DNA of 36,609 bases from Thermodesulfobacteriota bacterium (GCA_044451425.1 JBIOKC010000003.1:1-36609), one strand, 5' to 3'. Positions 1 through 36,609 are shown, counted from the first letter of the stretch. Numbers and translations: made by a program. Notes: a model not told the origin generated them from the sequence alone.

Positions 1-356
1 ATGCGCCTAGCGACAGGGGTCACTCTCTCAGGGGAGGGTTCGATTTTAGCTCTGACTTCTTCTTTCTGCTCCTCGACCTGTCTCGGGCTTTCCTTAGGCT
101 TTGCCGCCTCGCCTGCTTTGCCTTCTTCAATGATCCCAAGGACATCTCCCACCTCTACATCATCTCCATCTTTTTTTCTTATGCTGGTCAGTACTCCTTC
201 TTTCTCGGCGGCGATTTCGAAGTTCGCTTTTTCCGTCTCGAGCTCCACAAGAGGCTCCCCGATCTTGACCGGATCTCCTTCCGATTTGAACCATCTTACA
301 ATAGTCGCTTCTACGACCGATTCTCCCAGTTCGGGCACTGTTATATTTATAGACAT
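1..356 (-). CDS. sucB: Dihydrolipoamide succinyltransferase E2 of 2-oxoglutarate dehydrogenase (5' part only, runs off the window)
   Basis: Not in the ORF track. Manual translation from the ATG at 356 gives MSINITVPELGESVVEATIVRWFKSEGDPVKIGEPLVELETEKANFEI..., a lipoyl domain (ETEKA) followed by a linker and the start of a peripheral subunit-binding domain (TPVARR). It lies directly downstream of sucA. Confidence 0.9.
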   Translation of the reverse strand, partial: MSINITVPELGESVVEATIVRWFKSEGDPVKIGEPLVELETEKANFEIAAEKEGVLTSIRKKDGDDVEVGDVLGIIEEGKAGEAAKPKESPRQVEEQKEEVRAKIEPSPERVTPVARR

Positions 357-371
357 ATATTTCTCCGGTAG

Positions 372-3185
372 TTAGACGTTTTTTACCCAGGTGATGCCTA
401 ATTCATCGATGTGCGGAATCTGCTTTCCGATTGTGAAGCCCTGACGAATAAGTGCTTCCTGATTTACTTTGTGCATCGAAGCAATACCTTCAGCGGGGCT
501 AGAGTTCCTGCGCCTTCCCATGAAGTGAAGCGGGATCTGTCCCTTTATTAATTTCCTCAAGAACGGGTAGATGAACATCCATGCCCCCATATTCTCGGGT
601 TCTTCCTGGAGCCAGACGACTTCCTTGAGCTTGGAGTACCTGTTCAACGCGTTTTGGAGCATCGTTGCGGGTACGGGATATAGCTGCTCGAGCCTCGTGA
701 TTGCGATGTCCTTGGAATTCTGTTTCCTGATTTCACTTGAGGCCAGGTCTATGTAAACTTTGCCGCTGCAGAGTATCAACCGTTTTACGGATTTCGCATG
801 CCTGTCATCTATTTCATCGTCGATTAAGGGCTGCCATATTCCCTCCGAGAGATCCCTTAGCGATGAGAAAATGAAGGGGTTCCGGAGAAGGCCTTTCGGG
901 GTCATTACGATTAGAGGCAAAGGGTCTATTTCGAGCACTCCGGCCTGTCTTCTTAAGAGATGGAAATACTGTGCCGCAGTTGTGCAGTTCGCTATCCTCA
1001 TATTCACTTCCGCTGCGGAATCCAGAAATCTTCCCATTCGGCCGCTCGAATGGTCGGGCCCCTGACCTTCATAGGCATGCGGCAGGAGGAGTACGAGAGA
1101 AGGGGTCTGTCCCCACTTTGCTCTCGCGGAGACTACGTATTCGTCTATGATGGTCTGTGCGCCGTTTATAAAATCTCCATACTGAGCCTCCCAGATAACG
1201 AGCCTGTTGGGGGCCTGGATGTTATATCCGTATTCGAAACCTATGCAAGCGTTCTCGGTCAAAGGGCTGTTTAAAATTTCGAAAGCGGCAGTCGACTGCG
1301 GTATGTTCTGTAGCGGCGTATAAGTTTCACCGGTATTGAAATCATGAAGCACAGCGTGCCTGTGGCTGAACGTGCCCCTCTCTGCGTCCTGTCCCGTAAA
1401 ACGTATATACGTTCCGTCTGCGAGTATCGACGCAAATGCCAGCTCCTCAGCCATAGACCAGTCAATTGTCTTGTCGTCTATATTTGCGAGAGCGTTTTCC
1501 TTGCGCTCCCTCGTCCGTTTAAGTTTCGGGTTTGTAGTGAACCACTCCGGGAGTTCTAAAAGCGAAGCGTTAAGCTCCCTCAGTGTTTCAGCGGGCACGG
1601 AAGTGATAGTTTTTTGCGCCGCGCCGGCAGGAGGCCTGCCGGACAGGGATTCTTTCGGTACGTCCTGAGGGGTGAGGGATTCAAAATCACTATGCAGTAT
1701 TTCATTGTATTTACTTGCCAGTTTCTCACATTCTTCCTTGTACAATATTATCCGCTTTATACAGGTATCCGCCCAGAGTTCCCTTACTGTGGGGTGTTCG
1801 TCGATTATCTTGTACATTTCGGGCTGTGTGAAAGCGGGCTCGTCGGCTTCGTTGTGCCCGTGACGTCTGTAGCCCACAAGATCGATGAGGAAATCTTTTT
1901 TGAACAGTTTCAAGTAAGCGAATGCAAGGCGCGCGCATTCGATACAAGCTTCGGGGTCATCAGCGTTGACATGGACTATAGGGATCTCAAACCCTTTGGC
2001 GAGGTCGCTCGCGTAAAGAGTGCTTCGGCTCTCGCTCGGCAAAGCGGTATATCCGAGCTGGTTGTTGGTGATGATGTGAATCGTACCGCCCGTCAGGTAA
2101 CCTGGCAGTCTGCACATATTCAGGGTTTCCGATACTATGCCCTGCCCTGGGAATGCAGCATCCCCGTGTACAATTATGGGGAGAGAGAACTCCGGGTCAA
2201 ATGTAGGTGCACCTCTTCCATCCACCGTCGTGCCGGCTGCGCGCGCCATTCCCTCTACTACGGGGTTCACCGATTCTAGATGACTCGGATTTGGGGCGAG
2301 AGTAATCTGCATATCTATTTCCCTTCCGTTCTTTATAGCGTGGCGAGCCCCTTCGTGATACTTGACATCTCCGGTCCATCCCATGTAATCTCTGAAATCC
2401 CTTTCCAGAATCGGGTCCTTGAACTTTATCAGCGTCTCCCTGTAAGCCTTGTTCATGACATGATGCATGACATTGAGACGGCCCCTATGCGCCATGCCTA
2501 TTAGAATCTGATGTATGCCCGACTCCGCCGACAATCCGACTATCTCATTCATGATCGGAACGAGCATGTCGACGCCTTCTATGGAAAAACGGAATTTTCC
2601 GGGGAATATACGGTGTAGAAACTTTTCCAGCACTTCTACTTTGGTCAGGTTGTCGAGAAGCAGCTTTTCATTGATAGGATCCAATGGGGATTTGAACCTC
2701 CCTGTTTCCGCCGCCTCTCTGAGCCATTTCCTCTCTTCAAGTGAGTTTATATGATAATAATCATAACCCACCGTCGATGAATAGATTTTACGGAGCTCCT
2801 CAATCGCTTCATAGGCATTAGCGGTCTTATCCGACACCGGCTTTCCGATAAGGCTAGAGGGAAGTTGTACGAGGTCTTCTGGCGTGAGCCCGTGCGTGGA
2901 AAGTTCCAAAGAAGGATCACCCGGCGCCGCGCTGCCGAGCGGGTCTATTTTGGCGTTGAGGTGTCCAAAAGCCCTTATTGCCTGAGCGAGATTCGCCGTT
3001 GCAACGATTTTTTCGATATCGTGCTGGGTTATCTCGGCAGGCTTTTCTTCATATATCTCGGGGCGTAATTTATCAAATACAGCCCTTGTCGTTGAGTCTA
3101 CAGCGTTTGGGTCCCTGAGATAGCGTTCGTATAGCTCAAGCACATAACCTGAGTTAGGTCCGTGAAAAATATGGGAAATATCCAT
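372..3185 (-). CDS. sucA: 2-oxoglutarate dehydrogenase E1 component
   Basis: 937 aa with the motifs RFSIEG, GMAHRGRLN, GDVKYH, NPSHLE, TPP-binding HGDAAFPGQG, RHGHNEADEP, WEAQYGDF and PHAYEGQGPDHSSGR. Confidence 0.97.
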   Translation of the reverse strand: MDISHIFHGPNSGYVLELYERYLRDPNAVDSTTRAVFDKLRPEIYEEKPAEITQHDIEKIVATANLAQAIRAFGHLNAKIDPLGSAAPGDPSLELSTHGLTPEDLVQLPSSLIGKPVSDKTANAYEAIEELRKIYSSTVGYDYYHINSLEERKWLREAAETGRFKSPLDPINEKLLLDNLTKVEVLEKFLHRIFPGKFRFSIEGVDMLVPIMNEIVGLSAESGIHQILIGMAHRGRLNVMHHVMNKAYRETLIKFKDPILERDFRDYMGWTGDVKYHEGARHAIKNGREIDMQITLAPNPSHLESVNPVVEGMARAAGTTVDGRGAPTFDPEFSLPIIVHGDAAFPGQGIVSETLNMCRLPGYLTGGTIHIITNNQLGYTALPSESRSTLYASDLAKGFEIPIVHVNADDPEACIECARLAFAYLKLFKKDFLIDLVGYRRHGHNEADEPAFTQPEMYKIIDEHPTVRELWADTCIKRIILYKEECEKLASKYNEILHSDFESLTPQDVPKESLSGRPPAGAAQKTITSVPAETLRELNASLLELPEWFTTNPKLKRTRERKENALANIDDKTIDWSMAEELAFASILADGTYIRFTGQDAERGTFSHRHAVLHDFNTGETYTPLQNIPQSTAAFEILNSPLTENACIGFEYGYNIQAPNRLVIWEAQYGDFINGAQTIIDEYVVSARAKWGQTPSLVLLLPHAYEGQGPDHSSGRMGRFLDSAAEVNMRIANCTTAAQYFHLLRRQAGVLEIDPLPLIVMTPKGLLRNPFIFSSLRDLSEGIWQPLIDDEIDDRHAKSVKRLILCSGKVYIDLASSEIRKQNSKDIAITRLEQLYPVPATMLQNALNRYSKLKEVVWLQEEPENMGAWMFIYPFLRKLIKGQIPLHFMGRRRNSSPAEGIASMHKVNQEALIRQGFTIGKQIPHIDELGITWVKNV

Positions 3186-3259
3186 GTTTTCTTGCCCTTT
3201 TTGATTCGAATCGTCAGCTTCTGGACGGATTAGTATTAAAGTTTCAATTCACGCACAAT

Positions 3260-3287
3260 ATACTAGCACAGTAATATTTTTGTGCAA
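3260..3287 (-). promoter_or_regulatory. Putative sigma70 promoter for sucAB
   Basis: The minus strand reads TTGCAC-N16-TAGTAT with an extended -10 (TGcTAGTAT), about 75 nt upstream of sucA. It overlaps a GCACA-N10-TGTGC inverted repeat (3266-3285). Confidence 0.45.
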
Positions 3288-3437
3288 TCTCGCGGGGGCT
3301 AAAAGAATTTGCGGTTTCGAAGTATTTGTGATAGCAGCCGGACAGGTTGCAAATAGACGAATGGAGGGTAAAAACCGACGATAAGTTGCAGAATAATTTC
3401 CTTTTTATTACCACCTACAAGCCAGCAATCTCCTATG

Positions 3438-4316
3438 TTAACCCTTATACGATTCGATGAATTTCTCGTAATGCTCTCTGTGGCCATCGCGCCCGACCTT
3501 TTGCTGAGCAGGCGGGGGTTCGTTCTTGTTGAGAATGAGAGTTTCCAGTGAAGAGTGGTCGCCCTTAAATATCAATCCGATCGGTATCTTTCCCTCTTCT
3601 TTCAACTTGATGGCTCTTTGAAAAGCCATCCCTCGGTTAGTGGGATCATAACCTTTCTCTTCCTCGATGTTGTAGACCCTCGCCCGCCACTCGCGGTGAG
3701 TGTCATAATAGGTCACACATGGCGAGAGCACTTCTAGGAATGCAAAACCCTTTTTGGATTCCGTATGTTCGAGGGCTCTTTCCATCAAGCTTTCGAGCTG
3801 TTCCGAGTTCCCGCTGAATCCGCGGGCAATGAATGTCGCCGAGGGGAAGCTCAAGCCTAACAGTATCGAGTCCATGCCGGATTCGGGGTTGTCTCGGTAG
3901 CCGGTCGGGCTCGTGGGCGATGCCTGGCCCTTAGTCAGACCATAGTTACTGTTGTTCATTACAATGTAAGTGATACTGGGGTTGCTCTTGAATGTGTGTA
4001 CGAGGTGCCCCGCTCCTATCGCGTATCCGTCGCCGTCACCGCCTGTGGCGATTACCGTCAGGTCAGGGTTGGCGAGCTTTGCTCCTATGGCCGCAGGCAA
4101 TACTCTGCCGTGAAGCGCGTGGTAACCGTAGCAGGGCACATTATTCTGGATTGTACCCGAGCATCCGATCCCCGCCAGCATCATGAGCTTGTGCGAAGGG
4201 ATCCCCTTCTTATGCAGGGCTTTCTCAAGAACTCCCTGAACTGCGAAGTCTCCGCACCCGGCGCACCATATCGGTCTTGCGGGTTCGAAAGTTTTTGTAT
4301 GCGGCTCTGTGCTCAT
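3438..4316 (-). CDS. korB: 2-oxoacid:ferredoxin oxidoreductase beta subunit (KorB/PorB family)
   Basis: Motifs WCAGCGD, GIGCS, TPP-binding GGDGDGYAIG...MNN, YGLTKGQASPT and SPCVTY. Its start overlaps the alpha-subunit stop (ATGA). Substrate specificity cannot be determined from sequence. Confidence 0.92.
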   Translation of the reverse strand: MSTEPHTKTFEPARPIWCAGCGDFAVQGVLEKALHKKGIPSHKLMMLAGIGCSGTIQNNVPCYGYHALHGRVLPAAIGAKLANPDLTVIATGGDGDGYAIGAGHLVHTFKSNPSITYIVMNNSNYGLTKGQASPTSPTGYRDNPESGMDSILLGLSFPSATFIARGFSGNSEQLESLMERALEHTESKKGFAFLEVLSPCVTYYDTHREWRARVYNIEEEKGYDPTNRGMAFQRAIKLKEEGKIPIGLIFKGDHSSLETLILNKNEPPPAQQKVGRDGHREHYEKFIESYKG

Positions 4317-6118
4317 TGAAGCTTTGCCTCCTTTTTACGCTTCTTGATAAAATGACTTTCATGCTCGAGAACCCTTTTAGCTAGCTCCGCTGGTTTGAAT
4401 GGAACCCCATCATATTTCAATACGCTGATCAGCTTGTCTGGGTCGGCTCCTTGGTGCATAAATATATGCGCAAGTTGTGCCTGCGCGTTAAGCTCCACTA
4501 CGTATACCCTCTTGCACGTGTCGATGTACTCGTGTATTTCTTCGAGGACGGGCCATATGGTTCTTGGCTGTAAGTATTGAGTCTTGATCCCTTCCCTCTC
4601 TAAATCTTCCATCGCTTCAAGTATAACTCCGAATAATGAACCGATACCTATGAATCCTATACCTGCTTTTCGGTTGCCGAAGTGCCGTGCCTTAGGCAGT
4701 TCCTTTTTCGCGAATTCCAGCTTCCCCATGCGTTTATTCATCATCTTGACGCGATTTATCGGGTCAGTCGATACGAGTCCCCATTCGTTATGCTCGTTTC
4801 CGGTAACGAGGGAGAGACCCCCGGGCGTACCCGGCACTGCGAGAGGTGAAACGTTGTCCTCGGTGAACTGGTAGCGTTTGTAAGCTTCCATATTTTCGAG
4901 ATCTTTTTGTTCGAGCCGTTTCCCGGGAATCGCGCTAACTCCGTCCAGGTTAAACGGTTCGACTGTTGCAACATTTTGCGATAAAGCCTGATCCATTGCT
5001 ATGAATACCGGACACTGGTATTTGTCGGCAAGGTTCGTGCCCTCGACAGTAAGGGAAAAACAATCTTCCGGGTGTCCGGGCGCCACCACAATACGGGGGA
5101 AGTCACCGTGTCCACCATAGACCATGAGGTTGAGATCGCTCTGCTCGGGCTTGGTCGGCATACCCGTACTCGGTCCCGAGCGCTGACAGTCGACTATTAC
5201 GAGCGGTATTTCTCCCGAACCGGAGTGCCCGACCCCCTCCTGCATCAGGGACAACCCCGGACCCGAAGTAGCCACCATCGCTCTTGTTCCGGTAAGCGCT
5301 GCGCCTAGCGCCATATTTATACCGGCGAGCTCGTCTTCGGTCTGTCTAGCGACTCCTCCCACGCGGGGGAGCCATTTCTGCAGGGTTTCCAGAACTTCCG
5401 ATGACGGCGTAATAGGGTAGCCGCAAAAGAACCTGCCTCCTGCGACCATGAAACCGAATGCGATGGATTCATTGCCCGTGATTAAAAGACGCTCTTCGGG
5501 CGCTGTGTGCTTTATCTTATACAGACCTTCACCCTCATGTAAATTCATCTCGTCCGCTAGATGAAAGCCCAAACCCAGTGCCTCGAGGTTATATTCGAGA
5601 ATGACCTGCCCCATTCTCTTAAAGTGGCTGATAAATGTCTCGCGCAGGATCTCGTCCTCGAGTCCCAGGATGCGTCCCACGACCCCAAAGGCTATACTAT
5701 TCTTATACAGCTCCCGGCGCATGGTGCGCATTGCGATTCTGTTGAACGGAGCCGAATAAACTTTCGTTCCATTTGGGAGTACGGACGGGACAGGCCCCCC
5801 CGAGTCGTCGTATAAAACTACGCTTTTGGGATCGAGTTGACGGGCATTCTTTTGAACGGCTTCGTCGTCGAGGGCCACGAGGAGGTTGATATTGCTTCCT
5901 ATGCAGTAACTATTCTTTGCCGATGCCCTCATTGTGGCGGCCGCGTGACCTCCCCTGATTCTCGACAGCACGTCCCTTTCGGTATATACATTAAGTCCGT
6001 TTGTTCTCAAGAGTCCGGCGAGCATCGTTATAACGGTAAGCGAGCCGTCGCCGCCCTGGCCAGCTACGATTATGTTCACGTCGTCTAAAATAGGCCGGTT
6101 GTCATTATTAGAGCTCAT
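4313..6118 (-). CDS. korA: 2-oxoacid:ferredoxin oxidoreductase alpha subunit with fused gamma domain (KorA family)
   Basis: 601 aa. N-terminal gamma domain (GQGGDG, SRIRGGH), then GYPITP, QTEDE, ATSGPGLSLM and QRSGPSTGMPT. Confidence 0.92.
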   Translation of the reverse strand: MSSNNDNRPILDDVNIIVAGQGGDGSLTVITMLAGLLRTNGLNVYTERDVLSRIRGGHAAATMRASAKNSYCIGSNINLLVALDDEAVQKNARQLDPKSVVLYDDSGGPVPSVLPNGTKVYSAPFNRIAMRTMRRELYKNSIAFGVVGRILGLEDEILRETFISHFKRMGQVILEYNLEALGLGFHLADEMNLHEGEGLYKIKHTAPEERLLITGNESIAFGFMVAGGRFFCGYPITPSSEVLETLQKWLPRVGGVARQTEDELAGINMALGAALTGTRAMVATSGPGLSLMQEGVGHSGSGEIPLVIVDCQRSGPSTGMPTKPEQSDLNLMVYGGHGDFPRIVVAPGHPEDCFSLTVEGTNLADKYQCPVFIAMDQALSQNVATVEPFNLDGVSAIPGKRLEQKDLENMEAYKRYQFTEDNVSPLAVPGTPGGLSLVTGNEHNEWGLVSTDPINRVKMMNKRMGKLEFAKKELPKARHFGNRKAGIGFIGIGSLFGVILEAMEDLEREGIKTQYLQPRTIWPVLEEIHEYIDTCKRVYVVELNAQAQLAHIFMHQGADPDKLISVLKYDGVPFKPAELAKRVLEHESHFIKKRKKEAKLQ

Positions 6119-7395
6119 TTAGATGCGTTTCCTCCGTTAGCGGGGTTATAGTCTTTGTAAAGCGTCTTGGGGTTCGTGTTACCCATCTCTATCCTCTCCT
6201 GTAGTGTGGGCATCAAAGCAGGAAGCGGTTTATTTCTCTTCTGATGGCATAGTTTTATCAGCAGATCTTTCGCTCTGGGTTCCGATTCGACAGGCTTTAT
6301 TTCGAAGAGTCCGTCGTCAACGGCGGCCTGAAATGCTTTGTGCCCGGCCTCCGTTCTCACAGCGACGAAAGTCCAGCCGTCAAGACCTATTCCCCCGACC
6401 CCTATATCCGAATGCTCGGCAGAGTAATCCAGGCAGTAGAGGCATGCAGGCCGTGCGAACTGGTGGAAGTCCTTTAGTTTCATTATTATCTCGCGGCCGT
6501 CCCTGAGCGTTATTATTACCTTCCCCTTTACGTTCACGTTCACTATATCTTTTGGCTCCACGTTGAGGGTGTCCGCGATGTATTGAATATGTTCATGCGT
6601 AAAGCTTTCGGAACAAAAAAGCCCTATTACGAGAGTGACATTTTTTTGATACCATTTCGCCACCTCAAGGCGTATGCTGCTGTATTGCTGCTGACGTACT
6701 CCGTCTACCTGGCATGGCACGCCCACTACCGCTATGGGATGTATGTCCTTCCTCATCGCCTCCGTCAGGGCGACGGTATTGGGCGAATATGTATATCGAG
6801 AGCCGCTGCAGGACAAAATTTCCTCAGGTGTGGTGGCGAGCTTATGAATCCCTACCTGTGGGTTTTCCGGGAGCACGTCCCCGAGCACGGCGCCCTTGAT
6901 CGTTCCTTTGTTGAGGGCGTGTACGAGGAGTGCACTCGTCACACCTCCGTCCTGGCCGCGCTTCAGAAATTCCTGGTCCTTCGCGCGTGCGATAACGGCG
7001 TAATTGTAGGGTCCGAACCCCTCATCTATTATAGGTTTTTTAAATCCGAGAAGTGTTTTGAGGTCTTTGTCCAGGGGTCTCAGTACGGGGCAGACGTCGG
7101 CACACAATTCACAGAACACGCATGCGTCGTTTCTCGTGTCTACCGGGTGCTCGTCCTTATAGTCGAATACGTCAGTGGGGCATATAGTCACACACGCAGC
7201 GCAACCGACACATTTACCCGTGTCCACTATCTCGCGCATCAGGAAATCGACCGCTTTGAACCCGCCGCGGTTGATTTCCGATCTCCAGGCATAAGCCCAT
7301 TCATAAGGATCGACTCCCTCTTCGAGCATATAGCGGTATTTCTCCTGAACGGCGCGTACCAGTTTCTCATCCCTGCTTAATTCTTCATTGCTCAT
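6115..7395 (-). CDS. FrhB/FdhB-family (coenzyme F420 hydrogenase beta-like) Fe-S flavoprotein with an N-terminal 2x[4Fe-4S] ferredoxin domain
   Basis: Two ferredoxin motifs (CVGCAACVTICP, CVFCELCADVCP) and FrhB motifs GQDGGVTSALL, GSRY, VVGVPCQ, IGLFCSESF, CLYCLDY and DIGVG. The ATG at 7395 follows a GAGGGAG RBS. Its stop overlaps the korA start (ATGA). Confidence 0.85.
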   Translation of the reverse strand: MSNEELSRDEKLVRAVQEKYRYMLEEGVDPYEWAYAWRSEINRGGFKAVDFLMREIVDTGKCVGCAACVTICPTDVFDYKDEHPVDTRNDACVFCELCADVCPVLRPLDKDLKTLLGFKKPIIDEGFGPYNYAVIARAKDQEFLKRGQDGGVTSALLVHALNKGTIKGAVLGDVLPENPQVGIHKLATTPEEILSCSGSRYTYSPNTVALTEAMRKDIHPIAVVGVPCQVDGVRQQQYSSIRLEVAKWYQKNVTLVIGLFCSESFTHEHIQYIADTLNVEPKDIVNVNVKGKVIITLRDGREIIMKLKDFHQFARPACLYCLDYSAEHSDIGVGGIGLDGWTFVAVRTEAGHKAFQAAVDDGLFEIKPVESEPRAKDLLIKLCHQKRNKPLPALMPTLQERIEMGNTNPKTLYKDYNPANGGNASK

Positions 7396-7793
7396 AATCA
7401 ACACTCCCTCTTAGATTATTCTGCAGAATTACGTTTATCGGTAAATATATTTATGCAACTTGGCGGGTCATGTTACGTCAAAGTACGGCTTAACAGTATT
7501 CTAGCCCTCAAGTCGTATAAAAAATAGCTTTTTTGCACAATATTAGCCGAGTTAGTTGATTAATTTCTATTCCTTTACCATAGCTAACAATAGTATATCA
7601 GTTTTTTATCATAGTAAGTGTATTTAGTCAATGTAAAAATACCATGCTTTGCGAGCTTTGCGAAAGATCATGGAAAGCCCGTCACCTTGGGATCTCGGCA
7701 AAATGTTTGGATTAGAATTACTAGACAGTTATTCTATTTCTTGATATCGACCGCCCGGGTTGAAGGTATAGTTGTGTCAGAGACGATTTTGAG

Positions 7794-8720
7794 ATGGTAA
7801 ACGTCCAGAATCTAACTAAACGTTACGGTAATCTCGTCGCTGTAGAAAGTCTGTCGTTCCGGCTCGAAAGGGGAGACGTACTGGGCTTTCTGGGCCCGAA
7901 CGGCGCCGGAAAAACAACTACAATGCGCATCATTACGGGTTACATGCCCCCCACCAAAGGCTCTGTTCATATCGAGGGCGTGGATATCTTCGATGATCCT
8001 ATGCAGGCTAAAAAGCTTATTGGGTATCTTCCTGAAAACCCGCCCCTTTATAACGATATGACCGTAGCCGAGTACCTCGATTTCGTAGCTGACATCAAGC
8101 AGGTTAAAAAAAAGGACAAGAAGAACAAGATATTTTATGTCCTTGAGAAATGCGGCCTCTCCGAAGTCAGGAAACGTCTTATAGGCCATCTGTCCAAAGG
8201 GTACAGACAGCGTGTGGGAATAGCGCAGGCTCTTGTAAATAACCCGCCGGTACTGGTTCTGGACGAGCCCACTATCGGGCTCGACCCGGTGCAGATTATA
8301 GAGATAAGGGACCTTATAAAAAGCCTCTCCGGCGATCGCACGGTCATACTTAGCACTCATATACTCCCGGAGGTTACGATGATATGCAGCAGGGTCGTGA
8401 TAATCAACGAAGGGAAGATAGTGCTTGAGGAGTCGCTTGAGAATCTCACTGCGAGCATGAGGAATTCTCAGAATATATTACTAAGAGTAAGGCGGAACGG
8501 AGACAAAGTGAGGGAAAAGATTCTCTCAGTCAAAGGAGTGGCGGCCGTGAAGTCGGGCCCTTCAGGCGAATATATTATCACTCCGTCGAATGGTATGGAA
8601 ATCAGAGAAGAGATTGCGAGGCTCGTGGTGGAGAACGATCTCGGTCTTCTTGAGCTGAGACCGTTTGCGAATACGCTTGAAGAAATATTTCTCAAGGTGA
8701 TATCTTCTGAAGGGAATTGA
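7794..8720 (+). CDS. ABC transporter ATP-binding protein (GldA-like)
   Basis: Walker A GPNGAGKTT, signature LSKGYRQR, Walker B LVLDEPT and H-loop STH. Confidence 0.93.
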   Translation: MVNVQNLTKRYGNLVAVESLSFRLERGDVLGFLGPNGAGKTTTMRIITGYMPPTKGSVHIEGVDIFDDPMQAKKLIGYLPENPPLYNDMTVAEYLDFVADIKQVKKKDKKNKIFYVLEKCGLSEVRKRLIGHLSKGYRQRVGIAQALVNNPPVLVLDEPTIGLDPVQIIEIRDLIKSLSGDRTVILSTHILPEVTMICSRVVIINEGKIVLEESLENLTASMRNSQNILLRVRRNGDKVREKILSVKGVAAVKSGPSGEYIITPSNGMEIREEIARLVVENDLGLLELRPFANTLEEIFLKVISSEGN

Positions 8721-9473
8721 ATGAAGCCGTTTTATACTATTGTTAAAAGGGAATTGAGGTCTTATTTCGCTTCTTCGCTCGCATACATAATTCTAGTGGT
8801 ATTTCAGGTAATCTCGGCCAGGTTCTTTTTTCTCTATCTGCAGGGGTTCCTCCAGTTCCAGTTCGACCCGAAGTATCAGCTGCAGACAGGGGAGCTGAAC
8901 CTGAATAATCTGGTTGTGCTTCCGTACTTCGGGACAATAAGCATCGTACTTCTGCTCATCGTGCCCCTTATAACCATGAGACTCATCTCCGACGAGAAAA
9001 AGAACTATACTGCGGAGCTGCTCTTCACCTCTCCCGTAAGTATACGCACCATAGTTTTGGGAAAGTTTGTCGCTTCTCTCATTCTTCTCCTAATAATGCT
9101 GGTTTTGTCGTCGATTAATATATTCGTGCTGATGGTTCACGGCAACCCGGATCTGGGAGCCGTATTTTCCGGCTATATAGGTCTTCTGCTGCTGGGCGCT
9201 TCATTCCTATCGGTCGGCATTTTCGCGTCATCGCTTACCGAGAACCAGCTAATAGCGGCCGTTATAAGCTTTGGGGTGCTGCTTCTGCTCTGGCTGGTGG
9301 GCGCTCTGTCGGACGCCGAGACTTCTGTGCTTGGGTACCTCTCGGTTATCAATCATTACGAGGACTTCAGTAAGGGGTTGATAGAGCTTAAAGACGTGGT
9401 CTATTATCTCTCTCTGATTTTCTTTGGCCTTTTTCTCACCTGTACCTCGCTCGAATCGGAGAGGTGGAGATGA
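8721..9473 (+). CDS. ABC-2 type permease (GldF-like)
   Basis: About six hydrophobic segments, motifs PLITMR...EKK..T.ELL.T.P and LGKF, and adjacency to the ATPase. Confidence 0.88.
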   Translation: MKPFYTIVKRELRSYFASSLAYIILVVFQVISARFFFLYLQGFLQFQFDPKYQLQTGELNLNNLVVLPYFGTISIVLLLIVPLITMRLISDEKKNYTAELLFTSPVSIRTIVLGKFVASLILLLIMLVLSSINIFVLMVHGNPDLGAVFSGYIGLLLLGASFLSVGIFASSLTENQLIAAVISFGVLLLLWLVGALSDAETSVLGYLSVINHYEDFSKGLIELKDVVYYLSLIFFGLFLTCTSLESERWR

Positions 9474-10831
9474 AGAGAAGGAGGCTTATTTACGGCACGA
9501 ACGCTTTGATTTCCGTATTAAGCGTTTGCGGCATCCTCATCATACTGAATTACATTTTTTTCAAATCCGACGTCCGTATCGACATGACGGAAGCGAAGCT
9601 CTACACGGTCTCCGAGCACACGGTGGGCGTGATCAATAACATAAATGGAAATGTCGAGATTCTGGCGTTCTTCAAGGACATCGGTATGGACAAGAGTGAA
9701 TTTGAAGACCTGATAAAGGAATACACAAGGAGGTCGGGGAAGATAAAGGTCAGGTATGTGAATCCTGATAAAGAACCCGGTATCGCTAAAAAGTACGATA
9801 TCAAAGAGTACGGTGCTGTAGTGCTGATAGACGGTGAGCAGACTATTAAGCTCCGGCTCGCGGATCATATCTCGGGAGGAATTATCAAGAACGCCGAAGA
9901 GGAGATCACGAACGCTCTCTTCAAGCTTAACAGGGTGGTTCACAAGACGGTGTATTTCCTTACGGGGCACGGGGAACGCGACAGCGGGGACGATCTTGAG
10001 CCCGAGGGCCTGGGGGTACTTAAAGGCGCTCTCAAAGACGAAGGGTATGATGTGAAGGATTTTCTGCTCTTGAGAGGAAACGGGCTGCCGAAGAAAGACT
10101 CGGTGCTCATTGTGGCAGCCCCGAAACAGGCTTTGTCATTGAAGGAGATAAACGATATAAAAGAGTATCTCGACCAGGGAGGGAGGGCTATATTCATGTT
10201 AGAGCCCAGGTCCGGGAATGAGCTCGCCTTGATGTTGAAAAATTACGGGTTCGAAATAGCAAACGATATCATAATCGACCCAAGCTCGAAACTCGAAGGT
10301 GGAGGGGATATAGCTCCTATCGTCGCTCAATACGCCCATCACGACATCACGGAGGGATTCAGGTTCGCGACTATATTCCCCTATTCGAGGAGTATCGACA
10401 TTGTCGACCGGGACGGAGTTGATGCGACTGTCCTCGCGCATACGGGAGAATACAGCTGGTCGGAGACAAATTTCGAGCTATTTGATCAGGGCGTAGCTCA
10501 GCAGGATGCGGGTGACAAGAAAGGCCCCCTCGGGGTCGCTGCGGTCGAGGAGGACGGACACAAGTCCAGAGTAGCCGTATTCGGGAGCGCGGACTTCGTT
10601 TCGAATATTTTTATCGACTTTTCCGGTAACAGGGATTTCTTCTTAAATACCGTTAATTGGGTCGCGGGAGACGAGAACCTGATTTCAATCAGACCCAGAG
10701 CCGCTAAGGAGGGGAAATTAACGATTACGAAGAAACAGACTAATGTAATCTTTTTCTTTACTGTAATATTGATGCCGGCTGTTATCTTTTTCTCGGGTAT
10801 AGGTATATGGTGGAAAAGAAGAAGACTTTAA
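9470..10831 (+). CDS. GldG-family ABC auxiliary component
   Basis: N-terminal TM segment, RIDMT..KLYT, YFLTGHGE, NRDFFLNTVNW and a C-terminal TM segment ending WWKRRRL. Its ATG overlaps the permease stop (ATGA). Confidence 0.85.
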   Translation: MKRRRLIYGTNALISVLSVCGILIILNYIFFKSDVRIDMTEAKLYTVSEHTVGVINNINGNVEILAFFKDIGMDKSEFEDLIKEYTRRSGKIKVRYVNPDKEPGIAKKYDIKEYGAVVLIDGEQTIKLRLADHISGGIIKNAEEEITNALFKLNRVVHKTVYFLTGHGERDSGDDLEPEGLGVLKGALKDEGYDVKDFLLLRGNGLPKKDSVLIVAAPKQALSLKEINDIKEYLDQGGRAIFMLEPRSGNELALMLKNYGFEIANDIIIDPSSKLEGGGDIAPIVAQYAHHDITEGFRFATIFPYSRSIDIVDRDGVDATVLAHTGEYSWSETNFELFDQGVAQQDAGDKKGPLGVAAVEEDGHKSRVAVFGSADFVSNIFIDFSGNRDFFLNTVNWVAGDENLISIRPRAAKEGKLTITKKQTNVIFFFTVILMPAVIFFSGIGIWWKRRRL

Positions 10832-10836
10832 TATTC

Positions 10837-10859
10837 TTCACAAATCCGGGATTTGTGAA
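10837..10859 (+). terminator. Perfect inverted repeat, possible terminator or stabilising hairpin between the gldG-like gene and the DUF4340 gene
   Basis: TTCACAAATC-cgg-GATTTGTGAA (10-bp stem), followed by a pyrimidine-rich tract (TCTCTCTTT). Confidence 0.45.
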
Positions 10860-10894
10860 TCTCTCTTTACTTATAGAAGTGAAGAGCCTATAAA

Positions 10895-11833
10895 TTGAAC
10901 AGCTATATAAAAAGATTTGCCGGCACCATAATAGCGTTCGTGGTATTCATCCTGCTCCTTGCGTCTGTCCTCTTGTTCGACAAGGAAAAACATATAGAGA
11001 CCAAATTGGAAAAAGTCTTCCCCTCTATGAATACCGCGGAGATTTCATCTATCAGGATGAAATCCGCAGGTCGCGAATTCGTTCTCGAGAAAGGAGACGA
11101 AGGCTGGACAGTACAGATTGATTCAAAGAAGCTCAAAGCCGCTAAAGACATCGTGGATGACCTGATTAAGAATGTCAAGGATATGGAAGTCGAGAAACTG
11201 GTCACCAGGGATTCCAGTAAGCTTAAGGACTACGGGATTGTCGCTTCCGTTACGGAGTTTTCGGTTAAGACGAAGGACACTGAGTATCCTTTGATAATTG
11301 GAGATCAAAGTCCCATTGGCTCGGGTGTTTATGTTTATGATCTCGGTGAGGGAAGGGTTATCATCGTTAAATACGAATACCTTCAGGGGTTCATGAAGAA
11401 GAACCCCGAAGACCTGAGAGATAGGAAAATATTGACCTTCGATAAGGAGAGCGTCAACAGCATAATATTCAAGGTCGGCGGTTTCTCGGCTGATCTCATG
11501 AAGGAGAAAGGGAAGTGGGTCGAGGTAATGAATCTGGACCGCCATACGGCGGATCGAAAAAAGATACGCGAGATTATTGATTCCTATTCCGAAATGAAGA
11601 CAGACGGGTTTCCGGATGACAAGCCTCTGGATTTAGATAAGTACGGCTTGGTAAACCCGACCGCCGAGATTAAATTTTACGCGGGGGGAAAAGAAGTGGC
11701 CGTATTATTCGGAAAAAGGAAAGATGAAGAGAATTATTACGTCAAATTGAGCAATGCGGATCCGGTTTATTCTGTCTCTAAGAAATATTTCAATATGCTG
11801 CCTAAGAATAACGACGAGGTTCTGGGCGAATGA
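10895..11833 (+). CDS. DUF4340-type membrane-anchored protein
   Basis: N-terminal TM anchor and two repeats carrying L..YG(L/I), with the LRDRKI motif between them. It occupies the usual fourth position of GldAFG-like operons. TTG start. Confidence 0.75.
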   Translation: MNSYIKRFAGTIIAFVVFILLLASVLLFDKEKHIETKLEKVFPSMNTAEISSIRMKSAGREFVLEKGDEGWTVQIDSKKLKAAKDIVDDLIKNVKDMEVEKLVTRDSSKLKDYGIVASVTEFSVKTKDTEYPLIIGDQSPIGSGVYVYDLGEGRVIIVKYEYLQGFMKKNPEDLRDRKILTFDKESVNSIIFKVGGFSADLMKEKGKWVEVMNLDRHTADRKKIREIIDSYSEMKTDGFPDDKPLDLDKYGLVNPTAEIKFYAGGKEVAVLFGKRKDEENYYVKLSNADPVYSVSKKYFNMLPKNNDEVLGE

Positions 11834-11924
11834 CCCGCCTCAGCGCTTTCCCTTAATACTACCTTGACAGGACGGATTCCCACTCTAACGGTACGTCGGA
11901 TTTGCTAAGCGCACTCGGAGCGCT

Positions 11925-13721
11925 TTATTTGTCTTTGTCCTTCACATCGAGCTTCAGGCCGAGTTCGAGGAGTTGGCCCGGCTCAACGCCGGACGGAGCC
12001 CCCGTGAGAGGGCACGCACCTTTCTGAGTCTTCGGAAACGCAATAACGTCCCTAATGGAGTTCGCCCCGGTTATGAGCATCACAATCCTATCGAGTCCAA
12101 GGGCTATACCTCCATGGGGCGGGGCTCCGAATTCGAGCGCTTCCAGCAGGAAACCGAATTTCTCCTTCGCCTGCTCTCGGGTGAGCCCTATGGCGCGGAA
12201 TATCTTCTCCTGGATGTCTTTACGGTAGATTCTTATGCTCCCTCCGCCTATCTCTACACCGTTCAGAACCACATCGTATGCCCTGGAGGCGACCTTCCCC
12301 GCTTTTTCCTCCAGCAGGTGCATGTCTTCCTCCTTGGGCGATGTGAACGGGTGGTGCATTGCGACGTACCGCTTCTCGTTGTGGTCGTAATCGAGAAGCG
12401 GAAAGTCTTCCACCCACAGGAAATTGAATTTCCCATGGTCAATCATGCCGAGCTTTTCGCCGAGCTCGAGTCTCAGGTGGGAAAGCACCATGTTTACTAT
12501 ATATGGAGTATCGGCTCCGAAAAATACGATGTCGCCGTCTCCGAGAGACAGCTTATTCTGTAAATCCTGTTTTTCCTTATCGCTAAAGAATTTTATGATG
12601 GGGGACTGCCATTCGTCTCCGGTAACCCGTATCCAGGCAAGCCCCTTTGCTCCCAATGACTTTGCGGTCTCTCCGAGGTCGTCTATCTCCTTTCTCGACA
12701 GCTCGCCTGCTTTTCCCTTGAGCATGAGGGTTTTAATAATGCCTCCCTTCTTAATCGCACCGCTGAATACCTGAAAACCCGAGTCCCTGAATATATCCGT
12801 CACATCCGCGAGCTCGAGGCCGAACCTCGTATCGGGCTTGTCGGAGCCATACCTGAGCATCGCTTCCCCGTGCTTCATGCGTTTAAAGGGCGTCTGGATA
12901 TCGATGCCTTTGGCTTCTTTAAATATGGATTTAAGTATCCCTTCGACGACGGACATAATATCGTTCTCGTTCACGTAAGACATTTCGAGGTCCACCTGGG
13001 TGAATTCGGGCTGCCGGTCGGCCCTAAGGTCTTCGTCTCTGAAACAGCGCACGATCTGGTAATAGCGGTCTAACCCCGAGATCATGAGGGTCTGTTTTAA
13101 TAGCTGCGGGGATTGGGGGAGCGCATAGAATTCCCCGGGGTTTAGTCTACTCGGCACGAGGAAGTCCCTCGCCCCTTCGGGCGTAGATCTCGTGAGATAA
13201 GGGGTCTCAACCTCGATAAACCCCTGTCCGTTCAGGTAATTTCTCGTAGCCGAGACTACCTTGTGCCTCGTGAGCATATTGTCTTTCATGTGGGGGCGTC
13301 TCAGATCCAGGTATCTGTGCTGCAGTCTCAGCAGCTCATCGACCCTGATATCGTTTTCAATGAGGAACGGTAAAGGTTTAGATGTGTTGAGTATTCTTAA
13401 CTCTTTAGCTACGACCTCCACCTCACCTGTCGGGAGGTTCTTATTTATCGTTTCGGGGGAGCGGTTTGTAACCTTTCCGGATACGGCTATCACCCATTCG
13501 TCGCGAAGCATGGATGCTTTCTCGTGTGTCTCTTTATTGGTTTGGGGGTTGAAAACTACCTGCACGATTCCCTCTCTGTCTCTCAGATCGACGAAGATGA
13601 CGCCGCCGTGGTCTCTGTTCGACTGGACCCAGCCCATGAGCGTCACATCCCCGCCTATGTCCCCGGCCCTGAGGCTCCCGCAGTAGTCCGTCCTCTTCCA
13701 GTCCCCCATAAGTTCGAGCAT
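11925..13721 (-). CDS. aspS: Aspartate--tRNA ligase
   Basis: RDHGGVIFVDLRD, TPEGARDFLVPSR, motif 2 FRDEDLRADRQPEFTQ, HHPFT and motif 3 PPHGGIALGLDR. The His in RDHGG is typical of non-discriminating AspRS. Confidence 0.98.
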   Translation of the reverse strand: MLELMGDWKRTDYCGSLRAGDIGGDVTLMGWVQSNRDHGGVIFVDLRDREGIVQVVFNPQTNKETHEKASMLRDEWVIAVSGKVTNRSPETINKNLPTGEVEVVAKELRILNTSKPLPFLIENDIRVDELLRLQHRYLDLRRPHMKDNMLTRHKVVSATRNYLNGQGFIEVETPYLTRSTPEGARDFLVPSRLNPGEFYALPQSPQLLKQTLMISGLDRYYQIVRCFRDEDLRADRQPEFTQVDLEMSYVNENDIMSVVEGILKSIFKEAKGIDIQTPFKRMKHGEAMLRYGSDKPDTRFGLELADVTDIFRDSGFQVFSGAIKKGGIIKTLMLKGKAGELSRKEIDDLGETAKSLGAKGLAWIRVTGDEWQSPIIKFFSDKEKQDLQNKLSLGDGDIVFFGADTPYIVNMVLSHLRLELGEKLGMIDHGKFNFLWVEDFPLLDYDHNEKRYVAMHHPFTSPKEEDMHLLEEKAGKVASRAYDVVLNGVEIGGGSIRIYRKDIQEKIFRAIGLTREQAKEKFGFLLEALEFGAPPHGGIALGLDRIVMLITGANSIRDVIAFPKTQKGACPLTGAPSGVEPGQLLELGLKLDVKDKDK

Positions 13722-13763
13722 GAGAAAACTCCTTTGAAACTTGTATGCTTATAAAGACCAAAA

Positions 13764-13791
13764 ATCTTAACCTTTGTTAACGATTTGGCAA
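13764..13791 (-). promoter_or_regulatory. Putative sigma70 promoter for aspS
   Basis: TTGCCA-N16-TAAGAT on the minus strand, about 40 nt upstream of the GGAG RBS and ATG. Confidence 0.35.
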
Positions 13792-13968
13792 GACGGTCGG
13801 CTCGAATTCGGACACTCTCGTAGTGATCTTTGTATCTGCTATCACTGGCATAGCCGGAGATTAATGTTTACAATTGTCGGATGCGGTCTATGGCATTGAA
13901 GAACGTACATATATTCCCGGGAGGGCGCAGTTCCGGACTTTCTGCTGCGTGATTCCGGTTCCCTTAAG

Positions 13969-15468
13969 ATGAATTCTCGAGTGCATGAAAAGTCAGCGTT
14001 AGATCTTTTAAGAGACAACTATCCTCTTTTAGTGATATTTTTACTGGGGCTCGGTCTCAGGATTCACAGGCTCGGAGCAGAGAGTATATGGTTCGACGAG
14101 GCGGTCTCGGTTGCGGCCTCGAAGCTCGGATTCATCGAACAGATACGATGGAACTTGACCGCGAGTGACAACAATCCGCCGCTCTATTACGCGTTACTAC
14201 ATGTCTGGGTACTAATATTCGGCGTCTCCGAATTAGCATTAAGACTCCCCTCAGCTATTATTGGATCCTTCAACATTCTGCTTGTTTATGCAGTCGGCAA
14301 TATGCTTTTCAATAAAAAAACGGGTCTACTGGCCGCCCTCATTCTGGCTCTTTCCGTATTTCATATTCAGTTCTCTCAGGAAGGAAGGGCGTACAGTCTA
14401 TCGGCTTTTCTCACTCTCCTTTCATATTATTTCTTTTTAAAGAGCGTCGCTGAGAGAAAGCGCGTCAACTCAATAGGGTATATCGTATCGAGCGTACTCT
14501 TGATGTACTCTCACTACTACGGTCTGTTCGTCATCCTTTCTCAAAATATCTACTGTGCGTGGCAATATACGACGCACAGGAAATCAGGAGCGCTTGACAT
14601 CAAAAAATGGATTGCGCTACAGGCGATTCTGGGAATTTTATATCTTCCGGGTCTTTATTTCCTGTACTGCCATACGATAGGGATTCAGAAAGGGTTCTGG
14701 CTTACCGCCCCTACATTAAAAGTAATTTTAGACTGCTTTGACTTGTATACGGGTTCGACCATTCTTCTGGTTATATTAACACTGCTGTCCTTATATTCCG
14801 TGATGGGTATCGGAGGCGTGGGCCTGAAGCTGTTTCCGGGAAGATTATCCGGCCAGTCGCAGAATCGGACTGAGCCCCGAGGTTTATCATATTCAAACGC
14901 GGTCGTTCTCCTTCTTGTATGGCTCTTTACACCTATAGCCGTCCCTTTTTAGATTTCACACATAACGACCCCGATATTCTTTTACAGATACACTATCGTG
15001 GGGTCTCTGGCGTTTTGTCTTCTGGCTGCGGCATGGGTAGCCGAAACGAATGATAACAGGCTCATTATTCCCATAGCGGGATTGATACTTGTTCTTTCCG
15101 CCATGAACGTTCTCGGATATTATCAACATATAGATAAGCCCGAATGGAGAGACGGCATTAGATATATAGAATCTAATGCGCGGGCCGGGGATGTTATAGT
15201 TACATATCCCGATTACGAGACAGCCGCCGCCGCTTATTACTCTAAGCGGGCTGATTTAAAGATCATACCGCTCACCGATGAATTTCTCGCGGGACAGGGT
15301 AAAGACGATAGAGAATACTGGCTAGTCATGTGCGATCGGTGGAAGGACAATATCGGCGATGCCAAGAGTACGATAGAGCGGAAGCTCTCGGAAAGGTACA
15401 ACGTTCTAAGCAGAAAGGACTATGAGTATCTTTACATATATCGTCTCGGGCAAAAACGGGGCAAATAG
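13969..15468 (+). pseudogene. GT-C fold glycosyltransferase (GT39/PMT_2-like) interrupted by one in-frame TAG at 14950-14952
   Basis: ORFs 13969..14952 and 14998..15468 share a frame. Read-through gives PIAVPF*ISHITTPIFFYRYTIVGSLAF, collinear with PILVPFLISLVSSPILIARYTIGASLAF in the intact paralogue at 16413. Motifs WFDEA, NPPLYY and SQEGRAY are present. Confidence 0.8.
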
Positions 15469-15512
15469 GTAAGAGTGTAAGCAAATTTTGATTTTAGAGG
15501 GTGATCGGTTTC

Positions 15513-16409
15513 ATGGCGAACGAGAATGAATTTCGGTCGGGTTTCGTAACGGTGATAGGCAGGCCCAACGTGGGCAAGTCAACGCTGATCAACGCCGTCA
15601 CCGGCGCGAAGATTGCGGCGGTATCGGACAAGCCTAATACGACGAGGAACAGGATTCTCGGTGTCAGGACGCTTCCCGACACGCAGCTCATATTCATCGA
15701 TACCCCCGGCATACACAAGGCCAGGGGAAAGCTCGGCAAGGCGATGGTGCATACGGCAATGTCGGCAATCGAAGAGGCGGACGTGATTTTGATGATGATC
15801 GAGGTGAAGTCCCCTTTCGAGAAAGGGGACAGGTTTATTATCGAGAATCTTCCGAAACCCGCAATTCTGGTCATTAACAAGATAGATACCGTAAAGAAGA
15901 GTGAGATACTGGGTATTATCGAGGAATCGATGAGGTTCGAGGGGAAGTTCCTCGAAGTGATTCCGTTGTCCGCCATGAAAGCGGACGGTATAGACGACCT
16001 GCTTGCAACGATCGTGAAATACCTGCCCGAAGGGCCTGAATACTTTCCCAGAGACATGATAACTGACCAGCCCGAAAGATTCCTGGCAGCCGAGTTCATA
16101 AGGGAGAAGATATTCCAGCTGACCAAGCAAGAGATTCCTTATAAGACCGCGGTCGTAATCGAGGAATTTAAGGATGTCCCGGAGAAGAAGCTCGTCAGGT
16201 TATCGGCAGTTATCAATGTTGAGAGGAGCAGCCACAAGGGGATTATCATCGGGAAGAAAGGGGAGATGCTCAAGGAGATTGGGAGCCTCGCCCGTGAAGA
16301 TATAGAAAGGATGCTGGGAGCGAAAGTATTCCTCGAGCTGTGGGTGAAGGTGAGCGAGAGGTGGACGGAGAGAGAGAATCTCATAAGAGATTTCGGCTAC
16401 GGTATCTGA
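15513..16409 (+). CDS. era: GTPase Era
   Basis: G1 GRPNVGKST, G2 TTRN, G3 DTPG, G4 NKID and KH domain IIIGKKG. The ATG at 15513 follows a GAGG RBS. Confidence 0.97.
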   Translation: MANENEFRSGFVTVIGRPNVGKSTLINAVTGAKIAAVSDKPNTTRNRILGVRTLPDTQLIFIDTPGIHKARGKLGKAMVHTAMSAIEEADVILMMIEVKSPFEKGDRFIIENLPKPAILVINKIDTVKKSEILGIIEESMRFEGKFLEVIPLSAMKADGIDDLLATIVKYLPEGPEYFPRDMITDQPERFLAAEFIREKIFQLTKQEIPYKTAVVIEEFKDVPEKKLVRLSAVINVERSSHKGIIIGKKGEMLKEIGSLAREDIERMLGAKVFLELWVKVSERWTERENLIRDFGYGI

Positions 16410-16412
16410 TAA

Positions 16413-17882
16413 ATGAAGATAGAATCATTTCCCGGATTCCTGAAAGACAACTACCTTATTATACTCATCTTTATTGTCGCCGCCATACCGAGGTTCTTCG
16501 GTCTTGAACGTGAAGGCATATGGTATGACGAAGCGGTCTCGATCTCGGTCTCCAAGCTGGGATTTGCCGATATTTTCAAGTGGGTTTTCAATAATACCGC
16601 CGAGACTAACCCGCCTTTTTATTATATGATTCTTCATTGCTGGATTCCTGAGTTCGGAGATTCCGAATTTGTTTCTAGGATACCATCCGCATTTTTCGGC
16701 TCGTTATCCATTTTTGCTATATACGCCGTAGGCAAGCTTCTCTCCGATAAAAAGACCGGACTCATCGCAGCCCTGATACTCGCAACTTCCGTCCTCCACA
16801 TAAGTTTTGCTCAGGAGGCTAGGGGTTATACCCTGATGGTCTGTCTGATACTGGCCTCTTACTACTCTCTCCTGCAGCTCACCATTAAAAGAAGAACGTT
16901 ATACACTATTACATATATAGTTTCGACCGTCCTTCTTGTCTACACGCATTATTACGGAGTAATGATTGTTCTGGCTCAGAATATTTTCTGTTTTACGCTG
17001 CTTTTGAAGAATAAGAAAATCGGAGTGCTCGGCATAGGCTGGTGGCTGAAGCTTCAGGTAATAACGGGTTTATTTCTACTGCCCGGCCTTTTTTCCCTTG
17101 CGGTAATAGCGCTCAAAATACAAAAGGGGTTCTGGGTTCCGGAGCAGTCCACCGAGGACGTTTGGCAATATTTCAATAAATATGCTGGTTCCATCTATCT
17201 ATTGGTTTTATTTCTTGCGTTTACTTTGTACTCAGTAGCCGGTCTCAGGAAAGTTAAATACAGGCGAGAGAATAAGAAATCCGGAAAACCCGCGATAGAG
17301 CTTGCCGATACAGTCAGGATATCGGAGGGGGGGAGGCTCTATATGCTCCTTCTGTGGATGGTCGTGCCCATCCTGGTTCCGTTCCTGATCTCGCTCGTTT
17401 CTTCTCCGATACTGATAGCCCGCTATACAATCGGAGCTTCTCTCGCCTTTTATCTACTCGCGTCCAAAGGGATCGGGAATATGAATAAATTATGGCTGTC
17501 GCTTGCTGTAGCGGGATTGATAGTGGTTTTTTCTTGTTTCAATATCACCGGTTATTACAAAAGCGTTGGAAGGCATCAGTGGAGAGAGCTGATGAGCTAT
17601 ATAGAATCTAACGCACAATCTGGCGATGTAATCGTGGTATCGCCTATCTATGAGAGCGTTACGGCTGAGTACTATAATAAAAGGAAGGATTTGAGAATAA
17701 TTCCGCTCGGAAGAAAATTCCCTTCGTTTGAAGGTTTGGGTGACAGAAATATATGGTTTGTTTTTCATGCCCATCCCGAAAGCCGTGAGAATGCCAGAAA
17801 AGGGCTCGGCGGAAAGTATTACATAACCGAAAAGCACTACTATAGGCTCGACCTGTTTCAGCTCAGGGAGAAAGGAAATTAA
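16413..17882 (+). CDS. GT-C fold glycosyltransferase (GT39/PMT_2-like), intact paralogue
   Basis: Multi-TM protein with WYDEA, NPPFYY, AQEARGY and YTHYY, plus a C-terminal soluble domain. Confidence 0.85.
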   Translation: MKIESFPGFLKDNYLIILIFIVAAIPRFFGLEREGIWYDEAVSISVSKLGFADIFKWVFNNTAETNPPFYYMILHCWIPEFGDSEFVSRIPSAFFGSLSIFAIYAVGKLLSDKKTGLIAALILATSVLHISFAQEARGYTLMVCLILASYYSLLQLTIKRRTLYTITYIVSTVLLVYTHYYGVMIVLAQNIFCFTLLLKNKKIGVLGIGWWLKLQVITGLFLLPGLFSLAVIALKIQKGFWVPEQSTEDVWQYFNKYAGSIYLLVLFLAFTLYSVAGLRKVKYRRENKKSGKPAIELADTVRISEGGRLYMLLLWMVVPILVPFLISLVSSPILIARYTIGASLAFYLLASKGIGNMNKLWLSLAVAGLIVVFSCFNITGYYKSVGRHQWRELMSYIESNAQSGDVIVVSPIYESVTAEYYNKRKDLRIIPLGRKFPSFEGLGDRNIWFVFHAHPESRENARKGLGGKYYITEKHYYRLDLFQLREKGN

Positions 17883-17917
17883 AGTTGCGTATATCCACGC
17901 CATCTGCCTTTTTCATT

Positions 17918-18709
17918 CTATTTGCCTTTGAAAATCGGCTTCCTTTTCTCGGCGAACGACCTCTGCCCTTCCTTATAATCCTCACTTCCCTGTACGCTCA
18001 GGGTCAGCTTTTTTAAAAGCTCCTCGTCTTCTCCTCTTATAACCTGGTTCCTCTGCCAGATGCTCACCATCTCTTTCAATACCTTAAGGGAGAGCGGGGC
18101 ATTTTCCATCATCTCTCTCACCGTATCGTATGTGAATTTTTCAAGCTCGGAAGCAGGTACGACGAAGTTGACGAGACCCATTCTCTCGGCCCTCCGGGAG
18201 TCAACCGGCTTTCCGGTCAGGAATAGCTCTTTCGTGTAGCCGGGCCCAATCAGGTTAAGGAATGTCCGGATGCCCCTGTATGAGTAAATAACCCCCAGTT
18301 TTGCGGGCGGCATCCCGAAGAGGCAGTTGTCGACAGCGATTCTGAGGTCGCATGTCGCTGCAATTTCGAGCCCGGCTCCGAATGCGTGCCCGTTCATCAT
18401 CGCAATAACCGGGTAGGGGAAATTCTCTATCGCTTTAACTGCCTTAGGGAGGGGATTGTCTCCCGAATGGTTTCTAATCATGTCGTCTTTGCCGATCGAG
18501 CTTATGTCGTAGCCCGACGAGAAAGCTGTCTCTCCCGCGCCTCTTATGACTACACACCTTATCCTATCGTTGTCCTGTACGCTTTCGAGGACCGACTTAA
18601 GCTCAAGGAGCATTCCGGGAGTGAGGAGGTTCCTCTTGTCGGGCCTGTTGAAAACTATCCTCAAAACTCCTCCCTTATCCTCGGCAATCAGCTCTTTTTT
18701 CTCTGTCAT
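17918..18709 (-). CDS. Enoyl-CoA hydratase/isomerase (crotonase) family protein
   Basis: NRPDKRN, AFSSGYDI, NGHAFGAGLE, CDLRIA and EGQRSFAEKRKP. The ATG at 18709 follows GGAG. Confidence 0.92.
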   Translation of the reverse strand: MTEKKELIAEDKGGVLRIVFNRPDKRNLLTPGMLLELKSVLESVQDNDRIRCVVIRGAGETAFSSGYDISSIGKDDMIRNHSGDNPLPKAVKAIENFPYPVIAMMNGHAFGAGLEIAATCDLRIAVDNCLFGMPPAKLGVIYSYRGIRTFLNLIGPGYTKELFLTGKPVDSRRAERMGLVNFVVPASELEKFTYDTVREMMENAPLSLKVLKEMVSIWQRNQVIRGEDEELLKKLTLSVQGSEDYKEGQRSFAEKRKPIFKGK

Positions 18710-18750
18710 AACGGTCTCCGGACTCAATTAACTGGATCAACAATCTAGTA

Positions 18751-18804
18751 TTGACACACGACCCGCTTTGTCAAATTTCCAGCCGCCGGAAACAGCGGGC
18801 TGGA
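18751..18804. promoter_or_regulatory. Divergent control region: opposed TTGACA hexamers followed by a GC-rich hairpin
   Basis: TTGACA (18751-56), 12 nt, TGTCAA (18769-74). Hairpin TCCAGCC...GGAAAC...GGCTGGA (18778-18804) lies upstream of the zinc-ribbon genes. Confidence 0.35.
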
Positions 18805-18860
18805 GCAATTTGCAAAATTTAGTTATTATTAATGACCTATTATGTGTCGGGAGCCATAAG

Positions 18861-19364
18861 ATGCCATTATTCGAATTTGAGTGTGATAAGTGTATGGACA
18901 GGTATAACAGGGATATTGACGCTTTAGTTGCCAAGCTCAATAAAACCAATGCCTCAAAGATAAAAAAAGAGAATCCGGGTTTTCTCTATATCGAGGTCAG
19001 GGACGGCGATAAGGAGAAGCCGCTTTTCGCTCTGGGTGAAAAGAGCGGAAGCCGGAATGCCAGGAGGTTCCGTTATAAGCTGGATAAAGATAAAATACTA
19101 TCTCTTGAGCTCAGGAATTTCAGGTTCAGCTCGCTTGTGTATGAAAAAGAGGAGGAAAAAGATGTGACGTGCCCTATTTGCGGGGCAAAGGGTGTGCGCA
19201 GGGTATTTTCGACATTCAAGGCAATATTCGACGACAAGAGCAAGAGGGCGCCCGGTCGCGGGGACGAGCTCAGATGGCACCTTGAGTATAAACAGCAGAA
19301 AGACGAAGAAATAAAGAACGACTGGGTAGGTTACGATCATCTGAATCAGTATTTCAACAGATAA
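18861..19364 (+). CDS. FmdB-type zinc-ribbon protein with a 75-aa internal insertion (copy 1)
   Basis: The ATG at 18861 follows GGGAG. Sequence reads MPLFEFECDKC [75 aa] FRFSSLV...VTCPICGAKGVRRVFSTF, matching the FmdB (CxxC_CxxC_SSSS) pattern split in two. Confidence 0.8.
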   Translation: MPLFEFECDKCMDRYNRDIDALVAKLNKTNASKIKKENPGFLYIEVRDGDKEKPLFALGEKSGSRNARRFRYKLDKDKILSLELRNFRFSSLVYEKEEEKDVTCPICGAKGVRRVFSTFKAIFDDKSKRAPGRGDELRWHLEYKQQKDEEIKNDWVGYDHLNQYFNR

Positions 19365-19387
19365 AAAATCTATAGCGAGGGAATTAA

Positions 19388-19873
19388 ATGCCGCTTTACG
19401 AGTATGAATGTGTTCCGTGCAGAAAGAATGTGGAAGACTCCTTAAAGTTGCTTGAGAAAGGAGTTACAAAGAAAGCAGTATCCGAGCTTGTAAAAAAGTA
19501 TGACAATATTAACCATATCGGTGTGCTCGATCTTGAGGAAGAAGAGGTTTTAGCCGAGCATGGTAAGCGCGATAGGGGTGCCACGGATCTGAACTTTTAT
19601 CTTAAGGACGGATCCATTCTGGTACTGTTCAACTTAAAAAGGAATTACCGATTCTCCGAGCTAATATACGAACCCGGGGATGAGAAAAAACTCAAATGCC
19701 CCTATTGCGGGACCAAGAAAATCGAGAAAGTGGTTTCGGGCTTTGCCTTTACCAGCGACCTCTCGACAGACATGCCAAAACCCGATTTAGGGAACCTCCC
19801 CCCGTCGGTCAGGAACAGGACCTTCCTGGGCGAATACATCGAAGAAAAAGACAGGCCCAAGAAAAATCGCTGA
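19388..19873 (+). CDS. FmdB-type zinc-ribbon protein with a 75-aa internal insertion (copy 2)
   Basis: GAGGGA RBS. Sequence reads MPLYEYECVPC [75 aa] YRFSELI...LKCPYCGTKKIEKVVSGF. Confidence 0.82.
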   Translation: MPLYEYECVPCRKNVEDSLKLLEKGVTKKAVSELVKKYDNINHIGVLDLEEEEVLAEHGKRDRGATDLNFYLKDGSILVLFNLKRNYRFSELIYEPGDEKKLKCPYCGTKKIEKVVSGFAFTSDLSTDMPKPDLGNLPPSVRNRTFLGEYIEEKDRPKKNR

Positions 19874-19937
19874 TTGCAGTAAAATCTTTTGTTGTAATAT
19901 TAGTCACAAACTCTTGCTCGTAATTTCCAAATGCAAG

Positions 19938-20076
19938 TTAAGGGCGGCTTAGACGTGTGTTCACCTGATAGAAGTCACTCATGAAACCCCAGCTGAAAAG
20001 GAGTTCAACCTATCGATAGCCGATCCGATGCCGGACACTGCAAACGGGCTGACGACCTAAAGAGCCGAAAGGCTGA
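19938..20076 (+). ncRNA. Candidate structured ncRNA, raiA-motif-like with apparently permuted block order
   Basis: Non-coding. Pairings GTGTTC(19957-62)/GGACAC(20033-38) and CGT/ACG, palindrome CTATCGATAG (20010-19) and GNRA hairpin AGCC-GAAA-GGCT (20063-74). The blocks GCGGCTTAGA, GAAAC..CCAGC, CGATGCC and ACGA resemble the raiA motif as recalled. No covariance-model search was run. Confidence 0.45.
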
Positions 20077-20105
20077 CAAACCCTGTACCCTCGGACGGGG
20101 CGGGG
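20076..20105 (-). terminator. Probable intrinsic terminator hairpin immediately after hisIE
   Basis: The minus strand after the TAG reads CCCCGCCCC-gtccga-GGGTACAGGG-TTTGT, an imperfect GC stem with a short U tract. It also folds on the + strand. Confidence 0.4.
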
Positions 20106-20771
20106 CTATTTATGATTACGGTATGACTCCTTGGGTTTTCCGAACCTTTTGCCTAGCTCTCCGTAAATATCCTCGGGGGTTATATCGAAATAGGATAGAG
20201 CAATAAGCGAGTGGAACCATAGATCGGCTGTTTCGTATATTAGCTCCCGCCTGTCCCCGTTCTTTGCTGCGATTATGGTCTCGCCGGCTTCCTCGCCGAC
20301 CTTTTTGAGGATATTATCCGGGCCTTTTTCGAATAGTCCGCTCACATAAGAGCCTTCGCGCGGGTTCCTCTTCCTGTCCTCGATCACATTGTACACTTCC
20401 TCCAACGTTCTGCCGCTGATTTCACCGCCGAATGTGGGCGCGCTCTTTTCGCTGCCGTCTACGGAGGTAAAGAAGCAGCTTCTCCTTCCGGTGTGACAAG
20501 CTACCCCCGTTTGCTCGACCAGTACCAGCACTGTATCGCTGTCACAATCGAAAAACATATCTTTCACTTCCTGGACGTTCTCCGACTCCTCTCCCTTATT
20601 CCAGAGCCTCTTCCTGGACCTGCTCCAGAAATGGGTTCTTTTCGTCTCTAAGGTTTTCTGCAGGGACTCCATATTCGCATAAGCGAACATGAGCACCTGA
20701 CCGTTTACCGCATCCTGAACGATAACTGGCACAAGCCCGTTCTCGTCGTACTTGATTTTATCTAAATTCAT
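20106..20771 (-). CDS. hisIE: Bifunctional phosphoribosyl-AMP cyclohydrolase / phosphoribosyl-ATP pyrophosphatase
   Basis: [35 protein letters not shown] and ETADLWFH. Confidence 0.96.
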
Positions 20772-20911
20772 ATAGCTTCCTCCGTCCGCTTAATTTTAAC
20801 CAAATATCGCTTAAATTCCGAGACTTAAGTACGGGCGTTCTTTACATCCCGCTTTAGGTTACTTATAATAATGTAAACAATAGAAATATTTAATGCGGGG
20901 GTTAGTTCCAT

Positions 20912-21121
20912 ATGGCACGAGTAACTATAGAAGATTGCCTTGAGAAAGTGGTAAACAGGTTTGCGCTCTCTGTTGCCGCTATGAAAAGAGCGAAGCTGCT
21001 GGTGAAAGGGGCGCTCCCTCTTTCGGAAGAGACAGGCAACAAATATGTCGTGACGGCGCTCAGGGAAATTGCCGAGGATAAAGTAAAGGTCATTTACCCC
21101 GTCGGTCAAGACGAATATTAA
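20912..21121 (+). CDS. rpoZ: RNA polymerase omega subunit
   Basis: [17 protein letters not shown]...A.KRA..L and K..V.ALREIA. Confidence 0.93.
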
Positions 21122-21363
21122 TAACCTCTCGCTCGATTCCATCCGCATCGAATCCTTAAGGAGCCGCTACTGTTCCGAATATTATGCCGAAGCGGATATA
21201 GTGTGTGTGCGGCCTACCGTTTGACCCCATACTGATTGTTCTCCTTCCCCGAAATTTTCGTGAATATTGCCGTAATCTTGACGATAAGATATGTTTTCAA
21301 GCGCGGACTGAGTGGTTTCATTCAACCAATATAATTCCATAAACGGAGAGCGGGCTTCGGATT

Positions 21364-23322
21364 ATGCGGGTCGGAATAGATACCGGCGGGACATTTACGG
21401 ATTTCGTATTTTTTGATGGCGGGAAAATCCTTACCCATAAAATCCCTTCCACTCCCGCTGACCCCTCTCTGGCAATAATAGCGGGATTATCTCACGTGCT
21501 TGGCTCCGATCTGGCCGGTGTGGAAATCGTACACGGGACCACAGTGGCCACTAACGCATTGCTAGAGAGAAAAGGGGCGCGTATCGCGCTTGTCACGACG
21601 GCGGGGTTCGAGGATGTAATTGAGATTGGGAGGCAGAACAGAGGGGAGCTTTATAATATTTTTTGGGACCGCCCCCTGCCGCTTGTGGAAAAAGAGCTGA
21701 GGCTTGGTATAGAAGAGCGCGTCTCATTCGAGGGTGAGATATTAAAGCGGATAAGCCGGAATGACCTCGGGAGATTATTCGCGCGCTTAAAAAGGATTAA
21801 ACCCGAGGGGATAGCAATTTCTTTTCTCCACTCTTATAAAAATCCGGATAATGAGAACAAGACGGCCGTGTATCTGAATATGCTCGGCGTCCCGGTGTCG
21901 GTATCGTCTAAGATGCTTCCCGAGTTCAGGGAGTACGAAAGGACATCCACAATAGTGGCTAACGCATATCTGCTTCCCAAAGTGAAATCGTACATGGGCG
22001 CTCTCTCACGGAGCGTCTCGTCCCTGGGCGGGATGGGTGAAAGTATCTCTATAATGCAGTCGAGCGGGGGGATTATCACACCCGGGCAGGCAGCGGAGGA
22101 GCCTGTGAGGATTCTCCTTTCAGGACCCGCCGGAGGAGTGGTTGGTGCTTTCAACGTATCCCGGGCTATGGGGTGCGGGAAGGCGATGACATACGATATG
22201 GGCGGGACTTCGACGGATGTAGCCCTGTGCGATGGCGGACCGAAATTCACGACCGAAACCAGCATCGACGGAATCCCGATTAAAATACCGATGATTGACG
22301 TAACGACCATCGGCGCGGGCGGAGGGTCGATCGCTTATATCGATTCAGGCGGTGCGCTGAAGGTTGGTCCCCGCAGTGCGGGCGCTGACCCGGGCCCCGC
22401 CTGCTACGGGAAAGGCGCCGAGCCCACCGTGACAGATGCCAATCTCGCGCTCAACAGGATCAACCCCGCGCGGTTTCTGGGCGGGAGAATGAGGATCTAT
22501 CCCGGAAAATCCGAAACCGCTCTCGGCATTCTCTCTGCCGGATTAAATCTCTCTACCCGTGAGGTTGCGGAAGGTATAACAAGAGTCGCCAACGCCAATA
22601 TGGAGAGGGCCCTCCGCGTGATCTCCATCGGCAAAGGTTACGACCCGAGGGATTTCGCCCTTCTATCCTTCGGAGGTGCAGGCGGGCTTCATGCATGCGA
22701 GCTTGCGGAGAGCATGGAGATTAAAACCGTGATTTTCCCGAGGGACCCTGGTGTTCTGTCTGCGCTCGGGATGCTCATGGCCGATATGTTCAAGGATTAC
22801 AGTCTCACGTTGTTCCTGGCGGGGAAAGAAGCAGAGATTCCGGTGATAGAGAAGAATTTCAGAGCTCTCGAAGAAAGGTCGAAGACCGATTTCCACGGCT
22901 CTGAGATGAAATTCGAAAGGTTCCTGGATATGCGGTACAGAAGGCAGGCTCATGAGATTACGATTCCCTACGTGGGGGATTTCGTCCGGGAATTCCACCA
23001 TGCGCACAGGAAGATGTACGGATACATGAAGCCCGAGAGTGAAGTCGAGGTCGTGACGCTCAGGTTAAGGGCTATCGCGGGAAAGAGGGGACTCGAACTG
23101 CCGAGACTCGAAAAGAGCAAAGCGGCCGTTCGTACCGTTAAAGAAGACATAATATACGGCGGGAAGGAGATAACCGTAAACGCGTACGAGAGGCAAGGTT
23201 TCTATCCTGGTTTCAGATTTGGAGGGCCCGCGCTCGTATTCGAAGACACGTCCTCGTTGTTTCTCACCCCTGGCTACAGGTGCGAGGTCGACAGCTGGGG
23301 AAATATAGTCGCGAAAAGTTGA
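21364..23322 (+). CDS. Hydantoinase/oxoprolinase A subunit (HyuA-like, ATP-binding)
   Basis: GIDTGGTFTD, HGTTVATNALLE, SGPAGG, DMGGTSTD, GAGGGS, SAGADPGPACY and FGGAGGLHA. Confidence 0.92.
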   Translation: MRVGIDTGGTFTDFVFFDGGKILTHKIPSTPADPSLAIIAGLSHVLGSDLAGVEIVHGTTVATNALLERKGARIALVTTAGFEDVIEIGRQNRGELYNIFWDRPLPLVEKELRLGIEERVSFEGEILKRISRNDLGRLFARLKRIKPEGIAISFLHSYKNPDNENKTAVYLNMLGVPVSVSSKMLPEFREYERTSTIVANAYLLPKVKSYMGALSRSVSSLGGMGESISIMQSSGGIITPGQAAEEPVRILLSGPAGGVVGAFNVSRAMGCGKAMTYDMGGTSTDVALCDGGPKFTTETSIDGIPIKIPMIDVTTIGAGGGSIAYIDSGGALKVGPRSAGADPGPACYGKGAEPTVTDANLALNRINPARFLGGRMRIYPGKSETALGILSAGLNLSTREVAEGITRVANANMERALRVISIGKGYDPRDFALLSFGGAGGLHACELAESMEIKTVIFPRDPGVLSALGMLMADMFKDYSLTLFLAGKEAEIPVIEKNFRALEERSKTDFHGSEMKFERFLDMRYRRQAHEITIPYVGDFVREFHHAHRKMYGYMKPESEVEVVTLRLRAIAGKRGLELPRLEKSKAAVRTVKEDIIYGGKEITVNAYERQGFYPGFRFGGPALVFEDTSSLFLTPGYRCEVDSWGNIVAKS

Positions 23323-23432
23323 CGGTGAGTGCGAATAACCGGGCGTGGACAAAACGCAATAAAACATTGATATTTGGATTTATTGTGTAGGTATTGAGAG
23401 TTAATTAAGAAGGAGTAATCTTACTTACTAAT

Positions 23433-24743
23433 GTGAAAAACCCAAAAAACCTCATTCTGGGCGGCGGTGTGACCGGACTCGCTGCAGGCTGGGTCTCCGG
23501 CCTTCCCGTCTACGAGTCGGAAGCCCTGCCCGGCGGTATCTGCTCGTCATATTATCTCAGGCCCGGGAGTAGTGACCGCCTCTTTAAATCCCCCGAGGAC
23601 GGAGAAGCGTACCGCTTCGAGATAGGAGGGGGGCACTGGATTTTCGGAGGAGACCCGGCGGTGCTCCATTTTATAAAGTCCATCGTCCCCGTGAAGTCTT
23701 ATAAGAGGAAATCTTCAGTCTATTTCAGCAAATCGGGTCTTTATGTCCCGTATCCTATACAGAATCACCTTGGCTGCCTCGGAAAGGACATCGCTACGAA
23801 AGCCATAAACGAGATTGTAAACGCCTCGGACGGAACGCCCGAAACGATGGCGGACTGGCTTGAGATGAGCTTCGGCAAGACGCTTCTCGGACTCTTCTTC
23901 GCGCCGTTTCACGAACTCTACACGGCGGGGCTATGGACAAAGATCGCGCCCCAGGATTCATATAAATCTCCCGTCAATCTATCTATCGCACTCCAGGGAG
24001 CAATCGATAAAGCGCCTCCCCCGGTGGGGTATAACGTCACCTACGTTTACCCCCGAGAGGGTTTGAATACGCTTGCGCAGCGGATGGCGAGTAAGTGCGA
24101 CGTTAACTACGATAAGCGCGCTGCAAGGATAAGCGTTAAGAAGAAGGAGGTCTTTTTCTCGGACGGCTCGGGCGCTAAATACGAAAATCTCATATCCACG
24201 CTCCCGCTTAACAAGGCGGTGCGGATGGCGGGCATCAAAGTCGACGAGAAGCCCGCCGATTACACCTCGGTGCTCGTATTGAATATCGGAGCGAGACGCG
24301 GGAAGAAATGCCCGGATTACCACTGGCTCTACATACCGGACAGCGAATCCGGGTTTCACAGGGTCGGGTTTTACAGCAACGTTGATACTTCGTTCATGCC
24401 CAAATCGTCGCGGAAAGACAATGACCGCGTGAGCATATATGTGGAAAAGGCTTATCGGAACGGTAAAAAGCCCGCAGACAAAGAAATACGGGATTACTCG
24501 GACTCGGTTGTCAGGGAGCTCGGGTCGTGGGGATTCATATCGAAATCCGAGACCGTGGACCCGACCTGGATAGACGTCGCATACACATGGTCGATGCCCG
24601 GCTCAAGGTGGAAGGAGCGTGCCCTTAAAGAGCTTGAGAGTTACGGCGTATATCAGATAGGACGCTACGGACGCTGGATGTTCCAGGGCATCGCCGAGTC
24701 TATTAAGGACGGGTTTTTCCTCGGCGGAGCTTTTAGGCCCTGA
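23433..24743 (+). CDS. FAD-dependent oxidoreductase, UDP-galactopyranose mutase / PPO-like family
   Basis: GGGVTG Rossmann motif, GGHWIF, VPYPIQN, FHRVGFYSN and GRYGRW. GTG start after AAGGAG. Confidence 0.75.
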   Translation: MKNPKNLILGGGVTGLAAGWVSGLPVYESEALPGGICSSYYLRPGSSDRLFKSPEDGEAYRFEIGGGHWIFGGDPAVLHFIKSIVPVKSYKRKSSVYFSKSGLYVPYPIQNHLGCLGKDIATKAINEIVNASDGTPETMADWLEMSFGKTLLGLFFAPFHELYTAGLWTKIAPQDSYKSPVNLSIALQGAIDKAPPPVGYNVTYVYPREGLNTLAQRMASKCDVNYDKRAARISVKKKEVFFSDGSGAKYENLISTLPLNKAVRMAGIKVDEKPADYTSVLVLNIGARRGKKCPDYHWLYIPDSESGFHRVGFYSNVDTSFMPKSSRKDNDRVSIYVEKAYRNGKKPADKEIRDYSDSVVRELGSWGFISKSETVDPTWIDVAYTWSMPGSRWKERALKELESYGVYQIGRYGRWMFQGIAESIKDGFFLGGAFRP

Positions 24744-24784
24744 TCAAGAAATAGAAAATAATAAACTTTTTCCTCCTACCTGAA

Positions 24785-25087
24785 TCAATCTTTTCGAATG
24801 GAACGATTGGATCTTTCTTTTATTCTGATGAGAAAATGAAATATTCTCAAGCTTGTATTTGGTGGGAATAAATCTACAAATTTTATGATTGTTTTATCTC
24901 TTAATACAGTGAGTGCTCCTGACCAAAGTGAGAACCTGAGCTGAATGAGTTCGTTCACGCCGGCTTTTGACTTTCTAAATCGCTCATTATACCAATCGGT
25001 ATTTTTGAGCTTAGAGCTGCGTAATAGTAAGCTGTCCAGAAAATTAGTCAGTACTTCTTTTTCTACTTTAATCGGGATTTTGTTCAT
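24785..25087 (-). CDS. Hypothetical basic protein (100 aa), last gene of the glycan operon
   Basis: Its ATG overlaps the upstream HAD gene by 20 nt, it fills the gap before the convergent gene, and it is on the operon strand. No recognisable motif. Confidence 0.4.
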   Translation of the reverse strand: MNKIPIKVEKEVLTNFLDSLLLRSSKLKNTDWYNERFRKSKAGVNELIQLRFSLWSGALTVLRDKTIIKFVDLFPPNTSLRIFHFLIRIKERSNRSIRKD

Positions 25088-27140
25088 TGATATAATGTTT
25101 GGTTAAGTTCCAGCATATTACACGCTTCGCCAAATTATAACAGGTTACTATAAAAGGGATGTTGGATTTGCTCAATGACCCCTCTTTCCAGGGTATTTCC
25201 GCTAAGGATTTTCGGAATTCTCTATAATTGAGGAAATCACGGATAGAAAAATTTCTTACTATTGCTCTGATATTTTCAGAACCGAAGTCATCTGCATTTG
25301 AAAGTTGCTCGAACGCTTTTACACTCTCTGCGGTCGGGTAGCCGAGGTAAGTATTGTAGTGCTTAACTACATAGGATTTTAACTCGTTTGGGTTTATATC
25401 GAGAACACTTATCAAATTCGCGTATTCTTCGGCAAAATCAATAATTCCTCTTTGGATATTTTGAATATGAGGGATTATTATTTTCTCGTTGGTATTGTCT
25501 GCGAATAAAGGTAACACTGTTCCGTCCTGCTGTTCTTCGTAGCCGATCGTTGCTCCGTGATCGGGCCTGCACGGGAGTTCGAGGGCTTCTCTGAAAAAAA
25601 TCATTGCTCTTTCATCAGGTGTGGAATTTCTATAATCGCAAATTAAGCCTTTCTTGTTTACGGACAGATCGAAGAGGGGAGGGTTTAAGGCAAGGTAATA
25701 ACCGGTGATAGAAGGGAAATCTTCAAATTCCGAGAATGCATGTTCTATGCAGCTTTGAATCGTTCCAAGCCATCCAATATCAACGATTGCGATCCTGCCG
25801 TCTTTTGAAGAAAAAATACCTTCTTGTCTCAGGTATTTCTCTAATAACTTTCTCATTTCTCTCGAATGGTTTATTACGACATTGTTGAATTCAGGCTTTG
25901 CTATTAATGTTTTGATAGTTTTTTTTAATTTTTGATAACTGAAGTTTGTGGATGTGTCTATATTATATTTCTCTAGAATTTCATTGGCTTCCTTTGACTC
26001 TCCAAGGCCTAACCTGTCCATTACATTTTTGACACTTGTGTTATCGCCGAATATGGCCAGTTCTAATTCCCTTTTGGAGAAATTTTTTATTGAGGAAATA
26101 AAACTCGTATATCTGCTTAGATATATATAGTTCGGAGAGCCGATACCGCCCCCGTAAATTCTGTCGGAAAGGATATTAAAAATCTTCTGCAGTATAAAGC
26201 CGTCGCGGGCGACGAAGTAAAACCTTTCGATCTTTTCTTTTTGAATTTCGGTGATGAAGGAGTGAATATAGAGAGTCAAAATGGGGCCTACTATATTTTT
26301 CCCCCAGTAGTAAAATTCGCTCTCAGGAGAGTTCCTGTTGTCTTTTTGTTTTTCGGCTGACTGGAGCTTATTGATGAAGGAGTAACCTTTCCAAAAATCG
26401 GACCTATTCTCCCAGTTTTGCAGCTTTTGAAGAAGCTTGCGTCTTTTTAAATTCCATTCGTCGAATAGTAGAATAGAGTTGATACCTAACCCCTTTGGAA
26501 TAAAGTAATCGCTTATGGTGTTATCCCCGATATGGATTATTTCGTCAGGTGAAATTCCTTCGGTTTCTAATATTTTCCCAAACAACCTGCCGCTTCCCTT
26601 GTTTAATTTATATTCGCAGGAACAGTAAATCCGTTCAAAGAAATGATCTAAGCCTGCGGACTTTAGCAGACCTTCTAAAATGTCCGTAGGAAGGTAAGTA
26701 TCGGATACCGCAATGAGCTTATAATGTATTTTTAATTTCGAAAGCAAATTTTTCATTCCCGGCATGGGAGAGGTTAAAGCGTCTTCTACCTTGATTTCCA
26801 TGTCTACAAGTTTTTCTTTTACATCGCCATTGGCTCCCAAGTCCCTAGTAACGGAATCCATTATTTCCCGGATTGAACACTCGGGGTCAAACTTGTTATC
26901 CTGGGCTTCCATTCTAAGCTTTTCTTCACAATTATTCCTTAGAGTGAGCAGCTCATTTGCTGAAATATCCAGCAGCCCGGCACGCTCCACATTATTTGAG
27001 ACTATTCTTTTCACCTCATCAGGCGGGTCTATCTTTCTGATAAGTAGAGTGTCAAAGACATCGAACGACACAATTTTGACTTTATTGTCCGACCGTTCCT
27101 CTGAGAAATAACCGATTAGTTCTTCGAGATTAGTTATCAT
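25068..27140 (-). CDS. HAD phosphatase + phosphoribosyltransferase-like two-domain protein, probable glycan ribofuranosyltransferase
   Basis: N-terminal SFDVFDTLL, VSDTY, K.SG.LF and HIGDN..SD (HAD motifs I-IV). C-terminal FVARDG, YLSR and the PRPP-loop-like IVDIGWLGTIQ. It sits in a wzm/wzt locus. Confidence 0.75.
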   Translation of the reverse strand: MITNLEELIGYFSEERSDNKVKIVSFDVFDTLLIRKIDPPDEVKRIVSNNVERAGLLDISANELLTLRNNCEEKLRMEAQDNKFDPECSIREIMDSVTRDLGANGDVKEKLVDMEIKVEDALTSPMPGMKNLLSKLKIHYKLIAVSDTYLPTDILEGLLKSAGLDHFFERIYCSCEYKLNKGSGRLFGKILETEGISPDEIIHIGDNTISDYFIPKGLGINSILLFDEWNLKRRKLLQKLQNWENRSDFWKGYSFINKLQSAEKQKDNRNSPESEFYYWGKNIVGPILTLYIHSFITEIQKEKIERFYFVARDGFILQKIFNILSDRIYGGGIGSPNYIYLSRYTSFISSIKNFSKRELELAIFGDNTSVKNVMDRLGLGESKEANEILEKYNIDTSTNFSYQKLKKTIKTLIAKPEFNNVVINHSREMRKLLEKYLRQEGIFSSKDGRIAIVDIGWLGTIQSCIEHAFSEFEDFPSITGYYLALNPPLFDLSVNKKGLICDYRNSTPDERAMIFFREALELPCRPDHGATIGYEEQQDGTVLPLFADNTNEKIIIPHIQNIQRGIIDFAEEYANLISVLDINPNELKSYVVKHYNTYLGYPTAESVKAFEQLSNADDFGSENIRAIVRNFSIRDFLNYREFRKSLAEIPWKEGSLSKSNIPFIVTCYNLAKRVICWNLTKHYINEQNPD

Positions 27141-28393
27141 TGTAATATATTTGTGAAAAGCTCTTCATAGTTATCTATCATTGTCTTTAATGAGAAATCG
27201 TTTGCCCGTCGTTTGGCCAATTCGGAAAGTTCGTATCTGAGTTGTCTGTCCGACAGTAATTTTGTAATGGCGTCAGCTAGCTTGTTTTCATCTTTTGGTT
27301 TAACCAAAACTCCGCACTTCCCATTCTCCAGTATCTCTCCGGGTCCTGATGGGCAGTCGGTAGAGATTACGGGAATGCCGAGAGACATTGCCTCTATAAT
27401 GACGAGCGGAAGCCCCTCCCAATCAGAGCTTAACACGAATAAATCGCATCGAGAGATAATGTTGAAAGGATTTTTCCTCCACCCCAGGAATAATACGTCA
27501 TCGCCGATTCCGAGATTATTTGCCAGATTTTGAAGCTTCTCTTTTTTCTCTCCCGTTCCTAAAATCAGGAGTTTGGTGTTAGACCTGAATTGCATTTTAT
27601 TATAAGCTCTTATTAGTAGCTCATGGTTCTTCACATTTGTTAATCTGCCCGAAGTGATTATTTTCTTGGTGTTCTTATCCTGAAGAATTTCTTCGGTTTC
27701 GCCGTTGAGCTTCTCTTCGCTTTCCTTTTTAACATTCTCTATGTCAATTCCGTTATAGATTTTGATGACTTTGTCTTTAGGAAGCCAGCAGTATTTGACG
27801 AGGTCATCTTTGGATCCCTCGGATACTGCTATATGATAATCGGATCTTTTATACAGAAGTTTGATTAACATTCTATAACAGAAAAGATACGGGAAAGATT
27901 TAATTTCTCTTGATAAAATGGTATGATCCGAACAGCATGCAGGAATATCTGTTTTAAATAAGTATTTGTTTATCAGTACTATTAGGTTTGAATTAACGAG
28001 AAAACTTACGATTAAGTCCGGTTTCTCTTTTTGAATAATACCGTTTAGTACTTTTGAAGAAAGATATAAATCTCCTAGAAACTTTTCCATTTCCTCTCGT
28101 TTTTTCGAGTAACATTCTTTTGAAGTAAAGTATTTAAAGTTATAAAATTTGGCGATTCTTTCAATTAACAATTCAATCCTAGAATCATTATTGTCGGTTG
28201 ACATTAATTCCTGATTTGCAGAAGAGTAAAGTTTAACGGTGTCGGGAATGTCATATTCGATTTTAGAGTCTAGCGACATATATATAGAAGCCTTGAATTT
28301 GCCCGTATCCAAGCCGCTAACCAAGTTGCACATTATTTTCTCTGCCCCACCCCCTGCTAATGAATCTATTACAAAAAGGATATGTCGCTTCAT
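27137..28393 (-). CDS. GT4 family glycosyltransferase
   Basis: GGGAEK, IYNGID, GRL...KNH and SSDWEGLPLVIIEAM (EX7E motif). Its stop overlaps the HAD gene start (ATGA). Confidence 0.92.
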   Translation of the reverse strand: MKRHILFVIDSLAGGGAEKIMCNLVSGLDTGKFKASIYMSLDSKIEYDIPDTVKLYSSANQELMSTDNNDSRIELLIERIAKFYNFKYFTSKECYSKKREEMEKFLGDLYLSSKVLNGIIQKEKPDLIVSFLVNSNLIVLINKYLFKTDIPACCSDHTILSREIKSFPYLFCYRMLIKLLYKRSDYHIAVSEGSKDDLVKYCWLPKDKVIKIYNGIDIENVKKESEEKLNGETEEILQDKNTKKIITSGRLTNVKNHELLIRAYNKMQFRSNTKLLILGTGEKKEKLQNLANNLGIGDDVLFLGWRKNPFNIISRCDLFVLSSDWEGLPLVIIEAMSLGIPVISTDCPSGPGEILENGKCGVLVKPKDENKLADAITKLLSDRQLRYELSELAKRRANDFSLKTMIDNYEELFTNILQ

Positions 28394-28442
28394 GATAGTT
28401 TCGCTATTTGCGATTCAGCTTCCATTAAATATATATCTCGCA

Positions 28443-28471
28443 ATGATCAAAACGGTCCGGCGGTTTGTCAA
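28443..28471 (-). promoter_or_regulatory. Putative internal sigma70 promoter for the GT4-HAD-hypothetical module
   Basis: TTGACA-N17-GATCAT on the minus strand, 50 nt upstream of the GT4 start, inside a ~300-nt gap. Confidence 0.4.
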
Positions 28472-28699
28472 GAGCATCTATTTGTACTCTTAATTGTATT
28501 TTGTATAAATTCTCATTAGAACTGCCATCGAAAACAATATTTCCTATTCCAGTTAGAATAAACCCGCAGCTCCGCTAGAGTTCCCAGTAAATTTAGGGTC
28601 ATATTCATTCTCTGGAAATCTCACAAATCATAATGTTCACAGTATTCGAAGTATTTCACTTGATAAGTCGATATATTAAGTCTCTGTACGCAATACACT

Positions 28700-29413
28700 T
28701 TATTGATTAGAAGATATACTGCCATCTTTTATATATATTATCCTGCTAGTTAGCTCCAGCATTAATTTCCTGTCATGCGAGACAATGACTATCGTTTTTT
28801 TGTTATGTATCAGTTCTTTTATTTTGTTTATACATTTTTCCTGGAACGATTCGTCTCCTACGGCCAGTATCTCGTCTATCAATATGATGTCAGCGCTGCT
28901 GTGGATCGCTATCGAGAATCCGAGCCTGGCATTCATCCCGTTTGAATATTTTTTAATCGGCATATCGAGAAACCTTTCTTCTATATCCGAAAAAGCTATA
29001 ATGCTGTCGATCTTGGCCCTGATTTCCCCGATCGACATCCCGATAATCGTGCCGTTAGTATAAATGTTTTCCCTCCCCGTGAGGTCGGGATGGAACCCTG
29101 CGCCGACTGAGATGAGAGGCGCCACTCTGCCTGCGACTCCGATCTTGCCTAGGCTTGGGTAAGTAACGGAGGCTATGAGTTTCAATATAGTCGTTTTCCC
29201 GGCTCCGTTGGGTCCGAATAGACCCACGCACTCCCCCCTTTTGATCGAGATATTTATCCCCTTTAATGCCCAGAACTCTACTGAGGATAGCTTGTCTTTC
29301 CCGCCCTTTTTAAATATTCCTGTAATCTCTTCCCGCAGTGAGTTGTGGAAAATATCTCTCATCGAGTATTTTTTCCACACGTCCTTGAATTCTATGATTC
29401 CCTCAGATGACAT
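28700..29413 (-). CDS. wzt: Polysaccharide ABC exporter ATP-binding subunit (Wzt/RfbB/TagH type), no C-terminal carbohydrate-binding module
   Basis: FWALK, GPNGAGKTT, GAGFHPDLTGRENI, YSNGM.ARL.F, IDEILAVGD and VSHD. Confidence 0.9.
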   Translation of the reverse strand: MSSEGIIEFKDVWKKYSMRDIFHNSLREEITGIFKKGGKDKLSSVEFWALKGINISIKRGECVGLFGPNGAGKTTILKLIASVTYPSLGKIGVAGRVAPLISVGAGFHPDLTGRENIYTNGTIIGMSIGEIRAKIDSIIAFSDIEERFLDMPIKKYSNGMNARLGFSIAIHSSADIILIDEILAVGDESFQEKCINKIKELIHNKKTIVIVSHDRKLMLELTSRIIYIKDGSISSNQ

Positions 29414-30176
29414 CGGCAAAGTCCCGTTCGGTCTTTATGAAAAACCTGTAACATAGGAAATAAAATACCGCTACTATAATACTCACGAAAATAAACTGCC
29501 ATAACACTACGCCCCGACCCTCTATCAGACACCTCCTCATGTTTTCGATGAGGAAGGTCAGAGGATTAATAAATAAAATTAACTTGAATTCGATGCTCAA
29601 ATTATCGATGGAGTAGAGGACGGGTGAGGCAAAGAAAAGAAGCTGTATCAGAAACCCGGTCGCGAGCTTAACGTCCCTGTAATAAACATTCAGGCTCGAC
29701 AATAGAAGGCACATAGACATCGTAAAAAAAAATAACAGTACGAGAAGCGGCAGTATCCAGAATATGTAATACGTGATATGGATGTGATAGATCAGCAGCA
29801 GTGGTATAAATATCACCGATGCGATTATGTAATCGAGGAAGGCCATTACTAGGCCAGATAAGGGGAGTATCTCCCTCGGGAAGTATATCTTCGTGATGAG
29901 ATTGTAATTGCCAGTGAGACTCGTAAGCGAGAAATTCACTGAAGTGGCGAAGAATGTCCACGGCAAAAGTCCGGCATAAAAGAATACCGACCTCGGGTAG
30001 TCTGAAACATCGGCTCTGATTAGATAAGTAAATACGAACGTAAAGAGCAGCATCATGCTGAGAGGCTGAATTACCGCCCAGAGGACGCCGATTAAGGACT
30101 GACGGTACCTGATATTGAATTCCCGCCATACGTAGATAAAAAAGAGGTCTTTATAGGGTAAAATTCTTCTAAACAT
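29403..30176 (-). CDS. wzm: Polysaccharide ABC exporter permease (Wzm/RfbA/TagG type)
   Basis: RYRQSLIGVLWAVIQP, LITKIYFPRE, YYRD, SPVLY, NPL and C-terminal FADVI. Confidence 0.92.
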   Translation of the reverse strand: MFRRILPYKDLFFIYVWREFNIRYRQSLIGVLWAVIQPLSMMLLFTFVFTYLIRADVSDYPRSVFFYAGLLPWTFFATSVNFSLTSLTGNYNLITKIYFPREILPLSGLVMAFLDYIIASVIFIPLLLIYHIHITYYIFWILPLLVLLFFFTMSMCLLLSSLNVYYRDVKLATGFLIQLLFFASPVLYSIDNLSIEFKLILFINPLTFLIENMRRCLIEGRGVVLWQFIFVSIIVAVFYFLCYRFFIKTERDFADVI

Positions 30177-30212
30177 CGATATGATATACCTTACTCCGGG
30201 TCGGGGCAGGGT

Positions 30213-31115
30213 TTAATTATACTCCATTTTCTTGCCTGTTATCGAATACAGTATGCCGAGCATAAAACCGAGACTGAATTTTCCCTGCATCCTGAATTTA
30301 GTATTTATAGGCAATAGGAGCTTCGGGAAATACCTAGACCCGTTGAGCAGGAGCATCAACCATATAACGAACGGGTATCTGTTTTTAAGTTTTGCGAAGG
30401 AAGCCCCGACTGCGGCGGCCTTGCTCAGGCTTCCCGTGATTAGAGGCGGGTGCAAATAACTTGCAGTTTTCGAGTGTCTGACCTTTTTATCGGCAGCGGT
30501 CAGCCTTACGACTAGCTCGACGTCCTCCTGTCCGATTATTTCGGAGACGAAGCCCCCCAGTTCCCCGAGGGTCTCTCTTTTATAAGCCATACATCTGTTT
30601 GTAGGGAAATAGGGGTCGTGGAAGCTGTATTTTCCCTCCAAAAGGCAGTAGCTGGCGCTGCCCCGCGGTATAACCGCGTCCGTATCAGCAGCAAACTCTT
30701 CTGTCAGCTTCGATAGGAATCCCCTGTCGAGAATCACTGTATCGTCATCGAGAAAGAGGAGATATTTGCCTTTTGCCTTGCCGAGGCCGAAGTTCCTCGC
30801 ATACCCCATAACCCCGAAATTCTCTTCGAGTGTGAAGTACCTGAGATTGATCCTTTCTTCGAATTCCTTGGCCGCCTCTTTGCCCTCGCTAGTCCCTCCC
30901 CTGTCTTCGATGAGGATAACCTCGAATTTGTTTTTGTCGTATTGCTGTTCAGCCAGGCTCGTCAATATTCCCCTGAGGAGGTTAACCCTCCCGTAGAAGT
31001 TGATGACGCAGGAAATGTCACAGGAAGGATCGCCATCTCCTATCTCGGCATCGCCTTTTAACGGGAATGGGAATAACTTATAAGCAGCGGCTAATACTTT
31101 CGGCCTAATATTCAT
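30213..31115 (-). CDS. GT2 family glycosyltransferase
   Basis: FEVILIED, ARNFGL..AKGKYLLFLDDD (DxD motif), GGF and GQEDVE. Confidence 0.88.
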   Translation of the reverse strand: MNIRPKVLAAAYKLFPFPLKGDAEIGDGDPSCDISCVINFYGRVNLLRGILTSLAEQQYDKNKFEVILIEDRGGTSEGKEAAKEFEERINLRYFTLEENFGVMGYARNFGLGKAKGKYLLFLDDDTVILDRGFLSKLTEEFAADTDAVIPRGSASYCLLEGKYSFHDPYFPTNRCMAYKRETLGELGGFVSEIIGQEDVELVVRLTAADKKVRHSKTASYLHPPLITGSLSKAAAVGASFAKLKNRYPFVIWLMLLLNGSRYFPKLLLPINTKFRMQGKFSLGFMLGILYSITGKKMEYN

Positions 31116-31194
31116 TCAATTGTTGAGGCATTTGAGGTTATAGATTAAATTAGTAATTTTATCGATATAAATGTCAAGTGGTCCCAGGATAAAC

Positions 31195-31722
31195 ATGAGT
31201 GCTTCAGAACGAATAGAAATTGTGTTGGGTGATATCACCGATATGGATGTGGATGCGGTGGTAAACGCTGCTAACACACACCTCGTACTCGGGAGTGGCG
31301 TCGCGGGAGCGATAAGAAATAAAGGAGGCCCAGTGATACAGGCCGAATGCGATAATCTCGGCCCCATACCGCTCGGAGAGGCCGCGTTAACCACGGGAGG
31401 TGCGCTTAAGGCGCGTTATGTCATACACGCAGCCGGTATGCACCCGGGAGGGAGTGTAGGCAGGGACTCTCTCATTAACACAACTGTCAACGGTCTGCGA
31501 AGAGCGGATGAGAACCGTTTGAGAACGATTGCATTCCCGGCTATAGGGACCGGCGTAGGCGGGTTCCCCTTAAATGAATGCGCCGAGATAATGATCGGGA
31601 TTGTTACGGATTATCTCGAGGAAGAAAATATCGCCATCGAAAAAGTGTTCTTCGTTCTCTTCGACGGCTCGGCTTACGGGGTTTTCGAAAATGTCTTGAA
31701 GAGAAATCCGGATACAAAATAA
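31195..31722 (+). CDS. Macro domain protein (YmdB-like ADP-ribose hydrolase / O-acetyl-ADP-ribose deacetylase)
   Basis: GDIT, AVVNAAN..L..GSGVAGAI, VIHA and AFPAIGTGVGG. Confidence 0.93.
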   Translation: MSASERIEIVLGDITDMDVDAVVNAANTHLVLGSGVAGAIRNKGGPVIQAECDNLGPIPLGEAALTTGGALKARYVIHAAGMHPGGSVGRDSLINTTVNGLRRADENRLRTIAFPAIGTGVGGFPLNECAEIMIGIVTDYLEEENIAIEKVFFVLFDGSAYGVFENVLKRNPDTK

Positions 31723-31726
31723 GAAC

Positions 31727-32332
31727 ATGGAAATTCATTCACAAAAGAGTACAGCGAGTGAGTTAGAAGGGCTTTTAAGATCGAGAGTCCCCTTAAAGAT
31801 ATCGGGTGAAGGGGATTACGTTCACGCCGCGGTCATGATGATATTGGCTGAAAGCGCTCATGATTTGACCATGTTATTCATAAAGAGACCCGAAAGCGAT
31901 ATCGACGCCTTCTCCGGGCATATGGCGTTTCCGGGGGGAAAGATGAAGGAAGGGGACAAGGACGAGCTCGTCACCGCGATACGCGAGACGTACGAGGAAG
32001 TGGGAGTCGATCTCTATACCAGCGGCCGGGTAATCGGAGAGCTCGACGATATAAATCCCAATAACCCTAGGGCGAGCAACTACATAGTCACCCCGTATGT
32101 CTCAATACTCAAAAAAGAGGTTCTGATAAAGCCTAACCTCTATGAAGTGGAAGCCGTCGTGTGGATTCCGATGAGGCATTTAAAGGACGAAAGAAACTTC
32201 AAGACACGCTTCCGGGAGCGAAACGGAAAGCTGGTCGAGGATTATGTATACGGCTACGAGCAGTACATAATATGGGGCATGACGGGCAGGATACTCCACC
32301 GATTCCTCTCGTTTTCCTCTCATCTTTTCTGA
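31727..32332 (+). CDS. Nudix hydrolase, CoA pyrophosphatase (NudL/Pcd1) subfamily
   Basis: FIKR......SGHMAFPGG, Nudix box G....GD.....TAIRETYEEVG and IWGMT. Confidence 0.88.
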   Translation: MEIHSQKSTASELEGLLRSRVPLKISGEGDYVHAAVMMILAESAHDLTMLFIKRPESDIDAFSGHMAFPGGKMKEGDKDELVTAIRETYEEVGVDLYTSGRVIGELDDINPNNPRASNYIVTPYVSILKKEVLIKPNLYEVEAVVWIPMRHLKDERNFKTRFRERNGKLVEDYVYGYEQYIIWGMTGRILHRFLSFSSHLF

Positions 32333-32402
32333 TTTCTGGATTTTCAGAACCTCTAATGATAGAATTCACACTTAGATATATAATATATTCAGGGAGATAA
32401 TA

Positions 32403-32834
32403 ATGAGGGGAGTAAATAAGGTTATTTTGATCGGCAACCTGGGCCGCGACCCCGAAATCAGGTATACGACGAGCGGCCAGGCGGTAGCGAATTTCACTAT
32501 CGCTACTACGGAGGGGCATACGAATAAGGACGGCGAAAAGCAGGAATATACCGAATGGCACCGTATAGTTGCCTGGGGAAGGTTAGCCGAGATTTGTGGG
32601 GAGTATCTCTCGAAAGGCAAGATGATTTATGTGGAGGGTTCCATAAGGACCCGTTCTTGGGAGGACAAAGAGGGTAAAACCAGATATACTACTGAAATCA
32701 TAGCAAAAAACATGCAAATGCTGAGCCCTGTCGGCGCCAAGCCGGACGCTTCTTCGAGTCACGATGACCGCGCCCCGGAGGACTTCGAGATAGAAGAGGA
32801 TTCCTTCGGTTCGGACGACGATATACCGTTTTAA
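32403..32834 (+). CDS. ssb: Single-stranded DNA-binding protein
   Basis: [30 protein letters not shown] and acidic tail DDDIPF. Confidence 0.97.
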
Positions 32835-32902
32835 AAGCGTAATTTCCGTCAGTCGGAGGAAATACGCCTAAGTTTCAAATACTGCCGGAATACGAATAGA
32901 TT

Positions 32903-33259
32903 ATGATTAAAACTAATATAAAAAAGGTCGATAAACCGTGGGGTTATGAGTTATGGTGGGCTCATACCGACAAGTATGTCGGAAAGATACTGCATATTAA
33001 CAAAGGCGAGAGCCTGAGTTATCAGTATCACGAAGTTAAGGACGAATCACTGTATCTCTACAGCGGGAAGATGACGATGGATATAGAGGAAGAGGGTGGC
33101 GTGAGAGAAACCGTGACTCTCTCAGCCGGGAGCTCAGTCAGGATAAGGCCCTTTACTAAGCACAGGATGACTGCTATCGAAGAATGCGATGTATTAGAGG
33201 TATCGACTCCCGAAATCGATGATATAGTTAGGATTGAAGACAGATACGGGAGGGTTTGA
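32903..33259 (+). CDS. Cupin domain protein (mannose-6-phosphate isomerase type II C-terminal-like)
   Basis: KPWG, LSYQYH..K.E, HRM and DDIVRIEDRYGR. Confidence 0.8.
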   Translation: MIKTNIKKVDKPWGYELWWAHTDKYVGKILHINKGESLSYQYHEVKDESLYLYSGKMTMDIEEEGGVRETVTLSAGSSVRIRPFTKHRMTAIEECDVLEVSTPEIDDIVRIEDRYGRV

Positions 33260-33268
33260 TATTTAGAC

Positions 33269-34654
33269 ATGGGCATTGCAGCAGTCGTTCTTGCCGCGGG
33301 TGTTGGGAAGAGGATGAAATCGAATATTCCCAAAGTGCTGTACCCGGTCTTGGGAAAACCCATGCTGGATTATGTCCTTGGTGCTGTCAAGGGCGTATCG
33401 CCTGCAAGAATAGTCGTAGTATTGGGGCAGGGCCGGGATGACGTAAAAAAATCGTTGGATGCAAAAGGACTCATCTTCGTAGAGCAGAAAGTGCAGCTTG
33501 GGACGGGTCACGCCGCGAACTGCGCTCGTAGTGTACTAAGCGCCTTTAAAGGCGATATACTGATTCTGAACGGTGACTTCCCGCTTATAACTACAGCCTC
33601 ACTTAAAAGTCTCATAAGGAAACACGAGAGCGAAAGAGCCGATGTCTCGATCTTGACTTCGCGCCTGGAAAACCCTGTTGGCTACGGAAGGGTAGTCAGA
33701 AGTGGTAAGGGAGCGATTGAGAAGATTGTCGAAGAGAAGGACGCATCTCCGGAGCAGAGAAAAATTGATGAGATAAATTCCGGCACATATTGTGTGAAAT
33801 CCGGATTTCTGTGGGAAGCTTTGAGAGGCATAGGTTCCGGGAACAAGCAAAAGGAATATTATCTTACGGACATAATCGGCATTGCCGCAAGGAGATCACG
33901 TAAAATCGCGGGGGTTCAAGTCAGGGACAGCAGCGAGGCCATGGGGGTAAACGATAGAGTGCAGCTTTCCGAGGTCGAATCTGTTCTCAGGAAGAGGGTC
34001 AATGATTCCCTAATGCGTTCTGGAGTGACCCTCATAGATCCGGGTAAAACTTATATTTCTCCTGAAGTAAAGATAGGCGTCGACTGCGTGATATATCCGA
34101 ATACCCATATATACGGGAAGTCCGTGATAGACAGGAATTCATCGATAGGTCCGGGGGTCTGGATCGAAGACTCGGTGCTTGGAAAGAATGTTACTATAAA
34201 GATGTCCTCATATATTACCAAGTCCCTCATAAGAGACGATGTAACGATAGGTCCTTTCGCGCACATCCGTCCGGAAGCGGAAATAATGGACGGCGTAAAA
34301 ATAGGGAATTTCGTAGAGATCAAGAAGTCTGTAATCGGCAGGGGCTCAAAAGTCCCCCATTTGTCATATGTGGGAGACGCTCTAGTAGGCCGGGATGTAA
34401 ATATAGGTGCGGGAACGATTACCTGTAACTACGACGGGTATAAAAAACATGAGACCATAATTGCGGACGGCGTGTTTATCGGCAGCGACACGATGCTTGT
34501 TGCTCCGGTCAAGATTGGAAAGGGCGCTACTACAGGGGCGGGTTCAACGATCACCAAAGACGTCCCCGAAGGCGCGCTCGCGATCGGCAGGGCGAAGCAG
34601 ACGGTAATAGAAAACTGGAAGAAAAAACCGAAAAACGAAAAAGGTAAGAAATAG
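33269..34654 (+). CDS. glmU: Bifunctional UDP-GlcNAc pyrophosphorylase / GlcN-1-P acetyltransferase
   Basis: LAAGVGKRMKS..PKVL, QLGTGHA, GYGR, EYYLTD, hexapeptide repeats, GNFVEIK, HLSYVGD and NYDG. Confidence 0.97.
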   Translation: MGIAAVVLAAGVGKRMKSNIPKVLYPVLGKPMLDYVLGAVKGVSPARIVVVLGQGRDDVKKSLDAKGLIFVEQKVQLGTGHAANCARSVLSAFKGDILILNGDFPLITTASLKSLIRKHESERADVSILTSRLENPVGYGRVVRSGKGAIEKIVEEKDASPEQRKIDEINSGTYCVKSGFLWEALRGIGSGNKQKEYYLTDIIGIAARRSRKIAGVQVRDSSEAMGVNDRVQLSEVESVLRKRVNDSLMRSGVTLIDPGKTYISPEVKIGVDCVIYPNTHIYGKSVIDRNSSIGPGVWIEDSVLGKNVTIKMSSYITKSLIRDDVTIGPFAHIRPEAEIMDGVKIGNFVEIKKSVIGRGSKVPHLSYVGDALVGRDVNIGAGTITCNYDGYKKHETIIADGVFIGSDTMLVAPVKIGKGATTGAGSTITKDVPEGALAIGRAKQTVIENWKKKPKNEKGKK

Positions 34655-36487
34655 ATGTGCGGGATAGTCGGATACGTCGGCAATCGGAAGAAAACAGTTA
34701 ATGTGCTGCTGGAGGGGCTCGCGAGGCTTGAGTACAGGGGTTATGATTCGTCAGGAATCGCTCTTATGGAAGGCGGGCGCCCTAGGGTATTCAGGAGCAC
34801 CGGAAAGCTCGTCAACCTGAGGAATAAATTACGCAAGCACGAACTCGAAGGCACACTCGGTATCGGGCACACGAGATGGGCGACACACGGCGGCGCCACT
34901 GAAAAGAACGCACACCCGCATTCTTCAGGCGGAACATCTGTGGTTCACAACGGAATAATTGAAAACTATATGGAGCTTAAGGAAGAGCTCATTAAGAAGG
35001 GATACAAATTCAGTTCCGATACCGATACAGAGGTGATTGCACATTTAATAGAGGATTGTTCGAGCGGCGGTCTCTCTTTCGAAGAAGCGTTTCGTGCCGC
35101 CTTCAAGAGGGTCGAGGGTTCGTATGCGGTAGCGGCGATATCGGATAGAGACCCTGAAAAAGTGATGGCGACCAGAAAATTTTCTCCGCTGATAGTAGCG
35201 ACCGGAGAGCACGAGAATTTTTTGGCGTCCGATGTGCCTGCCGTTCTGCCCTTTTGCAGGAACGTGATATTTTTGGAGGACGGGGATGTGGCCATACTCG
35301 AAAAGGAGCACATCAGGGTAACGAATGCGGACGGGAGCCCTGTTCCGCGGATGGTGCAGGAGATCAACTGGGACCCAGTTTCGGCCGAGAAGTGCGGATT
35401 CCGCCATTACATGCTTAAAGAAATTCACGAACAGCCCCAGGCCGTGCTCGACACGATGCGCGGCAGGTTCTCCGAGGAGACGGGGGAGGTATTCTTCGAC
35501 GGCATCGACGGAGATCAGTATAAGAATGTCAGACGCATAGTCATACTGGCGTGCGGCACTTCCTACCACGCCTCTCTGATCGGCAAGTATATGATAGAGA
35601 CTATAGCGAAGATACCCGTCCAGGTGGAGATAGCGTCCGAGTTCAGATACAGGAACCCGATTATAGACAGAGGGATACTCGCGATAGCCGTATCGCAATC
35701 GGGAGAAACGGCGGACACCTCGGTAGCTCTTTCGGAGGCTAAGTCCAGGGGGGCCAAGACGCTCGGTATAACCAACGTTCTGATGAGCAAGATAGCGAGG
35801 GAATCCGATAACGTGATCTACACACATGCGGGGCCCGAAATTGGCGTGGCCTCGACGAAAGCGTTCACCACTCAGCTCATAATATTCTTCTTCCTGTCCA
35901 TTTTCCTCGGCATGATTAAAAAACGGCTCGGCAAAAAAGAAAGTATCAGGTTGCTTAAAGACGCGATAAGGGTACCTCAGCTTATCCAGATCACGCTCGG
36001 GCTCGATGACGATATGAGGGAGCTCGCAAAGGATTTCTTTCAGTATAGGAATTTTCTCTATCTGGGCAGAGGGATAAGCCATCCCGTGGCCTCTGAGGGT
36101 GCGTTGAAGCTGAAAGAGGTCTCTTACATACACGCCGAAGCATATCCTGCGGGCGAGATGAAGCACGGCCCGATAGCTCTCATAGACGAAGATATGCCGG
36201 TCATATTGATTGCGCCCAATAACGGTATTACGTTCAAAAAAATATTGGGCAACTTGCAGGAAGTGAGGGCTCGCAGAGGCAAGGTGATATTCCTCACCTC
36301 CGATTCCTCTGCCGAGGTGCTGAGTGGCAACGTTGACCGTATGATCGAATTCCCGGAGAGTAACTATCTCTTGAGTCCCATAATCTCCATTATCCCACTT
36401 CAGCTCCTCGCCTATCACATAGCCGTTATGAAGGGGACGGATGTCGACCAGCCGAGGAATCTGGCTAAGGTAGTCACCGTCGAATAG
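34655..36487 (+). CDS. glmS: Glutamine--fructose-6-phosphate aminotransferase
   Basis: MCGIVG, LEYRGYDS, GHTRWATHG, SQSGETAD, ASTKAF, ALKLKE, EMKHGP and PRNLAKVVTVE. Confidence 0.98.
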   Translation: MCGIVGYVGNRKKTVNVLLEGLARLEYRGYDSSGIALMEGGRPRVFRSTGKLVNLRNKLRKHELEGTLGIGHTRWATHGGATEKNAHPHSSGGTSVVHNGIIENYMELKEELIKKGYKFSSDTDTEVIAHLIEDCSSGGLSFEEAFRAAFKRVEGSYAVAAISDRDPEKVMATRKFSPLIVATGEHENFLASDVPAVLPFCRNVIFLEDGDVAILEKEHIRVTNADGSPVPRMVQEINWDPVSAEKCGFRHYMLKEIHEQPQAVLDTMRGRFSEETGEVFFDGIDGDQYKNVRRIVILACGTSYHASLIGKYMIETIAKIPVQVEIASEFRYRNPIIDRGILAIAVSQSGETADTSVALSEAKSRGAKTLGITNVLMSKIARESDNVIYTHAGPEIGVASTKAFTTQLIIFFFLSIFLGMIKKRLGKKESIRLLKDAIRVPQLIQITLGLDDDMRELAKDFFQYRNFLYLGRGISHPVASEGALKLKEVSYIHAEAYPAGEMKHGPIALIDEDMPVILIAPNNGITFKKILGNLQEVRARRGKVIFLTSDSSAEVLSGNVDRMIEFPESNYLLSPIISIIPLQLLAYHIAVMKGTDVDQPRNLAKVVTVE

Positions 36488-36609
36488 GCTTGCTTGAGCG
36501 TATATCAGGAAGTGCCGGCGACTTGAACGCCTGATTCTCTCTGGTGGACGGTCTCTTTATCACTCATTCCAGTCGCGTTATTTATTCAGAGTGCGTTATT
36601 CTTGGGAAG

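Follow-up and report, generated by a model that had tools for sequence, protein, structure and literature searches.

In Ca. Ethanoperedens thermophilum, the F420-reducing CODH has a zeta subunit that combines a ferredoxin domain, an FrhB domain and a C-terminal extension, as described in passages of Lemaire et al. 2024 (PMC11493965). The FrhB-like protein reported here resembles the ACDS zeta subunit (8RIU chain B) and the Fwd-bound subunit (8RJA chain E) in carrying on one chain a 2x[4Fe-4S] part, an FrhB-type FAD/[4Fe-4S] domain and an extension at the C-terminus. The logic would also be the same, namely a usual reducer of ferredoxin that is rewired to F420. However, the partner in Ca. Ethanoperedens is CODH or Fwd, whereas here it would be a TPP-dependent KorAB-type OFOR. 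Furthermore, Ca. Ethanoperedens is an anaerobic archaeon, while our host is an aerobic, uncultured Dadabacteria-type bacterium. The proteins share about 27% identity, and the FrhB-like clade has its own N-terminal extension of about 55 residues and a conserved tail.

A second precedent comes from ANME-1, in which FrhB6 paralogues cluster with pyruvate:ferredoxin oxidoreductase (PFOR) genes; F420 reduction by oxidative decarboxylation was proposed for them (Chadwick et al. 2022, PMC9012536, section 31). Both proposals argue from genomes, and in both F420 would be reduced by an FrhB paralogue whose gene lies next to that of a 2-oxoacid oxidoreductase. Therefore, our idea is not wholly new. Judged by the description in that section, the ANME-1 clusters are archaeal, contain PFOR and belong to one order, whereas the system here is of the two-subunit KorAB type, occurs in about ten bacterial phyla and is linked to cof genes. 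Our literature search found no paper on a bacterial KorAB-type FrhB system. To our knowledge, the bacterial F420 reductases known are Fgd and Fno. A passage of a 2021 review on F420 records no experimental work on its role in bacteria outside Actinobacteria (PMC8498797).

FrhB of the F420-reducing [NiFe] hydrogenase (6QGR, 4OMF, 3ZFS) is the best sequence match of the FrhB-like protein, over the C-terminal 270 residues, and the cluster cysteines and a QDGG motif are common to both. Unlike FrhB, the protein has its own ferredoxin domain and fails the equivalog cut-off. No hydrogenase, formate dehydrogenase or ferredoxin was found by Pfam among the 28 other large ORFs of the window (the whole stretch of 36,609 nucleotides that was analysed). 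In KorAB, as in the OGOR of Magnetococcus marinus (6N2N) and the OFOR of Sulfolobus tokodaii (5B46/5B48), gamma and alpha are fused, beta carries just one [4Fe-4S] cluster and delta is lacking. Those enzymes use free ferredoxin, whereas KorAB here travels with a dedicated FrhB-like gene.

According to ORF calls, the frhB-like gene, korA and korB follow one another on the minus strand (Table 1). At both junctions, an ATGA read from that strand places the start codon of one gene over the stop codon of the gene before it. For the frhB-like gene, the ATG is the likelier start because GAGGGAG lies 8 nt upstream and homologues start with MSNEE. A six-frame regex search of the window found no CxxCxxCxxxCP motif beyond the two inside the frhB-like gene. 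The initial annotation had described three genes joined by ATGA overlaps, a first gene fusing a 2x[4Fe-4S] ferredoxin to an FrhB-type domain, and a window free of hydrogenase, formate dehydrogenase and separate delta or ferredoxin genes. Our data agree with each of these descriptions, the last one for this motif type and the 28 ORFs.

Table 1 Features of the operon and its downstream neighbours (window coordinates).
Feature	Position	Strand	Remarks
sucB (E2), 5′ part	3..356	-	cut by contig end; start of translation lipoyl-like by eye
sucA (2-oxoglutarate dehydrogenase E1)	372..3185	-	Pfam E1_dh, Transket_pyr, OxoGdeHyase_C, 2-oxogl_dehyd_N
korB	3438..4316	-	292 aa; TPP- and [4Fe-4S]-binding beta subunit
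korA/korB overlap	4313..4316	-	CAATGAGC
korA	4313..6118	-	601 aa; gamma and alpha, in one chain, of a two-subunit 2-oxoacid:acceptor oxidoreductase
frhB-like/korA overlap	6115..6118	-	AAATGAGC
frhB-like	6115..7395	-	426 aa from ATG 7395; 429 aa from alternative GTG 7404
FrhB-type FAD/[4Fe-4S] domain	6283..6996	-	FrhB_FdhB_N residues 137-213, FrhB_FdhB_C residues 224-374
Two CxxCxxCxxxCP motifs, N-terminal ferredoxin domain	7087..7212 (7212..7177, 7122..7087)	-	six-frame regex
Shine-Dalgarno-like GAGGGAG	7404..7410	-	direct sequence reading

The FrhB-like protein consists of the N-terminal extension, the 2x[4Fe-4S] ferredoxin domain (Pfam Fer4 dicluster, residues 59-107), the FrhB-type domain and the C-terminal tail. 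Both Pfam families of the FrhB-type domain exceeded their gathering scores (PF04422, FrhB_FdhB_N, 70.1 bits against a cut-off of 22; PF04432, FrhB_FdhB_C, 129.8 bits against 23.3). Twelve cysteines are invariant in 41 orthologues. The stretches QDGG, SRY, GVPCQ, GLFC.E and C..C.DY are equally invariant and align with FrhB (6qgr_B), and we take them to be FrhB/FdhB family motifs with roles at the cofactor sites. Sequence scores against PDB chains were 157 bits for FrhB (6qgr_B), 142 and 133 bits for the two Ca. Ethanoperedens subunits, whose alignment spans residues 52-392, 111 bits for Fsr and 37 bits for HCAR, and the best twelve PDB sequence matches are all subunits of F420-linked enzymes by depositor names. 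In a Foldseek search, the monomer model, in which the pLDDT is below 50 in the ferredoxin domain, had its best match in 8riu_B (E 4.7e-23, TMt 0.71); TMt values of 0.83-0.85 were obtained with FrhB chains. By sequence scores and fold, the subunit thus groups with F420-using enzymes, as had been supposed, and lies far from the ferredoxin-dependent HCAR. The gene product is predicted to be the output subunit of an F420 reductase.

Two narrower identities were rejected. The protein scored 197 bits against the equivalog for true FrhB (NCBIfam TIGR03289, cut-off 331.5), and for FpoF/FqoF it scored 133 bits with NF040616 (cut-off 475) and 131 bits with PRK09326 (cut-off 444). Therefore, we regard the FrhB-like subunit as a separate clade, and in our tree these proteins are separated from FrhB with 99% local support. 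The host genome (2.57 Mb) contains one PF04432 match, which is the frhB-like gene itself, and no second gene of the FrhB family was found with this profile.

KorA matches Pfam POR, POR_N and PFOR_II, corresponding to a fused gamma+alpha subunit, and exceeds the cut-off of TIGR03710 (OAFO_sf) with 600.7 bits against 482.75. KorB exceeds the Pfam cut-offs of TPP_enzyme_C and PFO_beta_C, and scores 237 bits with TIGR02177, under its cut-off of 261.9. Its best PDB matches are 5b46_B (170 bits) and 6n2n_B (163 bits). The KorB residues Cys18, Cys21, Cys52 and Cys200 and the motif GDG..NN are invariant or nearly so in the 41 orthologues. The score with the OGOR profile PRK09627 was 249 bits, below its cut-off of 579. 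As a guess, the substrate of KorAB may be 2-oxoglutarate.

The comparison covered 80 related loci, which come from about ten phyla. In 79 of them, korA lies directly downstream of the frhB-like gene, and the contig of the lone exception ends within the frhB-like gene. The next gene is korB in 71 loci, and the nine loci without it all end before its position. Since the same genes recur in the same order, the three-gene arrangement is not due to chance, and the expected conservation of the frhB-like gene beside korAB is borne out. Of 43 junctions of each kind, 33 (frhB/korA) and 40 (korA/korB) showed overlaps of 4 nt according to ORF calls. All genomes bearing the operon are uncultured MAGs. We propose, with a probability of roughly 0.7, that a single enzyme is encoded here, a 2-oxoacid:F420 oxidoreductase made up of all three gene products and working in the oxidative direction. 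This reading, already put forward in the initial annotation, is supported by the synteny, by the kinship with F420 enzymes and by the F420 genes of the host described below; the modelling is weak.

Alternatively, the FrhB-like protein may form no fixed complex and be a soluble ferredoxin:F420 oxidoreductase in the manner of free FpoF, co-expressed with KorAB and receiving electrons by transient docking or from free ferredoxin. Sister families contain an FrhB-like paralogue (33-36% identity) that stands alone, without an OFOR, as the last gene of a cofD-cofE-cofG-cofH operon, which favours such independence. The complex model, for which KorA was trimmed to residues 205-483, also leaves room for it. 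Its ipSAE was 0.53 (runs 0.61, 0.53 and 0.11), graded weak by the tool, against 0.00 for the best of three controls; the runs had at least 83% of contacts in common, and the partner pLDDT was at least 84. The ipSAE mark was reached by 116/157 solved complexes and 2/215 mismatches, and at values of 0.60 or less by only 18/157 solved complexes and by both mismatches. In the proposed modelling check, the score thus fell in the weak band, with one run at 0.11. However, the strict gene order across phyla and the widespread overlaps speak against independent proteins, as do the conserved N-terminal extension and C-terminal tail, which are specific to the clade and its nearest relatives. The solved homologues are moreover bound subunits, according to passages of PMC11493965. 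We therefore consider a free FrhB-like protein unlikely, and a complex of the three gene products is the arrangement that we infer.

The presence of F420 biosynthesis genes in the host, on which the initial annotation had made its reading depend, was confirmed. The host genome has cofG (430 bits), cofD (335 bits) and cofE (265 bits), each scoring above its NCBIfam cut-off, and next to cofG there is a probable cofH. Across the 50 operon genomes, cofE was detected in 48 (46 over the cut-off) and not found in two. Among those labelled Gammaproteobacteria it exceeded the cut-off in 16 of 17, while the baseline, an even sample of 299 genomes of this class, contained it in 12. In the host phylum, cofE occurs in 116/120 genomes and the operon in 28/120; cofE is thus nearly universal there and its co-occurrence uninformative. 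The linkage is also positional. The operon adjoins cof genes in an F420 biosynthesis cluster in 9 of the 80 loci, for example in the order frhB-korA-korB-cofE-cofD...cofG-cofH (L078), and genes for luciferase-like oxidoreductases stand beside it in L045, L052, L071 and L078.

These data bear on whether the acceptor is F420 at all. The subunit might instead reduce NAD(P)+, Fo, another flavin or a quinone, a reading that gains from its scores under the FrhB and FpoF equivalog cut-offs and from Bacteroides thetaiotaomicron, a control genome that has FrhB-family genes and no cofE match. Against it stand the enrichment of cofE in operon genomes over the gammaproteobacterial baseline, the embedding in cof clusters and the names of the nearest solved relatives as F420-linked enzymes, and we judge another acceptor improbable. 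A role of the FrhB-like protein in F420 biosynthesis or maturation, and not in bulk F420 reduction, would explain its place among cof genes, both in the nine loci and in the paralogue that ends the cofDEGH operon. However, 71/80 loci, including the present one, have no adjacent cof gene, a TPP-dependent OFOR would hardly be expected to partner a step of cofactor tailoring, and the FrhB fold is described as serving deazaflavin hydride exchange. Hence we give such a role hardly any credence.

In the 2-oxoacid:F420 oxidoreductase that we favour, the delta-less two-subunit KorAB would decarboxylate a 2-oxoacid on TPP to give an acyl-CoA, and the two electrons would leave KorB one at a time through its single [4Fe-4S] cluster. 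They would then enter the FrhB-like subunit through the two [4Fe-4S] clusters of its N-terminal ferredoxin domain, move on to the [4Fe-4S] cluster of the FrhB type, be collected on FAD and be transferred as a hydride to F420. The resulting F420H2 might serve the F420-dependent reductases of the cell and exchange with NADPH through Fno. The operon product would thus probably load F420 directly from central metabolism.

The opposite direction, F420H2-driven reductive carboxylation of acyl-CoA by a 2-oxoacid synthase for CO2 assimilation, may be suggested by the nearest solved relative of KorA, the Magnetococcus OGOR (6n2n_A, 386 bits), which is presumably a reverse-TCA enzyme. Some hosts are also labelled Acidiferrobacteraceae, a family of autotrophs. 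The couples of 2-oxoacids and acyl-CoA lie near -500 mV. With an E0′ of about -350 mV (10.1101/2022.04.07.487323), F420 is some 150 mV too positive for such couples, and section 31 of PMC9012536 makes a like argument for the archaeal clusters. The genome of this aerobic host also encodes a pair of haem-copper oxidases and has two genes for E2. The reductive direction is therefore very unlikely.

Should the oxidative 2-oxoacid:F420 oxidoreductase exist as proposed, the F420 pool would be tied directly to the TCA cycle, and the source of reduced F420 in uncultured marine and soil lineages with cof genes and many luciferase-like enzymes would be explained. The FrhB adaptor principle, which is proven in archaea for CODH and Fwd, would then reach bacteria and TPP enzymes. 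We lean slightly towards a broader view, in which the operon represents a widespread and formerly unrecognised class of bacterial enzymes that oxidise TCA-cycle 2-oxoacids and place the electrons directly onto F420. Many aerobic lineages without cultured members, including Dadabacteria, Acidimicrobiia, Dehalococcoidia, Poribacteria and gamma- and alphaproteobacteria, may draw on this class as a main source of F420H2, and the operon may travel on a transferable F420 island that unites F420 biosynthesis, a reductase and enzymes using F420H2. Because Fno is encoded in the host genome, the predicted enzyme is not the sole possible F420H2 source there. In biocatalysis, the enzyme could be a simple system for regenerating F420H2.

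The gene next downstream of korB on the same strand is sucA. This adjacency was seen in 19 of the 80 loci, all of the Dadabacteria type, and is kept only within those. In one relative (L007), sucA is followed by an open frame of 402 aa.

The three-gene operon in the window is proposed to encode a bacterial 2-oxoacid:F420 oxidoreductase. The window derives from a metagenome-assembled genome (MAG) of 2.57 Mb in 503 contigs (92.9% complete), and near-identical proteins elsewhere are labeled Candidatus Dadabacteria or Thermodesulfobacteriota. The initial annotation had described three genes joined by ATGA overlaps, and both the coordinates and the two junctions were confirmed. The frhB-like/korA/korB junctions read AAATGAGC and CAATGAGC, and each start codon therefore overlaps the preceding stop as ATGA. 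ATG 7395 is favored as the first start of the frhB-like gene because GAGGGAG lies 8 nt upstream.

Open reading frames of the operon
Feature	Position	Strand	Source
frhB-like ORF	7404/7395..6115	minus	ORF scan
korA ORF	6118..4313	minus	ORF scan
korB ORF	4316..3438	minus	ORF scan

The fusion of a 2x[4Fe-4S] ferredoxin domain to an FrhB-type domain, also claimed by the annotation, was borne out by Pfam, which placed a 4Fe-4S dicluster domain before FrhB_FdhB_N and FrhB_FdhB_C. KorA carries POR, POR_N and PFOR_II, and KorB carries TPP_enzyme_C and PFO_beta_C. The only two CxxCxxCxxxCP motifs of the window are both within the frhB-like gene. By Pfam, none of 28 other large ORFs of the window encodes a hydrogenase, a formate dehydrogenase or a ferredoxin, as the annotation had stated. 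A scan for promoter-like (6 against 4.7 expected) and terminator-like sites (5 against 4.8 expected) gave no signal.

The FrhB domain of the FrhB-like protein is the single PF04432 match in the genome. Its best match in the PDB was FrhB of Methanosarcina barkeri (157 bits, residues 127–395), followed by the F420-reductase subunits of the formylmethanofuran dehydrogenase (8rja_E, 142 bits) and CO dehydrogenase (8riu_B, 133 bits) of Ca. Ethanoperedens thermophilum, whose alignments span residues 52–392 and thus include the ferredoxin domain. Fsr scored 111 bits and FdhB at most 58 bits. The protein is nearer to FrhB, 8rja_E, 8riu_B and Fsr than to HCAR, a ferredoxin-dependent chlorophyll enzyme (37 bits). 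Under curated NCBIfam cut-offs, it fell below those of true FrhB (197 vs 331.5) and FpoF (133 vs 475). In the AlphaFold model (mean pLDDT 68.7), the FrhB domain was good and the ferredoxin domain was below 50; the top Foldseek match was 8riu_B (E 4.7e-23, TMt 0.71), and TMt values of 0.83–0.85 were reached by FrhB chains. All twelve cluster cysteines were invariant among 41 orthologues, as were the motifs QDGG, SRY, GVPCQ, GLFC.E and C..C.DY, which the protein shares with FrhB. The N-terminal extension and C-terminal tail are also conserved and are peculiar to the clade and its nearest relatives. We regard it as unlikely that the FrhB-like subunit serves an acceptor other than F420.

Among 1.84 billion 50%-identity representatives searched, a single one, at 60% identity, stood for the whole orthologue group; four relatives at 45–49% (P0126–P0129) came next, and then a broad radiation at 30–43%. 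A FastTree phylogeny of 133 rows was built from the window protein, six members of its clade and 126 of the top 150 representatives (19 fragments and the last five were excluded). Its labels were taken from NCBIfam scans that covered 128 of these 150 (17 fragments and five others were dropped). The KorAB-linked group formed a single clade (99% local support), which grouped with the four 45–49% relatives (100%) and stood apart from the two rows passing the FrhB equivalog cut-off.

Scanning one genome per species yielded 162 stretches encoding relatives. Our synteny counts rest on the best 80 of these, all MAGs, which are labeled Dadabacteria/Thermodesulfobacteriota, Bipolaricaulota, Acidimicrobiia and other Actinomycetota, Gamma- and Alphaproteobacteria, Myxococcota, Dehalococcoidia/Chloroflexota, Poribacteria, Gemmatimonadota and Spirochaetales. 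According to tblastn, korA lies immediately 3′ of the frhB-like gene in 79 of the 80 loci, the exception being a contig that ends inside the frhB-like gene, and korB comes next in 71, the remaining nine stopping short of it. The 4-nt overlap was kept at 33 of 43 frhB/korA and 40 of 43 korA/korB junctions in our own ORF calls. Across phyla, the FrhB-like protein (59–66% identity) is more conserved than KorA (46–61%).

For the complex, KorA 205–483, KorB and the full FrhB-like protein were modeled, each with a 41-row alignment. The ipSAE values were 0.61, 0.53 and 0.11; the median of 0.53 stood against 0.00 for the best of three controls and was graded as weak support. Among solved complexes, 116 of 157 attained the mark, as did 2 of 215 mismatches; at a value of 0.60 or less, it was attained by only 18 of the solved complexes and by both of these mismatches. 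At least 83% of contacts were common to the runs, with partner pLDDT of at least 84. The modeling raises the odds of a KorAB/FrhB-like complex only slightly. It is synteny, more than modeling, that carries the argument for the partnership. An unbound ferredoxin:F420 oxidoreductase merely co-expressed with KorAB is the likeliest of the alternatives, and we still consider it improbable.

FrhB-like genes also occur away from korAB. Sister families of the same phylum have a cofD-cofE-cofG-cofH operon that ends in an FrhB-like paralogue of 400 aa, 33–36% identical and with no adjoining 2-oxoacid:acceptor oxidoreductase (OFOR) gene (locus L097, G065:C20:19500-29500, 874-6343, plus strand). The paralogue is present in 14 of the phylum's 120 genomes, possibly as a ferredoxin:F420 oxidoreductase that acts freely. 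Besides its korAB-linked copy, the gammaproteobacterial host G035 carries another, separate FrhB-like gene (L098, G035:C1:57000-66000, 3688-5169, plus strand; 493 aa, 36% identical). Some 850 bases downstream of it, a luciferase-like oxidoreductase gene is encoded on the opposite strand.

The genome that contains the window encodes F420 biosynthesis: cofG (430 bits), cofD (335 bits) and cofE (265 bits) were all above cut-off, and a probable cofH adjoins cofG. Fno is also encoded (238 bits), as are at least nine luciferase-like paralogues; a true Fgd was not found in this genome. Among 50 operon-bearing genomes, cofE was present in 48 (46 above cut-off, two matches being fragments at contig ends) and was not found in two MAGs. 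Within the host phylum this association is uninformative because cofE occurs in 116 of 120 genomes. Outside it, cofE was above cut-off in 16 of the 17 Gammaproteobacteria-labeled operon genomes searched; in genomes sampled evenly across the class to which one gammaproteobacterial host belongs, an orthologue of the FrhB-like protein was found in none of 300 others and cofE was above cut-off in 12 of 299. Since the 17 genomes are mutually related, we report an association and no formal test.

The cof genes adjoin the operon in nine of the 80 loci (Alphaproteobacteria, Acidiferrobacteraceae, Poribacteria and Actinomycetota). Two luciferase-like genes precede frhB-like, korA, korB, cofE and cofD in L078 and L071, with cofG and cofH after them. 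A role of the FrhB-like protein in F420 biosynthesis itself appears the most remote of the alternatives. Bac_luciferase genes flank the operon in L045, L052, L071 and L078, which are four of the eight loci in a flank Pfam scan confined to lower-GC loci, the greedy ORF caller being unreliable on high-GC ones; L071 and L078, with cofE/cofD as well, form an “F420 island”.

In the proposed 2-oxoacid:F420 oxidoreductase, KorAB would oxidatively decarboxylate the 2-oxoacid. Single electrons would leave the KorB cluster, travel along the two clusters of the ferredoxin domain and then the FrhB cluster, and reach FAD, which would transfer hydride to F420. The 2-oxoacid couples lie near −500 mV. The potential of F420 is near −350 mV (10.1101/2022.04.07.487323), and the reaction should therefore run only towards F420H2; operation in reverse is very unlikely. 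The same thermodynamic argument was made for archaeal clusters (PMC9012536), where FrhB6 and FrhB7, ANME-1 paralogues that lie in PFOR gene clusters and with CODH subunits, respectively, were suggested to reduce F420 oxidatively. The CODH and Fwd cases were later proved for Ca. Ethanoperedens, whose F420-reducing CO dehydrogenase is 8RIU and whose formylmethanofuran dehydrogenase is 8RJA, and coupled F420-reductase activity was reported (PMC11493965). Dadabacteria are among the phyla with F420 genes in a 2021 review, the main text of which makes no mention of FrhB, FpoF, oxoglutarate or oxoacid (PMC8498797). Our full-text literature search, with a phrase search blind to colon-written terms, yielded no publication on an F420-linked OFOR from bacteria, and PMC8305020 and PMC7426153 contained nothing relevant.

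KorA scored above the NCBIfam cut-off for the 2-oxoacid:acceptor oxidoreductase alpha subunit (600.7 vs 482.75 bits), and KorAB passed none of the substrate-specific NCBIfam models. The nearest PDB match of KorA was the Magnetococcus 2-oxoglutarate:ferredoxin oxidoreductase (OGOR; 6n2n_A, 386 bits), and those of KorB were a Sulfolobus OFOR (170 bits) and the Magnetococcus OGOR (163 bits). From this kinship and the adjacency of sucA/sucB, we suggest 2-oxoglutarate as the substrate with low confidence. In the window, korB is followed on its own strand by sucA (372-3185, minus) and, within the first 356 bases, by the beginning of sucB (3-356, minus). A conventional 2-oxoglutarate dehydrogenase and an FrhB-linked OFOR are thus encoded back to back. 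The korB-sucA adjacency was rejected as a general clue since it is confined to 19 of the 80 loci, all Dadabacteria-type. The genome also encodes E2 proteins and haem-copper oxidases, two of each, so the host is an aerobe that has conventional dehydrogenase complexes too. A second OFOR alpha-subunit gene, 34% identical to KorA, is on a 1105-base contig (L100, G000:C466:529-1080).

Elsewhere in the window, the region 24000-30200 has a low G+C content (0.39–0.43 vs about 0.48 elsewhere) and encodes glycosyltransferases, an ABC-2 exporter pair and a HAD-domain protein. It looks like a cell-surface polysaccharide locus and was possibly acquired.
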